NCBI GenBank assembly: GCA_963666735.1
Contig: OY762926.1
Location: 3,168,001 to 3,232,000 of the forward strand
Source of the DNA: Gemmatimonadota bacterium
Lineage (GTDB): Bacteria; Gemmatimonadota; Gemmatimonadetes; Palauibacterales; Palauibacteraceae
Length of the DNA: 64,000 nt
Direction of reading: 5' to 3'
The translations under genes and the position numbers were made by a program. The notes beneath the pieces were generated by a model that did no database searches, was not told the DNA's origin, and was given only the letters and a program-made list of their open reading frames with translations. This document shows, piece after piece, positions 1-64,000 of the stretch (positions are counted from its first letter, which is position 1; each line of letters starts with the position of its first letter).

Positions 1-67
1 AGTCGACGGATTCGAGCCGCGAAAGCTCGACGTGTCTCAGGGGAAATTTCGTTGTGATCGTCGCCAT
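1..67 (-). CDS. 5' end of an unidentified gene running off the window (MATITTKFPLRHVELSRLESVD...)
   Basis: ATG at 67 on the minus strand with purine-rich GAGAGAATA upstream; open to the window edge; divergent from the gene at 309. Confidence 0.4.
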   Translation of the reverse strand, partial: MATITTKFPLRHVELSRLESVD

Positions 68-308
68 TATTCTCTCGCCTGTAGTCAGTCCTCTGTCATC
101 AGTTGTCGCTGGCCGCCCATCCGATTCCGCGTCATGCCTCCGGCGGAGTTTCGGATGAGCGGGAGGCGACAGCCTAACGCGGACTGTCCCGCCCTGCCAA
201 CCGCCGGCGTCTCCATTGGAGCGGGCGGGGAGCGGGCGGCTACTCGCGCGCCGGGCAAGCTGTTAGTCTCAGACGACGCACGCTCCGCAGAAACGAGGAG
301 GTTCCCGC

Positions 309-1844
309 ATGTTCCCCACCGCCCGCCGCGCGCTCTCCGTCTCCGCCGCGCTGGCCACCCTCGTCGTCCTCGTCCCGAGCGGCGGCCCCCTGCTGGGCCA
401 GACGACGGCGATCGTCGGCGCGACCCTCATCGACGGAAACGGCGGTCCCCCTCTCGCCGATGCCACCGTCGTCGTGGAAGGGGACCGCATCGCCGCCGTT
501 GGTCCGCGCGCGGCAGTCGAGGTGCCGGATGGCGCGCGCGTCCTGGACGGCGCCGGCAAGTTCGTCACCCCCGGCTTCGTGGACACGAACGTCCACATCT
601 CTCTCTACGGCGGGGGCAACAAGGACCGGAAGGAGAGTTCCGTCTTCTACCGGATGATGGGGCCCGAACTCACCCTCGAGGCCGCGCAGATGCACCTCAA
701 GTTCGGCGTCACCCACCTCCGCGACAGCTACGGAGCGCTGCCCGAACTCCAGCAGGTTCGCGATGCCATCGCCTCGGGCAAGGCCATCGGGCCGCGGCTC
801 CAGGTCGCCGGCAACATCGTCGGCTGGGGCGGGCCCTATTCGATCACCTTCGCCCTCATTCCGGAGGACGACCTCTCGCTCTACGAGGAACAGTTCTCCG
901 ACCACATCGCCCAGGGCGCGGGCGAGGATCTGATGGACCTCTATCCGGAGGAGCTGCGGGTGAGGATCCGCGAGTACCTCGACAAGGGGGTGAACTTCCT
1001 CAAGTACGGGGGGACGAGTCACTGGTCGTTCCCCACCCTGATCGGGTTCTCGCCGGAGGCCCAGCGCGTGATCGTCGAGGAGACGCACGCGCGCGGCCTC
1101 ATCGCCGAGACCCATTCCACGAATCCGGAGGGTCTGCGGCTCTCGGTGGAGGCGGGGATTGACCTCATCCAGCACCCCGAGGTGCTCGCCAACCGCGAGA
1201 TATCGGACGCGCTCGTCCAGCAGATCGTGGACCGCGGCATCGTGTGCTCGATGCTCGTGAACACGTTCACCGGGCCCGCCTGGGAGAACCACCTGGCGAA
1301 CCGGGCGGCGGCCGAGGAACGCCTGGCCCGCGAGGCGGAGGGCGCCCGGGCGCGCGAGTGGGGACGGCTGCGGCGGCCCGTGGAACGCGAGAAGACGAGC
1401 TATCAGATCCGCCGCGAGCAGCGGGCGTTGGGACACGGGATGGAGATGCGCCGCCTGAACGCGCAGAAGCTGATCGACGGCGGGTGCATCACGACCCTCG
1501 GCACGGACAACTATGCGGGCGTCGCGCCGGAATACGGACGCGCACCCAAGCCCATCTGGCAGGAGCCCGGCATCGGGACGATTCTCGCCATCGAGGGTCT
1601 CGTCGAAATGGGGATGACGCCGGGCGAGGCGATCGCCGCCGCCACCCGCAACGGCGCCATCGCGGCGGGCGCGCTCGACGAGTTCGGGACGATCGAAGCC
1701 GGCAAGCTCGCCGACCTCCTCGTGCTCGACGCCGACCCGCTCGCCGATATCGCCAATATCCGGAAACAGTCGGTCGTCATGGCCGCCGGCAGGATCGTCG
1801 ATGTGGACGCGCTGCCGACCGAACCCGTCTACTTCAAGCGTTGA
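309..1844 (+). CDS. Amidohydrolase family protein with signal peptide
   Basis: GATLIDG, TPGFVDTNVH, LGTDN and AATRNGA..GTIEAGKLADLLVLDADPL motifs; RBS GAGGAGG upstream. Confidence 0.9.
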   Translation: MFPTARRALSVSAALATLVVLVPSGGPLLGQTTAIVGATLIDGNGGPPLADATVVVEGDRIAAVGPRAAVEVPDGARVLDGAGKFVTPGFVDTNVHISLYGGGNKDRKESSVFYRMMGPELTLEAAQMHLKFGVTHLRDSYGALPELQQVRDAIASGKAIGPRLQVAGNIVGWGGPYSITFALIPEDDLSLYEEQFSDHIAQGAGEDLMDLYPEELRVRIREYLDKGVNFLKYGGTSHWSFPTLIGFSPEAQRVIVEETHARGLIAETHSTNPEGLRLSVEAGIDLIQHPEVLANREISDALVQQIVDRGIVCSMLVNTFTGPAWENHLANRAAAEERLAREAEGARAREWGRLRRPVEREKTSYQIRREQRALGHGMEMRRLNAQKLIDGGCITTLGTDNYAGVAPEYGRAPKPIWQEPGIGTILAIEGLVEMGMTPGEAIAAATRNGAIAAGALDEFGTIEAGKLADLLVLDADPLADIANIRKQSVVMAAGRIVDVDALPTEPVYFKR

Positions 1845-1876
1845 AACTCGTGAATCTCCCGAAACAGGAGCGTCGG

Positions 1877-4800
1877 ATGCCTCCGGTCTCTGGTTCGTCC
1901 CGTCCTTCCGTCCGTCGCGGCCGCTGGTTTGCCGCCGCGGCCGCGTTTTTCCTCGCGCCCGCCGCGCCGGCCCCGCAACTGGCCCCGCAACTGGTCGCGC
2001 AGACCGTCAAACCCGCGCTGGACCACGAAGATACGTACCGCTGGAACTCCATCGGCGCACGCACGATCTCGGCGGACGGCGCCTGGCTCGCCTACGTCCT
2101 CACGCCTTGGGACGGCGACCCCACGCTCGTGGTCGCGCGCATTGATGGCTCGGCCGAACGCCGTTTCCGGGGTCGCTCGCCCTCCTTCACGCGGGATTCG
2201 CGGCACCTCGCCTTCCGCGTGCCGCCGGTCAAGGCCGTGGTCGACTCGCTTCGCCTCGAAGGGGAGCGCGGGGACGATCTCCCCGGCGACTCGCTCGCCG
2301 TCGTGACCCTCGCGGAGGCGTTCGCGGACGGCGCCGGAGATGACGGAGGCGTTCGACGGGCCGGCCCCATCGAGTCCTTCCGGGTCCCGGAGGACGGGGG
2401 CGCCTTCGTCGCGTACCTCCTCTCCGAGAATCCCGAGGAAGACGAGGAGGAAGGAGAAGACGAGGAGGAGATGGAGGAGGAGGCCGAGGAGGCCGCCGAG
2501 GAAGAAGAGGAAGAAGAGGAGCGCTCCGCGGAGTACGAGAAGCGGCACGAGAAGGACGACGGCACGCCGCTCATCCTCCTGAATCTCGACACGGGCGAGG
2601 AGCACGGCTTCGCCGATGTCGTCTCCTACACGGTCGCGGACGCGGGGAACGGGCTCGCGTACGTGACCTCGACGGAAGACGAAGGCGGGGACGGGATCCA
2701 CCTCGTGGACCCCGCGAGCGGCGAGAGCGTGGAAGTGCTCGCCGGGGAGGGCCACTACGAGCAGGTCGCCTTCGACGAAGCGGGCGAGCGCATCGCCTTC
2801 CTCAGCAACGTGGAGGAGTGGGAGATGGACCAGCCGTCCTTCGCGCTCTACCGGTCCGACGGCGAGGCGGCGGAGAAGGTGGCGGACCACGAGACCGCCG
2901 GCGTGCCCGCCGGCTGGTGGATCAGCGAGAACGGCTCCGTCTCCTTCAGCGAGGACGGGGATCGTCTCTTCTTCGGCACCGCGCCGCGACCCGAACCCGA
3001 GCCCGACGAGGAGGTCCTCGACGCGGATCGCGTGACGCTCGACATCTGGAACTGGCGCGACCCCTACCTGCAGCCGATGCAGCTCGTGCAGGCGGACCGA
3101 GAACGCAACCGCTCGTACCTCGCCGTGATGCACGAGGGCCGGGACGCCGTCGTGCAGCTGGGCACGGCGAGCGTCCCCGGCGTGTCGCGCACCGAGACCG
3201 GCGCGAGCGACTACGTCCTTGCCACGAGCGACATGCCCCACCGCCAGAAGGTCTCGTGGGACGGCCGCTACGAGGACGCCTACGCGGTGGACGTCCTGAC
3301 CGGGGAGCGGCGCATGATCGTCGAGGCCGTGCGCGGCTTCGGGGGCGCCAGCCTCTCGCCGGAGGGGACGTACGCCTACTGGTGGGACGAGACGGACCGC
3401 GACTGGAAGGCCGCGCCGATGGACGGCTCCGGGGCCGCGCGCAGTCTCACCGGAGATCTTCCCGTCGCGTTCTACAACGAACTCGACGACCACCCGCAGG
3501 GCCCGCCCCCCTACGGCGGCGCGACGTGGATCGAGGAGGACGCCGCCATGCTGGTGTACGACCGCAACGACGTGTGGCGCGTCGATCCGAGCGGCAATGA
3601 CCCCGCCGTGCGACTGACCGAGGGACGGGAGGTCGATCTCCGCTATCGCGTGCAGCGCGTGGCCGAGGGCGGAGGCGGCAACTTCTTCGGGTTCGGCGGC
3701 GGCGGAGCGGGCGAGGGACTGGAAGAGGGCGAGGTCCTCTTCTCCGTCTTCGACATGGGCACGAAGGCGTCCGGGTTCGCGCGCGGCCGGACGGACGAAG
3801 CGGGCCGCGTCGAGGAACTGGTCATGGACGACGTGCGCTACGCGGCGCCCGCGAAGGCGGAGGATGCGGAACGCCATGTGTGGACGCGCCAGACGTTCGT
3901 CGAATTCCCCGACCTGTGGGTGGGGGATTCGGATTTCGAGAACGCGCGCAAGGTGAGCGACGCCAACCCGCAGCAGGCGGAGTATCGCTGGGGGAGCGCC
4001 GAACTCGTCCACTGGATGTCGAACGACCGCACCCCGCTCGACGGGATCCTGATCAAGCCTGACGGCTTCGACCCATCACAGCAGTATCCGCTCATGGTCT
4101 ACTTCTACGAGCGCATGTCCGACGGGCTGCACAGCTACCAGCCGCCGCTGCCGAACCGGGCTTCGGTCCGCTTCTCCTTCTACGCGAGCCGCGGCTATGT
4201 CGTGTTCGTCCCGGACATCCCCTACGAGATCGGCTATCCGGGGGAGAGCGCGCTCGACGCGGTGGTGCCCGGCGTGCAGGCGCTCATCGCGCAGGGCTTC
4301 ATCGACCCGGACCGGGTCGGCGTGCAGGGCCACTCGTGGGGCGGCTATCAGATCGCCTACATGATCACGAAGACGAACATCTTCGCCGCCGCGGAGGCCG
4401 GCGCGCCGGTGTCGAACATGACGAGCGCCTACGGGGGCATCCGCTGGCAGAGCGGGATGAGCCGCATGTTCCAGTACGAGCGCACGCAGAGCCGCATCGG
4501 GGGCACGCTGTGGGATGAGCGCGACCGCTACATCCACAACTCGCCCGTCTTCTTCGCGGACAAGATCCGGACGCCGCTCCTCATGCTGCACAACGACGAG
4601 GACGGCGCCGTGCCGTGGTACCAGGGGATCGAGATGTTCGTCGCCATGCGTCGGCTCGAGCTGCCCGTGTTCATGCTCAACTACAATGGCGAGGGCCACG
4701 GCCTCGGGCGGCAGGCGAACCAGGAGGACTGGGCGATCCGCATGCAGCAGTTCTTCGACTACTACCTCATCGACGCCCCGGCCCCGCGCTGGATGGAGGA

Positions 4801-4930
4801 AGGTGTCCCGGCCATCGTGAAGGGCCGCGATCTCGGCCTCGAACTCATCGGCAAGCCCGTCTCCGAACAGGGCGGCGTCTCCGGCGAGCGCGGCGGTCCC
4901 CCCGGTGGGCGCGGCGGCGCGGGAAGATGA
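1877..4930 (+). CDS. S9 (prolyl oligopeptidase / dipeptidyl aminopeptidase-like) peptidase, secreted
   Basis: GHSWGG nucleophile motif, LHNDEDGAVP, EGHGL; N-terminal beta-propeller with an acidic linker; ATG 1877 after AGGAG. Confidence 0.92.
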   Translation: MPPVSGSSRPSVRRGRWFAAAAAFFLAPAAPAPQLAPQLVAQTVKPALDHEDTYRWNSIGARTISADGAWLAYVLTPWDGDPTLVVARIDGSAERRFRGRSPSFTRDSRHLAFRVPPVKAVVDSLRLEGERGDDLPGDSLAVVTLAEAFADGAGDDGGVRRAGPIESFRVPEDGGAFVAYLLSENPEEDEEEGEDEEEMEEEAEEAAEEEEEEEERSAEYEKRHEKDDGTPLILLNLDTGEEHGFADVVSYTVADAGNGLAYVTSTEDEGGDGIHLVDPASGESVEVLAGEGHYEQVAFDEAGERIAFLSNVEEWEMDQPSFALYRSDGEAAEKVADHETAGVPAGWWISENGSVSFSEDGDRLFFGTAPRPEPEPDEEVLDADRVTLDIWNWRDPYLQPMQLVQADRERNRSYLAVMHEGRDAVVQLGTASVPGVSRTETGASDYVLATSDMPHRQKVSWDGRYEDAYAVDVLTGERRMIVEAVRGFGGASLSPEGTYAYWWDETDRDWKAAPMDGSGAARSLTGDLPVAFYNELDDHPQGPPPYGGATWIEEDAAMLVYDRNDVWRVDPSGNDPAVRLTEGREVDLRYRVQRVAEGGGGNFFGFGGGGAGEGLEEGEVLFSVFDMGTKASGFARGRTDEAGRVEELVMDDVRYAAPAKAEDAERHVWTRQTFVEFPDLWVGDSDFENARKVSDANPQQAEYRWGSAELVHWMSNDRTPLDGILIKPDGFDPSQQYPLMVYFYERMSDGLHSYQPPLPNRASVRFSFYASRGYVVFVPDIPYEIGYPGESALDAVVPGVQALIAQGFIDPDRVGVQGHSWGGYQIAYMITKTNIFAAAEAGAPVSNMTSAYGGIRWQSGMSRMFQYERTQSRIGGTLWDERDRYIHNSPVFFADKIRTPLLMLHNDEDGAVPWYQGIEMFVAMRRLELPVFMLNYNGEGHGLGRQANQEDWAIRMQQFFDYYLIDAPAPRWMEEGVPAIVKGRDLGLELIGKPVSEQGGVSGERGGPPGGRGGAGR

Positions 4931-6297
4931 CGATCCCGAGGCGGCTCAAGGGGCCCGCCGACATCGCCTCCGGAGCGCACGGCAGTCTCCGTCGCGCGTT
5001 ATGCGCCTCGGCGGTTGTCTTGATCGCGACCGTCGCCTTGCCCGCCCCGGGTGCGGCGATGCCACACTTTCCGCAGGATCCGCAGGAAGTGAGCGTCGAC
5101 ACCCTCGAGGGTGGCCGCATCGTCGTGTCCAACCCGGACCGCGCGCGTGGCCGGCGACCCGGCGAGTGGCGCCTCGTCGAGGAACTCCGGCTCGGCCAGG
5201 TGGACGGAACCGGGCCTGACGTCTTCGGGGATGTGCACGACGTCGCTGCGGACGAGAACGGTCGCCTCTACGTGCTGGATTACGGTTCGAAAGAGGTCCG
5301 CGTCTTCGACCGCGAGGGCCGTCACCTGCGCAACATGGCACGCGACGGAGAAGGACCCGGCGAGCTTCGCTATTCCGGCTTCTCTCCCACGTACCGGATC
5401 ATCTGGCAACCGCCGAACCGTCTCTGGGTCGGCGACCGCTATCAGCAGTTGAGTTTCGATTCACTGGGGAATGAACTCAGCCGAGTCGGCCAGCCCTTCG
5501 GCCCCGGGATGCCCATCAGCAGCACCGCGATGCGGGACGGCCTGCGTCGCGGCATGATCGTCGCTGCCGACGGGTCGGGCTTCATCTATCAGCAGGTGAG
5601 CGTCCGCGACCGCACGACTTCGGGCGATCAGACCGTTTCCCACAGCCGCACCTACGGTGTGCGCCTGCCAATTTATCCCGAGCATCCCGACCCGGTGTTG
5701 CCACGGGATTCCCTCCTGCTCGACAGCCGCCTCTCCACGAGCACGAGCCAGAGTCGATCGAGCCGCGATGGCAACATTACGATCGGCGGCATCGTCAAGG
5801 TCTCGATTCCGCGGCGCGTGTGGGCGTTCGCCGGCGGTGAGACGGTCTGGGTGGCGAACAGGGCCGCCTATCGCTTCCACGAGGTCACGTTCGCCGGGGA
5901 CACGGTCCGCACGGTCGAGCTTGGCGACCCGCCGCCGCCTCCGCCGGACGACTCCGACGAGTCGGAGTTCGAACCCCTCATGGCGGGCCTGGACATCTCC
6001 CCCGAGGGCTGGCTGTGGGTGCTGCGGCACCGGGATGATCCGGGCGACGATCCGATCTGGGATCTGTTCGACAACTGCGGCCGCTACCGTGGCAGGGTCT
6101 CATCGCCGGCGAGGATCGCCAACGTGCGGTTCGGGGGCGAGACGGTGGATCCCATCGACGTCGGCGCGGGCGGCGTCGTCCATGCGCATGCCCGCGATGC
6201 CCTGGACGTGAGCTACGTGCTCCGCTTGCGGCTGGAGAGCGCGGGCGGAACGCCGGTCGTGCCGGAGAACTGCCGCGTCCGGCCGACCCCTTCGTAG
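4927..6297 (+). CDS. 6-bladed beta-propeller (NHL-like) secreted protein
   Basis: ELRLGQVDG..FG.V.DVAAD..GRLYVLD..VRVFD.EG..G.GPGE pattern; ATGA overlap with the upstream stop. Confidence 0.75.
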   Translation: MTIPRRLKGPADIASGAHGSLRRALCASAVVLIATVALPAPGAAMPHFPQDPQEVSVDTLEGGRIVVSNPDRARGRRPGEWRLVEELRLGQVDGTGPDVFGDVHDVAADENGRLYVLDYGSKEVRVFDREGRHLRNMARDGEGPGELRYSGFSPTYRIIWQPPNRLWVGDRYQQLSFDSLGNELSRVGQPFGPGMPISSTAMRDGLRRGMIVAADGSGFIYQQVSVRDRTTSGDQTVSHSRTYGVRLPIYPEHPDPVLPRDSLLLDSRLSTSTSQSRSSRDGNITIGGIVKVSIPRRVWAFAGGETVWVANRAAYRFHEVTFAGDTVRTVELGDPPPPPPDDSDESEFEPLMAGLDISPEGWLWVLRHRDDPGDDPIWDLFDNCGRYRGRVSSPARIANVRFGGETVDPIDVGAGGVVHAHARDALDVSYVLRLRLESAGGTPVVPENCRVRPTPS

Positions 6298-6322
6298 TTG
6301 GGTTGAGAAGGAGGGGGAGCGG

Positions 6323-7501
6323 TTGGTGACGTCGGCGTTGCGAGCGCTGGAGTTGTTCACCGGGGCCGGAGGGCTCGCCCTCGGCACGCACACCGCCGGA
6401 TTCCGGCATACCGCGCTGCTCGATTGGAACCGCGGCGCGTGCGCCACGCTTCGTGAGAACATCCGGCACGCCACCGTCCCAGGAGTTTCGGATTGGAACG
6501 TTGTTGAGGGTGATGTCCGTGACTGCCACTACGATTCGTTCGGCCGGGTCCAACTCGTAGCGGGCGGTCCGCCCTGCCAGCCCTTCAGCATCGGCGGAAA
6601 ACACCGGGGGATGAACGACCGGAGGGACATGATTCCGGAGTTCATCCGCGCCATACGCGAGGTTAGGCCCGACGCCTTTATCTTCGAAAACGTCAAGGGA
6701 CTAACCCGCGCGACTTTCCGTAATTGTCTTTCCTACATTGAGTTGCGACTTCAACATCCCGAGGTCGTGGCACGACCCGATGACTCGTGGGAGGATCACC
6801 TTGCTCGGCTGGAGGATGTACACACGCGCGGAACCCGTGAAGGGCTTCACTACCGGGTTGTGCGGCGCTTACTGAACGCCGCCGACTACGGAGTACCGCA
6901 GACTCGGGAACGCGTGTTCATCGTGGGCTTCCGGCGAGACCTCGATGCCGACTGGCACTTTCCGGAACCGACCCACTCTCGCGAGCGGCTCCAGTACGAC
7001 CAGTGGGTGTCGGGCCAATACTGGGAAGAGCGCCAGCTCGAGGCGCCAGAGCCTCCCGCTCGCCTGGCCAGCACCATCCGCCGGCTTCCCACGCTCTTGC
7101 CGCCCGAAGAGAAGCCTTGGGTAACCCTGCGCGACGCGATCGCCGACCTTCCGGGGCCGAGGGAGCACGGGGAGTCGCCTGGCGTCTTGTTCCATCGGTT
7201 GCAGCCGGGTGCTCGAGCCTATCCGGGGCATACCGGAAGTCCCCTGGATCGGCCGGCGAAGACGCTGAAGGCGGGTGTTCACGGGGTGCCGGGCGGCGAG
7301 AACATGATCGCCTTTCCGAGTGGGCGCGTGCGTTACCTCACCGTCCGCGAGGGGGCTCGCGTGCAGACCTTTCCTGATGCGTGGCGATTCACGGGAAGCT
7401 GGACAGAGACCATGAGGCAGCTTGGGAACGCCGTGCCGATGCGACTCGCCGCGATCCTCGCACGGAGCGTTGCCGCTCGCCTCAATGAGGCCGATGGCTG
7501 A
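6323..7501 (+). CDS. dcm: DNA (cytosine-5)-methyltransferase, Eco29kI/SacII-like (likely CCGCGG)
   Basis: Motif I ELFTGAGG, IV GGPPCQPFS, VI FENVKG, VIII PQTRERVF, X GNAVP; target-recognition region GARAYPGHTGSPLDRPAKTLKAGVHGVPGGEN. Confidence 0.93.
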   Translation: MVTSALRALELFTGAGGLALGTHTAGFRHTALLDWNRGACATLRENIRHATVPGVSDWNVVEGDVRDCHYDSFGRVQLVAGGPPCQPFSIGGKHRGMNDRRDMIPEFIRAIREVRPDAFIFENVKGLTRATFRNCLSYIELRLQHPEVVARPDDSWEDHLARLEDVHTRGTREGLHYRVVRRLLNAADYGVPQTRERVFIVGFRRDLDADWHFPEPTHSRERLQYDQWVSGQYWEERQLEAPEPPARLASTIRRLPTLLPPEEKPWVTLRDAIADLPGPREHGESPGVLFHRLQPGARAYPGHTGSPLDRPAKTLKAGVHGVPGGENMIAFPSGRVRYLTVREGARVQTFPDAWRFTGSWTETMRQLGNAVPMRLAAILARSVAARLNEADG

Positions 7502-7659
7502 ACCCGCAACCTGCCGCCGAGAATCTCCGTCTCGCGGACTTCACGTGCCGCCACCTGGTGGTCGTTCCCCTGTGGATCACGATGGCGGAGCGCTTCCTGA
7601 TCGAGCACTACCAGCCGTGCTGGAACGTCTGCATTGCGGTTATCCCAAAAACGCCCTGA
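7494..7659 (+). pseudogene. Remnant of an Eco29kI-family (GIY-YIG) restriction endonuclease
   Basis: Frame from 7513 reads AAENLRLADFTCRHLVVVPLWITMAERFLIEHYQPCWNVCI, resembling the Eco29kI-family C-terminal core; ATG 7494 overlaps the dcm stop but is out of frame. Confidence 0.7.
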
Positions 7660-8065
7660 CCCTCTTGGCCAGCGGGTCGAGGTCCTTCGTTTCGCACTCC
7701 CAGATGACGAGTACTCCCCAGCCCGTACGCCGCAGCGTGGCTTCGTTGAGGCGGTCGCGGCGGGCGTTGCCGTTGAGCTTGTCGCGCCAGAAGTCGCGGG
7801 TCTCGGGCGACTTCGGAATGCGATTCTTCGAACACCCCTCGTGCCGGTGCCAGAAGCAACCATGGACGAAGATCACCTTGCGGCGGGGCCGAAACGCGAG
7901 ATCGGGGCGTCCCGGCAGCTCTTTCGCATGAAGGCGGTAGCGGTATCCGAGGCCGTGTACGAGCCGGCGCACCCTCATCTCGGGTTTCGTGTCCCTGGAG
8001 CGGATGCGGCTCATCAGTTCGCTGCGCTCGCGAACCGTAAGCGTGTCGAGGCTGCTTCCTTCCAT
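7640..8065 (-). CDS. vsr: Very short patch repair endonuclease
   Basis: ERSELMSRIRSRDTKPE, LPGRPD, FVHGCFWHRH and VIWECE motifs; adjacent to a C5 methyltransferase. Confidence 0.95.
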   Translation of the reverse strand: MEGSSLDTLTVRERSELMSRIRSRDTKPEMRVRRLVHGLGYRYRLHAKELPGRPDLAFRPRRKVIFVHGCFWHRHEGCSKNRIPKSPETRDFWRDKLNGNARRDRLNEATLRRTGWGVLVIWECETKDLDPLAKRVRAFLG

Positions 8066-8236
8066 GCGATTGTCCCGGCAGCCCGCCATCGAGCCATGCA
8101 GCGGCGGCAGATTTCCTGTTTGCGAGAATGATGCCGGATCGTGCCCGCCCGAGCCAGAGCGGCGCCGCGTGCGAACCGAGTGCGGGCCGCGCCTCGGATT
8201 GTCAGACGGGGAGGGTAGCGCGCACGTTCAGTGTTC

Positions 8237-9625
8237 ATGGCGACACCACGAACGTTTCGCGAGCGCGTCGGGCGACGAGTGCGGAGGCTGCGGTTTCCGC
8301 ACCCGCTGACCCTGCTGACGGTGGCGATCCTTGCGGCCGCGGCGCTGTCGTATGTCCTGCCGGCCGGAGAGTACGACCGGCGGGACGATCCGGAGACGGG
8401 GCGCAGCGTCGTGGTGCCCGGGACCTACCACGAAGTCGAAGCGAACCGCATCGGGGCCTTCGAGGCCATCGTCGCGATTCCCCGGGGAATGGCGGACCGC
8501 GCCGACGTCGTGTTTCTCATCTTCCTCATCGGCGGCGCCTTCGCCGTGTTCGACGCGACGGGAGCGCTCCGGCGCGGCATCGCGCGGCTCGTCGAAGTGC
8601 TCCAGGGGCGTGAAATCCTCGCGATCCCCGTCGTGTGTCTCGCCTTCGCGGCGGGCGGCGTCACGGAGAACATGCAGGAGGAGATCATCCCGCTGGTTCC
8701 CGCGCTCATGCTGCTCGCGAAACGGCTCGGCTACTCCCCGATGGTGGGAGTGGCCGTCAGCGCGGGCTCCGCGTTCGTGGGGTCGGCCTTCAGTCCCATC
8801 AACCCGTTTCAGGTCGTCACCGCGCAGAGGGTCGCGGAGGTGCCGCTCGGCTCGGGCAGCGGGTTCCGCCTCGTATTCCTGGCCATTGCGCTCGGCCTCT
8901 GGATCTGGTGGACGATGCGGTACGCCGACCGCACCCGGGTCCCCCCGGAAGAAGCGGACGCTTCCGAACCGGACGCCGCCTTCGGATGGAGAGACGGGAC
9001 CATCTTCGCGATCGTCGCCTCCACTTTCGGCATCCTCGTGTGGGGGCTGCTGTCCCGGGGGTGGGACTTCGACCACATGTCCGCGCTCTTCTTCATCATG
9101 GGGATCGTGGTGGGGATCATCGGCCGGCTCGGCGTCACGGGGACGGCCCAGGCCTACGCGGAGGGTTTCCGCTCGATGGGGTACGCCGCGCTCCTCATCG
9201 GTTTCGCGCACGCGATCTACGTCGTCATGGTCGACGGGCGCGTCATCGACACGATCGTGCGCGGGCTCTTCATCCCGCTCGCCGACCTGCCGCTCGCGCT
9301 TTCGGCCATCGGCATGTCGGCCGCGCAGGGCGTGCTGCACTTCGCCGTGCCCAGCGTGAGCGGCCAGGCGGTGCTGACGCTCCCGGTCCTCGTCCCGTTG
9401 TCGGATCTGCTCGGGCTCTCGCGCCAGATCACGATCCTCGCCTACCAGTACGGGGCGGGGCTGTGCGAACTGATCACGCCCACCAACGGCGCGCTGATGG
9501 CGATCCTCGCTGCGAGCGGCGTCCGCTACGAGTCGTGGCTGCGCTTCGTGATTCCGCGCTACCTGATGCTGATGGCGCTCGGCGCGATCGCCCTCGTCAT
9601 CGCCCTCGCGATCGGCTACAGCTGA
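8237..9625 (+). CDS. YfcC/DcuC-like membrane transporter
   Basis: FPHP..LL, PAGEYDR, PINPFQV, VPSVSGQAVLTLP and ITPTNGALMA motifs; many TM segments. Confidence 0.88.
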   Translation: MATPRTFRERVGRRVRRLRFPHPLTLLTVAILAAAALSYVLPAGEYDRRDDPETGRSVVVPGTYHEVEANRIGAFEAIVAIPRGMADRADVVFLIFLIGGAFAVFDATGALRRGIARLVEVLQGREILAIPVVCLAFAAGGVTENMQEEIIPLVPALMLLAKRLGYSPMVGVAVSAGSAFVGSAFSPINPFQVVTAQRVAEVPLGSGSGFRLVFLAIALGLWIWWTMRYADRTRVPPEEADASEPDAAFGWRDGTIFAIVASTFGILVWGLLSRGWDFDHMSALFFIMGIVVGIIGRLGVTGTAQAYAEGFRSMGYAALLIGFAHAIYVVMVDGRVIDTIVRGLFIPLADLPLALSAIGMSAAQGVLHFAVPSVSGQAVLTLPVLVPLSDLLGLSRQITILAYQYGAGLCELITPTNGALMAILAASGVRYESWLRFVIPRYLMLMALGAIALVIALAIGYS

Positions 9626-9632
9626 CGCTCAC

Positions 9633-9650
9633 ACGTTCCCGCGGGAACGT
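9633..9650. terminator. Perfect 18-bp palindrome between convergent genes (possible bidirectional terminator)
   Basis: ACGTTCCCGCGGGAACGT is self-complementary and lies between stops at 9625 and 9656; no U-tract. Confidence 0.35.
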
Positions 9651-9655
9651 CTCCG

Positions 9656-12241
9656 TCAGAAGTTGCTCCGATCCGCCTCACACACGGGGGCGGAGCCAAG
9701 CCACCGGGTCGCCCAGCCCGCCGGCCCGGCCGACAGCCACGCATCGCCCGCGAGCCAGTCCATGGCGGGCTCCCCGATCGGCGCGCCCGGAGGCGCGTTC
9801 GGCGTCCCCGGCATCTCGTAGGGCGCCGAGGGCTTCTCGAGGAAGCGCTCGATGTCGCGGTCGACCAGTTGCACGAACGCGGCATCGCTTTCCGGCGGCG
9901 GATTCGCCGCCATCTCGGCTCTCAGGTCCACCAGCTTTCGGGTGGCGAGGGCTCGCACGTGCGGCATGGAGGCCCCATCGGCGAGGGCCATGATGCGGTC
10001 CACGAGCACGCGGTAGGCGGCGAGCCGCAGTTCCGTGTGATAAGGCGACTCGTCGGCCTCGGGGCGGACCGCATCGACCAGCGCGGCCAGCACCTCGGCG
10101 AGCCCCGGCAGGCTCGGGTCGAGCGCGTGCTGCTGCACGAGGCGCGCGGCCCGCGACGGCTCGAGGACGCGCGACACCGTATGGTCCGCCGCCACGACCG
10201 CCGGGGTGACCGCGTCGAAGGCCGGACCCGTGTAGCGCGGGAACGTCTCCCGCGAGCGCCCGAAGCCGGGCGGCCGGGGCGGCAGCAGGTCGAGGACCCC
10301 CGCCGGAACCGCGAGTTCCCGCGGCCTCAGCGTCCTGCCCAGCGCCCGGAGCGCCGCCCGCTGCGCGTCTCCCGACACCCGCTGCAGGGGCGTCCGCCCG
10401 TCCCCGCGGAAAGCGTAGACGTACTCCTGTCCTCCGAGGAGCGAGGCGGCCGCGTCCACCTGGTAGCGGTGGTGCATGTAGAGCGGCACCAGCGCCTCCT
10501 CCACCATCGCGATCGGCCGGCCGGCGCGGATCGCGGCCTCACCGAAGCGGTCCAGCGAGTGCCGCCGCACGTCCATCATCCGTTCGAGTTCCGCCGCTGC
10601 GTCCACCCCGTTCGACCACTGGTCGGCGCGCGCATGGATGTTGATGTCCTGGTTCGTGAGGTAGATGAGATCCTCGTCCCAGGCCGCGTCCAGGATCCGC
10701 CGCAGTTCGGCGGCTTCGTCCGTCCCCTCCGGGAAGTCCGAATACCCGTACACGATCGCGACCTTGTCCCACTCGCCGATGTCCACGTCGTAGACCTCGG
10801 AATAGTCGAGCCGCCCGTCATCGTCCAGCGTCACGAGCGGATGGGGATAGTCCAGGACCGAGATCCGGCCGCGGCTGCTGTCGTAGTAGTTGTGGCCGAG
10901 GCCGAGCGTGTGTCCGACCTCGTGCGCCGACAGCTGCCGGATCCGCGCCAGCGCCCACTCCGCGATGTCCTCCGGCACCTCGTCGCCGTTCGCGTAGGGG
11001 GAGAGCAGGCCTTCGGCGATGAGGTAGTCCTGCCGCCAGCGGAGCGACCCCAGCGTCACGACGCCCTTGAGGATCTCCCCCGTGCGCGGGTCCGTGACGG
11101 AGCCGCCCGTGCTCCAGCCGCGCGTCGAGCGGTGCACCCAGTTGATCACGTTGTAGCGGACGTCGTGCGAACTCACGCCATCCGGCAGCATCTCCACCCT
11201 GAAGCCGTCACGGAACCCGGCCGCCTCGAACGCCTGGTTCCACCACCGCGCGCCCTCCAGAAGCGCCGTCCGGATCGGCTCCGGCGCCCCCGGATCCAGG
11301 TAGTAGACGATCGGCTCTACGGGCTCGCTCATCTCCGCCGCTGGATCCCGCTTCTCGAGCCGGTGCCGCCGGATGAACCGCACGCGCATGTCCTCGCCCA
11401 GCGGCGCCGAGTAGTCGGCATAGCTCATGGCGCCGTACCCGGCCCTCGAGTCGAACGCCCGCGGCGTGTACTCCCCCAGCTCCGGCAGTTGCACGAAGGA
11501 ATGGTGCAGCCGGATCGTCGCCGCCTCACCCGTCGAAGCCACGTTCCCGACCCCCTCGAATCCGCCGCCGCCCCCGAACCCGCCGAAGCCTCCGCCACCC
11601 CCCGGCTGCCGGACGAAGGTGAGCGAGGCCTCGATCTCCGTGTTTTCGGGGAACCCCATCGTCATGGGCAGGTGCACGGCGCTCCGGCCCGCGTCGAACC
11701 GGTACGTCCCCGGCCGCAGCCGCTGCGCCCAGTTGATCATGTCCCGGACCACGAAGTCCGTCGCGTCGACGAGCACGCGCCCGTCCGTCTCCGCCGCCGC
11801 CGTGAAGCCCCACAGCGTGGAGGGCGCGAAGGCGTCCGTCACCGCCTGCACCTCGCGCGGGTTCGGGCTGCTCGCCCGGAAGTCGAGGTTCGGCTGGATC
11901 ATCAGCACCTTCGGCCCCACCCGGTGGAAGCGTACGAGTCGGGATCCGGAGAGCGCCCCGCGGTCGAGGCCGATGTCGTTCGACCCCAGCCCCGAGGCGA
12001 GCCCCGTCATGTGGAGGATGTCGGTGTCCCAGCGCGAGATCTCCAGCCACAGCTTGCCGCTCGACGCTTCCCAGTACATGGGGATGAAGCCGTCGATGGC
12101 CCGCATGGAAGCGGTCTTGTCCTCGATCGACGGGAGTCCGCCCCCGGAGTCCTGCGCCACGATCGAAGCGGGACCGAGGACGAAACCGAGGACGAAGAAA
12201 AAGACGGGAAGAAGCTTCCGGAAACGGGTCGCGGAGTACAC
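9656..12241 (-). CDS. Zinc-dependent metalloprotease (DUF5117/EcxA-like)
   Basis: HEVGHTLGLGHNY zincin motif, EPIVYYLDP, DPRTGEIL; signal peptide. Confidence 0.9.
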   Translation of the reverse strand: MYSATRFRKLLPVFFFVLGFVLGPASIVAQDSGGGLPSIEDKTASMRAIDGFIPMYWEASSGKLWLEISRWDTDILHMTGLASGLGSNDIGLDRGALSGSRLVRFHRVGPKVLMIQPNLDFRASSPNPREVQAVTDAFAPSTLWGFTAAAETDGRVLVDATDFVVRDMINWAQRLRPGTYRFDAGRSAVHLPMTMGFPENTEIEASLTFVRQPGGGGGFGGFGGGGGFEGVGNVASTGEAATIRLHHSFVQLPELGEYTPRAFDSRAGYGAMSYADYSAPLGEDMRVRFIRRHRLEKRDPAAEMSEPVEPIVYYLDPGAPEPIRTALLEGARWWNQAFEAAGFRDGFRVEMLPDGVSSHDVRYNVINWVHRSTRGWSTGGSVTDPRTGEILKGVVTLGSLRWRQDYLIAEGLLSPYANGDEVPEDIAEWALARIRQLSAHEVGHTLGLGHNYYDSSRGRISVLDYPHPLVTLDDDGRLDYSEVYDVDIGEWDKVAIVYGYSDFPEGTDEAAELRRILDAAWDEDLIYLTNQDINIHARADQWSNGVDAAAELERMMDVRRHSLDRFGEAAIRAGRPIAMVEEALVPLYMHHRYQVDAAASLLGGQEYVYAFRGDGRTPLQRVSGDAQRAALRALGRTLRPRELAVPAGVLDLLPPRPPGFGRSRETFPRYTGPAFDAVTPAVVAADHTVSRVLEPSRAARLVQQHALDPSLPGLAEVLAALVDAVRPEADESPYHTELRLAAYRVLVDRIMALADGASMPHVRALATRKLVDLRAEMAANPPPESDAAFVQLVDRDIERFLEKPSAPYEMPGTPNAPPGAPIGEPAMDWLAGDAWLSAGPAGWATRWLGSAPVCEADRSNF

Positions 12242-12335
12242 AGATGCCTCCTGTAGACTGAAACTGGACGATTCCCCCGGAGCCTCGGGGGAACGGGCTT
12301 TGCCAAGGGCAACTACACAGTACGACGGCGGACCG

Positions 12336-13796
12336 CTACCGGGCGATTGCCGCGGTCACCTCGCCGATGATGTCCGACAGATAGGCCCCGGTGTTCCCGG
12401 GGCTCGGACCGAGCCGGACGATCACGAGATCATGGGACGGGATGATGGCCGTGTACTGTCCCATGAACCCGGCCGCCCAGTATGCGTCCTCCGGCGCCCG
12501 GGGAAGCGCGCCGCCCCGGTTGAGCCAGAACAGCCCGCCGTACTCCAGAGCTTCGGCGCCCGGAGCGGGCGCGCTCACGAACTCCACCCAGCCCTCGGGA
12601 AGAATGCGGTCGCTTCCGCCATCGGGCGTCGGCCACACGCCGTCCCGCAGGTGGAGGAGGCCGAACCGGGCCCAGTCCCACGCGCTCCCGTAGTCGTAGC
12701 CGGTGATGATGAAGTTGCCCCACGCGTCCGTCTCGAGGACGTAGTTCCGCGCCCCGATGCGGTCGAACAGGATGCGCTGCGGATACGTGAGCCAGTCCTC
12801 GCCGCGCGCCTCGACCGCCTCCCGCACGATGTGGTTGGCCGTCAGCGGGTCGGAATTCCGGTAGCGGAAGATCGCGCCCGGCAGGGTGTCCATCGGCTGG
12901 TCGATGGCGTGCTCGAACACGTCGATCCCCTCGAAGTAGATCCGGAAGTGCTCGTTGGCGTGCGTCCACGACAGCGAGTCCGTCAGGCCCAGATTCAGGA
13001 AGTCGAGGCCCGAACTCATGTTCAGGATGTCCCGGACGCGGATCTCCCGGCGCGGGTCGTCCTCCCCGTGCCATTCGGGCACGGGCACGGGGTCGTCGAG
13101 TCCGGCGTCGAGGTGGCCGGCCTGGATCGCCGCGCCGACGAGTGCGCTCGCGATGCTCTTCCCCTGGGACCACGAGATCTGCGGCGTGTTGCGCGTGAAG
13201 CCGGGGGCGTAGCGCTCGCCGAGGATCTTGCCCGCGTAGATGACCACGAGGGCGCGCGTGTTGTGCTCCGTCTGAGCCATCGTCCAGTCGAGGGCCGCGT
13301 CGAGCGCCTCCATGTCGACCTCCGGCGGTGGCATCTCGTGGTAGGCGCCCACGTCACCCGTCGGCCAGGCCGTCACCGCCGGATCGGGGCTTAGCCGCTC
13401 GACGATCCGCGGCTCGTACGCGACATCCTCGAGGCCGGCAGGCAGGATCGTGCAGCCCTGGTCCCCGTTGTACTCGGCGGACCGTGTACCGAAGTCCGCC
13501 GCCGAGACGGAGGCGGTGCCCGTCTCGTAGTTCACGTCGTACTCGAAGTCGTCCTGCCAGTTGAACAGCGGGAAGCGCCGAATGTCCCGCGCCACCACCT
13601 CGTCGACGGACCGCTCGTAGTCCCGCCCCACGACGAACACGCCCGAGCAGATGTGGTGTGCCGCCATCCCCGCGATGTGCGAGCGCTCGTGGGCCGTCCC
13701 GTCCTCCTCCGCAGGGAGGGGCTCTTGCGCGCAGCCCGGCGCCAGGAGCGCGGTCCCCAGCGCCGCGATGCTGCAGAACCGACGACGAAACCCCAT
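12336..13796 (-). CDS. Serine hydrolase, beta-lactamase/AmpC-like family (lipoprotein)
   Basis: SWSQGKS (SxxK), FRYRNSD, WARFGLL, AAGFMGQ; LAPGC lipobox. Confidence 0.87.
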   Translation of the reverse strand: MGFRRRFCSIAALGTALLAPGCAQEPLPAEEDGTAHERSHIAGMAAHHICSGVFVVGRDYERSVDEVVARDIRRFPLFNWQDDFEYDVNYETGTASVSAADFGTRSAEYNGDQGCTILPAGLEDVAYEPRIVERLSPDPAVTAWPTGDVGAYHEMPPPEVDMEALDAALDWTMAQTEHNTRALVVIYAGKILGERYAPGFTRNTPQISWSQGKSIASALVGAAIQAGHLDAGLDDPVPVPEWHGEDDPRREIRVRDILNMSSGLDFLNLGLTDSLSWTHANEHFRIYFEGIDVFEHAIDQPMDTLPGAIFRYRNSDPLTANHIVREAVEARGEDWLTYPQRILFDRIGARNYVLETDAWGNFIITGYDYGSAWDWARFGLLHLRDGVWPTPDGGSDRILPEGWVEFVSAPAPGAEALEYGGLFWLNRGGALPRAPEDAYWAAGFMGQYTAIIPSHDLVIVRLGPSPGNTGAYLSDIIGEVTAAIAR

Positions 13797-13962
13797 GCGA
13801 ACCTCCGTCCGAACCTCGGTGCAAGACCCTCATGCCAGTGCCGGCGGCCGGTCGGCGGCCCCGCTCGTAGCTGAGCGCATCGGGCGCGTCCCGCGCAAGG
13901 GTCCACAACGCTTCCGGCGGGATCCGTGTCGTTTCCGATGAAGGGGCTCCAACGGACGCAGA

Positions 13963-14010
13963 GGAAAGCAGCCCGGAAAGCAGCCCGGGAAGCAGCCAGG
14001 GAAGAAACGC
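13963..14010 (+). repeat. 12-bp tandem repeat (GGAAAGCAGCCC x2 plus two degenerate units)
   Basis: Directly visible upstream of the RBS of the gene at 14029. Confidence 0.75.
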
Positions 14011-14028
14011 AGGAACGGGAGGATATCG

Positions 14029-14415
14029 ATGAGAAAGATGATCGGAGCGTTCGCTCTCCTGATGGTCGCGCTCGCCGCCGCGCCGCCGCTGGAGGCTCAG
14101 GCTCAGCGGGGCGGCCGCGGCTTCGGCATGAGTCTCGACGACCAGATGACGGCCCTCACCGAGCGGCTCGCGCTGGACGAGGAACAGGTCGTGACGGTCC
14201 GCGAGATCCTCCAGGCGCAGATCGAGAGCCGTCAGGAGCGCTTCCAGGGCGCGCGGGGTTCGATGGACCGGAGCGCCATGATGGAAATGATGCGGGAACT
14301 GCAGCAGGAGACGGAGACGAAGCTCGCCGAGGTGCTGAGCGACGAGCAGCTGGAGAAGTACCGGGAATACGTGGCCGAGCAGCAGCAACGGCCCCGGCCT
14401 CCGCTCTCCCTCTGA
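14029..14415 (+). CDS. Secreted helical protein (Spy/CpxP-like)
   Basis: Signal peptide, L.L..EQ...V..IL and VLSDEQ..KY patterns; RBS GGAGG. Confidence 0.7.
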   Translation: MRKMIGAFALLMVALAAAPPLEAQAQRGGRGFGMSLDDQMTALTERLALDEEQVVTVREILQAQIESRQERFQGARGSMDRSAMMEMMRELQQETETKLAEVLSDEQLEKYREYVAEQQQRPRPPLSL

Positions 14416-14428
14416 CCGCGCGGGGTGG

Positions 14429-15382
14429 CTACCTGGAGGCTGGCGCCCGCACGGTCGCCGGCCTCGGGCCGCCCTTCGGCGCCCGCCCCCGCTGTACCAG
14501 CACGACTCCCGCCACGATGATCACGGTGCCCGCCAGCATCGGCAGCGTGAACGCCTCGTTCGCGAGCCACCAGCCCAGAAAGAGCGCCACCACCGGGTTC
14601 ACGTACGCGTACGTGCCCACGGCCGCCGGCCGCACTTTGCGCAGGAGCCATATGTAGGCCGAGAAGGCGACGATCGACCCCATGACGGCCAGATAGAGCA
14701 GCGACAGCCACGACCGCAGGGACACGTCGCCGAGCGACAGGCGCCCGAACTCCCCCGCCGCGAGCCCGATGAGCAGCAGGATCATCCCTCCGGCGGCCAT
14801 CGTGAGCGCCGTGCCGTAGAGCGGCGGCTGCGGCAGCGCGGCCCGCCGGTTGTACATCGAGCCGATGGCCCAACTGATCGACGCCGCCACGACGACGAGC
14901 GCTCCGGCCACGACCTGGTTCGCGCTCGCCCCGCGAATCCCGATTTCCGCCCCGGAACTGCTCACGAGGAGGACGACCCCGCCCAGCCCCAGGACGAGCC
15001 CCGCGACCTCCAGCGCGCTCGCGGTCTCACGATCCGGTCCGAGGCGCGCGATCGCGACCAGCCACAGCGGTACCGCGGCCACGAGAAGGGCGGATAGCCC
15101 CGAGGGCACGTACTGCGCCGCCCAGCACACGAGTCCGTTGCCGCCTGCGACCATGAACACACCCGAGACCGTGGCGGCCCTCCATTCGCGAGGCCTCGGA
15201 GCCGGCGCGCCGCGAAGCCGGGACACGACCGCGAGGACCACGCCGGCCGCGAGGAAGCGCGTGCCCCCGAGGAGGAACGGTGGAATCGTCTCGACGCCGA
15301 AGCGGATCGCCAGGTAGGTCGACCCCCACACCAGGTAAACCGCCGCGAACGCGAGCAGCAGATCAACCTTGCTCCGGTTCAA
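14429..15382 (-). CDS. EamA/DMT family transporter (YedA-like)
   Basis: VYLVWGSTYLAIR, GSIVAFSAYIWLL, YAYVNPVVA. Confidence 0.92.
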   Translation of the reverse strand: MNRSKVDLLLAFAAVYLVWGSTYLAIRFGVETIPPFLLGGTRFLAAGVVLAVVSRLRGAPAPRPREWRAATVSGVFMVAGGNGLVCWAAQYVPSGLSALLVAAVPLWLVAIARLGPDRETASALEVAGLVLGLGGVVLLVSSSGAEIGIRGASANQVVAGALVVVAASISWAIGSMYNRRAALPQPPLYGTALTMAAGGMILLLIGLAAGEFGRLSLGDVSLRSWLSLLYLAVMGSIVAFSAYIWLLRKVRPAAVGTYAYVNPVVALFLGWWLANEAFTLPMLAGTVIIVAGVVLVQRGRAPKGGPRPATVRAPASR

Positions 15383-16779
15383 GCCCGGGTCCTTCGGTCA
15401 CGCGCCCGCGTGACGGCGTAGATGACGAGGCCGACGGCGATGAGCCCCAGTCCCAGCCCCGCTTCGAGGGGCCGGTCGCGCAGGATGTAGGCCAGCGTCC
15501 AGCCCGTCACCGCCAGGAAGATGAGCGGCGTGACGGGATAGCCCCAGGTCCGGTACGGCTGGTCCGTTTCGGGTGTCTCGGCCGACGCGCCGCTCTCGCC
15601 TCGCGCGGGTCTTCCGTCTCCCCCGGCACCGGCCACCCCCCCCGGGATCCGGCCCGAGGCTTGCCTCCGGCGCAGGAGGAACACCCCGCCCGCCGCCAGG
15701 AAGGTGTTGAGGCCCATCGTGAAACCGGAGAAGACGAGGATGGTTTCGAAGGATTCCGTGAGGATGAAGAGAAGGCTGATCGCCGCCTGCGTGAAGACAG
15801 CCACGCCGGGCGTCCCCCGCGCGTTGATCGAACTCAGGAGCCGGAAGGTCGGGTGGTCCTCGCCGATCGCCTGGAGGACGCGCGGACCCGCGAGCACCAT
15901 GGCGCTCACGGTGGAGACGAGGAGGAGCGCGAGGGTGATCCCCATCAGGTCGGCCCCGACCGGCCCGAAGATGTACCCCGCCGCGATGTATCCCACCTCG
16001 AGCCGTCCCACCATCGCCTCGGCGGGAGCGGCCCGCAGGAAGACGTAGTTGAGCCCGACGTAGAGCAGCATCACGAGCATCGTCCCGATGGCCAGCGCGC
16101 GGGGGAGCGTCCGCCGGGGGTCGCGGAGTTCGCCCGTCACATACGTGGCGGCGTTCCAGCCCGAATACGAGTACGACACGAAGATGAGCGACACGGCGAA
16201 GCCGGCGGAGAACACGTTCGAGACGCCGTCGGCCGAGGGGAGCACGCCGATGTCCCGGGGTTCCGCGACGAGGGACAGCCCGGCCGCGACGATGGCGAGG
16301 ATCAGCGCCACCTTGGCCGTCGTCGACCAGCGCTGAAAGCCGCCCGAGGTCCGGTGGGTGCGCCCATGGACGACCGAGAGCAGCACGACGAGCCCGACCG
16401 CGAGCCACCGGGCGGGCAGCACCGGAAAGACGGACGAGAGGTACGTCCCGAACGTGATCGCGGCCAGCGCGGTGGGCGCCGCGAACCCGATCGTGGCCGA
16501 AATCCAACCCGAGACGAAACCGGCGGCCGGGTGGTAGATGTGGGAGAGGAACGTGTATTCGCCACCCGAGCGCCGGATCGTCGATCCGAGCTCGGCGTAG
16601 GTGAGGGCGCCGCACACGGCCGCGACCCCGCCCACGACCCACAGCATCAAGAGGGCGAACCCGGATCTCAGAGCCTCGAGCTGGAACCCGAGGCTCGTGA
16701 AGACGCCGGTCCCGATCATGTTGGCGACGACGACCGCCGCCGCCGTATGGAGGCCGAACCCGGCCCTGGGCGCCCTCAG
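15379..16779 (-). CDS. APC family amino acid permease
   Basis: VANMIGTGVF, ELGS..RSGGEY, YSYSGWNAA; TM1 extends upstream of ATG 16719, so the start is uncertain (CTG at 16779 overlaps the upstream stop). Confidence 0.85.
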   Translation of the reverse strand: MRAPRAGFGLHTAAAVVVANMIGTGVFTSLGFQLEALRSGFALLMLWVVGGVAAVCGALTYAELGSTIRRSGGEYTFLSHIYHPAAGFVSGWISATIGFAAPTALAAITFGTYLSSVFPVLPARWLAVGLVVLLSVVHGRTHRTSGGFQRWSTTAKVALILAIVAAGLSLVAEPRDIGVLPSADGVSNVFSAGFAVSLIFVSYSYSGWNAATYVTGELRDPRRTLPRALAIGTMLVMLLYVGLNYVFLRAAPAEAMVGRLEVGYIAAGYIFGPVGADLMGITLALLLVSTVSAMVLAGPRVLQAIGEDHPTFRLLSSINARGTPGVAVFTQAAISLLFILTESFETILVFSGFTMGLNTFLAAGGVFLLRRRQASGRIPGGVAGAGGDGRPARGESGASAETPETDQPYRTWGYPVTPLIFLAVTGWTLAYILRDRPLEAGLGLGLIAVGLVIYAVTRARDRRTRA

Positions 16780-18116
16780 GGAATGGGCTCGGCCAGGCCT
16801 GCCTCGCTCACCAGCAGGAGGAGGTTCGCCTGGATCCCGAGGTGGCCGTCACGGTTGATCCACCACTCGCCGGGGGAGTGGGCGCCGCTTCCCACGCCCC
16901 CGCTTCCGATCGTCACCGCGGGGATGCCGAGTGCGATCGGGATGTTCGAGTCGGTGGAAGAGCGGGTGAGCTGAGGCTCGGTCCCGAAGACCCGCATGAC
17001 CTCGCTGGCTCGTTCCACGAGCGGATGGTCGTCCGCGACCTCTCCCGAGGGACGGTCTCCGATCTGGTCGAGTTCAAGCTCGATCTCGGGTCCGTCGCGG
17101 CGCAGCGCGTTCTCCTCGTCCAGCGCCCGTCGCATCGCGTCCCGGAACGCGGCGTCGATGCGGCCGAGACTCTCCTCGCTCACCGAACGCATGTCCACCT
17201 CCATCCACGCCTCGAAGGGGATCGCGTTCACCGACGTCCCGCCTCCCATGCGGCCCACGTTGTAGCTCGTGCGGGGCCCCGAGCGCGTGAGCGTATCCGC
17301 CACGTCCTGGAAGTGGCGGATCCCGCGTCCCAGCGCGTGGGCCGGGTTCGCGAGCCCGAACGCCCCCCAAGAATGGCCGCCCGGGCCCCGGAAGGTGACG
17401 CGGAAACGATGGGAGCCCAGCCCCTTGTTCACGATCCGGCCCAGCCCCGTGCCGTCGATGTCGATCCACGTGTGGATCGGGTCCGCGCCATCGCGAAACA
17501 AATACTTCATCCCGCGCAGGTCGCCGAGCCCCTCCTCTCCGACCGTCCCGATGAACCGAACGTCTGCCTCCGTCTCGATGCCGGCGGCCTCGAGCGCCCG
17601 CAGCACCGTGAGCACCGCCATGAGGCCGCGCGTGTCGTCGCCGATGCCGGGGGCGAACAGCGTGTCCCCGCGCTGCGTGACCGTCACGTCGACATCCTCC
17701 GGGAACACCGTGTCCAGGTGCCCGGACAGGGCAACCGTCCTGCGTCCTCCGTCTTCTGTCGAGCCGCGCTCTCCGCCCCGGCCGTAGCGGATCGCGACGG
17801 CGTTGCCCTCCTCGTCGATGAACACGGAGTCGGCGCCGGCCTCGCCAAGCCACTCCGCGTAGACCTGTGCGCGCTCGCCTTCCATGAAGGGGGGCGCCGG
17901 AACCTGCGTGAGTTCGATGAGTTCGCGGATCGTCCTCGGCTCGAGTTCCTCGATGATGCTGAAGGCGTTCCGCACCGCGGGATGCTCGGCGAGGCGCCGG
18001 ACCTCGTCGCCCGGTGTCTGGCCGGACAGCCGGGAAGTGCCACCCGCGAAGAGGGCGGTGCCCACGAGGACTGGGACGACGGATCCGGCGACGATAGGGG
18101 CGTGTGGTCCGCGCAT
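16776..18116 (-). CDS. M20/M25/M40 family metallopeptidase
   Basis: GHLDTVF, PGIGDDTRG, VGEEGLGDL, GGHSW, STDSNIP. Confidence 0.92.
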   Translation of the reverse strand: MRGPHAPIVAGSVVPVLVGTALFAGGTSRLSGQTPGDEVRRLAEHPAVRNAFSIIEELEPRTIRELIELTQVPAPPFMEGERAQVYAEWLGEAGADSVFIDEEGNAVAIRYGRGGERGSTEDGGRRTVALSGHLDTVFPEDVDVTVTQRGDTLFAPGIGDDTRGLMAVLTVLRALEAAGIETEADVRFIGTVGEEGLGDLRGMKYLFRDGADPIHTWIDIDGTGLGRIVNKGLGSHRFRVTFRGPGGHSWGAFGLANPAHALGRGIRHFQDVADTLTRSGPRTSYNVGRMGGGTSVNAIPFEAWMEVDMRSVSEESLGRIDAAFRDAMRRALDEENALRRDGPEIELELDQIGDRPSGEVADDHPLVERASEVMRVFGTEPQLTRSSTDSNIPIALGIPAVTIGSGGVGSGAHSPGEWWINRDGHLGIQANLLLLVSEAGLAEPIP

Positions 18117-18238
18117 GGTGTCCGAGTCTCCCGGAAGAGGTCAGCCTGCCGCGAAGCTACCGGACGCTGCTCGCCGCGCCGGATGCGGGCGCGAGGAGAG
18201 ACGGCGTTACCGTCGGCGGCGCAAGGCTACGACGCAGT

Positions 18239-18465
18239 TGTAGATTCCACGATGGTTGTTCGCCGGACTGACGAGTGGTGAACGTGCACAAGAATGCGAC
18301 GTTGACGCCCGCGGGGCGAGCCGTGCTGGTGAGACGGATCGAGGCGGGGGAGCCGGTCGAGGCCGAGATGGGCTGAGCCGCCGGGCGGGGTTCAAGTGGC
18401 TCAAGCGCTGGAGCGGTCCGCGGATCGTACGGCCCGGACACCGGATCGACGGGGACCGGAGCAGG
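18239..18465 (+). mobile_element. Degenerate IS481-family element (left end plus fragments of the transposase)
   Basis: TGTAG-type end at 18239; GTG 18278 MNVHKNATLTPAGRAVLVRRIE; after a frameshift FKWLKRW..VRPGHRIDGDRS. Confidence 0.75.
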
Positions 18466-18469
18466 ACGG

Positions 18470-19531
18470 TCATGATGTGTCCTTTCGCCGGGCGACCAGA
18501 ATACGGTTAGGCTGGAGCCGTTGCGGATCCCCAAACCAAAACTCGTCCCCGTCCACGAAAAGCAGCCTCGGGACACCACGTACCTGTACAAGCGGGATGC
18601 CGTCGCGGTCCATGATAACCAGATCCCACTCGTACTCGATCCCGCGCATGTGTCCTATGGTGACGACCAGCCCATTACCCCCGGCGACCTGTACACGAGA
18701 TACCTGTGCAACCGAGTCCAGTGCCGTACCCGTCTCCGATACGTCGACTTGACGGTCAAAGCCAGGCAGCGCCGCACGCGGGCGTACGACCGGGATGGGT
18801 ATCTTGGTCAATAGGTCACCGCCCAAGCTGTACTGGTAGATCGTATCGGACAGGGACCACACCGCCCAAATGGTATCGCGTACCACTGAGGCGCTAGCCG
18901 CCGCAAATGCACTGGCGGTGGGACGGTCTCGATCCGAAACGCCCATGGGAAGGAAACTGCGGTCGATGCGGTCCGTTTCCATGTCCCATATGTGAAGGAA
19001 ACGCGGGCGGTCGGCCGACTGGTTCCCAATGCCCGTCAAGAGGAGTTTTCCTTCGCCTAGATCGTGTACATCAAGAAGCATGGCTACCGGCGCGGCGTCA
19101 ATTAGCGTGTCCGGACCGAGGAAGGTCAACCGGCCTAGCAAGATGTCGGGTACGACGATTCTACCGTCAACCGTACGGCGTGCGGAGATAGGCATCTGGA
19201 ACTCGCCCGGTCCGCCACCCGTCCTGCCGTGTACGGCACGGAGTGTGCCATCACGACCGTACTCCCTGATTTGTGACTCCCGCGGTTCCACTACGAGTAG
19301 CCCGTCCGGGCCGTCGGTGGTGACCCTGGGTCCGACCGTTACTACATCGTCGGTCTCCTCCAAGGTCACCACTCGCACAACCTCGAACACTTCCTCGAAC
19401 GCGTTCATGTCCACCACGGGTTCCGCCGAGATTCGCGATGCGGCACCGTCGCCTTCGGCGCATGCGCTACCACCCAGGAAAACGATAAGCGGGAGGAACC
19501 TGCAGGTGCTGCGTGAACCGGATGCGTTCAT
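18470..19531 (-). CDS. 6-bladed beta-propeller-like lipoprotein, atypical composition
   Basis: SAC lipobox-like signal, GGGPGEF motif; visibly more A/T-rich than neighbours. Confidence 0.65.
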   Translation of the reverse strand: MNASGSRSTCRFLPLIVFLGGSACAEGDGAASRISAEPVVDMNAFEEVFEVVRVVTLEETDDVVTVGPRVTTDGPDGLLVVEPRESQIREYGRDGTLRAVHGRTGGGPGEFQMPISARRTVDGRIVVPDILLGRLTFLGPDTLIDAAPVAMLLDVHDLGEGKLLLTGIGNQSADRPRFLHIWDMETDRIDRSFLPMGVSDRDRPTASAFAAASASVVRDTIWAVWSLSDTIYQYSLGGDLLTKIPIPVVRPRAALPGFDRQVDVSETGTALDSVAQVSRVQVAGGNGLVVTIGHMRGIEYEWDLVIMDRDGIPLVQVRGVPRLLFVDGDEFWFGDPQRLQPNRILVARRKDTS

Positions 19532-19581
19532 GGTGTTCCCCGAGAAACGACGCCGTGAGTAGAGGGCGGATCAACCGTCAT

Positions 19582-21030
19582 TCAGCCGCGCGACAGGGTT
19601 CCAGAGCCGCCGAAGCGGGCGAGGATCCAGTCGGAGATCGTTGCGAGAAAACCGTCGACGAAGCGCTTCTCGAGCAGAGCGTACTCGGCGGGGGATCCGG
19701 TCGTCGCGGCCTGGAAGAGATGATTGGCGCGCGGGAGGACCTCCACCGTCACGTCCGGGTTCCCGGCGAGCGCCTCTTCCAGCGGGCCGCGGTTCTGGTC
19801 GACGATCACCTGGAGGTCGAGTCCGCCGAAGAGCGCGAGCACCGGCACCCGCGTGCCGCGGAGACCCTCGGCCGGATCGTACGTGAGGAAATAGCGATAC
19901 CAGGGGCTCTCCAGGCCATCGATCTGCTGGGCCACCTGGGTCTCGACGTAGCTGTCCAGGTCGGAGACCGGCGCGCGCTGCGCTTCGGACAGGGCCTCGA
20001 TGCCCTCGCGGATCGCGGCTCCAAGCTCCTCGCGATACGCCTCGAGGCCTTCTCCGGCCTCCAGGGCCGCGAACAAACGGCGCTGGAAGTCGGTGTTCCA
20101 CTCGATGCGGTCCTCGGGCACGCCGCTCACGCGTTGAATGGCCGCGGACTGCTCGTAGAGGATCTCGGTGCCGGGTACGGTCGAGCCCGCCAGCAACACG
20201 GCGAAGCGGACGGCCTCCGAGCGCGAGGCCGCCAGGGAGGCCACGACGGCCCCCTCGCTGTGTCCCACGAAGCCGACGCGGGCGGGGTCGACGTCCGGAT
20301 GCTCCGAGAGCCGCGCGAGCCCCGCCAGGGCGTCCCCCGCGAAGTCGGAAGTGGTGGAGGAGGAGACGCTGCCGGTCGAGCCGCCGACGCCGCGGTCGTC
20401 GTAGCGGAGGACGGCGACGCCCTGCCGCGTGAGGTGATCGGAAAGGGGGCGGAAGACGGAGAAACCGGCCACGACCTCGTCCCGGTCCTGGGGCCCCGAC
20501 CCCGTGATCAGGACGACGCCCGGGAACGGACCCGTCCCCTCCGGCAGCGTCAGCGTACCCTCGAGGTGTACGTCACCGTTCTCGAACGAGACCTCCTCCG
20601 CCCGGTAGGGTGCCGGCTCTTCCGCCTCTGCTTCCGGGAGATCCGCCCGCGACACGGAAAACGTGCTGGTCACGACCCCCTGGGTGAATTCGCCCTCGAT
20701 CGTGTCTCCGCTGTGGGCTCCGTCCCACACGGCGAGACCGACCGGGGCATCGAGTTCGAAATGGACCCGGCCGGCGATGTGGGATACGGCGGTGAGGGGA
20801 AGACCCAGCGCGCCCTGCGCGGGGATGTCCATCGTGGCGGAGAGCACGCCATCGGCGCGCTCGAAGGTGACCGAGAAGGGCAACTCGCCCGTGGGGAGAA
20901 CGACGGATCCCGCCCACCTGCCCTCGACGCCCTCGCCTCCCGCGTCAGGGTCGGGATCCGGCTCCTGCGCCAGCGCCGGAGAGGAGAGCACGCACCCGGC
21001 CGCTATCAACATTCCGAGGGCCACGGTCAA
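19582..21030 (-). CDS. Alpha/beta hydrolase (secreted)
   Basis: ITGSGPQDRDE, RYDDRGVG, GHSEGA, DLQV, ANHLFQ. Confidence 0.9.
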   Translation of the reverse strand: MTVALGMLIAAGCVLSSPALAQEPDPDPDAGGEGVEGRWAGSVVLPTGELPFSVTFERADGVLSATMDIPAQGALGLPLTAVSHIAGRVHFELDAPVGLAVWDGAHSGDTIEGEFTQGVVTSTFSVSRADLPEAEAEEPAPYRAEEVSFENGDVHLEGTLTLPEGTGPFPGVVLITGSGPQDRDEVVAGFSVFRPLSDHLTRQGVAVLRYDDRGVGGSTGSVSSSTTSDFAGDALAGLARLSEHPDVDPARVGFVGHSEGAVVASLAASRSEAVRFAVLLAGSTVPGTEILYEQSAAIQRVSGVPEDRIEWNTDFQRRLFAALEAGEGLEAYREELGAAIREGIEALSEAQRAPVSDLDSYVETQVAQQIDGLESPWYRYFLTYDPAEGLRGTRVPVLALFGGLDLQVIVDQNRGPLEEALAGNPDVTVEVLPRANHLFQAATTGSPAEYALLEKRFVDGFLATISDWILARFGGSGTLSRG

Positions 21031-21347
21031 TCCTCCTCGACCTTGACGGCGGAGCCGTAGACGACGATCTCGGCGGTCCCGCCGAGGATGTAGGAGGTGG
21101 AAAAGCGGACACAGAGGATTGCGTTGGCGCCGAATGCCTCCGCCTCGCTCTCCATGCGATCGATCGCCTGTTCGCGCGCCTCGGCCATCATCTTCGTGTA
21201 CTCCTGGATCTCGCCGCCGACGATGGTCTTGAGGCCGGCGAGAATATCGCGGCCCAGGTGGCGCGCCCGGATCGTGCTGCCGCGGACGAGGCCGAACTCC
21301 TCCACGATGCGGTAGCCGGCGAGGTCGTTTCGGGAGGTGCTGATCAT
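21027..21347 (-). CDS. YbjQ / UPF0145 family protein
   Basis: GLVRGSTIRARHLGRDILAGLKTIVGGEI..Y..EAREQA, YGSAV. Confidence 0.93.
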   Translation of the reverse strand: MISTSRNDLAGYRIVEEFGLVRGSTIRARHLGRDILAGLKTIVGGEIQEYTKMMAEAREQAIDRMESEAEAFGANAILCVRFSTSYILGGTAEIVVYGSAVKVEED

Positions 21348-21814
21348 CGAACCACGTCCTTGTAGGGGTCTTTCTTCTGCATGAACAGGCGCTCGCGAAC
21401 GACGGAGACGAAAAGGATCACGAAGCCCGCGATCAGCACGAGCATCCCCCAGCGAATGTACACGGGCATCGTCGTGTCCCGAATCAACTCGCTGACGGCG
21501 GTCCACAGCGCCCACGTCCCCACAACGATCGTTCCCAGCGAGACCAGGACCCAGCCGATTCCGCGTTCGAGCCGGCGATAGACGTGTTCCCAGTAGCTGT
21601 CCCAGGTTTCTTCCGGCGGCTTCAGCGGACTCATGGTGTCGGTGACCTCCTTCAGGCGCTGGTATGTCGCCAGTTCGTCGCGAAGACCCGGGTCCTCGCC
21701 GAGCGCGGACTCGAGTTCGAGGCGTCCCTCTCCCGAAATCTCCCGGTCCAGTTCGGCCATCATCAGATGGCGCACCCGCTCGTCGCCGGGCGGATTCACG
21801 TTTCTCTCACTCAT
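21344..21814 (-). CDS. Putative membrane anti-sigma factor
   Basis: zf-HC2-like helical N-terminus without Cys, two TM helices, C-terminal DPYKDVVR; coupled to an ECF sigma gene. Confidence 0.7.
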   Translation of the reverse strand: MSERNVNPPGDERVRHLMMAELDREISGEGRLELESALGEDPGLRDELATYQRLKEVTDTMSPLKPPEETWDSYWEHVYRRLERGIGWVLVSLGTIVVGTWALWTAVSELIRDTTMPVYIRWGMLVLIAGFVILFVSVVRERLFMQKKDPYKDVVR

Positions 21815-22409
21815 CGCCCGCGCCTCCTTCCCGGCCGGGACGGGTCCCCGTCGTTTCGATGTCGCGTGCGAGGGAGCGCCGCGCCCGATAGAGGCGCGAC
21901 ATCACCGTGCCGATGGGGATTCCCAGCAACTCGGCGATCTCCCGGTAACGCAGTTCCTCGAACTCGCGCAGGACGAGCGTCTCCCGTTCCCGCTCCGGCA
22001 GCCGTTCGATGGCCGCGCCGACCTGTTCGCGCAGTTCGGCGCGCATGACCGCCTGGTCCGGGCTGGGAGGGCGCCGTCCCATCGTCGTATCCGTGAGCCA
22101 GCTGCCCGCCTTCTCGAGTTTCAGGCGGCGTGACCGCCGGTCCCGTGTATGGTTGAAACAGAGTCGTCGGATGATCTGGTACAGCCAGGGGAAGAAGGGA
22201 CGTTCGGGGTCGATCCTGGCGCGCGCGCGGAACGCCCTGGCGAAGGCCTCCTGCGAGAGGTCCAGGGCATCGTCGTGGTTCCCGACGAGGCCGAGCGCGG
22301 TATAGTAGGCACGCTGCATGTATCGTGTGACGAGTTCGCCGAAGGCCGCGCGCTCGCCACTCTGCGCGCGAAGAACGAGCATCCGGTCGGTTGCCTCCGA
22401 GCTGTTCAA
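21807..22409 (-). CDS. ECF RNA polymerase sigma factor
   Basis: DALDLSQEAF, PWLYQI, Y.EIAELLGIPIGTVMSRLYRAR. Confidence 0.95.
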   Translation of the reverse strand: MNSSEATDRMLVLRAQSGERAAFGELVTRYMQRAYYTALGLVGNHDDALDLSQEAFARAFRARARIDPERPFFPWLYQIIRRLCFNHTRDRRSRRLKLEKAGSWLTDTTMGRRPPSPDQAVMRAELREQVGAAIERLPERERETLVLREFEELRYREIAELLGIPIGTVMSRLYRARRSLARDIETTGTRPGREGGAGDE

Positions 22410-22523
22410 GTATGGCTCCCATGGTCGCGGGCACCGATGTAGACCTGTGGTGACGGTTCGCTACGCGAGGGTTACACGAAAGCCGCGAGGTTTATTTCGC
22501 GGATCAAGGAATCGAGAGACAGG

Positions 22524-22973
22524 ATGGACGAGTTCCCGGTCAGAGCAACCCTGCAACCCGAAATCGTGCCCTCCCGCTGGACGCTCATCCGCGACGTGGC
22601 CGTCTTCCAGCTGAAACTGGTCCTCGATGGCCTGAGGGATGCGTTGCTGCTGCCGATCTCGCTCTTCGTCGCCCTCCTCGACGTACTCGGAGTCGGGCCC
22701 CGGGCGGGCCGGCAGTTCTACGAGCTGCTGGAGTGGGGGCGCCGGACGGAGTACTGGATCAACCTGTTCGGCGCCACGGACCATGTCCGCGCTCCGCTGT
22801 CGTCCCCGCGGCCCGGGGTCGATACGCTCGTCGACCGCCTGGAGCGGCTGGCGGTGCAGGAGTATGAGCGGGGCGGGATCACGGCTTCGACGAAGGATGC
22901 CGTGGACCGTGCCCTCGACCACCTTACGAAGCGCGGGCCCTCCGACCGCGATCTCTCCGGCCCCTCGCCGTGA
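22524..22973 (+). CDS. Conserved hypothetical protein
   Basis: RDVAVFQLKLVLDGLRDALLLP..WINLFG; good start context. Confidence 0.7.
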   Translation: MDEFPVRATLQPEIVPSRWTLIRDVAVFQLKLVLDGLRDALLLPISLFVALLDVLGVGPRAGRQFYELLEWGRRTEYWINLFGATDHVRAPLSSPRPGVDTLVDRLERLAVQEYERGGITASTKDAVDRALDHLTKRGPSDRDLSGPSP

Positions 22974-25521
22974 GCCGGACTTCCGCCGAGCGCGCGTGCG
23001 CTTCAAGTCCCTCCAGCCGGGCGAGCGCGGCGGTGTCGCGGAGCAGGTCCTCGTAGGCGGCATCTTCGGACGATAGCGACAGCCACGTCGGTCGGCGCAG
23101 GAACGAGAACACCGACAGTCCCGAGTCGAACGCCGCCGCGCCCGATGTGGGGAGTGTGTGGTTCGGTCCGGCTCCGTAGTCGCCGGCCGCCTCGGGCGTG
23201 GCCGCTCCCAGGAAGAGCGATCCGTAGCGGTGAACGGCAGGGGCGACCGCCTCGGCTCGCGCTCCGTGCAGGTGCAGATGTTCCGGCGCCACGGCGTCGC
23301 AGATGGCGGCGGCCTCGTCGGGGCCGGCCGCGAGGAGGGCGCCGCCGGCCGCCAGGGCCTGGCGCGCGACCGGTGCGGTCGGCAGCGTGGCCAACTGCCG
23401 CCCGGCCTCTTCGCGCACGGCCTCGACGGTCGCTTCGTCGAAGGCGCACAGAAGCGGGACGGCGTCGGGGTCGTGCTCGGCCTGGGCAAGCAGGTCGGCC
23501 GCGACGCGCGCCGGCGCCGCATCCGGCGAGGCGACGATGAGCAGCTCGGACGGGCCGGCGACGGTGTCGAGGCCGACACGACCGTAGAGGAGACGTTTGG
23601 CCGCGGTGACGAACCGGTTGCCCGGCCCCACGATCTTCTCGCAGCGGGAGACGCCTCCGACGCCGAAGGCGAGCGCGCCGATCGCCTGCGCGCCGCCGAT
23701 GGCGAGCAGCCCGTCCGCGCCGGCCATGAACGCCGCGGCCCGGACCGCGGCGTTCGGGCGCGGCGATGCGGCCCACACGCCGTCCACGCCCGCCACCCTC
23801 GCCGGGATGACGGTCATCAACACCGAGGAGGGGAGGGGGAAGCGCCCCCCGGGGGCGTAGCAGCCCGCCGCTCCGACGGGTACGAGCCGATGCCCGCCGC
23901 GGCCGCCCGCGACCGGCGTATCGAGGTCGGTCGCGGCCGCCCGCTGGGCCTCCGCGAACGCGCGGACCCGGTCTGCCGCGCGGTCCAGCAGCGCACGGTC
24001 GTCGGGGCCGAGTGCCTCTGTCGCGCGCTCGAGAGCGGACCGGTCGAGGAGCAGGTCGTCGCCCGGCTCGAGGTCGCCGAGCCGTTCGGCATGCTCGCGG
24101 AGCGCCGGCTCCCCGCGCCGCTCGACATCGTCCAGGATCGTCCGCGCGACCTCGAGGGCCGCCGGGTCGAGCGCCGGCGAGCGCACCGCCCGCACGGCTT
24201 CCTCGAGGCCGATCGGCGGCAGGATCCCGCCCGCAACCGCCGCGGCGGGGGCCACAGCCGTCCGACCGGCCGGCCCCCCCGGCGGCCTCGGAGCTCGGCG
24301 ATGCACCTTGAGGGCGCGCCGCTCGAGTTCGAGGCGCACGTCGCCGAGGGAGCCGCCGGCCTTCACGAGGCGCGTGAGCGCGAAGTAGTACAGGTCCGCG
24401 AACTCCGCCACCGCGTCGGCCTTCGACCCGGCTGCCGCCAGTTCATGCGCTTCCTCGACGAGTTTCCCCCGCAACAGTTCCGGATCTCCGGCGAGTCGCG
24501 CGGTGAGCGACCCCGGCTCCGGATCGGCGAGTCGCTCGCGGAGACGAGTCTCGAGATCGAGCGCATCGTCGAAGCAGGTCGGTGCGCCCGTGTGACAGAA
24601 GCCGGTCCCGCGCTGTCGCACCGTGAAGCGCAGCGTGTCGCGGTCACAGTCCGCCGCCACGCGGACGAGTTCCTGCGTGGCGCCGGAGGTCTCACCCTTT
24701 CTCCAGAGCCCTCGTGAGCGACTCTGGTAAACGCCGCGCCGTTCGCTGACGGCGGTGCGCAGGCTCTCCGCGTTCGACCAGGCCAGCCCGAGCGCGCGCC
24801 CGGCCGTGTCCTCGACCAGCGTCGCCCACAGCCCGTCGGCCCGGTCGGACCGCAGCGGAGCCGCGATGGCGTCCGCCAGGTCCATGCGCCCGCTGTAGAT
24901 CGCCATCCCCACCTGCGCGTCCGCACCCATTCGGTCCAGTGCGGCGATTTCCGAGACCTCGCGGACACCCCCCGCCACCGTGACGCGCGCGGATCCCGCG
25001 GCGCCGACGAGGGCGGATACGCGATCCAGCGGGATTCCGCCCAGCGTGCCCTCCACCTCTACGAAGGTGACCAGGTAGCCGTCCGCGAGGCCATCGAGTT
25101 CCTCCATCCGCCCGATGACGTCGCGGCGCGTACCGCGCTGCCAACCCTCCACGACGACCTCGCCATCACGAGCGTCGAGCGCCGCGATCACCCGTTCCGC
25201 GGGCAGTCCGTCCAGGACTTCGGGACTCGCCGCCGTGCCCAGGATCACGCGGCGCGCACCCGCGTCGAGCCAGTCGAGCGCCGCCTCGCGGGACCGAATG
25301 CCGCCGCCCACGCGACAGGGAGCGAGCGGGAGCAGTTCCCGGATGAGGGCGGCGTTGTCTCCACGGCCGAGCGCCGCGTCGAGATCGATGACCGCGACTT
25401 CCCCCGCGACCGCGAACCTCTCGGCCAGGGGCCGTGGGTCGCCGGCATCGATTTCCAGCGTGGAGCCCCGCCGAAGCTGCACGGCCCGGCCCCCCATGAG
25501 GTCGATGGATGGGATGATCAT
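22924..25521 (-). CDS. hisAIED: Tetrafunctional HisA-HisI-HisE-HisD fusion (865 aa)
   Basis: One open frame: IIPSIDL/VGGGIRS (HisA); LWRKGETSG/DCDRD/FCH (HisI); KLVEEAHEL/ADLYY (HisE); YAPGGR/IVGPGNRFV/AGPSE/QAEHD/APEHL/GDYGAGPNHTLPT (HisD). Confidence 0.92.
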   Translation of the reverse strand: MIIPSIDLMGGRAVQLRRGSTLEIDAGDPRPLAERFAVAGEVAVIDLDAALGRGDNAALIRELLPLAPCRVGGGIRSREAALDWLDAGARRVILGTAASPEVLDGLPAERVIAALDARDGEVVVEGWQRGTRRDVIGRMEELDGLADGYLVTFVEVEGTLGGIPLDRVSALVGAAGSARVTVAGGVREVSEIAALDRMGADAQVGMAIYSGRMDLADAIAAPLRSDRADGLWATLVEDTAGRALGLAWSNAESLRTAVSERRGVYQSRSRGLWRKGETSGATQELVRVAADCDRDTLRFTVRQRGTGFCHTGAPTCFDDALDLETRLRERLADPEPGSLTARLAGDPELLRGKLVEEAHELAAAGSKADAVAEFADLYYFALTRLVKAGGSLGDVRLELERRALKVHRRAPRPPGGPAGRTAVAPAAAVAGGILPPIGLEEAVRAVRSPALDPAALEVARTILDDVERRGEPALREHAERLGDLEPGDDLLLDRSALERATEALGPDDRALLDRAADRVRAFAEAQRAAATDLDTPVAGGRGGHRLVPVGAAGCYAPGGRFPLPSSVLMTVIPARVAGVDGVWAASPRPNAAVRAAAFMAGADGLLAIGGAQAIGALAFGVGGVSRCEKIVGPGNRFVTAAKRLLYGRVGLDTVAGPSELLIVASPDAAPARVAADLLAQAEHDPDAVPLLCAFDEATVEAVREEAGRQLATLPTAPVARQALAAGGALLAAGPDEAAAICDAVAPEHLHLHGARAEAVAPAVHRYGSLFLGAATPEAAGDYGAGPNHTLPTSGAAAFDSGLSVFSFLRRPTWLSLSSEDAAYEDLLRDTAALARLEGLEAHARSAEVRLTARGRRDRGRRARAS

Positions 25522-26285
25522 CGACGCACCGCGACCCCGAGCTGCTGCAGTCGATCCTTGAGTCTGCCGATCGACCATTCGCCCTGGTGGAAGATCGACG
25601 CCGCGAGCACGGCGTCGGCCCCGGCCTCGACCGCCGCGCACATGTGACCCGCATGGGCGCCCCCGCCGGAAGCCACGATCGGCAGCGGCACCGCCTCGCG
25701 GATCACGCCGATCAGGGCCAGGTCGTAGCCGCTCCGCGTACCGTCGCGGTCGAAGCTCGTGAGGAGGATCTCGCCCGCGCCGAGGGCCGCCGCGCGGCGA
25801 CTCCAATCCGCGGCATCGAAGCCGGTGCGTTGCCCTCCCGAGTGCGTCAGAACCTCAAAACCGCTCGGACACGCCTCGTCCGAGGTCGCGCCGGCGTCCA
25901 GCGCCAGCACGGCGCACTGGGCCCCGAAACGAGTCGCGATCTCCGACAGGACTTCCGGTCGCTCGACCGCCGCCGTGTTGGCCGCGACCCGGTCCGCCCC
26001 CGCTTCCAGCAGAGCGCCCGCGTCCTCCGCCGTCCGCACGCCGCCGCCGACCGTGAGCGGAATCGAGATCTCATTGCGAACGCGGCCGACCGTCTCGAAC
26101 CGGGCCACCCTTCCCTCCGCCGTGGCCGAGACATCCAGAATCACGAGTTCGTCCGCCCCTTCGCGCTCGTAGCGTCGGGCGAGCCGGGCGGGGTCGCCCT
26201 GATCTTCGAGGTTGTCGAAACGGACGCCCTTCACAACCCTGCCGTCCCTCACATCCAGGCACGGAATGACCCGAACGTTCAGCAT
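25518..26285 (-). CDS. hisF: Imidazole glycerol phosphate synthase cyclase subunit
   Basis: RVIPCLDV.DGRVVKG, GADELVILD, GAGEILLTSFDRDGT, LAASIFH. Confidence 0.96.
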   Translation of the reverse strand: MLNVRVIPCLDVRDGRVVKGVRFDNLEDQGDPARLARRYEREGADELVILDVSATAEGRVARFETVGRVRNEISIPLTVGGGVRTAEDAGALLEAGADRVAANTAAVERPEVLSEIATRFGAQCAVLALDAGATSDEACPSGFEVLTHSGGQRTGFDAADWSRRAAALGAGEILLTSFDRDGTRSGYDLALIGVIREAVPLPIVASGGGAHAGHMCAAVEAGADAVLAASIFHQGEWSIGRLKDRLQQLGVAVRR

Positions 26286-26962
26286 GCCGCCGCGAGCGCG
26301 GGCCGTTCCACGCGCCGTTCGAACTCGGCTGCCGCGCCCGGCGCCTCTGCGAGCCATCGCTTCAGCAGGCCGGCGCCGACCTTCCCCGACAGCTCCGGGT
26401 GGAACTGGCAGGCGAGGACTCCGCCGCGCTCCAGTCCCGCCACGAACCGGCTTCCGTGCCGCCCCATCGCGGCGGTCCAGCCGGCGGGCCCCGCTTCGAG
26501 CCCGTAGGAGTTGGCGAAATAGACGATGGATGACCTCAGGAACGTGGTCCCGGCCGGGGCGCCGAGACGGTTCCAACCCAACTGGGGAACCCGGCAGTTC
26601 TCCGCCAATCGGACCACGCGGCCCGGCACACACCCAAGACCGGCGGTGCCCGGAGCTTCCTCGCTCTCCTCGCACAGGAGTTGAAGCCCGAGACAGATGG
26701 CGAGCGTCGGCCGTCCCTCCGTCACGCGCCGGCGGACGGCCTCCGCCCATCCACGCCGGCGAAGTTCCGCCATGCCTCCGGCGAAAGACCCCACGCCGGG
26801 GAGGATGACGTAATCGGCGCTCGAGATCCCGGCCGCGGAATCCAGCAGCCGCGGGGTTCTTCCCAACCGCCGGAAAGCGGCCGCCACCGCCTCGAGGTTC
26901 GCCACGCCCGTCGGGACGATCCCCACATCGTCCGGGCCCGTCGCCACGCGCGCGGCGCTCAT
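26279..26962 (-). CDS. hisH: Imidazole glycerol phosphate synthase glutaminase subunit
   Basis: ILPGVGSF, ICLGLQ, QFHPELSG. Confidence 0.95.
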   Translation of the reverse strand: MSAARVATGPDDVGIVPTGVANLEAVAAAFRRLGRTPRLLDSAAGISSADYVILPGVGSFAGGMAELRRRGWAEAVRRRVTEGRPTLAICLGLQLLCEESEEAPGTAGLGCVPGRVVRLAENCRVPQLGWNRLGAPAGTTFLRSSIVYFANSYGLEAGPAGWTAAMGRHGSRFVAGLERGGVLACQFHPELSGKVGAGLLKRWLAEAPGAAAEFERRVERPALAAAC

Positions 26963-27648
26963 CGGGACACCGTCTCAAGGGCCCCGGCCCCCGCGTCCTC
27001 TTCCACGTCGGCCGCGGGCAACTCGCCCGATCCGAGCACTCCCTTCGTGCTCGGGACTCCGGCCGCGGAGCGTTCCGCCACCGCTTCGGCGAGGGCGAGC
27101 CCGAAGGCCTTGAAGGCGGCCTCCGCGCGATGGTGGTCGTTATCGCCGCGGATGACATCCAGGTGAAGCGTCAGGCCTCCCGCCGTGGCGAGCGAGGCGA
27201 AGAAATGGGTGAGATTCTCGGTCGCGACGGCCCCCATCATTTCGCGCCGGAGGCCGAGGTCCACCTTGCCGAAGGGACGTCCGGAGAGGTCCACGACCGC
27301 CCGGGCCAGCGCCTCGTCGAGAGGCGCGTAGGCGTACCCGAAGCGGCGAATCCCCTCCCGGTCCCCGAGTGCGTCGCGGATGACCGAACCGAATACGAGC
27401 CCGCAATCTTCCACCGTGTGGTGATCATCGATGTCGAGGTCGCCCTGAGCGCGCAGGTCCAGCGTCATGCCGCCGTGAAAGACCGCGGCGCCGATCATGT
27501 GATCGAGAAACGCCAGTCCCGTATCGATGCGGCTGCGTTCCCGCCGGTTCAGGTCCAGCCGGGCTTCGATGCGGGTCTCGAGCGTTCGGCGCGACCGTTC
27601 TCCCGCCCGCCGGGTGGCCGAGCGACCCTCTCTGGAGTCCGCGTTCAT
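26959..27648 (-). CDS. hisB: Imidazoleglycerol-phosphate dehydratase (monofunctional)
   Basis: DDHHTVED and NDHHRAEAAFKA motifs, PSTKGVL. Confidence 0.95.
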   Translation of the reverse strand: MNADSREGRSATRRAGERSRRTLETRIEARLDLNRRERSRIDTGLAFLDHMIGAAVFHGGMTLDLRAQGDLDIDDHHTVEDCGLVFGSVIRDALGDREGIRRFGYAYAPLDEALARAVVDLSGRPFGKVDLGLRREMMGAVATENLTHFFASLATAGGLTLHLDVIRGDNDHHRAEAAFKAFGLALAEAVAERSAAGVPSTKGVLGSGELPAADVEEDAGAGALETVSR

Positions 27649-27658
27649 GGAATCCCCC

Positions 27659-28675
27659 TCACGAGATGTGTCCAAACGTCGTGTCGAGCACACGGAGGAT
27701 GCGGCGGAACGCCGCCTCGTCCCCCGGAAGCGTGATCCGGACAAGGTCCGGGAGGTTCGGAAAGCGTCGGATGGCGATGCCGCGCTGCCGAAAGCGGCGG
27801 TACAGCGCGGCCGCCCGATCCGTGGATGCGAGCACGAAGTTCGCTTGCGACTCGAAGGGCGCCGCCCCTGCCGCGAACAGCGCCGAGACAAGCTCCTCGC
27901 GCTCGCGGCGCACGGCGGCCACGTACGTCCCCGTGACCCGGTCGCCCAACGCCAGCGCCCGTTCCGCCAACCAGATGGAGGGGGCCGAGAGCGGGAAGGG
28001 CGCACCGCAGGCCCGCAGCTCCGCGATGACCGCCGGCCGGCCCAACGCGAAACCCACGCGAAGCCCGGCGAGGCCCCAGGCCTTGGACAGCGTCCGTACG
28101 ACCAGAATGTTGTCGTGCTGCAGCAGTTCGGGTGTCGGGTCGCGGTCGGCGAACTCGACGTAGGCGAGATCCGCGAGCAACATCGCCTTCGCCGGCAGGC
28201 GGTCGGCGATGGTCGGGACCCGCCCGGCCGGGACCGCCGTTCCCGTGGGGTTGTGCGGCGAGATCACGGTGACCAGCCCCGTCCGTTCCCCGAGTCGGTC
28301 GAGTATGGGTTCAAGAGGAGCGGGGTCGTTCAGCGACGGTATCGACCGTACCCGCCCGCCCGCGAGCGCCGCGAACATCGGCACCATCTCGAACGTCGGA
28401 GCCACCGTGATCAGTTCCCGGCCTCCGGCGAGACAGCGGCGGCAGGCGCGGTCGATCGCGTCGTCCGCCCCCGCGGTGACGAGCACCCGGTCCGGCTCGA
28501 TCCCCATGGCTTCAGCCAGTCGTCGCTCCAGCCTCGAGGCATCCGGATAGCGCGTCAGCGTGCTCGCCGGAACCTTCGGGAGGAGACGGACGAGTTCCGG
28601 CGCCGGAAACAGGCGCTCGTTGTGATCGAGCCGGAGCCGTTCGCCCGGTCGCGCGGCCACCGCCATTCCGTTCAT
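27659..28675 (-). CDS. hisC: Histidinol-phosphate aminotransferase
   Basis: LDHNE, SPHNPTG, DLAYVEF, RTLSKAWGLAGLRVG. Confidence 0.93.
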   Translation of the reverse strand: MNGMAVAARPGERLRLDHNERLFPAPELVRLLPKVPASTLTRYPDASRLERRLAEAMGIEPDRVLVTAGADDAIDRACRRCLAGGRELITVAPTFEMVPMFAALAGGRVRSIPSLNDPAPLEPILDRLGERTGLVTVISPHNPTGTAVPAGRVPTIADRLPAKAMLLADLAYVEFADRDPTPELLQHDNILVVRTLSKAWGLAGLRVGFALGRPAVIAELRACGAPFPLSAPSIWLAERALALGDRVTGTYVAAVRREREELVSALFAAGAAPFESQANFVLASTDRAAALYRRFRQRGIAIRRFPNLPDLVRITLPGDEAAFRRILRVLDTTFGHIS

Positions 28676-29538
28676 GCGACGATCTGGCCCGGCGTCGTCA
28701 CGACGAGATCGGTACCGCCTTGCGCCTTGACGCGGGGGATCAGGCCCGGAAGGGCTTCGCGCAGCACTGCGACCCGGATGGCGTACCCCTCTTCGCCGTG
28801 CAGACGCGAAACGGTCGGCTTGCGCATGCAGGGAAGCACGGCCACCAGGTCGTCCAGTCGCACCGCATCCACGTTGACTTCGAGCATGATCCGCTGCCGG
28901 GCTTCCACGACCGACTTCAGCACCACGACCAGGTCGTCGATTCGCTTGCGGTGCCGGGGATCCTCGAGCGCCCGCGGGTTTGCGTAGAGGCGAGTCGATG
29001 AGGTCATGAGTTCGTCGACGATCCCGAGCCCGTTGGCGTCGAGCGTCGCGCCCGTCGCGGTGTTGTCGACGATCACGTCGGCGTCCTCCGGCGGAAACAC
29101 CTCCGTCGCGCCGTACGATCGCACGAGCGTCGCATCGAGGCCCCGGGTTTCGATCCAGCGCGAGGCAAGCCCCGTGTACTCGGACGCTATCGTGAGGTGG
29201 CGGCCGGCGGCGTGCAGTCCCGCCCGGGCGACCGGGGCCGGAGCGGCGGCCACGAGGCGCACCGGGTCGAGCCCGGTGTCCAGCAGCTCGACGAGCGATC
29301 CGTTCAGTTCCGCCACCCAGTCGGCCCCCGCGAACCCCAGGTCGCGAGACCCCGCATGCAGCATCTCCACGACGTTCTGCGGCTTGAGCAACTTGGCGCC
29401 GAAGCCGGGGACCGAGATGACCGGACGGTAGCGGCGCTCTCCGAGATCCACCCGCACGCCGGCGGCGGTCAGCAGTTCGAGCACGCCGGACTGCATCCGT
29501 CCCTTGGGCAGGGCAAGTCTTGTCGTCTTGTGATTCAT
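28672..29538 (-). CDS. hisG: ATP phosphoribosyltransferase (long form)
   Basis: LALPKGRM, DLGFAGADW, GATE, DVIVDNTATGATL; C-terminal regulatory domain present. Confidence 0.95.
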   Translation of the reverse strand: MNHKTTRLALPKGRMQSGVLELLTAAGVRVDLGERRYRPVISVPGFGAKLLKPQNVVEMLHAGSRDLGFAGADWVAELNGSLVELLDTGLDPVRLVAAAPAPVARAGLHAAGRHLTIASEYTGLASRWIETRGLDATLVRSYGATEVFPPEDADVIVDNTATGATLDANGLGIVDELMTSSTRLYANPRALEDPRHRKRIDDLVVVLKSVVEARQRIMLEVNVDAVRLDDLVAVLPCMRKPTVSRLHGEEGYAIRVAVLREALPGLIPRVKAQGGTDLVVTTPGQIVA

Positions 29539-29596
29539 GTCGTGGGCTGTCGTGGGCTCTGGCTCTGGAGGCCGGCACCGGCGGGGAGGCAGCGAC

Positions 29597-29623
29597 AAAA
29601 AAAGCCGGCCACCCCGGGCCGGC
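29597..29623 (-). terminator. Attenuator terminator of the his operon
   Basis: Minus strand GCCGGCC-cggggt-GGCCGGC followed by 7 T, about 60 nt upstream of hisG. Confidence 0.85.
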
Positions 29624-29664
29624 ATCGATCGTTCGCAACCTGTGTTCAGAAAACAGCTAGACGA

Positions 29665-29727
29665 TCACCGGCCTCCGCGCACGCGGTGGAAAAAATAATG
29701 GCCGAAAAACGGATGGGTGTTCGTCAT
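29665..29727 (-). CDS. hisL: his operon leader peptide MTNTHPFFGHYFFHRVRGGR
   Basis: 20-codon ORF with 3 His, 4 Phe and 1 Tyr just upstream of the terminator; its 3' end can pair with the terminator 5' arm. Confidence 0.8.
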   Translation of the reverse strand: MTNTHPFFGHYFFHRVRGGR

Positions 29728-29842
29728 GGGCGCGGAGGATCGCATCGCGCCGTTAGCTTGTCAAGCCGGTGACCCGGCGCGCTCCCGCGGCGTCGACCGG
29801 CTGCCGGACCCAGGACCGCTCCACCTCAACCCCGGGGAAACC

Positions 29843-30844
29843 ATGACCGAACCTCCGGCCTCCGGCCCCCGGCCCCCGACGCCGGCCGAGAGCCGCGAGA
29901 CACGAGCGCGCGTCGCGCCGTGGATCGAACGCACGCCCGCAAGACGCTGGATTCCCGACCGCGGCGTCGCGTCGCTGCCCGCGGGAGTTCAGCTCTTTCT
30001 CAAACTGGAACTCTTCCAGCGCACAGGTTCCTACAAGGTCCGCGGCGCCCTGAACAACGTCCTCCGCGCGGAGGCGGAGACGCTGCGCCGAGGCGTCACG
30101 GCCGTGAGCGCCGGGAACCACGCCATTTCCGTGGCGTACGCCGCTCGGGCCGCCGGTACGACCGCCAAGGTCGTCATGCTGTCATCCGCCAATCCGGCTC
30201 GCGTCGCGCGCTGCCGGAACTTCGGGGCGGAAATCGAGTTCGCGGACGACGGGGCGGCCGGCTTCGCGCGCATGGAGGAGATTGCCTGGCAGGAGGGCCG
30301 GCTCGGGATCCATCCGTTCGAGGGCGAGGCGACCGTGTTCGGCACTTCGACCGTCGGCCTCGAGGTCGCGGAGCAACTGCCCGATCTCGACGCGCTCGTG
30401 GTTCCGGTCGGCGGTGGGGGGCTCATCTCGGGGACCGCGAGCATCGTCAAACAGCTTGTGCCGGAGTGTCGCGTCTACGGGGTGGAACCCGTCGGCGCCG
30501 CCTCCATGCGACGCAGCCTGGATGCGGGCGAGCCGGCGGCCCTCGATCGCATCGACACGATCGCGGACAGCCTCGGCGCACCCCACGCCGCGCCGTACAG
30601 CTTCGGCCTCGTGCAGCGCTACGTGGACGATGTCGTGCTCGTCGATGACGACGCGATTCGCGCCGCCCTGAAGGCGCTGTTCGTCGACGCGAAGCTGGTC
30701 GCCGAACCCGCCTCCGCCGCGCCGCTGGCCGCCGTGTGCGGCCCCCTCCGGGAGAGGCTGGAAGGTTGCCGCGTCGGCCTCGTGCTCTCCGGGTCGAACA
30801 TCGATCTCGACACGTTCTCCGCGCACATCCGGGCAAGCGGGTGA
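29843..30844 (+). CDS. PLP-dependent threonine/serine dehydratase
   Basis: KLELFQRTGSYKVRGA, SAGNHA, VGGGGL, SGSN. Confidence 0.92.
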   Translation: MTEPPASGPRPPTPAESRETRARVAPWIERTPARRWIPDRGVASLPAGVQLFLKLELFQRTGSYKVRGALNNVLRAEAETLRRGVTAVSAGNHAISVAYAARAAGTTAKVVMLSSANPARVARCRNFGAEIEFADDGAAGFARMEEIAWQEGRLGIHPFEGEATVFGTSTVGLEVAEQLPDLDALVVPVGGGGLISGTASIVKQLVPECRVYGVEPVGAASMRRSLDAGEPAALDRIDTIADSLGAPHAAPYSFGLVQRYVDDVVLVDDDAIRAALKALFVDAKLVAEPASAAPLAAVCGPLRERLEGCRVGLVLSGSNIDLDTFSAHIRASG

Positions 30845-31012
30845 TGCCCCGCCTCGGCGTCGGCCCGGCCTGAGCCACCCGCGCCTCCGGCACTCGCGGC
30901 CGTCGTCCCGGACCGGATCAACTACTACAATCACGTGCGTCGGTACTCCTCGGAGACCCGGCCGCCACTGAGGATCATCGAGGACTGCAACCGCGAGGAC
31001 TGGAGAAACGGA

Positions 31013-32119
31013 ATGAGAGAGGGAGTCGTGAGACGTTTTCCGGCGGTGACCACCATGGGGCTCGCTGCGCTCCTTTCCGGCATCCCGCTCCTCCCCGTCG
31101 CCGGGCAGTCGATCACCGTCGTGTCCTGGGGCGGCTCCTACGGCCGCGCCGTCAACGAGGGCGCCAACATTCCCTTCACCGAAGCGACCGGCATCCGAGT
31201 CAGCGTGGAGGACTACAACGGCGGCCTGGCCCAGATACGGGCCCAGGTGGACATCGGCAACGTCCATTGGGATGTGGTCGACCTGGAGATCGCCGATGCC
31301 GTGCGCGGTTGCGATGAGGGGCTGCTCGAGCTGATAGACATCGACGATCTGCCTCCCGGACCCGACGGCGCTCCCGCGGCCGAAGACTTCGTGGCCGAGA
31401 GCCAGACGGAGTGCGGCGTGGGCAATCTGTACTGGTCGACCGTGTACGCGTACAACAGCAGGGATTTCCCGGGCGAACAGCCCACGACCATGGCCGACTT
31501 CTTCGACTTGGAGAAGTTCCCGGGCCGCCGCGGGATGCGGCGCGTGCCGCAGGTCAACCTGGAGTTTGCCCTGATCGCCGATGGCGTGCCGCTTGATGAG
31601 GTGTACGCCGCGCTGGGAACCCCGGAGGGCCTGGACCGGGCCTTTGCCAAGCTCGAAACCATCAAGGACGAGGTGGTCTGGTGGGAGGCCGGCGCCCAGC
31701 CACCGCAGATGTTGGCCGACAGGGAAGTGGTCATGAGCACGGCGTACAACGGCCGCATCTTCAATGCCCAGATCCTGGAGAACCAACCGCTCGTGATCGT
31801 GTGGGACGGGCAGTTGCTGGACGTGGGTCAGGTCGGGATCGTCGCGGGCACACCGAGGCTGGAAGAGGCGATGAGATACGTGGCCTTCAGCACCAGCGCC
31901 GAGTCCATGGCGCGGATCGCCCGCCGCATCTCCTATTCCCCGGCGCGCAGATCGGGCATGCCGCTGGTGACGACCCATGTGGTCGCAGGGGTCGACATGG
32001 CGCCCCACATGCCGGCCGGCGCGGGCAACGCGGATCGTGCGCTTCGTTATGACTGGGCGTTCTGGGTCGACTACCAGGACGAACTGAACGAGCGCTTCAG
32101 CGCCTGGCTGGCGCGCTAG
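31013..32119 (+). CDS. ABC transporter substrate-binding protein (PotD/PotF-like), orphan
   Basis: VVSWGGSY, DFFDLEKFPGRRG, LEFALIADGV, WWEAGAQPPQ; no permease or ATPase adjacent. Confidence 0.9.
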   Translation: MREGVVRRFPAVTTMGLAALLSGIPLLPVAGQSITVVSWGGSYGRAVNEGANIPFTEATGIRVSVEDYNGGLAQIRAQVDIGNVHWDVVDLEIADAVRGCDEGLLELIDIDDLPPGPDGAPAAEDFVAESQTECGVGNLYWSTVYAYNSRDFPGEQPTTMADFFDLEKFPGRRGMRRVPQVNLEFALIADGVPLDEVYAALGTPEGLDRAFAKLETIKDEVVWWEAGAQPPQMLADREVVMSTAYNGRIFNAQILENQPLVIVWDGQLLDVGQVGIVAGTPRLEEAMRYVAFSTSAESMARIARRISYSPARRSGMPLVTTHVVAGVDMAPHMPAGAGNADRALRYDWAFWVDYQDELNERFSAWLAR

Positions 32120-32161
32120 ATGGCGATGCCGGGGAGCACCGGGGCTCTGTAAACGCGCGCG

Positions 32162-34516
32162 TCAGAACACCACCCGATAGCTGACGTTCAGACCCCGCCC
32201 GGCCTCCGGCATGATCTCCTTGACCCGGGAGAGGTGGTTGCGGTACTCGGTATTCCCGGCGTTGACGAGGCTCACGGTCAGGACGTTCAGACGCCCGCCG
32301 AGCGTAAGCCGCACCCCCGCGGTGGCGTTGAAGACGGTGTACCCACGCGTCGGCGTCTCGAATTCGCCGACCCGGTCCTGCCCGTCCGCCATCTCGGCCT
32401 CCGCCCGGACATACCACGACGGCCGCTCGTACTTCAGGGCCACATGTCCCTTGAGCGGAGGAACGAGAGGCAGAGGCCGATCGGTCTCCTTGAGACTGCC
32501 ATTCACCAATGAGGCCACTCCCTCCAGCGCCAGCCCCCCCCCGGCGTCAACGTCCACGCCGGCTTCGAAGCCGCTGAACACGGCGTCGTTGCCCTGGAAC
32601 TGATAAATGGGGAGGCGCACGCGGCTCAGGCGGCCCGTGTCCTCCCCGTAGATGTGGTTCTCGATGTCGTTGTGGAAGCCGGTTACCTCGGCCCTCAGCC
32701 GGTCGGACTCGAAGCGGAGGAAGACGTCGAGCCCCCTCCCGACCTCGCTCTCCAGAGATGGGTTTCCGACCTCGAAGACGTAGGCCGCCAGATGCGGCCC
32801 TTCCGAATAGAGTTCGGGGACATCGGGTGTGCGAACCGCCCGGGAAACGCTGGCGCCGAGCACCAGCCCCGAGGCGGACTTGTAAAGGACACCCAGGGAC
32901 CCCGACAGGGAGTGGAATGTGCGGTCACGAATCTCACCGATGTCCGAAACTCGATCTTCCGCCGGATCGGCCAGGGTCCAGTCGTAGCGTAGCCCCGACT
33001 CGATCAGGACGGAGCCCAGGTCGACCTCCTCGAGCAGGTACAGGGCCGCCTTTAGCCGACGCGTGTCCGGCGTGTGCAGGGATCCCCCGTATCCGAAGTC
33101 CTCCCAGGACGCACGGCCGCCCATCGCGCCCGCCGTAAACGGTCCCCATCTCTCATGCCGGCCCAGGACGTCCGCGCTTGCGCGCTGTTGCTCGAAGAGC
33201 GTGCCCAGAATGTCCGGTGCTTCGAGCTCGCGGTGCGTGTACCAGGTGTGAGTCGCGTCGAAGCGGAGGTTGTGGAAGGGTCCGGCCGGCTCCTCGACCA
33301 CGGTCCGGAACTTCGAGGAGAGGCGCTCCATTTCGATGCGCACCCCTTCCTGGTGTCCACCCGTGAAACCACCCGGGATGCCGTAGTAGTTGCGGTAACC
33401 GCGGAAGGACCCCCCCAGGCGACCCCAATCGGCCACGTAGGCCGTCCCCGCGCCTCCGCTCAACAGTTCGCCGTCGGTGTTGAGAAGCGTGCCGACGGGG
33501 GTCTTCAGATCTCCCGCCGTCCGGGCGGCCACCTCCACTCGCAGCGGCACGCGCCCCGCGAGGGGGAACACGGCCGATGCGCTGCCGGCCAGCGAGCCGG
33601 TCGAGGTCTCCGTCTGCAGTGTCGCCGCGCCCGTCAGGCGGTGCGGCATGGCCGTCGGAATCTCGTCGCGGATGACGTTGATGACCCCGCCCAGCGCGTT
33701 GCCCCCGTAGAGCAGTGCACCGGGACCCCGCACAACCTCGATCCGCCGTGCCGAGGACGGATCGAGTGCGGTGGTGTGATCCGAGCCCGAGCTGGAGGCA
33801 TCCCCGACCGCGGTCCCGTCCTCGAGCATCAGTACCCGATCGCCGCTCATTCCCCGGATCACCGGTTGCGCAACCGATGGACCCATCCTGGTGGCGGCCA
33901 GCCCCGGCATCGACGCCAACGTCCCGGCTACGGTCGCCGTCAGCTGGCGCTGCAAGTCATCGCCCGCCATGACGCTGACCGGCCGGATCGCCTCGGCCGC
34001 GGTCCGCTCGCTGATCGTCGCGGTCACCACCAGGTCCGCCAGCCCAATCGGAGACGGTACCAGCTCGATCACGATCTCCGCCGACTCCGCCACCGCCCGG
34101 CGCGCACGCACGGTCCCCACGGTGACATCCACGGTGGCGCCCCGATACCCCAGGCGCTCGGCTCGAAGGGTGTACACGCCCGCGGCCATCCCGGTCAGGT
34201 GGAAGGTCCCGTCCCCGCGGGTCACCGCCCGGGTTTCCCTCCCGACCACCGATACGTGCGCTCCCGCCAGCGGTTGACCGGTGCCCGCGTCGCGCACGTT
34301 GCCCTCGAACACGTACGCCTGCCCCGGCCCCTGCCCCGCCAGGTCGCCGATGTTGGCGAGAGCGGGCCACGAGAGGCCAACCGCCGCAAGCATTGGCGCC
34401 AGAAGGAGGAGACGCCCGGCGATCGAACGAGCGGGCGGCCGGACGCCGGATCGCGCGGGGCCGAGCCAACGCGGAACCGGCCCGACGCGATTCTCGACCG
34501 GGTAGGCTGAAGGCAT
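32162..34516 (-). CDS. TonB-dependent receptor (ZnuD-like metal uptake type)
   Basis: Carboxypeptidase-regulatory-like N-domain, PVIRG, IEVVRGPGALLYG, ELYSEGPHLA, YRNHLSR; C-terminal Phe. Confidence 0.9.
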   Translation of the reverse strand: MPSAYPVENRVGPVPRWLGPARSGVRPPARSIAGRLLLLAPMLAAVGLSWPALANIGDLAGQGPGQAYVFEGNVRDAGTGQPLAGAHVSVVGRETRAVTRGDGTFHLTGMAAGVYTLRAERLGYRGATVDVTVGTVRARRAVAESAEIVIELVPSPIGLADLVVTATISERTAAEAIRPVSVMAGDDLQRQLTATVAGTLASMPGLAATRMGPSVAQPVIRGMSGDRVLMLEDGTAVGDASSSGSDHTTALDPSSARRIEVVRGPGALLYGGNALGGVINVIRDEIPTAMPHRLTGAATLQTETSTGSLAGSASAVFPLAGRVPLRVEVAARTAGDLKTPVGTLLNTDGELLSGGAGTAYVADWGRLGGSFRGYRNYYGIPGGFTGGHQEGVRIEMERLSSKFRTVVEEPAGPFHNLRFDATHTWYTHRELEAPDILGTLFEQQRASADVLGRHERWGPFTAGAMGGRASWEDFGYGGSLHTPDTRRLKAALYLLEEVDLGSVLIESGLRYDWTLADPAEDRVSDIGEIRDRTFHSLSGSLGVLYKSASGLVLGASVSRAVRTPDVPELYSEGPHLAAYVFEVGNPSLESEVGRGLDVFLRFESDRLRAEVTGFHNDIENHIYGEDTGRLSRVRLPIYQFQGNDAVFSGFEAGVDVDAGGGLALEGVASLVNGSLKETDRPLPLVPPLKGHVALKYERPSWYVRAEAEMADGQDRVGEFETPTRGYTVFNATAGVRLTLGGRLNVLTVSLVNAGNTEYRNHLSRVKEIMPEAGRGLNVSYRVVF

Positions 34517-34633
34517 GGTTCCTCCCACGCCGGTGTGTCCAGGGCGTGTGCAATGGCCACAAGGCTGCATCGCGGGCACGGGACGTTAGGCCGGCGTGAC
34601 GGCTCGGGGCAACCTCGTGCGGCGTTGGAAACC

Positions 34634-34658
34634 CTTTGATGCCCCCGGGGCGTCAAAG
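34634..34658. promoter_or_regulatory. Near-perfect 25-bp palindrome overlapping an ECF-like promoter
   Basis: CTTTGATGCCCC-C-GGGGCGTCAAAG; GAAACCC-N17-GTCAAA on + strand before mrcB. Confidence 0.35.
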
Positions 34659-34711
34659 ACGGTGTGAGAGACAGAAGAAGGGCTCGGCGGTGGCTCCCGT
34701 CGAGAGAGAAG

Positions 34712-37189
34712 ATGCACAGGGGTCGGTGGCTCATGCTTCTGGCCGTGGCGATTCTCGCCGGCGGCCTCGGCTATCTGGCCTTCGAAGCCCGGGTGGCGCG
34801 CGAGTTCGCGGCGCTCGATTTCTCTTCCCCGGCGCGCCTCCTCGCACGGCCGTGGACCCTCCGCGCTGGTGATCGGGTCGACCCGCAGCGCCTCATCGAC
34901 CACCTGAAGAAGGTCGGCTACCGGCCGGTCTCCGGCGGTACACCGCAAGCCGGAGAGTTCAGCGCCCGCGGCCGCGATCTTCTCGTGGGCCGCCGCACGC
35001 TTCGCTTCGGAGCCTTCGTCGACCCCGGCGTGCGCGCGCGGGTGCGTTTCCGGAGCAGCTTTCGGAGCAGCCTCCAGAGCAATGCGCGCATCTCGTCGAT
35101 TCGGGACGCCGATGGCAACGACATCGCCCAACTCCTGCTCGATCCCGAGGTGATCGGGACGTCCCTCGGAGAGCGCAGCCGGGACCGGGTGCCCGTCCGG
35201 CTCGACGAGGTGCCGGAGCACCTGGTCGCCGCGTTGCTGACCGTGGAGGATCGCCGCTTCTACGAGCACGGCGCGCTGGATCCTCGCCGCATCGCCGGCG
35301 CCGCGCTCTCGAACCTCCGGCAGCGGCGGGTCGCTGAGGGTGGAAGCACGATCACCCAGCAGCTCGCCCGCACGCTCTTCCTGTCGACGGATCGCACCGT
35401 GCTCCGAAAGCTGCGTGAGGCGGCGATCGCGGTGGCGCTGGAGAGACGTTTCTCCAAGCGGCGCCTGCTCGAGGCCTACGTGAACCATATCTATCTCGGG
35501 CAGCACCGGGGGACCGCCATCCACGGCTTCGGGCGCGCCGCGCAGTTCTACTTCGGGCGGGACATCTCGGAGTTGAAGCTGGGCCAGTCGGCGATGCTGG
35601 TCGGGATTGTCAGGGGGCCGAGCGTGTACTCGCCCCATCGCCACCCGGAGCGTGCCCGGGCCCGGCGCGACATCGTGCTGCGGCAGATGCACGCCGTCGG
35701 GCACCTGGACGACGCTCGGCGCGACGCCGAACTGGAAGCCGATCCGGAGATTCGACGTCCTCCGGAGCGGAACTTCGATGCCCGCTGGTATCTGGATTTC
35801 CTGAGGCGGGAGTTGGCGGCCGGGGATGCTTCGCTGGAACTGGGGGGTGGCGGTCGAACGGTGCTTTCTTCGCTCGCACCGGAGCTTCAGCGCGCCGCCG
35901 AGACCGCGGTGTCGAACGGGATCCTCAGCATGGAGCGCCGGCGTCCCCGCTTGAAGGAGCAGTCCGGCCCGCTCCAGGCGGCGCTGGTCGCCCTCGACCC
36001 GCGGACCGGCGACATCCTGGCGATGGTCGGCGGTCGCTCGTACGGCACGTCGCAGTTCAATCGCGCCGCGGACGCCCGGCGTCAGCCGGGAAGCGCCTTC
36101 AAGCCGGTCGTGGCGCTGGTCGCCCTGGCGCCGGAAGCAGAGCCTTCTTTCACCCTGGCTTCCATGCTGAGGGACGAACCGCTCGCACTCGACACGCCCG
36201 CCGGCGTGTGGAAGCCGGCGAACGCGGACCGCGCGTTCCTCGGCCCCATCAAGCTGCGCGAGGCGCTCGAGGGGTCTCGCAACGTGCCCTTCGCCCGCCT
36301 CGGCCTGGCGGTCGGTCCCGACAGGATCATCGAGACGGCGCACCGGCTGGGCATTGGGAGCCCCCTCGCGCCATATCCGAGCCTGGCGCTGGGCGCCTCC
36401 GAGGTCACGCTGCTCGAATTGACGGCGGCCTATGCGGTGCTGGCGGCGGAGGGCCGGCGCACTCGGCCGGCCTCGGCGCTAACGGTGCTCGACCGCGACG
36501 GTACGGCGCGCCGGGAGACCACGGCCCCCCGCGAGTCGGTCGTCAGTCCGGCGGAGGCGTACCTGATCACGTCCGCGCTCAGGGGTGTCGTCGAACACGG
36601 GACCGGGAGCGGCGTCCGTGCCGCGGGGTACCGGGGTCCGCTGGCGGCGAAGTCCGGGACGACGAACGACTCCCGCGATGCCTGGTTCATCGGCTACACG
36701 CCCGAACTGGCGGTCGGCGTATGGGTGGGATTCGACGACGGGACGCCGGTCGGTCTCCCCGGCTCCCGGGCCGCGCTCCCGATCTTTGCCGATTTCATGA
36801 TCCGCGTTCTGGGACCGCGGGGCGGTCGCGACTTCCGCTTCCCCGCGGGAGTGGAATGGGTCGATGTCGAGCCCGCGACCGGACGGCGCGCCGGGTGGGG
36901 GTGTCGAGGCGAGCCCGAACTGTTCCTCGCCGGCACGGCGCCCGACGTCTACTGCGGCTACGGCCCCGAACCGTGGCGCCGGCGTACGCTGTCTCCCGAG
37001 TCGCCGGCGACCGGCGACGACCCCGGATCCTTCAGACGTGGGCGTGTCCGGGTCGGTGCTGATGGTCGTGGCGGCCCTGATGCAGGACGACGTGCAGCAA
37101 CGAGCCGCTCACGAACGCCTGATACATCTCGAGCACCGAGTGGTCGTCCGGCAGCAGTTCCGTCCCCGCGAGCACCCCAAACACCGTAG
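34712..37189 (+). CDS. mrcB: Class A penicillin-binding protein (PBP1B-like)
   Basis: UB2H-like region, EDRRFYEH.., GGSTITQQL, RKLRE, SAFK (SxxK), SRN, KSGT. Confidence 0.9.
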   Translation: MHRGRWLMLLAVAILAGGLGYLAFEARVAREFAALDFSSPARLLARPWTLRAGDRVDPQRLIDHLKKVGYRPVSGGTPQAGEFSARGRDLLVGRRTLRFGAFVDPGVRARVRFRSSFRSSLQSNARISSIRDADGNDIAQLLLDPEVIGTSLGERSRDRVPVRLDEVPEHLVAALLTVEDRRFYEHGALDPRRIAGAALSNLRQRRVAEGGSTITQQLARTLFLSTDRTVLRKLREAAIAVALERRFSKRRLLEAYVNHIYLGQHRGTAIHGFGRAAQFYFGRDISELKLGQSAMLVGIVRGPSVYSPHRHPERARARRDIVLRQMHAVGHLDDARRDAELEADPEIRRPPERNFDARWYLDFLRRELAAGDASLELGGGGRTVLSSLAPELQRAAETAVSNGILSMERRRPRLKEQSGPLQAALVALDPRTGDILAMVGGRSYGTSQFNRAADARRQPGSAFKPVVALVALAPEAEPSFTLASMLRDEPLALDTPAGVWKPANADRAFLGPIKLREALEGSRNVPFARLGLAVGPDRIIETAHRLGIGSPLAPYPSLALGASEVTLLELTAAYAVLAAEGRRTRPASALTVLDRDGTARRETTAPRESVVSPAEAYLITSALRGVVEHGTGSGVRAAGYRGPLAAKSGTTNDSRDAWFIGYTPELAVGVWVGFDDGTPVGLPGSRAALPIFADFMIRVLGPRGGRDFRFPAGVEWVDVEPATGRRAGWGCRGEPELFLAGTAPDVYCGYGPEPWRRRTLSPESPATGDDPGSFRRGRVRVGADGRGGPDAGRRAATSRSRTPDTSRAPSGRPAAVPSPRAPQTP

Positions 37190-37649
37190 CCACGATGATC
37201 GCGGCCACCCCGATCAGGGCGCCCCGCACGCCGTGCCGGGGTTCGAGCAGCCACCAGATGAGCAATCCGACCGCGACGCGGTGAAGGACGAGGGCGTACG
37301 TGAAGGGTGTGCTCGACGGCCCGACCAGCAGGGCGCCGCCCTCGAGGAGGGCGTGCAGCACCATCGATAGCACCCCGAGCAGGATCGTCGCGTTGTCCGT
37401 GTGCCGCGCAAGGGTCTCGGAGAATCTCTCAAGCAGGTAGAGGAGACCGACGCCGGCGCCGACGGCGAGGAGGGGTGCGATCTGACGCTCGAGCCACACG
37501 TGGGGAAGCACCTGCCACGCGATGAGGAGCGGCAGCGCAACGAAGACGATCGTGTCGATGAGCCGCATGGTGCGCGGCCTTCGATGCAGCACAACGTACA
37601 GAACGGCGCCGACGGCCGGCGCCACGAGCACTGCGATCAGCTGAACCAC
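37032..37649 (-). CDS. Membrane protein, ZIP-like metal permease with His-rich tail
   Basis: LHALLEG, LVLHRVAVG, GSLLHVV, C-terminal HDHQH. Confidence 0.7.
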   Translation of the reverse strand: MVQLIAVLVAPAVGAVLYVVLHRRPRTMRLIDTIVFVALPLLIAWQVLPHVWLERQIAPLLAVGAGVGLLYLLERFSETLARHTDNATILLGVLSMVLHALLEGGALLVGPSSTPFTYALVLHRVAVGLLIWWLLEPRHGVRGALIGVAAIIVATVFGVLAGTELLPDDHSVLEMYQAFVSGSLLHVVLHQGRHDHQHRPGHAHV

Positions 37650-37661
37650 TCAGCGTCCGGG

Positions 37662-37994
37662 CTAGCCCTGCACGGCCGGTCCGTGATGATCGCAGTGATC
37701 GCCGTGCTGATGGTGGAGATGGCCGTCGACGACATAGTCGACGTGCCCGTCGTGTTCCACCGCTTCGTGGCCGCAGCCCTCGCCGTGCACGTGCGCGTCG
37801 TCGTGGCTCTCACAATCGTGACCGTGCCCCGGCGCCGGTCCGTGGTCGTCGCAGTGGTCCCCGTGGACGTGGTGCAGGTGGCCATCGACGACATAGTCGG
37901 TGTGGCCGTCATGCTCGACGGCCTCGTGGCCGCAGCCCTCGCCGTGCGTATGGCTGCTGTCGTGGTGCTCACAGTCGTGGTCGTGCTCGCCCAT
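37662..37994 (-). CDS. His/Cys-rich two-repeat putative metal-binding protein
   Basis: 110 aa with 30 His and 6 Cys; 53-aa unit HxHGEGCGHEAVEHDGHxDYVVDGHLHHxHGDHCDxH duplicated; RBS GGGAG. Confidence 0.8.
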   Translation of the reverse strand: MGEHDHDCEHHDSSHTHGEGCGHEAVEHDGHTDYVVDGHLHHVHGDHCDDHGPAPGHGHDCESHDDAHVHGEGCGHEAVEHDGHVDYVVDGHLHHQHGDHCDHHGPAVQG

Positions 37995-38018
37995 GATCTC
38001 TTGCTCCCGTTGGTTCGC

Positions 38019-39113
38019 CTAGTGCGGCCGCGCGGTGGCGACGAGGTGGTCGACGTGGTGGTCCTCGTTGCAGTGTGCGGCCGAGCTCTCCACCTGAACC
38101 GTGATGTGTTGAATGTTGAACTTGTTGTACGCGATCTCCTGAATCTCGTGCAGCAGCTTCGCCGAATCTCTCTCGTGTTCGGGGTCCACCAGAACATGCG
38201 CGGTGAGCGCGTCGTAGCCGGGCGCGAGCGTCCACACGTGAACGTCGTGGATGACCGTGACTCCCTCGAGATCTTCGATCTGGTGGCAGAGATTGTACAC
38301 GTCGACGTGTTCCGGCGTCCCTTCGAGCAGTACGTGCACGACCTTGGCCAGCAGGCGCCATGTGCTGAGCAGGATCAGGATGCCGATGAGGACGCTGAGG
38401 ATCGGGTCGGAGATGTACCAGCCGAAGGCCCACACGAGCACGCCGGAGATGATGACCGCCACCGAGCCGAGGATGTCGGCGATCACGTGAGCCAGGGCGC
38501 CCTCGACGTTCACGCTGTGCTTCGCCGACCGGTGGAGGACCCAGGCAGCGGCGAGGTTGGCGAGAAGTCCGAGAACCCCGATGATCAGCATCAGGCCACC
38601 CTCGACCTCCGGAATCTCCCGGAAGCGGTGGTACGCCTCGAAGATCACCCAGGCGGAGATCAGCCACAGCGTGAGGGCGTTGATGAGGGCGGCGAGGATC
38701 TCCAGCCGGTGGTACCCGAAGGTGCGCTCCACGGAAGCGGCACGCGTCGCGAAGTGCACCGCGAACAGCGCCAGGCCGATCGAGGCCGCGTCCGTGAGCA
38801 TGTGTCCCGCGTCGGCGATGAGCGCCAGGCTGCCCGACAGGATGCCGCCGATGACCTCGACGAACATGAAACTCGCGATGATCACCAGCGCGATCGTGAG
38901 ATCCCGCTTGCTGGCGTTTCTCAGTTCCTCGGAGTGATCGTGGGCCCCGAAAATGCCGTGGTGGTGATGGTGGTCATGACCGTGGCCATGGTGGCCGTGA
39001 CCGTGGTGATGGTGTCCATGATCGTGGTCATGGTCGTGATCGTGCCCATGGTTGTGATCGTGGTCATGGTCGTGGTCGTGATCATGATCGTCATGACTGC
39101 CGTCGTGGCTCAT
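38019..39113 (-). CDS. Cation diffusion facilitator (CzcD/ZitB-like) with His-rich N-terminus
   Basis: SLALIADAGHMLTD, TFGYHRLEILAA, HVIADILGS, HDVHVW, HITVQVE. Confidence 0.93.
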   Translation of the reverse strand: MSHDGSHDDHDHDHDHDHDHNHGHDHDHDHDHGHHHHGHGHHGHGHDHHHHHGIFGAHDHSEELRNASKRDLTIALVIIASFMFVEVIGGILSGSLALIADAGHMLTDAASIGLALFAVHFATRAASVERTFGYHRLEILAALINALTLWLISAWVIFEAYHRFREIPEVEGGLMLIIGVLGLLANLAAAWVLHRSAKHSVNVEGALAHVIADILGSVAVIISGVLVWAFGWYISDPILSVLIGILILLSTWRLLAKVVHVLLEGTPEHVDVYNLCHQIEDLEGVTVIHDVHVWTLAPGYDALTAHVLVDPEHERDSAKLLHEIQEIAYNKFNIQHITVQVESSAAHCNEDHHVDHLVATARPH

Positions 39114-39224
39114 CGGAACCATGCCCAGCCAGGGTTGAACATCAGCCTGCAGTCGGACGGGGACCTGTCCCGCGCACCGGGTCCAACCCCCCCTCCGCAA
39201 AGAAGGGTGATTCGACAAATGTCG

Positions 39225-39704
39225 TCAAGGGACCGCGGTGTAGTGGCCGTGGATGCAGAGCCAGCGGCCGTCCTCCCGCACGAAGATCCTCGTCGACTTT
39301 CCCCTGCTCGTGAAACGTCCCGCGTCGGTGTAGCCGGAATCCGTCCAGTAGTAGGTAATCCAGGCCACATCGCCCCGCATCGTGACTTCGGGTTGGTGCA
39401 TCTCCGTGTGTACGTCGCGCGCGCGCGTTAGGTAATCTCCGTAGCTCCTGAGCTCGAGCGCCCGGCCTTCGGCGAGGTAGACGTCGTTTTCCCCGAAGGC
39501 GGTGAAGTCCGGGTGGATGTACTGCGCGTAGGTGTCGAGGTCGCCGGCTTCGATCGCGGCCCACATTGCGACGAGCGTATCGATGACGTCCTGTTCGTCG
39601 CTCTGGGCCCACGCCGCCGGCGGGGCCAGTGTGGCCAGAACGAGGACGAAGGAGATCGGCAGCCCGACCCGCCGCCCCGACCTCCGCGTCGCTCGGCGGG
39701 CCAC
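39225..39704 (-). CDS. NTF2/SnoaL-like (DUF4440) secreted protein
   Basis: AIEAGDLD..HPDFTAF, GDVAWITYY, RIFVREDGRWLCIHGHY; start uncertain. Confidence 0.75.
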   Translation of the reverse strand: MARRATRRSGRRVGLPISFVLVLATLAPPAAWAQSDEQDVIDTLVAMWAAIEAGDLDTYAQYIHPDFTAFGENDVYLAEGRALELRSYGDYLTRARDVHTEMHQPEVTMRGDVAWITYYWTDSGYTDAGRFTSRGKSTRIFVREDGRWLCIHGHYTAVP

Positions 39705-39709
39705 GGAAG

Positions 39710-40276
39710 TCAGCGGCTCTCGTAGACGGAGGCGTTGCCTTCGGCGTCGAACTGGATGACGTCGTAGGGGTCGACGCGGTCCCCGAACTCCATGCCCGGA
39801 GAGCCGACCGGCATCCCCGGCACCGCGAGCCCGCTCGCGGAGGGCTTCTCGGCGAGGAAGCGGGCGATGACTTCCGCCGGGATATGGCCCTCGAACACGT
39901 AGCCGCCCACGAGCGCCGTGTGGCACGACTGCAGTTGGAGCGGCAGGCCCGCGTCGATCTTCACGCCGATCATGTCGTCGGTGTTCTCCACGTCGAGCTG
40001 GAAGCCGGCTTCCCGCATGTGGTCCACCCAGAGCGCGCAGCACCCGCAGGTGGGCGACTTGTAGACCTTGATCGTCGGGGTTTCGGCGATGGTCGCGGCC
40101 AGTGCCGCATCGACCGTCGCAGCGAAGGTCGCATCGGCCATGGCGTGAGCGGGAGTCGCGGCCGCCGTGTCTCCGCTGTCCGCCGACGCCTCCGGCGCGC
40201 ACCCGCCGACGAGCAGCGCCAAGCCGATCGAGGCCGCTCCGACGCCCACCTTTCCGAACTTTTCGTTCAACATCAT
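39710..40276 (-). CDS. DUF411 metal-binding protein (CopG-like), lipoprotein
   Basis: VYKSPTCGCC..W, SCHTA, EGHIP, GLAVPGMPVGSPGME. Confidence 0.92.
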   Translation of the reverse strand: MMLNEKFGKVGVGAASIGLALLVGGCAPEASADSGDTAAATPAHAMADATFAATVDAALAATIAETPTIKVYKSPTCGCCALWVDHMREAGFQLDVENTDDMIGVKIDAGLPLQLQSCHTALVGGYVFEGHIPAEVIARFLAEKPSASGLAVPGMPVGSPGMEFGDRVDPYDVIQFDAEGNASVYESR

Positions 40277-40435
40277 CACTCCCGGTTCGATTCCTGCCGC
40301 TCGATCCCCCAAGTTATCCGTGAGGGGGCTCGCACGGTACCATTACGATACGATGGTGCGCGGCATCATGGGGCTATCATGCACGCGGATGCGGGCGCCA
40401 CGCGGGTGGCGGGCAAACCCTGAGAGCGGCGAGGC

Positions 40436-41527
40436 GTGATGGAGAGACTGTCACAACTGTGGAGCGAAGCGGTGGCCTTCATGGCTCCGCGCTGGCTGCC
40501 CAGCCTGATCGTGATCGCGGCCGCCGGCCTCGTCTACCTCGTGGCGCTGATGGTCCTGGGCCGCGCGCAGAAGCATTGGGTCACGCGAACCGCGACCCAA
40601 CTCGACGATCTCGCCGTGCGGCTGCTCCGCCAGGCGCTGCTGCTCTCGAGCGGGGCCTGGGCGGTCTGGCGCCTGCTGGAGATCTGGACCCTGCCCACCG
40701 TGGCCCAATGGGTCTACGCCATCTGGATCGGCGTCCTCTTCTTCCCGTTGAGCCGCTTCGTCGGGGATCTCCTGACGGCGCTCGAGACCGAGGTCGTCTC
40801 CCGCACCTCGACGCCGCTCGACAAGACGGCGCTCCCGATGGTCAACACGGCGATCCGCTTCGCGATCATCGCCCTCGGCATCGTCCTCGCGCTGGCGGAA
40901 CTGGGCATCAACATCGCGCCGCTCCTCGCCGGCGCCGGCGTCATGGGTCTCGCCCTTTCGCTCGCCGCCAAGGACACGCTCTCCAACGTGATCGCGGGCG
41001 TGCTCCTCATCGTCGATCGCCCCTTCCAGGTCGGGGACCGGATCGAACTGTGGACCGCGCCCAACGAGACGGGGTCCTGGGGCGACGTGATCGAGATCGG
41101 GCTCCGGGCCACGAAGATCCGAAATCCCGACAACCTCGTCGTCGTCGTCCCGAACAATCAGATCATGCAGCGCGACATCATCAACTACACGATGTCGGGC
41201 GAAGACATCAGGCTGCGGATCCCGTTCTCGGTCGCCTACGAGTCGGACATCGAGCGGGCGAAGTCGCTGCTCGTGGACATCGCCCTGAGCGTGGAGGGGG
41301 TGAAGGCCGATCCCGCGCCGATCGTCATCGCCCGCAGTTTCGGCCCGTCGGAGGTCAAGCTTCAACTGCGCGTCTGGATTCTGGAGGCGAGGGCGAGACG
41401 GCGCATCGCCGACGACATCAGCGAGAGGGCGCTCCCCGCCTTCGCGAAGGCGGGCGTGGAGATCCCCTATCCGAAGCGGGAACTCTACATCCGGTCCTCG
41501 GATGGGTCGCTGGCCGGCGGGGGCTGA
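40436..41527 (+). CDS. mscS: Small-conductance mechanosensitive channel
   Basis: LLAGAGV.GLAL.LAAKDTLSN, PFQVGD, IGLRATKI, VPN, EIPYP. Confidence 0.92.
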   Translation: MMERLSQLWSEAVAFMAPRWLPSLIVIAAAGLVYLVALMVLGRAQKHWVTRTATQLDDLAVRLLRQALLLSSGAWAVWRLLEIWTLPTVAQWVYAIWIGVLFFPLSRFVGDLLTALETEVVSRTSTPLDKTALPMVNTAIRFAIIALGIVLALAELGINIAPLLAGAGVMGLALSLAAKDTLSNVIAGVLLIVDRPFQVGDRIELWTAPNETGSWGDVIEIGLRATKIRNPDNLVVVVPNNQIMQRDIINYTMSGEDIRLRIPFSVAYESDIERAKSLLVDIALSVEGVKADPAPIVIARSFGPSEVKLQLRVWILEARARRRIADDISERALPAFAKAGVEIPYPKRELYIRSSDGSLAGGG

Positions 41528-41528
41528 G

Positions 41529-42869
41529 TTGAGGCGCGCCGGGACGCCGGGACGCCGGCCGCTCCTCGCGATCTCCGCAGCAGTGGCGGCGGGTCTCCCC
41601 GGAGGGTTGGCCGGCGCCGGCCAGGACACGTTCATCGCGCTGCAATCGGAGTTGTTCACCAATGTGACGGTGATCGACGGCCGCGGCGGGCCACCCCGGC
41701 CTTCCTCCGCCGTTCTCGTGCGGGGCGGCCGCATCCAGGACGTCGGCGCCCAGGGTTCCGTGGCCGCTCCGGAAGGCACCGTCGTCGTGGATCTCTCGGG
41801 CTCCTATCTCATCCCCGGGTTCATCGACGCCCACGCCTCGCCTCGAACCACGGACGAATTGCGGGCACTGCTGGCGGCCGGGATCACGGGCGTGCGCGAC
41901 GGAGCCGTTTCGCTGGCCGCCTTCGTGGAGCGGGGCCGCGGAGGCTTCGGCGAAGACCCCGTTCCCGCCGTCTACATCGGCGGGCCCGTCCTCGATGCCG
42001 GGGACGCGCCGCGCGGCGCGGCGCTGGCATCGGAAGCCGCCGCCGTCGCCGAGGTGGCGCGGCAGGCCGCGGACGGGGCCGGCTTCGTCTCCGTCGCCTC
42101 GAGCGTGCCTCCGTCGTGGCTGGTCGGGATCGCGCGGGCCGCGCGCCGGGCGGACGTGCCGCTGTGGGCCGACCGCCGGGAGGGGGGCTGGCTGCTGGCC
42201 CTCCGTGCCGGGTCCGCCGTCGCGAGCCCGCTGGTCTCCGGCGACTCCGAGTTGCTGCCGGAGAGCGCGCGCGGACCCTTCGAGGCGTTCGCGGGCGCCG
42301 GGCGGGTCCCGGGCCGGATCGCCTGGCTGGAGCGGCTGGAGCCGCACGGACCCGATGTCGACCGTGCCGTCGCCGCGCTCCTTTCGAATGACTCGGCCCT
42401 CATGCCGTTACTGGCCAGCGCGTCCGCCCCCCTCGACTGCCCGGCCGAGTCCGCCGCCTGCACGCCGCCGTCCGACGACGAACGGACCGCGCTTCAGGCG
42501 GTCTGGCCCAAGGCCGAGGCGCTGGTCCAGACCTTCCACGGCCACGGGGTCCGCCTGCTCGTGGGATCCGATGCGCCGCGAACGACGGCGTGGGGTGAGG
42601 GTTTTCACCGTGAGATGCAGTTGCTCGTGGAGGCCGGCATCCCTCCCCTCGAAGTTCTCGGGATGGCCACGAGGAACGGCGCCATAGCGCTCGGCCAACT
42701 GCACGAGCGGGGGACGATCGAGATCGGGAAGCGCGCGGACTTCCTCGTTTTGGAGGCGAATCCCGTCGCCGACATCCGGAACGCGCGCCGCATCTCTCTC
42801 GTCGTGATGGACGGGCGGGCCTGGACCCTCGGTCCCGATGACGCCTGGAGACGCGTCCGCTTCAACTGA
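41529..42869 (+). CDS. Amidohydrolase family protein (divergent metal site)
   Basis: NVTVIDG, IPGFIDAH, GSDA, ATRNGA, GTIEIGKRADF.VL..NP. Confidence 0.82.
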   Translation: MRRAGTPGRRPLLAISAAVAAGLPGGLAGAGQDTFIALQSELFTNVTVIDGRGGPPRPSSAVLVRGGRIQDVGAQGSVAAPEGTVVVDLSGSYLIPGFIDAHASPRTTDELRALLAAGITGVRDGAVSLAAFVERGRGGFGEDPVPAVYIGGPVLDAGDAPRGAALASEAAAVAEVARQAADGAGFVSVASSVPPSWLVGIARAARRADVPLWADRREGGWLLALRAGSAVASPLVSGDSELLPESARGPFEAFAGAGRVPGRIAWLERLEPHGPDVDRAVAALLSNDSALMPLLASASAPLDCPAESAACTPPSDDERTALQAVWPKAEALVQTFHGHGVRLLVGSDAPRTTAWGEGFHREMQLLVEAGIPPLEVLGMATRNGAIALGQLHERGTIEIGKRADFLVLEANPVADIRNARRISLVVMDGRAWTLGPDDAWRRVRFN

Positions 42870-43050
42870 CTACACAGCCTACGATGCTCCAGCAAGATCT
42901 CATGTTGTCCAATGTAGTCCGTAACACGCTGATATGCAGCGTGTTAGATCCCTGCGGGAGGCAATGGCCCCGGCGCGGACATGGACGGCCCCGGCGGCCG
43001 ATCGCCTTCGGGGCGAGCGATCCGGCCGCAGGTCTCAGTCTCATTGGGGC

Positions 43051-43647
43051 TCAGAACGAGACGTATCCGCCCATCTGGAAGCGCTCGTCGGACTCGTCGA
43101 CATGGAGGATGAACCGCGCCCCGTAGCGCCGTCCGAACGTCAAGCTCGCACCGGCGGTCGGCTCAACGTAGTCGCTGCCGTCGTAGTGGATCCCCACGCG
43201 GAACCTCGGGCGAACGAGCCAACTGGAACGTCCAAGCAGGACCGAGGCGCCGATATGGTTGCGCGATCCGGCCTGTCGAAACAGAGGGATGGCGATCCCG
43301 GTCATGCCGCCCAGGTCCGTGACGTAGGGGCCGGCGCACCGGTAGGTCTCCACCATCCCGTACAGCGACACCGGCCCCGCGACCCGCCCGTTGATGCCGA
43401 CGTATTGTCCGGGACACTGGTTGTCCCCCACGATCCCGGCTTCGAGCATGAAACGGCGCGCTGCCTCCCGACGGTCCGGTGCCTCCTGCCCCCAAACCTG
43501 CGAGGGCAACACCGCCAGGCACGCCAACGACAGCCAGAAGACATGAGTACGCCTTGCCCCAATGCTGATTCTACCGGCTGGCTCCACGGAGTTGGCGAAC
43601 TCCCCGGCGGCGTAGCGTCGTCGCCAAGCTCTGGCGAAATCGAACAT
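43051..43647 (-). CDS. Hypothetical exported protein, possibly a small outer-membrane beta-barrel
   Basis: RBS GAGGAG, signal-like segment, alternating beta pattern, C-terminal YVSF. Confidence 0.55.
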   Translation of the reverse strand: MFDFARAWRRRYAAGEFANSVEPAGRISIGARRTHVFWLSLACLAVLPSQVWGQEAPDRREAARRFMLEAGIVGDNQCPGQYVGINGRVAGPVSLYGMVETYRCAGPYVTDLGGMTGIAIPLFRQAGSRNHIGASVLLGRSSWLVRPRFRVGIHYDGSDYVEPTAGASLTFGRRYGARFILHVDESDERFQMGGYVSF

Positions 43648-44355
43648 GGTGGTCTCCTCGCTTCACCTGAGGTCGTTCTCTGAGCGCCGTCGCCGTTCGG
43701 GCATCTCGACGGTCAAGACCGACACTTGAGAGCTGGCGGCGCATGTCAGCCCGCGATAGAGGGGAATCCCTGAAACCAGCTGTGGGATCACCCGGAAAAC
43801 TCGCCGCTTCGGCAGCGTTCGCGGTCAGGTAGTTCGCCCGCTTCCGGCTGGCCGCGCCAGTCGTCGGAGGTTCCCCCGCCGACCACCAATCACCACCGGC
43901 CGCGGCCGTCGAGTCGGGGCCGAGCCTCCTTCCCAACCCAGCAATAGCCCGGTCGTGCGCGGCGTGACGCGCCCGGGACCTGCGCTGGACGAGGGATGGC
44001 GGGCATGTCCGCTCCCCTGCGCCCGTCCTCGTGGGAGATGGAAGAGCGACACCTTGCCGGTTGCTCGGTCGCCATCGAAGGCGAACCCGTCAGGAGTTCG
44101 AGACCAACGGCTGGCCCGAACGCTGACGGCCCTCACGTCTCATAGCGTCTCAGGTATTCCCATCCATCCATCCATCAAGGTGTGTTTTTCTCCGCCTACT
44201 TCGACGCAAACGCCCGCTCTGCCGCTATCGCGCTCTGTGGAGCTGTCCCGCTTTCACGGACGGTTAGTTTCTGTGGTTGATCGCCTCCGGTTCTTCTCCT
44301 TTCAGCCTCCCTCAGGCGCTCGGGAGAGGATGTCGGTGTGCGCCGCGGGTGCGCC

Positions 44356-45204
44356 TCAGGCCGCATGGTTGCTCTCGTAGTCGGCCGGCGACTCGTAGCC
44401 GAGTGCCGAGTGCAGCCGCCGGGTGTTGTAGAAGCCCTCGATGAAGCCGAAGACCTCCCGTCGCGCCTCGTCCGCCGTGCGGAACGAGCGCTTCCAGATC
44501 AGCTCGCACTCGAGGGTGGCGAAGAAGCTCTCGCACATGGCGTTGTCGTACGCATCGCCCGCCGAGCCCATGGACTGGGCGATGCCCGACTCGCGGCAGC
44601 GCTCCCCGAAGGCGAGCGAGGTGTACTGCGAGCCCCTGTCGGAATGATGCACGACACGACCCTCGGGACGACGCCTTGCGAGAGCCATCGCCAGCGCGGT
44701 CTCGACGAGCTCGGTCCGCATGTGCGTCGCCATGGCCCAGCCGACGACGCGGCGGCTCCAGACGTCGAGCACGACGGCCAGATACAGCCAGCCAGCCCAC
44801 GTGGGGACGTAGGTGATGTCGGCCACCCACAGCTCGTCGGGCCCCGAGGCCGAGAAGTCACGGTCCACCAGGTCCGGCGCGGGGCGGGCCTCGGCATCCC
44901 TCTTCGTCGTCGCCGTCTTGAAGCGCCGCCTGGTCGCGCCCTCGATCTCCAGCCCCCTCATCAGCCGCCCCACGCGCTTCTGCCCCACCCGCTCGCCCTC
45001 GGCCCTGAGCGCCGCGTGGATCCGCGGACGGCCGTACGTCTCGCCGCTGCCGGTCCATATCTTCGCGATCCGCGCCTCCAGTTCCGCGTCCCGACGCGCG
45101 CGGTCCGAGGGAGGACGCCTCAACCAGTCGTAGTAGCCGCTGGGGGAGAGACCCAGCACCCGGCACATGGCCCGAAGCGGGAACTCGGCCCGGTGCGCCC
45201 TCAT
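44356..45204 (-). CDS. IS3 transposase OrfB (DDE integrase core)
   Basis: WVADITY, HHSDRGSQY, DNAMCESFF, YNTRRLHSALG. Confidence 0.95.
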   Translation of the reverse strand: MRAHRAEFPLRAMCRVLGLSPSGYYDWLRRPPSDRARRDAELEARIAKIWTGSGETYGRPRIHAALRAEGERVGQKRVGRLMRGLEIEGATRRRFKTATTKRDAEARPAPDLVDRDFSASGPDELWVADITYVPTWAGWLYLAVVLDVWSRRVVGWAMATHMRTELVETALAMALARRRPEGRVVHHSDRGSQYTSLAFGERCRESGIAQSMGSAGDAYDNAMCESFFATLECELIWKRSFRTADEARREVFGFIEGFYNTRRLHSALGYESPADYESNHAA

Positions 45205-45515
45205 GAACGCATACCCCCGCCGGGGATCGATCCGCTCTCCCTCGCGAACCAGGCCGCGGCTTTTTTTAGGATGTCGCGCTCCATCCTGAGCCGCTTGTTC
45301 TCCCGCTCCAGGCGCCGCAGCTCGCTGCGCGCCTCCGTTGTCAGCCCGTCGCTACGGAACCCCTCGTCCACATCCGCCTGCCGGACCCAGTTCCGGATCG
45401 TCTGCTCCGACGGCTCGAACTTCCGGGCGAGTGACGCGGCACTACGCCCGCCCCTCACCAGTTCCACCAGCCGCTCCCTGTACTCGGATGGATACCGCCC
45501 CTTCCGGCCCGCCAT
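45201..45515 (-). CDS. IS3 transposase OrfA (HTH + leucine zipper)
   Basis: Y..EYRERLVELV, TIRNWVRQ, ILKKAAAWF; A7G slippery site at 45260-45267. Confidence 0.93.
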   Translation of the reverse strand: MAGRKGRYPSEYRERLVELVRGGRSAASLARKFEPSEQTIRNWVRQADVDEGFRSDGLTTEARSELRRLERENKRLRMERDILKKAAAWFARESGSIPGGGMRS

Positions 45516-45589
45516 GGAACACCTCCTTGCTTGACCCCAATGGATAGGTGTCCGTCAAAGCGGGGCAACTCCACTGCCGCTACTGGCCG

Positions 45590-46279
45590 CTATCGGGTGC
45601 GGTAACAGTAGGCGTCCCGCCGGCGCGTCAGATCCTCGATCACGGCCGCCTTGAAGGATTCCGCGCACTCCGAGCCGCCCAGTGCTCCGCGGTACTCCTC
45701 GATGTCCACGACTTCGGCACCCAGCCAGGCGCGCCGGAAGGGTCGCGGGAAGCGTTCCCCCGGCGCCTGAATGTGATGGAGCCCCCCACTGTAGGCGATG
45801 AACAGCCGGCCGTCCGGCATCGCCCGCAGGATGTCCGCGATCCCCCCGCGGACCGTCATCGGATTCCCTTCGCGGTCCAGCCCCGTTCGGCGCATCATCC
45901 GCCCCTCGGGAAGGATGAGGAGCACGGCCTCCGGATCCCGAACCTGCCGCAGCACTTTCTCCCACGTGTCATCGCGTTCGCGCGTGACCGGTACCACGTG
46001 CTTGGTGATGAGCAGAAAGAGCCGTCCCAGAATCGGCCGAGCCGCGGTCTTGTCCGCCAGCGGCAGGACCCCGTGCGTCGCGAGCTGCCAGAGCAGGCGG
46101 TTGGGTACCGCCGCAAGGAACACGGGCTCGAAGAGACTCGTGTGATTGAGCAGGGCGATCACGCGCAGACCCGCCCATGGTTCGTCGGCGTCTCGAACCC
46201 ATTCCAGCCGAACCCGGCAGAAGGCCTTGCCCGCGACCTTGATCGAGAAGAGAAGAAGAAAGACGATATAGCTGCGCAT
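45590..46279 (-). CDS. Lysophospholipid acyltransferase (PlsC-like)
   Basis: NHTSLFEP (HX4E variant) and LPEGR motifs. Confidence 0.75.
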   Translation of the reverse strand: MRSYIVFLLLFSIKVAGKAFCRVRLEWVRDADEPWAGLRVIALLNHTSLFEPVFLAAVPNRLLWQLATHGVLPLADKTAARPILGRLFLLITKHVVPVTRERDDTWEKVLRQVRDPEAVLLILPEGRMMRRTGLDREGNPMTVRGGIADILRAMPDGRLFIAYSGGLHHIQAPGERFPRPFRRAWLGAEVVDIEEYRGALGGSECAESFKAAVIEDLTRRRDAYCYRTR

Positions 46280-46351
46280 TTTGCGCAGTGTGCTCCCGGG
46301 GTTGGCGAGCGGTCAAGAGTTCCGGCGCTTCGGCCGGAGGAGGAGAACGGC

Positions 46352-47431
46352 ATGTTCCGAGTATGTCCGAGAACGGTCGGAGGGTCGCTGGGCGCGCTGA
46401 TACTCGTTGCGGGCGCGGGAGTCGGCCTCTGCACTCACGGCGTGGCCGCCGCGCAGGATCACACGATCATCGCCCTGAGCCACGACGACTTCACGGCCTA
46501 CGAGATCGATCCGGCGACCGGCCGCATCGTCCACCATTTCACGGCCGAGAACCAGCCGCACGAAGCGGTGGTGAGTCCCGATGGCGGCACAATCTTCGTG
46601 GCGATCCCCCGCGAGCCGGCCTACGTCGTGATCCTGGACGCGGAAACCTTCGAGGAGAAGGGGCGGATCGAGTCGGAGTACTTCCAGCGACCTCCGGACC
46701 TGCGGCCGTACGGCTCCGAGATGATCACGAACCGCTCGGCTCTCCCGCACGGCGTCGCGCTGAACCGGGACGGCACGAAGCTCTACGTCGGCGTCGAGTG
46801 GTCCGAGGTGCCCGGCCTCGTCATCTACGACGTGGCGCGCGGGGAGGTGGCGGGGAAGATCGACCTGCTCCTCGAAGGCGGACACTTCCTTGCCGTCGAC
46901 CGGCGGACCGACAAGCTGTACTACCCGCACCGCGACGATGACCGGGTCGTCGTCATCGACACGCGCACGGACGAAGTCGTGAAGATCATCGATGTCGCCG
47001 GCGGTCCGGTCGGCGTCGACTTCACGCCCGACGGGGAGGCGTGGGTGCATTCCGACTACGACGGCACCGTCACGGTCATCGACACGTCGAGCGACGAGGT
47101 CGTGGCGATGATCGACACCGGCGGCTGGGGCGCCGGCCGCATCGCGGTCTCACCCGACGGGCGATACGCGGCGTCCACCCGAAACGACACGGAGAATGTA
47201 GCCATCATCGATGTCGCAAAGCGGGAGGTGGCGGGTTACGTCACACTCGGCCCCGGGCCCGGCTTCCCGCTCTTCTCACCCGATGGCAAGAGGCTCTACG
47301 TGATGGTGCGCGGAAGGGGCGATGTCGCGGTCATCGACCTGAAGGCAGACGGTTCGGGCGCCATTGCGGCCCGCTATCCCGCAGGGGTGACTCCGTTTGG
47401 CGGCACCCTCCTGCCGAAGGGTTCCAACTGA
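46352..47431 (+). CDS. YncE/YVTN-type beta-propeller protein
   Basis: Repeated PH..A.SPDG..YV and VTVIDT blades; signal peptide; RBS GAGGAG. Confidence 0.85.
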   Translation: MFRVCPRTVGGSLGALILVAGAGVGLCTHGVAAAQDHTIIALSHDDFTAYEIDPATGRIVHHFTAENQPHEAVVSPDGGTIFVAIPREPAYVVILDAETFEEKGRIESEYFQRPPDLRPYGSEMITNRSALPHGVALNRDGTKLYVGVEWSEVPGLVIYDVARGEVAGKIDLLLEGGHFLAVDRRTDKLYYPHRDDDRVVVIDTRTDEVVKIIDVAGGPVGVDFTPDGEAWVHSDYDGTVTVIDTSSDEVVAMIDTGGWGAGRIAVSPDGRYAASTRNDTENVAIIDVAKREVAGYVTLGPGPGFPLFSPDGKRLYVMVRGRGDVAVIDLKADGSGAIAARYPAGVTPFGGTLLPKGSN

Positions 47432-47533
47432 GAGAAGACCGAAGTTGGCATTGATTCAGGCATGACCCCATCTTCGGGCGCCCGGCGGTACGCGTCCGGC
47501 GCTACACGGCGTCAGTATTCAGGAGTGCATCCC

Positions 47534-48460
47534 ATGAAAGCTCGATCTCTGTTCTTCGCGACACTGTGCACCGGTCTCTTCTCCACCCCCGTCCTCGCGC
47601 AGCGTGATTTCTCGGCTGTCCAGATCGAGGCGACGCATGTGGCCGGCAGCGTCTGGATGCTGGTGGGGAGCGGCGGCAATATCGGCGTGTCCTCGGGCTC
47701 CGATGGAGTGCTGATGGTCGACGACCAGTTCGCGCCGCTGGCGGACAAGATTCGCGACGCGCTGCGGGAGGTGGGACAGTCGGAGGAGGCCGCGGAGCCG
47801 CAGTTCCTTCTCAACACCCATTTCCACGGCGATCACACGGGCGGGAACGTCGAGTTCGGAGACGCCTCCACCATCGTGGCGCACACGAACGTGCGGACGA
47901 GGCTGGTGGCGGGCGGATCGCCCGAGGTGGCGCTGCCCGTCGTCACCTTCGATGACGCCGTCTCCATCCACTTCAACGGCGAGGAGATCCGGGCGTTCCA
48001 CATCCCGCACGGACACACGGACGGGGACGCCCTCATCTACTTCACCGGCTCGAACGTCCTCCACATGGGAGACGACTTCTTCGCCGGACGCTTCCCCTTC
48101 GTCGACATCGACAGCGGCGGGAGCGTGGAGGGGCTCGCGAACGGGATCTCGGACGTGCTGGGCAACGTGCCCGCCGATATCCGCATCATCCCCGGGCACG
48201 GCCCGCTCTCTTCCGTGGACGACCTGCGGACGTACCACCGCATGATCACCGAGACGATCGCGATGGTCCGCGGGAAGATCGACGCCGGGATGAGCAGCGA
48301 GCAAGTCCAGGGCGAGGGCGTCGCCGAGGAGTGGGCGGACTGGGGCGCCGGGTTCATCTCGACGGAACGCTGGCTCGACACCGTGCACCGCAGCCTTTCC
48401 GGCGCGGCGGGCGGTGAGGACGTCGAACACGGCCACGGCCACGGACACGGACACCATTAG
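47534..48460 (+). CDS. MBL-fold metallo-hydrolase (cyclase-like), His-rich C-terminus
   Basis: NTHFHGDHTGGN, GHTDGD, HMGD, IPGHG. Confidence 0.92.
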   Translation: MKARSLFFATLCTGLFSTPVLAQRDFSAVQIEATHVAGSVWMLVGSGGNIGVSSGSDGVLMVDDQFAPLADKIRDALREVGQSEEAAEPQFLLNTHFHGDHTGGNVEFGDASTIVAHTNVRTRLVAGGSPEVALPVVTFDDAVSIHFNGEEIRAFHIPHGHTDGDALIYFTGSNVLHMGDDFFAGRFPFVDIDSGGSVEGLANGISDVLGNVPADIRIIPGHGPLSSVDDLRTYHRMITETIAMVRGKIDAGMSSEQVQGEGVAEEWADWGAGFISTERWLDTVHRSLSGAAGGEDVEHGHGHGHGHH

Positions 48461-51277
48461 GTGAGCGAGGATGGAGGCCGCGCCGCCGGGGACGGCGGCT
48501 GGGTTGCGGACGGCTACAACGCGGGGTACGCGGAGGGGCTGGTCGAACGGGCGCTCCGCGACCGGGGTGTGATCCCGCCCCCACTGGCGGGCTGGGATCC
48601 GTCGGCCGGGGCGGCCATTGAAGCGCCACCGGGGACGGCACTTCCTGCCCCTCCCCCCGCTCCTCCCCCGCCCGAACCCACGCCTGCCGAGGCGGAGGTC
48701 GTGGCGACGGAGGACCTGCGGCTCGCCGCCATCGCCGGGGCGCTCGTCGAGGCCTACCGGGCGTACGGGCACCTCGGAGCGCGCATCGACCCGCTCGGCT
48801 CCGAGCCCCCGAGGCACCCGCTGCTCGAACCGGACTACCACGGCATCCGCCGCGAGGAACTCGCGCGCGTGCCCGCCTCCGCAGTCTGGCTGAAGCACCT
48901 GGGCAACAACGCCGCCGAGGTCATCGACCGCCTCGAGGAGATCTACTGCGGCCCGATCGGCTACGAGCTCGACCAGATGGAGAACCCGACCCAGCGCGAC
49001 TGGCTCGTGGATTACATCGAGTCGCACCGCCACCGGCTCCTCATGAGCCGCGTGCGGGCGACGGCGTGCCTCGAGTGGCTGACCCGCGTGGAAGGGCTCG
49101 AGACGTTCCTGCACCGCACCTACCTCGGGAAGAAGCGCTTCTCCGTCGAGGGACTCGACATGCTCGTGCCCATGATGCGCGGGATCATCGGGAGCGCGGG
49201 GCGGCGCGGGGCGCGGCAGGTGTTCGTGGGTATGGCGCATCGCGGGCGCCTGAACGTGCTGGCCCACGTCATGGGACTGTCCTACGAGTCGATCGTGGCC
49301 GAATTCGAGGAGCAGGCCGCGCGAGGCATCATGACCGCCCTCCCGGAACACGGCTCCGGCGACGTCAAATACCATGTCGGCGGCCGGTCGCAGGTCGCGG
49401 AGGACGAGGTCGAACTGGACGTGCGGCTCGCCCCCAACCCGAGCCACCTCGAGCACGTGAACCCCGTCGTCCTCGGCATGGCCCGGGGGGCGCGCTTCAC
49501 CGGCGAGGCCTCCGACTCCTCGGCCATTCTCCCGATCATCATCCACGGCGACGCCTCCTTCGCGGGACAGGGGGTCGTGGCGGAGACGCTGAACCTGTGC
49601 CGGCTGCGGCCCTACGAGACGGGCGGCACGCTCCACATCATCACGAACAACCAGCTCGGCTTCACCACCCTTCCCGGCGACAGCCGCTCCACGCGGTATG
49701 CAAGCGATCTGGCGCTCGGCTTCCGGCTCCCGGTCGTGCATGTGAACGCGGACGACCCCGAGGCGTGCATGGCCGCCGTGCGGCTCGCCGTCGACTACCG
49801 GTTCGAGTTCGGGGAGGACCTGGTCATCGATCTCGTGGGCTACCGGCGCTACGGGCACAACGAAGGGGACGAACCCTCATACACCCAGCCCATGATGTAC
49901 GAGCGGGTCGCCTCGCACCCGCGGGTGCGCGCGCAGTTCGCGGAGGCCGTCATCGAGCGGGGGCTCATCTCCCGTGAGGAGGCCGACGACATGGTCGCGG
50001 GTGTGGAGGCGGAACTGGAAGCGGCCAGGGGGGCGATCGCCGCGCACAAGGAAACGGACGAGCAGACGGGGGCGGCGCCGGACCCGAAGCGGCTGTTGGA
50101 TCCGGCGGAGCCGGCGCGGCCGACCGGCATTCCGGAGGCGCGGCTGCGGGAACTCAACGAGGCGGTCCACCGCTGGCCCGAGGGCTTCACGCCCTTCCAC
50201 AAGCTGGGGCGCCAGCTGGAGCGACGCCGTGCCGCGCTGGATGCGGGGATCGACTGGGGGCATGCCGAGGCGCTCGCGCTGGCGGGCCTGCTCACCGAGG
50301 GCGTCCCCGTGCGCCTCACCGGCGAGGACACCGAACGCGGCACGTTCAGCCACCGGCACCTCGTGCTGCACGACGCCGAGGACGGACGCTCGCACACGCC
50401 CCTGGCCCACATCGAGGAAGGGCAGGCGGCCTTCAGGATCGCGAACAGCCCGCTGTCCGAGATCGCCACGCTCGGCTTCGAGTACGGCTTCTCCACGATC
50501 GCCGCCAACGCGCTTGTCATGTGGGAGGCGCAGTTCGGCGACTTCGCCAACGTCGGGCAGGCAATCATCGACCAGTTCATCGTGTCGGGCCGCACCAAAT
50601 GGGGGCTGGAGTCGCGGCTCGTCCTGCTCCTGCCGCACGGCTACGAGGGGCAGGGACCGGAACACTCGAGCGCCCGGCTGGAGCGCTTCCTGCAACTGGC
50701 CGCCGAGGGCAACATCCGCGTCGTGAACTGCACGACGCCCGCGCAATTCTTCCACGCCCTGCGCTGGCAGGCGCTACGGGCGACCTGTCGCCCCCTCATC
50801 GTGATGACGCCCAAGAGCTTGCTGCGCCACCCGCGCGCCCGCTCCACCATCGGCGACCTCACCGGCGGCGCCTTCCGCCCGGTTCTCCCGGACCCCGACT
50901 TCCAGGCCGATCCGTCGCGCGTGAGCCGGGTCATCGCGTGCAGCGGCAAGGTCTACTTCGACCTGCTCGCCGAGTCTCCCCCCGCGCACGACATCCCGAT
51001 CCTGCGCGTGGAGCAGCCCTACCCGTTCCCGGCCCTGGAACTTGGAGCCGCCCTTGCGCCGTATCCTGAAACGGCAGAAGTCTGCTGGGTGCAGGAGGAA
51101 CCGGAGAACATGGGGGCATGGACATACATGCGACCGCACCTGCGAGAACTCATCGGCCGCGAGCCCATCTACATCGGCCGCCCCGAGCGCGCCAGCCCGG
51201 CAGAGGGCTATTTCGGCAAGCACATGCGGCGCCAGCGCCGCCTGCTCCGCACCGCGCTCAGGTTGCCCGAGGAGTAG
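48461..51277 (+). CDS. sucA: 2-oxoglutarate dehydrogenase E1
   Basis: KRFSVEG, GMAHRGRLN, GDVKYH, NPSHLE, HGDASFAGQG, YRRYGHNEGDEP, WEAQFGDF, GPEHSSARLER. Confidence 0.97.
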   Translation: MSEDGGRAAGDGGWVADGYNAGYAEGLVERALRDRGVIPPPLAGWDPSAGAAIEAPPGTALPAPPPAPPPPEPTPAEAEVVATEDLRLAAIAGALVEAYRAYGHLGARIDPLGSEPPRHPLLEPDYHGIRREELARVPASAVWLKHLGNNAAEVIDRLEEIYCGPIGYELDQMENPTQRDWLVDYIESHRHRLLMSRVRATACLEWLTRVEGLETFLHRTYLGKKRFSVEGLDMLVPMMRGIIGSAGRRGARQVFVGMAHRGRLNVLAHVMGLSYESIVAEFEEQAARGIMTALPEHGSGDVKYHVGGRSQVAEDEVELDVRLAPNPSHLEHVNPVVLGMARGARFTGEASDSSAILPIIIHGDASFAGQGVVAETLNLCRLRPYETGGTLHIITNNQLGFTTLPGDSRSTRYASDLALGFRLPVVHVNADDPEACMAAVRLAVDYRFEFGEDLVIDLVGYRRYGHNEGDEPSYTQPMMYERVASHPRVRAQFAEAVIERGLISREEADDMVAGVEAELEAARGAIAAHKETDEQTGAAPDPKRLLDPAEPARPTGIPEARLRELNEAVHRWPEGFTPFHKLGRQLERRRAALDAGIDWGHAEALALAGLLTEGVPVRLTGEDTERGTFSHRHLVLHDAEDGRSHTPLAHIEEGQAAFRIANSPLSEIATLGFEYGFSTIAANALVMWEAQFGDFANVGQAIIDQFIVSGRTKWGLESRLVLLLPHGYEGQGPEHSSARLERFLQLAAEGNIRVVNCTTPAQFFHALRWQALRATCRPLIVMTPKSLLRHPRARSTIGDLTGGAFRPVLPDPDFQADPSRVSRVIACSGKVYFDLLAESPPAHDIPILRVEQPYPFPALELGAALAPYPETAEVCWVQEEPENMGAWTYMRPHLRELIGREPIYIGRPERASPAEGYFGKHMRRQRRLLRTALRLPEE

Positions 51278-51525
51278 ACGCTCTCAGGGCCATCGACCTC
51301 GGCCGCTCGGAACCCTTCCGAGAGTTGATCGGCGCGGGTCCCGTAAGAAGAAATCCCTGCAAGCACATGCGGCGATCCCCATCTCTTGACGCCCGGCGCG
51401 CCCGCACGGGAAGTTGGTGCCGCTCCACGAGAAGCTGTTGAACCTCGGCACTCAGCAGAGCGTAGATGCCGGAACGGTTCGGTGACGCACTCGAGATGGC
51501 TACGCTGGCGAAGGAGGTCTCTAAC

Positions 51526-52923
51526 ATGCGCGATGATCGGCCGGACCACGGAGCTACGCCGGAGGACTCGAACGGGGATAGCCTCCGTTGGATCGAGGAC
51601 CCGAACTGGAGTCCCGGTTGGCCGGCCCAGTACGCCCGGGAAGCCGGTGGCCAGTGGACCGCCGCACACCGCCGGCTGATCGCCAAGCTTCGCGCCGAGG
51701 GTGCACAGTACATCAACCGGAAGCTGGACAACCTCCGCTCCCAGCTCGGTGTCCCTCACAACGGCTGGACCTTCGACCGGACTCAGGGCCCCGCTCAAGT
51801 CGTCATGGACGCCCAGGATGCATTGAAGCGTCTCCAACTTCGCGCTCAGGCCAACCGGACCGACAGGCAACGACTCCGCGATTTGCCCTCACTCGCGACC
51901 CCCGTATCCGAGGGACCGCGCAAACCGACCACTCAGGAGTGGTGGAAGCTTTCGGCCATTCTGGGCGTCTGCATCGCGATCGAGGCTGTTGCGAACAGTT
52001 ATCTGCTGGCGTCGGCGTTGACCACCGGCCTCGTCGGCGCCTTCATCACCGCCATCGTGGTCTCCTTCCTGAACGTCGGAGCCCTCGGCGCCGGCATCGG
52101 CCTGCTGTTGTCGGCGCTCCGCCGCCGGGCGGCCCAGAACGGTCTGTTCTATGGTTGCGTGGCTGCGTGGGGAGCCGCCGCTCTCCTCCTCAACCTTCTC
52201 GTTGGCCGGCACCGGGAGGCGTTTGCCCGCCTGATCGACGCGAGAGAGGAACAGATGAGCGCCGCCATCGAAACGAATATGGCGACGGCCACCGAGATGG
52301 CGTCGACGATTCCCTATATCCCGTCATCGTGGCAATTCGAATCGCTCCTCTTCTTCTGCCTCGGCATCGCGCTCTGCGTCTTCGGTTTCTTCAAGGGATA
52401 TACGTTTATCGGAGCGGGAGATCCGCATCACGCGCGACGCGAACTCGACAACGAGAAAGCAGCGATTCTGAGCGAGTACCACTCGCTGTCCGAGCGCTAC
52501 CGGGGGCGCTTGACCCAGGAGCTGCGGGCGAGCGTCGCGGGGTGGGTCGAGACCCTGGACCAGGCATGGCAGAACGCGATCAACGAACAGGAGGACCTGA
52601 AGGCCAATTGGTCCGGGGGGTCGCTGCTGGCGCGAGTGGAGACGCTGTTCATAGCCGCCTACAACGACTCGCATGCGACGAAGATCGATCAGGCGATGCT
52701 CGACGAACACCGGGACCAGGCGGACATCGACATTTCCTTCCCCGCGACACCGGCGGACGAGCAGGTGCCCGACGATGCGCGTGACATCATCCGCAGATGG
52801 ACCGACACGGACCAGAAGGCGTTCTTCGAGGACATCCACGAGCAAACGAGGGCGGTCGACGGAGTCTGGACGGACTACAGACCCTTGATCGTGGATGAAC
52901 TGGCCGGAACCGAACAGTCATGA
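51526..52923 (+). CDS. Hypothetical multi-pass membrane protein with coiled-coil segments
   Basis: AAGGAGG RBS before ATG 51526; about 4 hydrophobic helices; long open frame coupled to the next gene. Confidence 0.7.
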   Translation: MRDDRPDHGATPEDSNGDSLRWIEDPNWSPGWPAQYAREAGGQWTAAHRRLIAKLRAEGAQYINRKLDNLRSQLGVPHNGWTFDRTQGPAQVVMDAQDALKRLQLRAQANRTDRQRLRDLPSLATPVSEGPRKPTTQEWWKLSAILGVCIAIEAVANSYLLASALTTGLVGAFITAIVVSFLNVGALGAGIGLLLSALRRRAAQNGLFYGCVAAWGAAALLLNLLVGRHREAFARLIDAREEQMSAAIETNMATATEMASTIPYIPSSWQFESLLFFCLGIALCVFGFFKGYTFIGAGDPHHARRELDNEKAAILSEYHSLSERYRGRLTQELRASVAGWVETLDQAWQNAINEQEDLKANWSGGSLLARVETLFIAAYNDSHATKIDQAMLDEHRDQADIDISFPATPADEQVPDDARDIIRRWTDTDQKAFFEDIHEQTRAVDGVWTDYRPLIVDELAGTEQS

Positions 52924-53713
52924 GTTCGACATCGGACGCGGGCAGTGGATCGTCGCTGCTTTGGAAGGGCATCCTCGTCGTCATCGTCCTCGGTCTGTTC
53001 TACGCGGGGTATCGACTGTGGTACGCCGACCAGCTCCGGGTCCACTATGCGGATGGATTCTGCCCCCGGGGAACGTGGCCTCAGGAGCGGGAGGGCGTGG
53101 TCGTCCCCGGGCATACGGTGATCCTGATCGACACGTCGGATGAGATCACGCCGGAGGATGCGGAGGCGGCATTCGACCGGATCGACCATTGGTCGCGCGA
53201 TACCTCCAGGCCCCGTTCCTGCAGAAGATATCCATCTACGGCCTGCCGGAGTCGATGGCGGCGATGCCGGAACAGAGCGGGCGGTCGTGGTGCATCCCCA
53301 GGCCCGGCGCCATGGCGAACGTCCTGTATGAGAACCCCAGAGCAGTGGAGATCGAGTTCCGGCGGTTCCTGCGTGGCGTGAAGACGGAACTCGATTCCCT
53401 GAGGCAGAGGGAACAGGCGGCACAATCCCCCATCGCGGAGACGATGGCGCACCTCGCGCAGCAGCACGAAGATCTCGACTCGTTCGTGCTGGTTTCGGAC
53501 ATGCTGCAGCATTCGACGCTGGCGACGCACTATGGTGGCGATACGTCCCTGACGCCGGAGGCCAGGAGCGAGTGCGAAACGATGTCAGGTGCAGGTCGAC
53601 TGAGGTCCGTGTGGGTGTACTACGTCGACCGGAAACTCGAGGTGCAGGGTAACCTGTGGCCCACGGCCTGGTGGGCCGAGTGTCTCAATGGGGTCCAGGC
53701 ACAGACTCTTTGA
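52920..53713 (+). pseudogene. Membrane-anchored vWA-like protein split by a 1-bp frameshift
   Basis: TM, VILIDTSD in one frame; QSPIAE and VLVSDMLQHS in another; adding one C at 53203-53204 gives a 264-aa ORF. Confidence 0.65.
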
Positions 53714-53732
53714 GATGTGACCTTGAGAGGGC

Positions 53733-53801
53733 GGGTCAGCGGCCCCGGGTCTGGATCGTCTGCTTCATGTCCGAGAGTTCGGAGACCACCTTCTGGTGGA
53801 G
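53733..53801 (-). repeat. Diverged copy of the 3' end of the gene ending at 57024 (matches 57021-57089)
   Basis: 7 mismatches in 69 nt by manual alignment; LHQKVVSELSDMKQTIQTRGR* versus LHQKVVSELSDMKRTIQTRIR*. Confidence 0.9.
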
Positions 53802-53877
53802 CCCTGCGGAGGGATATTTCGGCAGGCACGTGCGGCGCCAGCGCCGCCTGCTCCGCACCGCGCTGCGTCTGGACTGA
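53800..53877 (+). repeat. Diverged copy of the sucA 3' end (matches 51194-51277)
   Basis: SPAEGYFGRHVRRQRRLLRTALRLD* versus SPAEGYFGKHMRRQRRLLRTALRLPEE*. Confidence 0.92.
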
Positions 53878-54323
53878 AACGCGCGCCACGGGCCGCTTGG
53901 CTTGAAACCGCCGGCCGCTTGATAGCACCTTGATCTGCAGCTGGAGGTTCTTGGGACCGAGGCTTCGGCCGGTGGGCCGCTTGCCGCACGGAACCTCCAA
54001 CGGGAGTCGTCAGAGGATGGGGCTGGATGTGATCATCGCGCTCGTTACCATATTCGTGGCTATCGTCGGCGTCGGCGTCACGCTGGCTGGTCTCACGCGC
54101 AAGCTCGGAGAGAACATCAACGGTGTACGCGACGAGCTTCGGGGCGACATCAACGGTGTACGCGACGAGCTTCGGGGCGACATCAACGGTGTACGCGATG
54201 AGCTTTGGAGCTGTCCCGCTTTCACGGACGGTTAGTTTCTGTGGTTGATCGCCTCCGGTTCTTCTCCTTTCAGCCTCCCTCAGGCGCTCGGGAGAGGATG
54301 TCGGTGTGCGCCGCGGGTGCGCC

Positions 54324-55172
54324 TCAGGCCGCATGGTTGCTCTCGTAGTCGGCCGGCGACTCGTAGCCGAGTGCCGAGTGCAGCCGCCGGGTGTTGTAGA
54401 AGCCCTCGATGAAGCCGAAGACCTCCCGTCGCGCCTCGTCCGCCGTGCGGAACGAGCGCTTCCAGATCAGCTCGCACTCGAGGGTGGCGAAGAAGCTCTC
54501 GCACATGGCGTTGTCGTACGCATCGCCCGCCGAGCCCATGGACTGGGCGATGCCCGACTCGCGGCAGCGCTCCCCGAAGGCGAGCGAGGTGTACTGCGAG
54601 CCCCTGTCGGAATGATGCACGACACGACCCTCGGGACGACGCCTTGCGAGAGCCATCGCCAGCGCGGTCTCGACGAGCTCGGTCCGCATGTGCGTCGCCA
54701 TGGCCCAGCCGACGACGCGGCGGCTCCAGACGTCGAGCACGACGGCCAGATACAGCCAGCCAGCCCACGTGGGGACGTAGGTGATGTCGGCCACCCACAG
54801 CTCGTCGGGCCCCGAGGCCGAGAAGTCACGGTCCACCAGGTCCGGCGCGGGGCGGGCCTCGGCATCCCTCTTCGTCGTCGCCGTCTTGAAGCGCCGCCTG
54901 GTCGCGCCCTCGATCTCCAGCCCCCTCATCAGCCGCCCCACGCGCTTCTGCCCCACCCGCTCGCCCTCGGCCCTGAGCGCCGCGTGGATCCGCGGACGGC
55001 CGTACGTCTCGCCGCTGCCGGTCCATATCTTCGCGATCCGCGCCTCCAGTTCCGCGTCCCGACGCGCGCGGTCCGAGGGAGGACGCCTCAACCAGTCGTA
55101 GTAGCCGCTGGGGGAGAGACCCAGCACCCGGCACATGGCCCGAAGCGGGAACTCGGCCCGGTGCGCCCTCAT
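54324..55172 (-). CDS. IS3 transposase OrfB
   Basis: Translation identical to 44356..45204. Confidence 0.95.
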   Translation of the reverse strand: MRAHRAEFPLRAMCRVLGLSPSGYYDWLRRPPSDRARRDAELEARIAKIWTGSGETYGRPRIHAALRAEGERVGQKRVGRLMRGLEIEGATRRRFKTATTKRDAEARPAPDLVDRDFSASGPDELWVADITYVPTWAGWLYLAVVLDVWSRRVVGWAMATHMRTELVETALAMALARRRPEGRVVHHSDRGSQYTSLAFGERCRESGIAQSMGSAGDAYDNAMCESFFATLECELIWKRSFRTADEARREVFGFIEGFYNTRRLHSALGYESPADYESNHAA

Positions 55173-55483
55173 GAACGCATACCCCCGCCGGGGATCGATC
55201 CGCTCTCCCTCGCGAACCAGGCCGCGGCTTTTTTTAGGATGTCGCGCTCCATCCTGAGCCGCTTGTTCTCCCGCTCCAGGCGCCGCAGCTCGCTGCGCGC
55301 CTCCGTTGTCAGCCCGTCGCTACGGAACCCCTCGTCCACATCCGCCTGCCGGACCCAGTTCCGGATCGTCTGCTCCGACGGCTCGAACTTCCGGGCGAGT
55401 GACGCGGCACTACGCCCGCCCCTCACCAGTTCCACCAGCCGCTCCCTGTACTCGGATGGATACCGCCCCTTCCGGCCCGCCAT
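55169..55483 (-). CDS. IS3 transposase OrfA
   Basis: Translation identical to 45201..45515. Confidence 0.93.
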   Translation of the reverse strand: MAGRKGRYPSEYRERLVELVRGGRSAASLARKFEPSEQTIRNWVRQADVDEGFRSDGLTTEARSELRRLERENKRLRMERDILKKAAAWFARESGSIPGGGMRS

Positions 55484-55821
55484 GGAACACCTCCTTGCTT
55501 GACCCCAATGGATAGGTGTCCGTCAAAGCGGGGCAACTCCACTTCGGGGCGACATCAACGGTGTACGCGACGAGCTTCGGGGTGACATCAACGGTGTACG
55601 CGACGAGCTTCGAGGCGATATCAAGGGCTTGCGCGGTGAGATGGCGACCCTGCGCGCCGAGCTTCGAGGCGACATCAAGGGTGTGCGGGCCGAACTCGGC
55701 GGCCGAATCGATGCGGTCGCCGCCGAACTGACCAGGACGCGCATAGCGGTGGCCAGGATCGAGGGCAGCGTGTTGGGCGTTCCGCTGCCGGACACCGGCA
55801 CGGATCCGGCCTGACCGGCCG

Positions 55822-56151
55822 CTACCGCTGAGCAGCGCTTCCTGACCGCAACAGCACATGGGCCCGTTCGATCTCGCGGTGGAAGCGTTCGGGGAGGCGG
55901 GCCCAATCGTGTACTTCGACGAGGAAGGGGATCGAGGAGTCCTGCAGCGCTTCGACGAATTCCGCGAAACAGCGGATTGGAATCTCTTGGAGATTCGGGC
56001 CGCGGAGCACCAGGTCGAGATCGCTGCCCTCGTGACTCCGCCCGGTGACGCGGCTGCCGTAGGCCCAGACTTCCACGTCGGGCAAGTGTTCGCGCAGCAG
56101 GGCCTCGATCACCGTCCGGTGCCGGCTCCGGAGGTGCAGCCGGTCAGCCAT
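55822..56151 (-). CDS. Minimal nucleotidyltransferase (MNT antitoxin, HI0073-like)
   Basis: AYGSRVTGRSHEGSDLDLV (GS-x10-DxD). Confidence 0.9.
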   Translation of the reverse strand: MADRLHLRSRHRTVIEALLREHLPDVEVWAYGSRVTGRSHEGSDLDLVLRGPNLQEIPIRCFAEFVEALQDSSIPFLVEVHDWARLPERFHREIERAHVLLRSGSAAQR

Positions 56152-56566
56152 CCCCCGCTTCCTCGATGGCGGATGCGAGCGCCCGGGCGTCCGCGACAAA
56201 GCCGGGCAGCAGCCGCAGCGTCGCCTCGGCGAAGTCCTTTCCGTAGTCGTGCGCGGTCTTGTTCCGGTTGTCCCTGTACAGGAGCCAGCGCTCGGCGGCC
56301 TCGACATCGATGAGGTCGTGCTTGGCGGCGTGCCTGAAGAGGTCCTTGAAGACAAGGCGGTCGGCCTGCCGGTTGCTGGCGAAGAACGCGGCGAGCCGCT
56401 TCCGAAGGAGCTTGCCGCTCTGTTCCAACACAAGTTCGAATTCCTTCACGCATGCGGCGCGAAAGATGTCGTAGGCGATATCGCCCGGCTCGCAGCGCGC
56501 CAGTTCCTCAAACGCGCGTTCCAGGCTGTCGATACAACGCCTGAGAAACGTCGTGTCGATGCTCAT
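56144..56566 (-). CDS. HEPN-domain protein (nucleotidyltransferase substrate-binding, HI0074-like)
   Basis: KEFELVLEQ, KDLFR.A, RNKTAHDY (R-x4-H-x-Y); overlaps the MNT start. Confidence 0.9.
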   Translation of the reverse strand: MSIDTTFLRRCIDSLERAFEELARCEPGDIAYDIFRAACVKEFELVLEQSGKLLRKRLAAFFASNRQADRLVFKDLFRHAAKHDLIDVEAAERWLLYRDNRNKTAHDYGKDFAEATLRLLPGFVADARALASAIEEAGDG

Positions 56567-56588
56567 GCCGGCGTGGCTCCTCCGTCCC

Positions 56589-56904
56589 TCATAACTCGGA
56601 GGGAGTGAGTAACGGGATAACTCGCCGTCCCCTCTGCCGGTAGATGTGGAAGTCGGAATCGAGCGTCATGACCGAAGCGTGCTCCGTCAACTCGACGATC
56701 CTCACCAGGCACGCGCTGCACTGGAAGACTCGGATCGGCGCCGAAGCACCGGAGGATGAACGAAGTCTCGGACAGGACCGCTTCGCAGGTAAGCAGCGGC
56801 GCCTTCAGCGTGTCGAACTGCCGTCGCGCCCAATCATGCCGCATCTCACCACGGTCGATCAGCGCGACGACGGGGCCCGTGTCAACGACTACGGTTGGCG
56901 GCAA
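56589..56904 (-). pseudogene. PIN-domain (VapC-like) toxin remnant with internal deletion/frameshift
   Basis: VVVDTGPVVALID..H..TCEAVLSE in one frame; ACLVRIVE..TLDSDFHIYR..VIPLL* in another. Confidence 0.8.
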
Positions 56905-57023
56905 CGTAGTCGGCGTCAACGAGCATGGCCTCTTCGAGCAACTCCGGGGTCGGAACTCGGAGTCGCGGTCGAGTGCTTCGCCAAGAATCTCGCGCAACTG
57001 GGGGATCCAAGAAAGCGGAGGGG

Positions 57024-57323
57024 TCAGCGGATCCGGGTCTGGATCGTCCGCTTCATGTCCGACAACTCGGAGACCACTTTCTGGTGGAGAACGCCGAGGG
57101 CCTGGCTGTTGCCGTCCTCCTCGGAGTCGGAGAGTTCCTCCAGACGCGTCTTCGCTCCATCGTACTTGCGCTCCAGCCGGTCGATCATGGCCATGATCTG
57201 CACTTTTCGGCCGGCGCGGGCCTCGCGGAGCTTCACCCTCAGCTCCTCGGCCCCTTCGCGGTACTTCTCGACCGTCGCGGTCGTCCGCTGCAGCATCTGC
57301 TCGTAGTTGTCGGAAAGCTCCAT
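57024..57323 (-). CDS. Small coiled-coil hypothetical protein
   Basis: Helical charged ORF; GAGG before ATG 57323 (alternative start 57368); its 3' end is conserved in the copy at 53733. Confidence 0.7.
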   Translation of the reverse strand: MELSDNYEQMLQRTTATVEKYREGAEELRVKLREARAGRKVQIMAMIDRLERKYDGAKTRLEELSDSEEDGNSQALGVLHQKVVSELSDMKRTIQTRIR

Positions 57324-57474
57324 CCAAACCGCCTCGGTCAAGAACTTCGCGGTGCGACGCCTCGCCACACCGGCATGGTTCGCACCGTCACCTCATACTG
57401 CCAGCATCTGAAAATAGAGGCCGGAGGCCGGCCGGGGCACCCCCTGTCGTCCGCGGGCGCCGCCGGGCTGCCGC

Positions 57475-58755
57475 CTAGGGGCCGCGGCCGGGACTCCCCA
57501 GCGCGATCGTCTCGCGCAGCGGGACCTTCGGGAAGGTCGTCGAGTAGGCGCTGTATGCCAGCGCGAACAGGCCGAGGAAGCCGGCCGAGATCATCGCTTC
57601 CGGCACGCCGAGCGGCAGTCCCTCCCCGTGCCAGATCGACGGCGCCACCATGTTCCAGCGTTCGACCCAGAAGCCGATCAGGATCAGCAGTCCGACGAAC
57701 GCCAGCCAGCGCGAACTCATCTTCGGGCTCCGTCCCAGGAGGAAGGGGAAGGGGAGAGCGAAGATGAGCACCATCTGGAGCCAGAACATCCAGCCGAAGG
57801 CGCCCGTCGAGCGAGGCATGAAGAAGTTCGTCTCGCGCGGGATGTTGCCGTACCAGATCACGAGATACTGGGCGAACCAGAGGTAGGTCCAGAACGCCAC
57901 GAAGGCGAACGTCAGCTTGCCGAGGTCGTGGAAATCGTACTTGCCCCACAGCTGCATCCCGCCGGCTCGTCCGTTGGTGCGGTGGGCCACGATCGCGACC
58001 AGCGCCAGCATGCCGAGCCAGCCGCCGATGAAGTAGTACGGCCCCCACACCATGCTCATGAACCCCGGCGTGAGCGACATCCCGAAGTCGAACGCCAGGA
58101 GCGAGAAGACCACCGCCCAGCTCAGGATCAACACGGCGGACAGCCGCCCGATCCGGTTGCGGCAGCGCTCGACCTCCACGTCGTCTCCGCGCCAACCCCG
58201 GGCGAAGAGGGAGACCACGGCCTTGCGCCAGCCCCGATTCTCGGCGGCGACCAGCGGCGCGTCGGCCCGGATCGAGTAGAAGAGCCACACGAAGCCGAGC
58301 AGGTAGAGCACCGCGAGCAGGACCCCGTTTCGCAGGAAGACGCCCTCGAGCGTCAGCCAGTCGCGGTTCAGGTGCGATGTCTCCACGGGCCCGATCCAGG
58401 GGAAGACGTGCTCGGCCCCGAGCCGGAGCGTGAAGAACAAGGCGAAGGAGATGGGGAGGAAGGCCCCCGCCGCCTCGGCCAGCCGGCGGAATTTCTTGCC
58501 CCAGTGACCCTTCGCGACCTGGAGGACGGCCCCGAACACGACGCCCGCCATCGAGATCGCCGTCCAGAAGAGGAAGTTCGACCACACGCTCATCCAGGCG
58601 CGCTGCGCGTCCCCGCCGACCGTCGTCGCGAAGCCCGCGGCCCCGATCGCGACGGCCGCCAGCCACACGGCGAGCCATACCGTCGGAATGCGGCCGCTGA
58701 TCGTCTTCAGCGCCTCGCCCGTGGTGAGCGTCGGACGGCCGTCGTCGCCGCTCAC
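57475..58755 (-). CDS. actF: Alternative complex III subunit F (NrfD-like membrane subunit)
   Basis: RRLAEA, HDLGKL.FAF..FWTYLWFAQYLVIWYGNIP.E. Confidence 0.88.
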   Translation of the reverse strand: MSGDDGRPTLTTGEALKTISGRIPTVWLAVWLAAVAIGAAGFATTVGGDAQRAWMSVWSNFLFWTAISMAGVVFGAVLQVAKGHWGKKFRRLAEAAGAFLPISFALFFTLRLGAEHVFPWIGPVETSHLNRDWLTLEGVFLRNGVLLAVLYLLGFVWLFYSIRADAPLVAAENRGWRKAVVSLFARGWRGDDVEVERCRNRIGRLSAVLILSWAVVFSLLAFDFGMSLTPGFMSMVWGPYYFIGGWLGMLALVAIVAHRTNGRAGGMQLWGKYDFHDLGKLTFAFVAFWTYLWFAQYLVIWYGNIPRETNFFMPRSTGAFGWMFWLQMVLIFALPFPFLLGRSPKMSSRWLAFVGLLILIGFWVERWNMVAPSIWHGEGLPLGVPEAMISAGFLGLFALAYSAYSTTFPKVPLRETIALGSPGRGP

Positions 58756-59384
58756 TGTCCGCCACCCGTGCCGGGCGTCTCGCCCGTTGCGCCCGTTTCC
58801 GCCTCGGTCGCCGCTGCTTCGGCCGCTGCCGCCTCGGCCTCGGCCGCCGCCGCTTCCTCGGCCATCGCTTCTGCCTGCAGCTGCCGCACGTACGCGACCA
58901 GATACCAGCGGTCCATGGCGGGGATGCGCCGGTAGGGCGGCATCAGCCCGCGTCCGTTCGCGATCATGCCCCAGATGTAGCCGTCCGTGTATCCGCGCGT
59001 GAGCTCGCCGCGGATGTTGAGGAGGGGGATGTTCGGGATCCGGTTCTGTCCCACGACCGAGCCGTCGCCCGCCCCCGTCACGCCGTGACAGGGAGTGCAG
59101 AACTGGTTGTACAGTTCCGCGCCCCGGGCCAGGCCGGCTTCGGTGCCGGAGATCGGGCTGACGAGCATGGAGTCGGCCGCCATCAGGTCGTACGTGCGCT
59201 CGCCGTCGATCGGCATCGTGCCGGGCACCGGCGTCCGCGCCCGCTCCTCGAAGGCCTCCACCGAGGGCTGCCACGACATCGTGTTGAAGAACGGCGTGCG
59301 CTGCTCCAGATGCTTGATCTGGTCGTCGCAGGCGCCCGCCGCGAGGGCCGTGAGCAGCACGGCCACCGTCGCCCGGCCGCTCAT
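58752..59384 (-). CDS. actE: Alternative complex III monohaem cytochrome c lipoprotein
   Basis: LAAGAC lipobox, CTPCH haem motif, GRGLMPPY, DRW..VAYVR.LQ. Confidence 0.88.
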   Translation of the reverse strand: MSGRATVAVLLTALAAGACDDQIKHLEQRTPFFNTMSWQPSVEAFEERARTPVPGTMPIDGERTYDLMAADSMLVSPISGTEAGLARGAELYNQFCTPCHGVTGAGDGSVVGQNRIPNIPLLNIRGELTRGYTDGYIWGMIANGRGLMPPYRRIPAMDRWYLVAYVRQLQAEAMAEEAAAAEAEAAAAEAAATEAETGATGETPGTGGGQ

Positions 59385-59884
59385 CCCTGCACCTCGACGT
59401 CCACGGCGGCGGTATCCCGCACCAGCGCCTCGGCGGCGGCGCTGCCTTCGCCGTTGGCCGGGACGAAGATCCCCCAGCGGTCGACCGAGAAGGACGTGCG
59501 ATAGGCCGGGTCGAGCTTGATCACCGGCCGCTTCGTGTGCACGAGCAGCGCGACCAGCCCGAAGATCCCCGTGAGCAGCACCGTGAGTTCGAACATGAAA
59601 ATGACGAACGGGGGCAGCGACACGAGCGGCTTGCCCTGCGTGACGAGCGGATAGGCCAGCGACGTGCCCGCCGTGAGCAGCAGCCCGAGCGTGCAGCCGG
59701 TGATCGCGCCCGTCAGCGCCCACACCCGCACCGGCGAGGAGTGGATGTCCATCGCCTCCTCGATCTCCGGCGACGGTATCGGCGAGAAGACCTCGATGTC
59801 GCGGTGTCCCGCCTCCCGCAGCCGCGCGATGGCGTCGAGCGTGCCGGGCAGCGTGTCGTACTGCCCCAGGACGCCGCTACTCAT
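59381..59884 (-). CDS. actD: Alternative complex III subunit D (DUF3341)
   Basis: FSPIP, GKP, FELTVL, FSVDR; position between actC and actE. Confidence 0.88.
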   Translation of the reverse strand: MSSGVLGQYDTLPGTLDAIARLREAGHRDIEVFSPIPSPEIEEAMDIHSSPVRVWALTGAITGCTLGLLLTAGTSLAYPLVTQGKPLVSLPPFVIFMFELTVLLTGIFGLVALLVHTKRPVIKLDPAYRTSFSVDRWGIFVPANGEGSAAAEALVRDTAAVDVEVQG

Positions 59885-61244
59885 CCTCTTCCCCCTGTAC
59901 ATCGCCGTGTGCGTGCGCGTGCTCGTGTGCGAGATGTTCCTTCACCTCGGCGATCGAGATCACCGGCAGGCTGCGCGAGAAGAGCAGGAACCAGAAGAAG
60001 AACCAGCAGAAGCTGCCGACGAGAATCGACATCTCCACCCAACTCGGCGTGTAGAGTCCCCAGCCGCCCGGTTCGTACTCGTGGGCGAGCGAGGTCACGA
60101 TGATGACGAACCGCTCGTACCACATCCCGATGTTGACGAAGATCGTGAGCGCGAACAGCGCCGGCAGCGTCGTGCGGACCTTCTTGAACCACAGCGCCTG
60201 CGGCACCACCACGTTACAGAACACCATGACCCAGAACGGGAGGGCGTAGGCCCCCATCGCCCGCCAGCGGAAACTCTCGATCTCGATCGGGTCCGCCGAG
60301 TAGTAGGCGAGGAAGAACTCCGTCCCGTACGAGAAGCCGACGATGAGCGAGGTGAGGAGCACCAGCTTCGCCATGTTCTCGAAGTGGTTCTCCGTGATGT
60401 ACGCCTCGAGCCCGAACGCCCAGCGCAGCGGGATCATGATCGTGATCACGAGGGCGACCCCGCTGAAGATCGCCCCGGCCACGAAGTAGGGGGCGAAGAT
60501 CGTCGAGTGCCACCCCGGCACGATCGAGAGCGCGAAGTCCCACGAGACCACGGAGTGCACGGACAGCACCAGCGGCGTCGCGATCCCCGCCATGTAGAGG
60601 TAGATCCGGCGGTAGTGCCGCCACTCGCTCACCGTCCCCTGCCACCCGAGCGAGAACGCGCCGTAGATCTTGTACATCCAGCCCTTGGCCCGGTCGCGCA
60701 GGATCGCGAAATCGGGGATGAGCCCGGTGTACCAGAACAGCGCGGAGATCGTGAGGTAGGTCGAGACCGCGAACACGTCCATCACGAGCGGCGACCGGAA
60801 GTCCGGCCAGATCTGCCGCTGCGACGGGTACGGCATCAGGTAGTAGAAGTACCAGACGCGCCCCAGGTGGATGAGGGGGAAGAGTCCCGCCGTCATCACC
60901 GCGAAGATCGTCATCGCCTCCGCGGTGCGGTTGATCGTCGTGCGCCAGCCGGAACGGAACAGGTAGAGGATCGCGGAGATCAGCGTCCCGGAGTGGGCGA
61001 TCCCGACCCAGAAGACGAAGGTCGTGATGTAGACGCCCCAGAAGACGGGATGGGTGATGCCCGCGACGCCGATGCCGGCCCCGATCTGGTAGAACCACGC
61101 CCCGAACATGAGGGCGAGACCCGCCGCCGCGACCCCGAGCACGAGATAGAAGCGCTTCTCGGGCATCGCGATGGGGCGCGTGATGTCGCGGTTCGCGTCG
61201 GCCAGAGTCGGGTGGGCGGGCACCCTCTTCTCCGCGGTGGCCAT
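59877..61244 (-). CDS. actC: Alternative complex III subunit C (polysulfide reductase NrfD family)
   Basis: WGVYITTFVFWVGIAHSGTLISAIL, HLGR, PLVLSVHSVVSWDFA, GWHSTIFAPYFVAGAIFSG. Confidence 0.95.
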   Translation of the reverse strand: MATAEKRVPAHPTLADANRDITRPIAMPEKRFYLVLGVAAAGLALMFGAWFYQIGAGIGVAGITHPVFWGVYITTFVFWVGIAHSGTLISAILYLFRSGWRTTINRTAEAMTIFAVMTAGLFPLIHLGRVWYFYYLMPYPSQRQIWPDFRSPLVMDVFAVSTYLTISALFWYTGLIPDFAILRDRAKGWMYKIYGAFSLGWQGTVSEWRHYRRIYLYMAGIATPLVLSVHSVVSWDFALSIVPGWHSTIFAPYFVAGAIFSGVALVITIMIPLRWAFGLEAYITENHFENMAKLVLLTSLIVGFSYGTEFFLAYYSADPIEIESFRWRAMGAYALPFWVMVFCNVVVPQALWFKKVRTTLPALFALTIFVNIGMWYERFVIIVTSLAHEYEPGGWGLYTPSWVEMSILVGSFCWFFFWFLLFSRSLPVISIAEVKEHLAHEHAHAHGDVQGEEDE

Positions 61245-64000
61245 CAGTGCGCCTCGTCGCCCTCTCCGGCCGCGGCCGGCTCACCGTGGCCGCCGGCCGC
61301 CATGTGCTTGTGCGTGACGTCCTCGAGGTAGGTGATGGCGGGACGCACCCCGAGTTCTCCAAGCGCGTGGTAGCCGCGGGCGCTCTTCGCCTGGCGGGAG
61401 ACCTCGCTCTCCGGATCCTTGAGGTTGCCGAAGGTGATCGCGTTGGTCGGACAACTGGACTGGCAGGCGGTCGTCACCTCCCCGTCCATCACGGTCCGCC
61501 CCTCGTCCTTGGCGTCGATCTTCGCCTTGTTGATCCGGTGCACGCACATCGTGCACTTCTCCATCACCCCCACCTCGCGGACGGTGATGTCCGGGTTGAG
61601 CTGGAGGTTCAGGGGCCAGGCGAAGGCCCCGCCCTCGCCGCGGCCGCGCGCGCTGTCGTGGTTGAACCAGTTGAAGCGCCGGACCTTGTAGGGGCAGTTG
61701 TTCGCGCAGTACCGGGTGCCGACGCAGCGGTTGTAGACCTGGACGTTGAGCCCCTCGGGGCTGTGGTACGTCGCGTACACCGGGCACACGGGCTCGCACG
61801 GCGCGTCGCCGCAGTGCTGGCAGAGCATCGGCTGCTGGACCGTCTGGAATCCGCCGTCCTCCGTCTCCTCCTCGAAGCGGTGGATCCGCATCCACGACAT
61901 CTCCCGCCGCAGCGCGGCCTGCTCTTCGCCGACGGTGGGGATGTTGTTCTCCGAGTAGCAGGACGTGACGCAGGCGCCGCAGCCGGTGCAGGAGTTGAGG
62001 TCGATGACCATGCCCCAGCGGTACGGGCTGTTCGGATCCGAGTCCCACGCGGCCTCGACCATCTCGACGAGGTCGATCTCGTGCTCCTCGATCTCGTGCA
62101 GCGCGTCTTCCACGTTCATGGCGTGGACGATCTCGCGGTCGAGGTCGTCGGTGGAGCCCTGCGTGACGACGAGCCGGGCGGTCTCCCCGGTAGCCGTGAC
62201 GTCGACCGCCGTCCCGGCGTACGCCAAGGCGCCCGAGCCGGGGTCCGCGTTCGCCGCGAGCAGGTCCAGCGGGTTCACGCCGCGGTTCCGCGCGTTGCGG
62301 CCGTATTCCGTGTGCCCCTGCCCGAGCGGGATCGCCACCGTGTCGGGGCGGATGCCGCGGTACACGTAGACAGGGGCCTCGATGGCGCCCTGGGCGGACT
62401 CGACGCGGACGAGGTCGCCCCGGTCGACGCCGAGTTCGGCCGCCATGTCGGGGTGCATCTCCACCCACGAGTTCCACACGGCCTTGGTGATCGCGTCGGG
62501 CTGCTCCTGCATCCATGAGCGGTTCGCGCCCCGGCCATCGTAGAACTGGGCCGTCGGGTAGACGACGAGCTGTGTGCCGGAGGGCGCCTGCGGGAGCTGG
62601 AAGCCGCCGACGTCGCCGCCCGCGGGAGCATCGTCCTCGCCGGCCCCGGCGCCGTCGGCACCCGCCCATGCCGCCGCCGCGGCGCCGCCGCGCCGGAGCG
62701 CGTCGAGCCACGCGGCGTGGCCGCCGAGCCGCTCGGTCCAGGCGCTCCGCAGCACGGTCGCGTAGTCCGACCCGCCGAACGCGCCGCCCTGTCCCGCCGC
62801 GTTGGCGACGTCGAGCAGCAGGTCTTCGCGCTGGCGCGTGTCGAACACCGCGTGCATGAGCGGCTGTCCGAGCGCCATCGCGCCGTCCGCCAGTTCCGCG
62901 TCGCACCACGACTCGAGCGCATGGTGGCAGGGCAGGACCCACCCGCTGGCCGACGCCGTCTCGTCGAGGTGCGGTGTGATCGCGACCGTGTTCGCCACGT
63001 TCGCCATCGCCTCCGCGAACCCGGCCGCGGCGGGGAGCGCGTAGGCCGGGTTGCACCCGGCGACGATCAGCGTTCGCACCTGGCCGGCCCGCATGCGCCC
63101 GATCAGAACCTGCATGTCCGCGAAGCTCGCCGTCGTGCCCTCGGGCGCCCCGTCTCCCGGAAGGACCGAGCGGCCCACCGCGCCCAGCACCTCGTTGAGC
63201 GCCGCGACCGCTTGGTGCGCCCGCCGGGCATCGGCTCCCTGCGACTCGAGCCCCGGCGGGATCGCGACCGCGTTCTCCGCGGCGGCGAGTTCCTCTCCGA
63301 GGGCGCGGATCGCGTCGGCCGGAACCCCCGCGGCGTCCGCAGCCGCCTCCGGCGATACAACGGGCAGTCCGGCGGGAAGCTCTGCGCCGCGGGACGCGGC
63401 CACGACGCCTGCGACCGCGAGCGCCACCGCGCCCTCGGCGCCCGCGCGGGCTTCGATCCACTCGTCCGCGTTGGCGCCGGTGAGCGAGAGGCGCGGTCCG
63501 ACGAAGGTGAACTTCGCGTGGTGGTGGGCCTCGATGTCGCGCGCCGTCGCGAAACCCGCGGACATCTGCGTCGGAGCGAGCCATGTGCCCAGGAAGTCCG
63601 CCCCGAAGCAGGCGATCCGGTCCGCCGAGGAGAGGTCGAAGCGCGGCATGCCGGCGCCGCCGCTCACGTCCGCGGTCCCGGTCGCCAGCGCGTCGTTCGA
63701 GAACGGCTCCCACGCGATGTGTTCGACCCCCATCACGCGAGCCCAGTCCGCGATGAAGCGGCCCGTCGTGCCCGTGACCCGGCCCGTCAGCAGCACCCCG
63801 CCGCCGACCCGAACCGCATTCGTGAGCGCGGCCATCGCATCTTCCCAACTCGCGAACTGGAAGGGAGGCGCACCCTCTTCGGTCGACGGGTTCCGCTGGA
63901 GCGGCTGGCTCACGCGATCCGGATCGTAGAGGTCCTGGAGCGTGGAGTGCGTCAGCGACGAGAGGCCGCTCGCGCCGCCCCCGAACCGCGAGTTGGGGCT
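61244..64000 (-). CDS. actB: Alternative complex III subunit B (molybdopterin-oxidoreductase-like plus Fe-S domain), 5' truncated by window
   Basis: Frame open to 64000 (LQDLYDPDR); CTGCGACVTSC, CQHC..APCEPVCP, CVGTRYCANNCP, EKCTMC. Confidence 0.93.
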   Translation of the reverse strand, partial: SPNSRFGGGASGLSSLTHSTLQDLYDPDRVSQPLQRNPSTEEGAPPFQFASWEDAMAALTNAVRVGGGVLLTGRVTGTTGRFIADWARVMGVEHIAWEPFSNDALATGTADVSGGAGMPRFDLSSADRIACFGADFLGTWLAPTQMSAGFATARDIEAHHHAKFTFVGPRLSLTGANADEWIEARAGAEGAVALAVAGVVAASRGAELPAGLPVVSPEAAADAAGVPADAIRALGEELAAAENAVAIPPGLESQGADARRAHQAVAALNEVLGAVGRSVLPGDGAPEGTTASFADMQVLIGRMRAGQVRTLIVAGCNPAYALPAAAGFAEAMANVANTVAITPHLDETASASGWVLPCHHALESWCDAELADGAMALGQPLMHAVFDTRQREDLLLDVANAAGQGGAFGGSDYATVLRSAWTERLGGHAAWLDALRRGGAAAAAWAGADGAGAGEDDAPAGGDVGGFQLPQAPSGTQLVVYPTAQFYDGRGANRSWMQEQPDAITKAVWNSWVEMHPDMAAELGVDRGDLVRVESAQGAIEAPVYVYRGIRPDTVAIPLGQGHTEYGRNARNRGVNPLDLLAANADPGSGALAYAGTAVDVTATGETARLVVTQGSTDDLDREIVHAMNVEDALHEIEEHEIDLVEMVEAAWDSDPNSPYRWGMVIDLNSCTGCGACVTSCYSENNIPTVGEEQAALRREMSWMRIHRFEEETEDGGFQTVQQPMLCQHCGDAPCEPVCPVYATYHSPEGLNVQVYNRCVGTRYCANNCPYKVRRFNWFNHDSARGRGEGGAFAWPLNLQLNPDITVREVGVMEKCTMCVHRINKAKIDAKDEGRTVMDGEVTTACQSSCPTNAITFGNLKDPESEVSRQAKSARGYHALGELGVRPAITYLEDVTHKHMAAGGHGEPAAAGEGDEAH

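Follow-up and report, generated by a model that had tools for sequence, protein, structure and literature searches.

The window, i.e., the whole stretch of 64,000 nucleotides analyzed here, harbors a histidine biosynthesis operon in the order hisG-C-B-H-F-[AIED], the last gene of which encodes HisA, HisI, HisE and HisD in one chain (Table 1). Translation of the window gave for this gene a single frame with one terminal stop, and its ATG overlaps the hisF stop as ATGA (25518-25521). A putative leader peptide and a candidate attenuator terminator make control of the operon by a His leader probable. The GC content of the operon (70–73%) is close to that of its flanks (65–70%) and hence gives no sign of recent transfer.

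Table 1. Features of the histidine operon, with positions in the window and the evidence on which each rests.
Feature	Position	Strand	Evidence
hisA-hisI-hisE-hisD fusion gene, 865 aa (P0001)	22924..25521	-	translation, Pfam, NCBIfam, structure model
HisA (ProFAR isomerase) barrel, aa 1-221	24859..25521	-	Pfam, PriA alignment, model, conservation
HisI (PR-AMP cyclohydrolase), aa 222-318; D291 C292 D293 D295 C309 H310 C316	24568..24858	-	Pfam, alignment, invariance
HisE (PR-ATP pyrophosphatase), aa 319-408; E356 E357 E360 E373 D376	24298..24567	-	Pfam, alignment, invariance
Pro/Ala/Gly linker, aa 409-435	24217..24297	-	composition, relatives, model
HisD (histidinol dehydrogenase), aa 436-865; Q680 H683 E747 H748 D781 H788 E837 H842	22924..24216	-	TIGR00069, alignment, invariance
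hisF	25518..26285	-	TIGR00735 above cut-off
hisH	26279..26962	-	TIGR01855 above cut-off
hisB (monofunctional IGP dehydratase)	26959..27648	-	PF00475
hisC (aminotransferase)	27659..28663	-	PF00155 and operon position
hisG (long form), start 29538 read from sequence	28672..29538	-	Pfam, NCBIfam
Putative leader peptide, 20 aa (3 His, 4 Phe, 1 Tyr)	29665..29727	-	function inferred
Putative attenuator terminator, 7-bp GC stem then T7	29597..29623	-	function inferred

A first-pass annotation of the sequence had described one 865-codon frame with four domains, and Pfam indeed placed all of them above cut-off: His_biosynth at residues 1-213 (E 3e-38), PRA-CH at 246-317 (E 1e-25), PRA-PH at 322-402 (E 1e-9) and Histidinol_dh at 455-850 (E 6e-119), with HisI-HisE-HisD in the order of fungal His4; all the motifs quoted in that annotation were found in the translation. 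The HisD domain scored above the TIGR00069 cut-off (382.6 vs. 243.8 bits), and the HisA, HisIE and HisE domains scored below the NCBIfam equivalog cut-offs (for the HisA region, 135.5 vs. 228.95 with TIGR00007 and 142.8 vs. 243 with NF010112). The alignment recovered the Asp/Cys/His metal-ligand set of HisI, a residue set given in passages of PMC8102479, and the MazG-type acidic motif of HisE. The active-site residues of HisI, HisE and HisD were invariant across 78 fused proteins. We take the HisE acids listed in Table 1 to be active-site residues, and those of HisD are presumably Zn-binding or catalytic. The Pro/Ala/Gly linker reported ahead of HisD is likewise present, with a core (residues 411-430) of pLDDT <50 in the structure model; at its position most relatives show a stop overlapping the hisD start, and no remnant of a start/stop overlap was detected inside the linker of the window's gene.

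The same annotation had noted the lack of separate hisA, hisI, hisE and hisD genes, and genome-wide searches agreed, finding the fusion gene as their only copy. On the single contig of 3.98 Mb (94% complete), PF00815, PF01502 and PF01503 each matched once and PF00977 twice, in the fusion gene and in hisF, and tblastn concurred; each profile had matched 14/14 control genomes. To judge from its sequence, the four-domain protein would be an intact housekeeping enzyme acting at steps 2, 3 and 4 (HisE, HisI and HisA) and in the two last oxidations (HisD). HisIE and HisD have dimer surfaces, through which the protein may oligomerise, with HisD on a flexible tether.

According to Pfam, the loci and the IE tree, the window's protein fits a bacterial operon family, G-C-B-H-F-AIE-D, characterized by an A-I-E fusion. 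Among 75 loci of this family HisD was fused in 8 and encoded by a separate downstream gene in 53, and ATGA or GTGA overlaps occurred at 35 of the 49 split E/D pairs. The fusion was common to 12 of 16 other genomes of the same genus, and nearly all of the best 120 homologues in databases carry the four Pfam domains; the architecture is frequent in databases and a minority state across the loci of the family. In bacteria, HisA-I-E is a stable unit, and the E-D fusion is labile and recurrent. The fused state needs nine changes on the D tree and on the IE tree alike, three of them forced by starred branches. Monophyly of the 12 fused rows was rejected (p-AU 0.0056), as was that of the fused rows together with the amoebae (p-AU 0.0017), in tests under LG+F+G4 with short searches. 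On these trees a single origin of the E-D fusion is rejected, with the caveat that operon transfer could scatter one fusion across the tree. Two D trees and one IE tree were quick trees, and GC-driven composition bias was flagged. The apparent internal TGA of G211, which had suggested a split relative, is its terminal stop.

We propose that a widespread bacterial HisA-I-E gene normally precedes a translationally coupled hisD with a 4-nt overlap, and that a frameshift at the overlap joint would fuse the two, several independent times, one of these fusions falling in the ancestor of the window's genus-level clade. Trees cannot tell repeated fusion from repeated fission, and the fused state could instead be ancestral in the bacterial family, with split operons arising by repeated fission; unrooted change counts do not polarise the two, and the eukaryotic members with I-E examined are fused to D. 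We nevertheless regard ancestral fusion as unlikely, as the deepest A-I-E branches (L081, L083, L085, L100) are without an adjacent hisD, split genes predominate and for the most part have one 4-nt overlap in common, and the fused linkers vary in length and sequence among lineages.

The HisIE segments had been thought closer to yeast His4 than to typical bacterial HisIE, and the comparison supports this: median identity was 52% to 12 fungal His4s vs. 39% to 21 canonical HisIEs, and the motifs [ST]DRxDGL and GFCH were present in all 12 fungi and in none of the 21 canonical HisIEs. In the IE tree, fungal HisIE nests in the bacterial A-I-E family (support 100/98), and fungi and amoebozoan-type proteins form a subclade (99/95) that excludes the window's protein. 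Palauibacter proteins were not the preferred sister of eukaryotes in the IE trees, although a placement as sister to the amoebae was not rejected (p 0.095). Separate domain trees had been suggested as a check, and while the IE domain joined the fungi the D domain stood apart from them. The HisD of the window's protein showed 36% median identity to fungal HisD, two fungal HisDs showed 53–55% median identity to Bacteroidota HisD, and one clade of fungal and operon-type HisD was rejected (AU p 2.9e-61; 21 rows vs. 17), in trees from which plants, E. coli and S. cerevisiae were absent and for which fungal sequences were picked with an amoebozoan IE query and Bacteroidota with a fungal query. Amoebozoan and choanoflagellate HisD were of the operon type in the D tree, the same as that of the window's protein. 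One decayed-barrel protein (P0291) falls among bacteria in the D and IE quick trees.

The first-pass annotation had gone further, seeing in this gene a possible living relative of the His4 ancestor. This holds for HisIE and for the intact HisA, found where the N-terminal part of His4 appears to have decayed, but not for HisD, which in fungi belongs to another lineage, nor for the fusion, a minority and scattered state in bacteria. That one A-I-E-D ancestor gave rise to all of fungal His4 is therefore quite improbable, in spite of the shared domain order and size, the nesting of IE, the homology of the N-terminal barrels, the descent of the amoebozoan and choanoflagellate proteins from the family in both IE and D, and the tolerated sister position of the amoebae to the Palauibacter clade. 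Read from these trees, His4 is chimeric, and the window's protein is a cousin that would have converged on a similar layout, not a preserved ancestor.

In the HisA region the annotation had pointed to TFVEVEGT in place of the usual Asp motif. This segment indeed aligns with PriA TDVTKDGT, E157 occupying the Asp position of DGT, and the same alignment places D7 and E157 at the two acidic catalytic positions of the HisA barrel. D7 was kept in 54/56, 68/70, 4/4 and 10/10 sequences (the remainder being gaps) and E157 in 56/56, 70/70, 4/4 and 10/10; in the alignments, then, the Asp-to-Glu change is family-wide and no defect of this copy. The acidic residue in the DGT loop of Salmonella HisA, Asp176, is presumably catalytic, and D7N/D176A variants are named in PDB titles among the HisA structures matched. 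Alignment and model show the (beta/alpha)8 barrel, two phosphate loops and the N-terminal Asp, and the model superposed on S. enterica HisA 5a5w with Z 29.4 and rmsd 1.7 over 224 aligned residues. Glu157 would act as the acid where HisA normally has Asp. A catalytically dead or altered domain, retained for a scaffolding role of the kind that the His4 N-terminus seems to play, might be suspected from the scores under the HisA equivalog cut-offs, from TDxxxDG in 7/10 of the canonical HisAs sampled and from the decay of barrels of this family in eukaryotes. We consider it very improbable, given a genome with no other HisA, an invariant Glu, phosphate-loop motifs retained in 113–114 of 114 bacterial copies vs. 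0–7 of 115 fungal N-termini, and an rmsd of 1.6–1.7 to substrate-bound HisA/PriA.

The His4 N-terminus itself appears, from profiles and models, to be the decayed counterpart of this intact HisA. An AF2 model built on a fungal-only alignment (97 sequences) has eight strands alternating with helices (block pLDDT 82–96) and matched S. enterica HisA with Z 14.6 and rmsd 2.9 over 175 aligned residues. By structure alone the His4 barrel is as close to GlpP antiterminator barrels as to HisA (Z 14.6 for both), so the HisA identity rests on profile, position and intermediates. Fourteen early-diverging fungi matched the family HisA profile at 96% (E 4e-9), vs. 31% for canonical HisA and 31% for HisF, and a choanoflagellate-like set at 99% vs. 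66% and 58%, respectively; reversed and five shuffled controls all stayed <0.2%. The match was 73% for Ascomycota alone and 78% for all fungi, the latter vs. 64% for canonical HisA. Pfam assigned the N-termini of two fungal proteins and one choanoflagellate protein to no barrel family, a PDB sequence search found no His4 chain, none of the Foldseek rows listed for the His4 model extended to its N-terminus, and a single weak lead (0.77) on the fungal N-terminus came from the ESM Atlas.

Independent contigs also cross the domain junctions, and no stop codon lies between the domains. Four of 24 listed runs were compared, and contigs of three, each from a different study, run across the E-D joint without indel: X5 matches 24198-25334 with 0 differences and also spans the A-I and I-E joints, X10 matches 24159-24460 with 0 differences and X13 matches 24154-24405 with 4 differences. 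RNA contigs of a fourth (X19), which derive from a relative, do not extend over the E-D joint. Assembly error is an unlikely source of the fusion, and a frameshift that merged two genes, which the split state of most relatives outside the genus might suggest, has a negligible probability against these contigs, the 12 fused genomes of the genus and the four-domain homologues.

Taken together, the same A-I-E family would have entered eukaryotes, where amoebozoans would have preserved A-I-E-D intact, choanoflagellates and fungi would have a decayed barrel before I-E, and only the fungi would carry a Bacteroidota/plant/E. coli-type HisD. We hold this explanation as a whole, with an intact enzyme, recurrent fusion at the joint, a chimeric His4 and the window's protein as a cousin, to be highly probable. 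We lean slightly towards a more specific course of events, where a bacterial H-F-AIE-D operon segment was taken up and became fused before the Amoebozoa/Opisthokonta split and stayed whole in amoebae, a foreign HisD took over the position of the fungal-stem one within the chain, and the A-I-E family constitutes a Glu-acid class of ProFAR isomerase. The choanoflagellate Mylnosiga would keep H-F-deadA-I-E-D. If this course of events is true, yeast HIS4 would be a three-layer fossil made of a dead HisA barrel, a bacterial-operon HisIE and a swapped HisD. An origin of yeast His7 from the same operon is not supported, Acanthamoeba H-F scoring 205 bits to yeast His7 vs. 292 to Thermus HisF.

The bacterial A-I-E family would supply the relative missing for HIS4, a classic yeast gene, giving its N-terminus an identity and marking the protein as chimeric. 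The E-D joint offers repeated natural cases of an operon overlap becoming a fusion, and warns against such fusions as phylogenetic markers. Because named database copies are mostly labelled just "histidinol dehydrogenase", hisA, hisI and hisE can go unnoticed when pathways are reconstructed for these sponge symbionts and for other bacteria that are uncultured.

Fani et al. (2007; PMC1963479) reported no prokaryotic HIS4-like protein, no homologue of the His4 N-terminal 160-220 residues, whose function was unknown, and a fungal HisIE separate from every prokaryote and plant sampled. Fungal His4 shares with the window's protein the I-E-D order behind a ~200-aa N-terminal domain, the IE family and the front barrel fold, but the barrel motifs, intact here, are lost in fungi, and its HisD is of another lineage. 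The heptafunctional Acanthamoeba histidine protein (1682 aa; Rice et al. 2018, PMC6029752) shares an A-I-E-D core that is intact and belongs to this family, the Glu at the acid position, the operon-type HisD and the H-F-A-I-E-D order; it differs in being eukaryotic and in adding HisH, HisF and HisG in one chain. Passages of PMC8102479 note, from a similarity network, a trifunctional HisA-HisI-HisE in some Gammaproteobacteria and Spirochaetia, by its description very probably the window's family, and place fungal HIS4 near Myxococcales; the window's gene adds HisD, and those passages describe neither a four-domain bacterial form nor the His4 N-terminus. The first-pass annotation had asked whether the architecture was already common or described: it is common in databases, and A-I-E fusions (in the passages of PMC8102479) and the Acanthamoeba A-I-E-D core (PMC6029752) are already known, but in literature searches that reached few subscription papers, no description of a four-domain bacterial protein came up, nor any of the N-terminus of His4 as a barrel. 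The paralog HpsN ties by fold with the D domain, which nevertheless reads GDY, as HisD does, where HpsN aligns GDK. Canonical HisIE, HisA/PriA and HisD share folds and active-site residues with the window's protein, and differ in being encoded by separate genes and in having Asp at the DGT-loop position that is Glu here; the chemistry of the pathway is already known.

The single frame joining HisA, HisI, HisE and HisD (A, I, E, D below) that the first-pass annotation had described was confirmed: it translates to 865 aa with zero internal stops, and Pfam places the four domains in the order HisA, HisI, HisE, HisD. The gene is the last member of the operon, after hisG-hisC-hisB-hisH-hisF, and the claimed absence of separate hisA, hisI, hisE and hisD held genome-wide, no second copy of any of the four domains being returned by family searches that were each positive in 14 of 14 control genomes. 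Support across the junction was also checked, and in three studies contigs run through the E-D joint with no indel (4 of the 24 listed runs compared). Homologues at 97% identity carry the name Ca. Palauibacter, which is therefore the probable genus, and sponge metagenomes are among the named sources containing the window's DNA. The basic C-terminal tail of the protein, variable among relatives, falls within the overlap with a convergent ORF, and the membrane ORF beside the ECF sigma factor gene looks like an anti-sigma factor.

Coordinates of the features discussed (window positions unless stated otherwise)
Feature	Position	Strand	Remarks
ECF sigma factor gene, then membrane ORF	21344-22409	-	PF04542, PF08281; membrane ORF 156 aa
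Convergent ORF	22524-22973	+	149 aa, no Pfam match; overlaps last 50 nt of fusion gene
Fusion gene	22924-25521	-	A-I-E-D; E-D joint at aa 409-435
Histidine operon	22924-29538
Putative attenuator	29597-29727	-	20-aa leader (3 His, 4 Phe, 1 Tyr), then GC hairpin and T7; 5' of hisG
PALP-family gene	29717-30844	+	divergent from hisG
HAD-like match	G000:C1:2453534-2453824		elsewhere in the window's genome (G000); 37% over 97 aa; candidate phosphatase

An AF2 model built from a 78-sequence alignment (mean pLDDT 89.8, pTM 0.54) is confident within the domains, shows the linker (411-430) as disordered, and does not fix how the domains are placed relative to one another. Residues 1-224 superpose on HisA/PriA structures with bound substrate (Z about 29.5, rmsd 1.6-1.7), and residues 432-857 fit HisD, tied with its paralog HpsN. 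The HisI ligands D291, C292, D293, D295, C309, H310 and C316 align with the set listed for Medicago HISN2, and they are invariant in the 78 fused proteins. The same holds for the acidic residues of HisE (E356, E357, E360, E373, D376) and for the zinc-binding or catalytic HisD residues Q680, H683, E747, H748, D781, H788, E837 and H842. The motif TFVEVEGT, flagged earlier for lacking the usual Asp of xDGT, is indeed present, with E157 aligned on the Asp of DGT; Glu is however a trait of the whole family and not of one copy: it occupies this position in 56/56 of the proteins sampled (one in two of the bacterial set), in 70/70 frames from the loci, in 4/4 of the distant members and in 10/10 of the eukaryotic barrels that are intact. 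Since Glu is family-wide and the genome has no other HisA, E157 is predicted most likely to act as the acid of this domain.

The fusion protein is most likely a working multi-enzyme, in which the HisE domain would convert PR-ATP to PR-AMP, the HisI domain PR-AMP to ProFAR and the HisA domain ProFAR to PRFAR, to be released to HisH/F, HisB, HisC and a phosphatase before the HisD domain converts histidinol to histidine in the final step. The operon lacks a histidinol-phosphate phosphatase gene; in many related operons a HAD domain is fused to hisC. A, I and E catalyse consecutive steps and stay stably fused, whereas the D step is not consecutive with them and its domain, on a variable linker, is fused sporadically, which suggests that D fusion reflects stoichiometry or drift rather than channelling. 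Ahead of hisG lie a leader that contains His and a terminator, which suggests control by attenuation. The mix of His and aromatic residues is kept in same-genus leaders, most other lineages having His runs, and the leader may sense Phe/Tyr besides His; a short upstream ORF with at least three His, in some cases probably by chance, occurs at 41 of the 52 loci examined.

A homologue search gave 233 matches; among the 120 listed are proteins from Gemmatimonadota, Phycisphaerales, Deltaproteobacteria and Myxococcota, as well as eukaryotic transcripts. The architecture survey proposed earlier found the four-domain fusion elsewhere, as a minority form in bacteria: among 75 GTDB loci from the best 80 of 493 confirmed matches, 8 have A-I-E-D in one frame and 53 combine A-I(-E) with an unfused hisD gene, the others being A-I-E without D in view (6), D only (7) and canonical (1). 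Among the matches listed for 301 genomes of the phylum, counted by eye and with the row of genome G211 checked individually, at least 14 genomes have a full-length one-frame match (G000, G192 and 12 of the 16 other genomes of the genus) and at least about 41 have A-I-E alone. The unpublished genome G056 contributes to the tallies and to nothing else. The four other same-genus genomes (G241, G255, G260, G298; 93-95% complete) gave weak or no match to this one query, and some symbionts may possibly have lost histidine synthesis.

The fused state requires nine changes whether it is mapped on the D tree (90 rows) or on the IE tree (79 rows). In a 29-row concatenation, fused rows as one clade were rejected (p-AU 0.0056), as were fused rows plus amoebae (p-AU 0.0017); a clade of amoebae and Palauibacter was not (p-AU 0.095). 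A 4-nt ATGA/GTGA overlap joins 35 of 49 split E/D pairs (hand count), and the simplest reading is that HisD was joined repeatedly by frameshift at this overlap, although fission of a fused gene, or operon transfer, may also lie behind the scattered state.

The further proposal that the fusion is a living relative of the fungal His4 ancestor was supported for HisIE and, very probably, for the N-terminus, and was not supported for His4 as a whole. When the IE tree is rooted with 21 canonical HisIEs, a clade of 12 fungi and five amoebozoan-type proteins (99/95) falls within the bacterial A-I-E family (100/98), some bacterial A-I-E branches lying deeper than this clade; once choanoflagellates are included, 28 of the 29 rows of eukaryote type cluster (SH 92, quick tree). 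Fungal HisD belongs to another lineage, which contradicts descent of the whole of yeast HIS4 from the bacterial fusion. Chytrid HisD is 56-59% identical to the best Bacteroidota HisDs versus a median of 38% to fused operon-type HisD (that of bacterial A-I-E operons), the best PDB matches of the fungal profile are from Medicago, Elizabethkingia and E. coli, and grouping fungal with operon-type HisD was rejected. Fungal HisD nests with Bacteroidota (100/98) in trees without plants; since Fani et al. (PMC1963479) grouped it with plant HisD, its source is not pinned to Bacteroidota. His4 is thus almost certainly chimeric.

Operon-type HisD occurs in Amoebozoa, choanoflagellates, haptophytes, Chromera and Lotharella. 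It is carried by A-I-E-D-C-HAD proteins in Copromyxa and Protostelium, H-F-A-I-E-D in Paramoeba and H-F-A-I-E-D-G in Acanthamoeba and Stygamoeba; among choanoflagellates it occurs in Salpingoeca, Monosiga, Hartaetosiga and Mylnosiga, the last as H-F-decayedA-I-E-D. Among proteins P0244-P0312 its partner in haptophytes is HisG, whereas Chromera and Lotharella join it to HAD, HisC and HisB domains; in several others the partner is a PALP-family domain (PF00291), a family also encoded in the window. The choanoflagellate-like P0238 (1296 aa) has two tandem HisD domains.

The His4 N-terminus very probably derives from HisA. In 115 His4-type proteins collected with an amoebozoan IE query, the named ones fungal, it spans 173-274 aa and visibly echoes the HisA of the fusion in early-diverging fungi. 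In profile comparisons, 14 such fungi scored 96% to the A-I-E family HisA (E 4e-9, 160 columns) versus 31% to canonical HisA or HisF, Ascomycota 73% versus 45-49%, and all fungi 78% versus 46-64%; HisH, HisG, HisB, reversed and shuffled controls were all <2%. Residues 1-190 of a Wickerhamomyces His4 model (fungal-only alignment) form eight strands alternating with helices; the model matches Salmonella HisA at Z 14.6 (rmsd 2.9 over 175 aligned residues), a score that GlpP barrels equal. The GGG, VExEG and GMA motifs occur in 0/115 fungal N-termini versus 113-114/114 bacterial ones. Choanoflagellate-like N-termini (99% to the A-I-E family HisA, 97% to early fungi) form a bridge between the two. 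P0291, P0122 and P0241 combine a partly decayed barrel with operon-type HisD; P0291 lies outside the eukaryote clade and P0122 among amoebozoans, the latter suggesting that decay occurred more than once.

In the parts available, Fani et al. (2007) left the His4 N-terminus unexplained and reported no prokaryotic HIS4-like protein, PMC8305728 and PMC7284861 hold no A-I-E-D fusion, and Witek et al. [quoted passage not shown] Our literature search, supplements aside, found neither the bacterial four-domain form nor the His4 barrel described. The bacterial fusion gives the His4 N-terminus a very probable identity and indicates that His4 is almost certainly chimeric. It differs from the heptafunctional histidine protein of Acanthamoeba, reported by Rice et al. 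(2018; PMC6029752), in that the latter unites H-F-A-I-E-D-G in one chain and the bacterial protein A-I-E-D only.

Follow-up and report, generated by a model that had tools for sequence, protein, structure and literature searches.

A chimeric scar of both flanking gene ends lies between two tandem gene blocks in the integrase-free sucA-X hotspot of a Gemmatimonadota bacterium

In a sponge-associated Gemmatimonadota bacterium, the convergent genes sucA and X flank two alternative gene blocks that lie in tandem, with a scar of short sucA and X end-pieces between block A and block B. We consider it probable that two alternative alleles of a single hotspot, free of integrases, stand side by side in the interval, and that a fragment from a relative, bearing both flank ends, was added by one homologous exchange and one end-join at 2 nt of microhomology. 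The genome is one 3.98-Mb contig, and the window is the 64,000-nt stretch of it that we analysed. The locus has the following features (window coordinates).

48461-51277, plus strand: sucA (2-oxoglutarate dehydrogenase E1), intact, tail LRLPEE*-TAG (Pfam E1_dh, Transket_pyr, and OxoGdeHyase_C; tail read)
51194-51277, plus strand: sucA 3' end within the full gene, copy 1 of repeat D3 (repeat search)
51278-51465, no strand: allele A spacer (covered by contigs of runs X5 and X4; no homologue in 40 relatives)
51466-52923, plus strand: cA1, 485-aa membrane protein, block A (no Pfam or PADLOC match)
52920-53713, plus strand: cA2, ~265 aa with an N-terminal TM helix, block A (frameshift near 53202 in the assembly)
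53726-53801, minus strand: X' stub, the last 63 coding nt of X, the stop (53736-53738), and 10 nt downstream, ending TRGR* (repeat search)
53800-53801, no strand: junction, AG common to both stubs (2-nt microhomology; bridged by contigs of 4 runs)
53800-53877, plus strand: sucA' stub, the last 25 codons and the stop, tail LRLD*-TGA (repeat search; tail read)
53930-55814, plus strand: repeat-protein gene (33-nt/11-aa repeats), split by IS3 into a 5' part to 54205 and a 3' part from 55542
54206-55541, minus strand: IS3-family element, orfA 55169-55483 and orfB 54324-55172, TG..CA ends (target duplication CTT)
55822-56151, minus strand: MNT nucleotidyltransferase, antitoxin-type (Pfam NTP_transf_2)
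56144-56566, minus strand: HEPN-type partner, NTase_sub_bind/HepT-like (Pfam)
56573-56941, minus strand: PIN-domain gene remnant (~108 nt missing at 56710-56715, C-terminal half lost)
57024-57368, minus strand: gene X, intact, 114-aa coiled-coil protein ending TRIR* (copy 2 of repeat D2 at 57014-57089)

The scar and its counterparts in the genome

Gene X is the last gene after the alternative-complex-III genes. A repeat search returned D2 (53726-53801 and 57014-57089; 76 nt, 87% identity), which flanks block B, and D3 (53800-53864 and 51194-51258; 65 nt, 92% identity), which flanks block A. The X' and sucA' copies overlap by the AG at 53800-53801, as a preliminary description of this DNA had claimed for a chimeric junction of both flank 3' ends, and the form of the junction does fit either the closing of a circle or an illegitimate join. 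The sucA' reading frame runs past D3 to a stop at 53877, giving a stub of 78 nt. The perfect stretch of D3 measures 34 nt (51225-51258 = 53831-53864), and the longest in D2 measures 16 nt. In the whole 3.98-Mb genome, the junction matches only the intact sucA and X ends (E 1e-20 and 3.5e-20).

Eight of the 24 codons shared by sucA and sucA' differ, six of them synonymously and two by K/R and M/V changes that both occur in relatives; the intact gene ends LRLPEE*-TAG and the stub LRLD*-TGA. Between X and X', 5 of 21 codons differ (three synonymous, R>Q, and I>G), and synonymous changes account for 9 of the 13 differing codons when both stubs are pooled. An identity of 87-92% to the intact ends with mostly synonymous differences is consistent with stubs of foreign origin. 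The stub ends had been read as functional orthologue ends of a related lineage, and the synonymous bias agrees with that reading, but the X' end has decayed. Its two amino acid changes strike sites conserved in 30/30 X genes examined (I at the I>G site, R or K at the R>Q site). All 30 X genes have RIR* as their C-terminal end, and TRGR*, present in 0/30, reflects decay and not an allele; its proposed role as an alternative functional tail falls.

The junction is real and not an assembly error. Contigs covering 53314-53860 (runs X1, X10, and X12) and 53560-53864 (run X3) bridge it with 0 differences, the four runs coming from four studies, which contradicts the strain-chimeric assembly raised earlier as a possible refutation. 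Run X4 holds a 248-nt contig over 53784-54038 that reaches less than 31 letters to the left side of the joint, so it was not counted as bridging; it carries a 1-nt and a 9-nt deletion in sucA'. No contig omits either block in the seven runs with the stacked form, rare excision being invisible in contigs, and no circular or excised form occurs among assembled contigs, the sole data type.

Pfam found no integrase among the window ORFs, the sole recombinase-type match being the IS3 DDE transposase, and neither tRNAs nor Rfam families were found at the locus. The IS3 transposase aside, the earlier statement that integrase and tRNA are absent was correct.

The same scar topology, with microhomology of 1-4 nt, is present at three further loci of this genome (S1, S2, and S3). 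The scan gave five qualifying pairs. Among 2000 global shuffles none had as many, and among 2000 local shuffles 7 did. S2 and S3 sit in intervals that are variable among relatives, the interiors of S1 are 77% alike, and no motif is shared by the four junctions. Further pairs in a wider repeat scan were set aside because they involve IS copies or are tandem paralogues (333.6-336.6 kb and 3572-3575 kb). Two larger candidate loci lie at 1.91-1.93 Mb and 2.532-2.537 Mb. Recurrence of the scar in the genome was absent from the preliminary description.

The sucA-X interval and its cargo in relatives

We examined 29 sucA-X loci, drawn from 32 genomes with gene X. Eleven are empty and the remaining 18 contain cargo; gap lengths span 483-11615 nt, and there are at least seven cargo types: PIN, MNT/HEPN, Sel1 with M48-PDZ, Hsp70-like with HEAT and SDR, RCC1 with Big_2, AAA_14, and the repeat protein. 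The interval is thus a genus-wide hotspot whose content differs between the same conserved flanks. No integrase family was found in the 91 cargo ORFs of relatives scanned with Pfam (24 + 67). The earlier view of the blocks as different alleles of a single variable locus is borne out.

The sucA tail reads LRLD*-TGA in 17 of the 18 occupied loci and LRLD*-TGA or LRLS*-TGA in all 18, and the sequence just past the TGA varies between loci. As to which tail accompanies which cargo, LRLPEx occurs elsewhere at the empty loci of four close relatives and does not accompany a second cargo class. The flanks are mosaic when set against G017, the closest relative: outside the locus the two are 97.5-98% identical, but the value drops to ~80% at the sucA 3' end and is regained at ~57090 in X; the nearest relative switches along sucA, and identity falls toward the hotspot. 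Gene X differs from that of G017 at five clustered positions (57062-57090), each of them synonymous or silent; past this cluster the identity is 98%.

Block B comprises the repeat-protein gene with its IS3 insertion, the MNT and HEPN genes, and the PIN remnant, and it is genus-typical. Its left end (sucA' LRLD*-TGA and 70 nt beyond it) matches G014, where the repeat protein makes up the entire cargo, and the window copy of the repeat-protein gene is 92-93% identical to that of G014. The MNT gene has 76-80% nucleotide identity to those of G007 and G029, and the PIN gene is truncated after FGADPSLPVQ. Among the 18 occupied loci, 11 carry the repeat gene, four PIN, and two MNT/HEPN, and no relative combines repeat, MNT, HEPN, and PIN genes exactly as in block B. 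The IS3 element ends in terminal inverted repeats and is bordered by a 3-bp target duplication, CTT; the genome has 12 nearly identical copies. Earlier gene calls were upheld, by Pfam for sucA, MNT, and HEPN and by the ends and the CTT duplication for IS3. PADLOC assigned no defence family to cA1, cA2, the repeat protein, HEPN, the PIN remnant, or X and returned weak matches only for MNT.

Block A is missing from all 35 other species of the genus searched, and the 170-nt spacer at 51278-51447 had no significant match in 40 relatives. For cA1, we found 29 homologues, and variants in the population are 98% and 95% identical, the 98% form lying on contigs of 11,205 nt and 145,727 nt; JGI metagenome contigs, scanned with cA1, gave no relative. 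Near 53202, the contigs of runs X1, X10, X4, X5, and part of X2 have one extra C, and cA2 is one open frame in relatives. The name "vWA-like" given earlier to cA2 is a lead only: the named atlas clusters closest to it are VWA but, at 0.81-0.85, stay under the 0.9 line, Pfam matched 0 families, and the fold model from a four-sequence alignment was unusable (pLDDT 37).

A 5131-nt contig of run X5 aligns to 50900-53700 and joins 53700 to 57023 with 39 other letters between; it reads sucA-A-X and has neither the joint nor block B. A search with the sucA C-terminus did not single out the sucA of this contig, since clustering at 90% identity lumps the sequences of the genus together. Six further sequences fall in the allele A cluster at an identity of at least 90%. 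The pair cA1 and cA2 recurs at 84-85% nucleotide identity in four metagenome-assembled genomes (MAGs) outside the genus. One of these four, G064 (L061), is without gene X, yet a 50-nt X 3' stub, 90% identical to the X of G006, lies directly after cA2, which means that part of X moved along with cargo A. The cassette of this MAG sits beside a NikA/MobC-like gene.

Origin of the tandem arrangement

The preferred sequence of events would start from a resident sucA(LRLD*)-block B-X locus. A 2.6-kb fragment running from the last 78 nt of sucA (LRLPEE*) through the spacer, cA1, and cA2 to the first 66 nt of X would have been circularised by Ku-type end joining, which would create the X'-sucA' joint, and a single recombination of the circle inside the 34-nt identical stretch of the sucA end would follow. 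The incoming tail would then stand on intact sucA ahead of block A, with the old 78-nt sucA end and block B displaced. In a linear variant, homology-facilitated illegitimate recombination (HFIR), the crossover would lie further upstream in sucA and the free X end would be joined illegitimately to the recipient sucA.

A Campbell-type circle and HFIR of a linear fragment give the same product and are indistinguishable here; the circle with a single crossover that had been proposed earlier agrees with the form of the joint but is not separable from HFIR. One border lies in donor/recipient homology (the sucA and X ends), as in HFIR, and the other shows AG, within the 0-10 nt of microhomology described for it. 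Likewise, direct repeats of the homologous segment stand on both sides of the insert, which contains the circle joint, as expected of a Campbell-type event. Homologues of Ku, ComEC, and DprA are encoded in the genome, which makes such a route feasible; for the uptake of a linear donor fragment, ComEC and DprA were the only homologues detected. We lean to a crossover in sucA because the perfect stretch of D3 is 34 nt, against 16 nt at most in D2. It counts against the route that 65-78 nt of homology at ~90% identity is a poor recombination substrate, and the 34-nt identity could stem from chance or later gene conversion.

We somewhat prefer block A as the newcomer over the mirror order, a possible but less likely history in which the resident locus was sucA(LRLPEE*)-A-X and a fragment of sucA' (last 78 nt, LRLD*), block B, and the 3' part of X entered later. 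That fragment could have entered through a homologous exchange located within X or past it, its left side being joined illegitimately, or, as a circle, through crossing over in the 66-76-nt X homology; for the circle, the 16-nt longest perfect match of X and X' is too short for efficient RecA exchange. The A-only locus of the X5 contig belongs to a related lineage ~6% diverged, and the stub in G064, with 85% identity across the module, makes the cA2-X adjacency and its export old; A could thus have been resident, with B arriving on the X side. The cluster of differences between X and the G017 gene would equally be expected if block B had brought along the first ~66 nt of X. Against the mirror order, cargo A is missing from all 35 other species whereas parts of block B are common in the genus, and block B is the more decayed (IS3 insertion, truncated PIN). 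Direction tests (nearest-relative scans along sucA, the last 140 nt, and G017 identity profiles) were not decisive.

An in-situ tandem duplication from sucA(-78) to X(+66), with one interior replaced later and the stubs slowly diverging, is improbable. The topology of the joint is exactly that of a tandem-duplication junction, and the likeness of the S1 interiors would suit such an origin. Yet the repeat search found no similarity between blocks A and B beyond D2 and D3, and the stubs are 8-13% diverged, mostly synonymously, with tails that match other lineages. Replacing a unit would itself need recombination in a 66-78-nt stub, flanking direct repeats are unstable over such time, and the combination that would refute this history, unlike blocks wherever the joint occurs together with single alleles of the donor type, is partly shown.

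Even less credible is site-specific accretion by a recombinase encoded elsewhere (CIME-like), with the sucA-end repeat as attL and attR. The 34-nt identical core of D3 with its diverged arms is att-like, and all 18 occupied loci start directly after LRL|D*-TGA, but the sequence past the TGA varies between them, the locus and the scanned cargo ORFs of the 18 occupied loci hold no integrase, tRNAs are lacking, and the four junctions have no common motif; nor does an att model account for the internal X stub. A strain-chimeric assembly artefact can be dismissed: the source is of metagenome type with related strains co-occurring, but identical bridging contigs come from four runs of four studies and the genome is a single contig.

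More speculatively, hotspot fragments of relatives with both flank stubs may act as homology-addressed cassettes that are closed by Ku, inserted by crossover in a stub of up to 100 nt, recurrent (at least four scars per 4 Mb), and able to leave the genus with a stub, as in G064. If true, islands would grow by stacking without any integrase.

Comparison with known systems

Most chromosomal gene-gain hotspots are without an integrase. Homologous recombination in the flanks, to which their turnover is attributed, as a rule leaves nothing visible behind. At sucA-X a trace was kept: the two-stub joint indicates that a relative's version of this locus supplied the incoming DNA and marks the points of breakage and joining, and the outcome was addition, not replacement.

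HFIR is described from Acinetobacter, S. pneumoniae, P. stutzeri, and E. coli conjugation in the accounts cited here (PMC3240628, PMC5361080). The scar resembles its products in that one end would be set by homology and the other lies at a few bases of microhomology, with DNA added beside the anchor and no integrase. Unlike these laboratory products, the scar is natural, the donor would be the same locus of a relative, so that the far end bears a stub of the opposite flanking gene, and the recipient loses nothing while a 78-nt duplication arises; a circle with a single crossover fits at least as well.

As outlined by Kirchberger et al. (2017, PMC5361080), T6SS effector-immunity, Rhs, and CDI loci undergo sequential displacement that leaves orphan arrays, and HFIR is proposed there. 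A new module likewise enters at a conserved upstream gene, and the old 3' end and its cargo are displaced downstream as an orphan. The anchor here, in contrast, is the housekeeping gene sucA where those loci have a polymorphic toxin, no effector-immunity pair makes up the cargo, and the joint keeps a far-flank stub that marks the donor as an allele of the same interval. The hallmarks of such arrays (polymorphic toxin, displaced tips, immunity genes) were not found, Pfam and PADLOC having returned no such families in the cargo.

Minimal mobile elements (Saunders & Snyder 2002, as defined in PMC3787668) are hotspots between conserved flanking genes. They share with sucA-X a content that varies between the same conserved genes and the lack of mobility genes; their exchange is ascribed to flank recombination, which may apply at sucA-X too. 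In that definition they are cassette replacements, whereas two alleles are kept here in tandem with a chimeric joint. Integrase-mediated tandem accretion, as in the CIME/ICE or phage-ICE tandems of PMC13651849, also yields two cargo blocks in tandem with a repeat of the target 3' end between them. In those terms, sucA-X differs by having no integrase, tRNA, or shared att core and by repeats that are 87-92% alike and not identical.

New here is the same scar topology at S1, S2, and S3 in addition to sucA-X. Natural cases replicated in one genome, together with unstacked alleles in related populations, offer a testable route of island accretion in an uncultured symbiont.

A joint of two 3' end copies between sucA and gene X

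The genome under study is a single contig (C1) of 3.98 Mb, from which the window takes 3168001-3232000; in it, sucA and the convergent gene X enclose an interval of 5,746 nt. The window features are as follows.

48461-51277, forward strand: sucA
51278-53725: block A, a 485-aa membrane protein (cA1) and a protein of ~265 aa (cA2)
53726-53801: X', a 76-nt stub, 87% to 57014-57089 (repeat search)
53800-53864: sucA', a 65-nt repeat, 92% to 51194-51258 (repeat search); its frame runs to a stop at 53877
53878-57023: block B, made up of MNT, HEPN, a PIN remnant, and a repeat protein interrupted by IS3
54206-55541: IS3 within the block B repeat gene, target duplication CTT
57024-57368, reverse strand: gene X, 114 aa

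The repeat search confirmed that copies of both flanking 3' ends abut, as the preliminary description had claimed, with the X-end and sucA-end copies overlapping by AG; genome-wide, nothing but these two repeats matches the joint (E about 1e-20). The sucA' stub reads SPAEGYFGRHVRRQRRLLRTALRLD and intact sucA reads ...GKHMRRQRRLLRTALRLPEE, with eight differing codons, six of them synonymous, and both states of the K/R and M/V differences are present in relatives. X' ends in ...DMKQTIQTRGR* and intact X in ...DMKRTIQTRIR*, with three synonymous and two non-synonymous changes. The divergence is mostly synonymous, as first described, but the TRGR* ending, then taken for an alternative tail, is decay.

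Logan contigs from metagenome runs X1, X10, and X12 span 53314-53860, and one from run X3 spans 53560-53864, all with 0 differences. Each of these four runs comes from a different study; one run may be the assembly source, and the remaining runs are independent. The contigs end within a 34-nt stretch common to the sucA end, as expected from a 31-mer graph, and by bridging the joint they exclude an assembly artefact as its origin. There is little to suggest that a recombinase worked in trans: the locus has no integrase and no tRNA, the junctions have no common motif, and such an enzyme does not account for the X stub. Duplication in situ is also unlikely: blocks A and B are alike only in the stubs, which are 8-13% diverged, differ mostly synonymously, and have tails belonging to other lineages.

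The interval and its cargo in relatives

Gene X is present in 31 of the 35 other genomes of the genus (the sucA cluster members are named Candidatus Palauibacter in the sources) and in the one sister-genus genome; none of the 24 genomes of the neighbouring family has it. We compared 29 of the 32 gene-X loci, leaving out G018, G021, and G036. sucA and X are convergent in all 29; 11 loci are empty, with a gap of 6-98 nt, and 18 hold 483-11,615 nt of varied cargo. The sucA stop is TAG in ten of the empty loci and TGA in every occupied one, where the tail is LRLD* (17) or LRLS* (1). LRLPEx* is the sucA tail of four close relatives whose loci are empty. The occupied loci include a repeat protein (11/18), PIN (4), and MNT with HEPN (2), and other cargo comprises Sel1 with an M48-PDZ peptidase, an Hsp70-like/HEAT/SDR set, RCC1 with Big_2, and an AAA_14/DUF4143 ATPase. 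In agreement with the claimed absence of integrase and tRNA, a scan of 91 cargo ORFs from relatives found no integrase family, and the window's sucA-X interval has no tRNA or Rfam family. Insertion between two convergent gene ends would spare promoters.

Five relatives (G010, G026, G013, G029, and G007; loci L044, L046, L045, L043, and L035) hold one recurrent three-gene set of a 530-aa Hsp70-like ATPase, a HEAT-repeat protein, and a short-chain dehydrogenase. Empty loci of G006, G028, and G033 (L008 1450-1500, L022 1450-1500, and L020) carry two to three tandem copies of 15-19-nt units that repeat the sucA tail and stop (...CCCGAGGCTTAGGG...), which may have come from slippage or may be very small stubs like those in the window.

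Neither cA1 nor cA2 matched a Pfam or PADLOC family, and block A was found in none of the 35 other species of the genus. A 5,131-nt contig of run X5 aligns to 50900-53700 (184 letters differ, and there are 16 gaps). After 39 unrelated letters it resumes at 57023, one base ahead of the X stop, and so represents the unstacked allele, sucA-A-X. Its cA1 has 95% identity to that of the window, and five further database sequences have 98%. Beyond the genus, four MAGs that lack gene X have the module at 84-85% nt identity, set in other contexts. In X-less G064 (L061), a 50-nt X 3' stub, 90% to X of G006, lies right behind cA2 with the same junction as in the window; therefore, cargo A formerly adjoined X and travelled with a piece of it. 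In this part of G064 (L061 9410-14803), the module and stub adjoin a NikA/MobC-like ORF (10504-10842). Their neighbours also include a group II intron reverse transcriptase and a protein with a metallo-beta-lactamase fold, and L060 has the same MobC region in a rearranged place.

Within the genus, only G035 has an analogue of cA1 (27% identity, 471 aa), placed directly after sucA(LRLD*) and paired with a 275-aa partner (L042 8104-10339). Sel1, M48-PDZ, a repeat protein, and PIN come next, and the locus contains no internal stubs. The assembly has a cA2 frameshift at 53199-53205, probably a homopolymer error or strain variant; contigs of X1, X10, X4, X5, and part of X2 have an extra C after 53202 that restores a single frame of ~265 aa, as in the four MAGs.

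Block B starts exactly as does the cargo of G014, which consists entirely of the repeat gene; to either side of the IS, the two repeat genes share 92-93% identity. With A unstacked in the X5 contig, this bears out the claim of two alleles of one variable locus. The MNT-HEPN-PIN part is 76-89% to G007, G029, G002, and G035. Block B is decayed, its repeat gene split by IS3 and its PIN lacking ~108 nt and the C-terminal half. The IS3 element has 12 near-identical copies genome-wide and so was recently active. A second copy in the window (44235-45575, 99.9% identical) is held in a ~2.7-kb stretch, 42870-45574, that the closest relative, G017, is without.

Further scars, mechanism, and order of arrival

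When the genome was compared with itself in 40-kb pieces, 141 short direct repeats of local range came out, among which we sought the scar topology, in which the first copy of one repeat is followed at a distance by the first copy of another, abutting (within 15 nt) the second copy of the former, and then by the second copy of the latter. Five pairs at four loci have it, the window's locus included; at least five pairs arose in 0 of 2,000 genome-wide shuffles and 7 of 2,000 local (+/-5 kb) shuffles. The joints at the other three loci have 1-4 nt of microhomology.

C1:178799-180083: S1, a small stack of a 689-nt and a 596-nt unit whose interiors are 77% alike; its stubs are at 90-92%
C1:1218904-1223058 (L068 3905-8059): S2, a 124-aa ORF/DUF885-side stub (134 nt, 87%) against an SSF symporter start stub (106 nt, 92%)
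C1:2668230-2674472 (L069 4231-10473): S3, a 68-nt stub (internal part of an epimerase gene) against an 83-nt stub (3' end of gene Y)

S2 reads SSF symporter start, VapBC, OsmC stub, 124-aa ORF stub, SSF stub, amino-acid permease, OsmC, 124-aa ORF, and DUF885, the scar separating the VapBC block from the permease block; S3 reads gene Y end, 469-aa gene, epimerase stub, Y stub, FitA-PIN, Spondin_N with more genes, and epimerase, the scar separating the 469-aa gene from the FitA-PIN/Spondin_N block. In relatives both intervals have simpler single arrangements and are variable: a stub-free SSF-(VapBC)-OsmC-ORF124-DUF885 for S2, and Y-(FitA-PIN)-Spondin_N-epimerase, or Y adjoining epimerase, for S3. 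At the S2 position, G017 shows a joint of another kind. A wider scan gave two more candidates, 1909699-1934180 and 2532421-2536866, with longer or shorter stubs.

To arrive at this arrangement takes one exchange in a homologous flank and one non-homologous join at AG. The fragment would either have closed to a circle and inserted via one crossover, as originally proposed, or have entered linearly by homology-facilitated illegitimate recombination (HFIR, as defined in PMC3240628); both routes lead to the observed product. The genome codes for Ku (C1:973555-974049, E 1e-40), ComEC, and DprA; among 14 control genomes, only Bacillus subtilis has the Ku family.

From the observed order, any circle has to have been either block A, entering via the sucA repeat, or block B, via the X repeat. 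We lean modestly to block A as the later arrival, because the longest perfect match is 34 nt in the sucA repeat versus at most 16 nt in the X repeat, A is species-restricted, and B is decayed. The reverse order, with B entering through the X repeat, is somewhat less probable; two facts speak for it and against our lean: an A-only allele exists in a lineage about 6% diverged, and five differences of intact X from G017 cluster in 57062-57090, with 98% identity beyond. This cluster is silent against all relatives (GAG TTG for GAA CTC, AAA for AAG), the X1 strain differs further at 57075 and 57078, and silent polymorphism is unusually high over the final 70 nt of X. The window matches G017 at 97.5% identity in 36-42.9 kb and at 97.9% to the right of 57022. 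Along sucA the identity drops from about 97% to about 80%, which is what hitch-hiking of flanks with exchanged cargo would produce; no single recombination breakpoint was mappable from it.

Relation to known systems

Word searches of the literature found no description of two-flank joints, which is no proof of absence. The sucA-X hotspot corresponds to a minimal mobile element as defined in PMC3787668. For T6SS, Rhs, and CDI arrays, sequential displacement has been proposed, with HFIR also invoked (PMC5361080); the stacking seen here, in which a 3' end is likewise displaced, is a parallel. The observation itself is confirmed and its interpretation largely supported, corrected in that TRGR* is decay and that the circle and HFIR routes are not told apart. 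Unlike in the known cases, a housekeeping gene serves as the anchor, scars of this type are found repeatedly in a single genome, and both flank stubs are kept at the joint, so the donor was an allele of the same interval.
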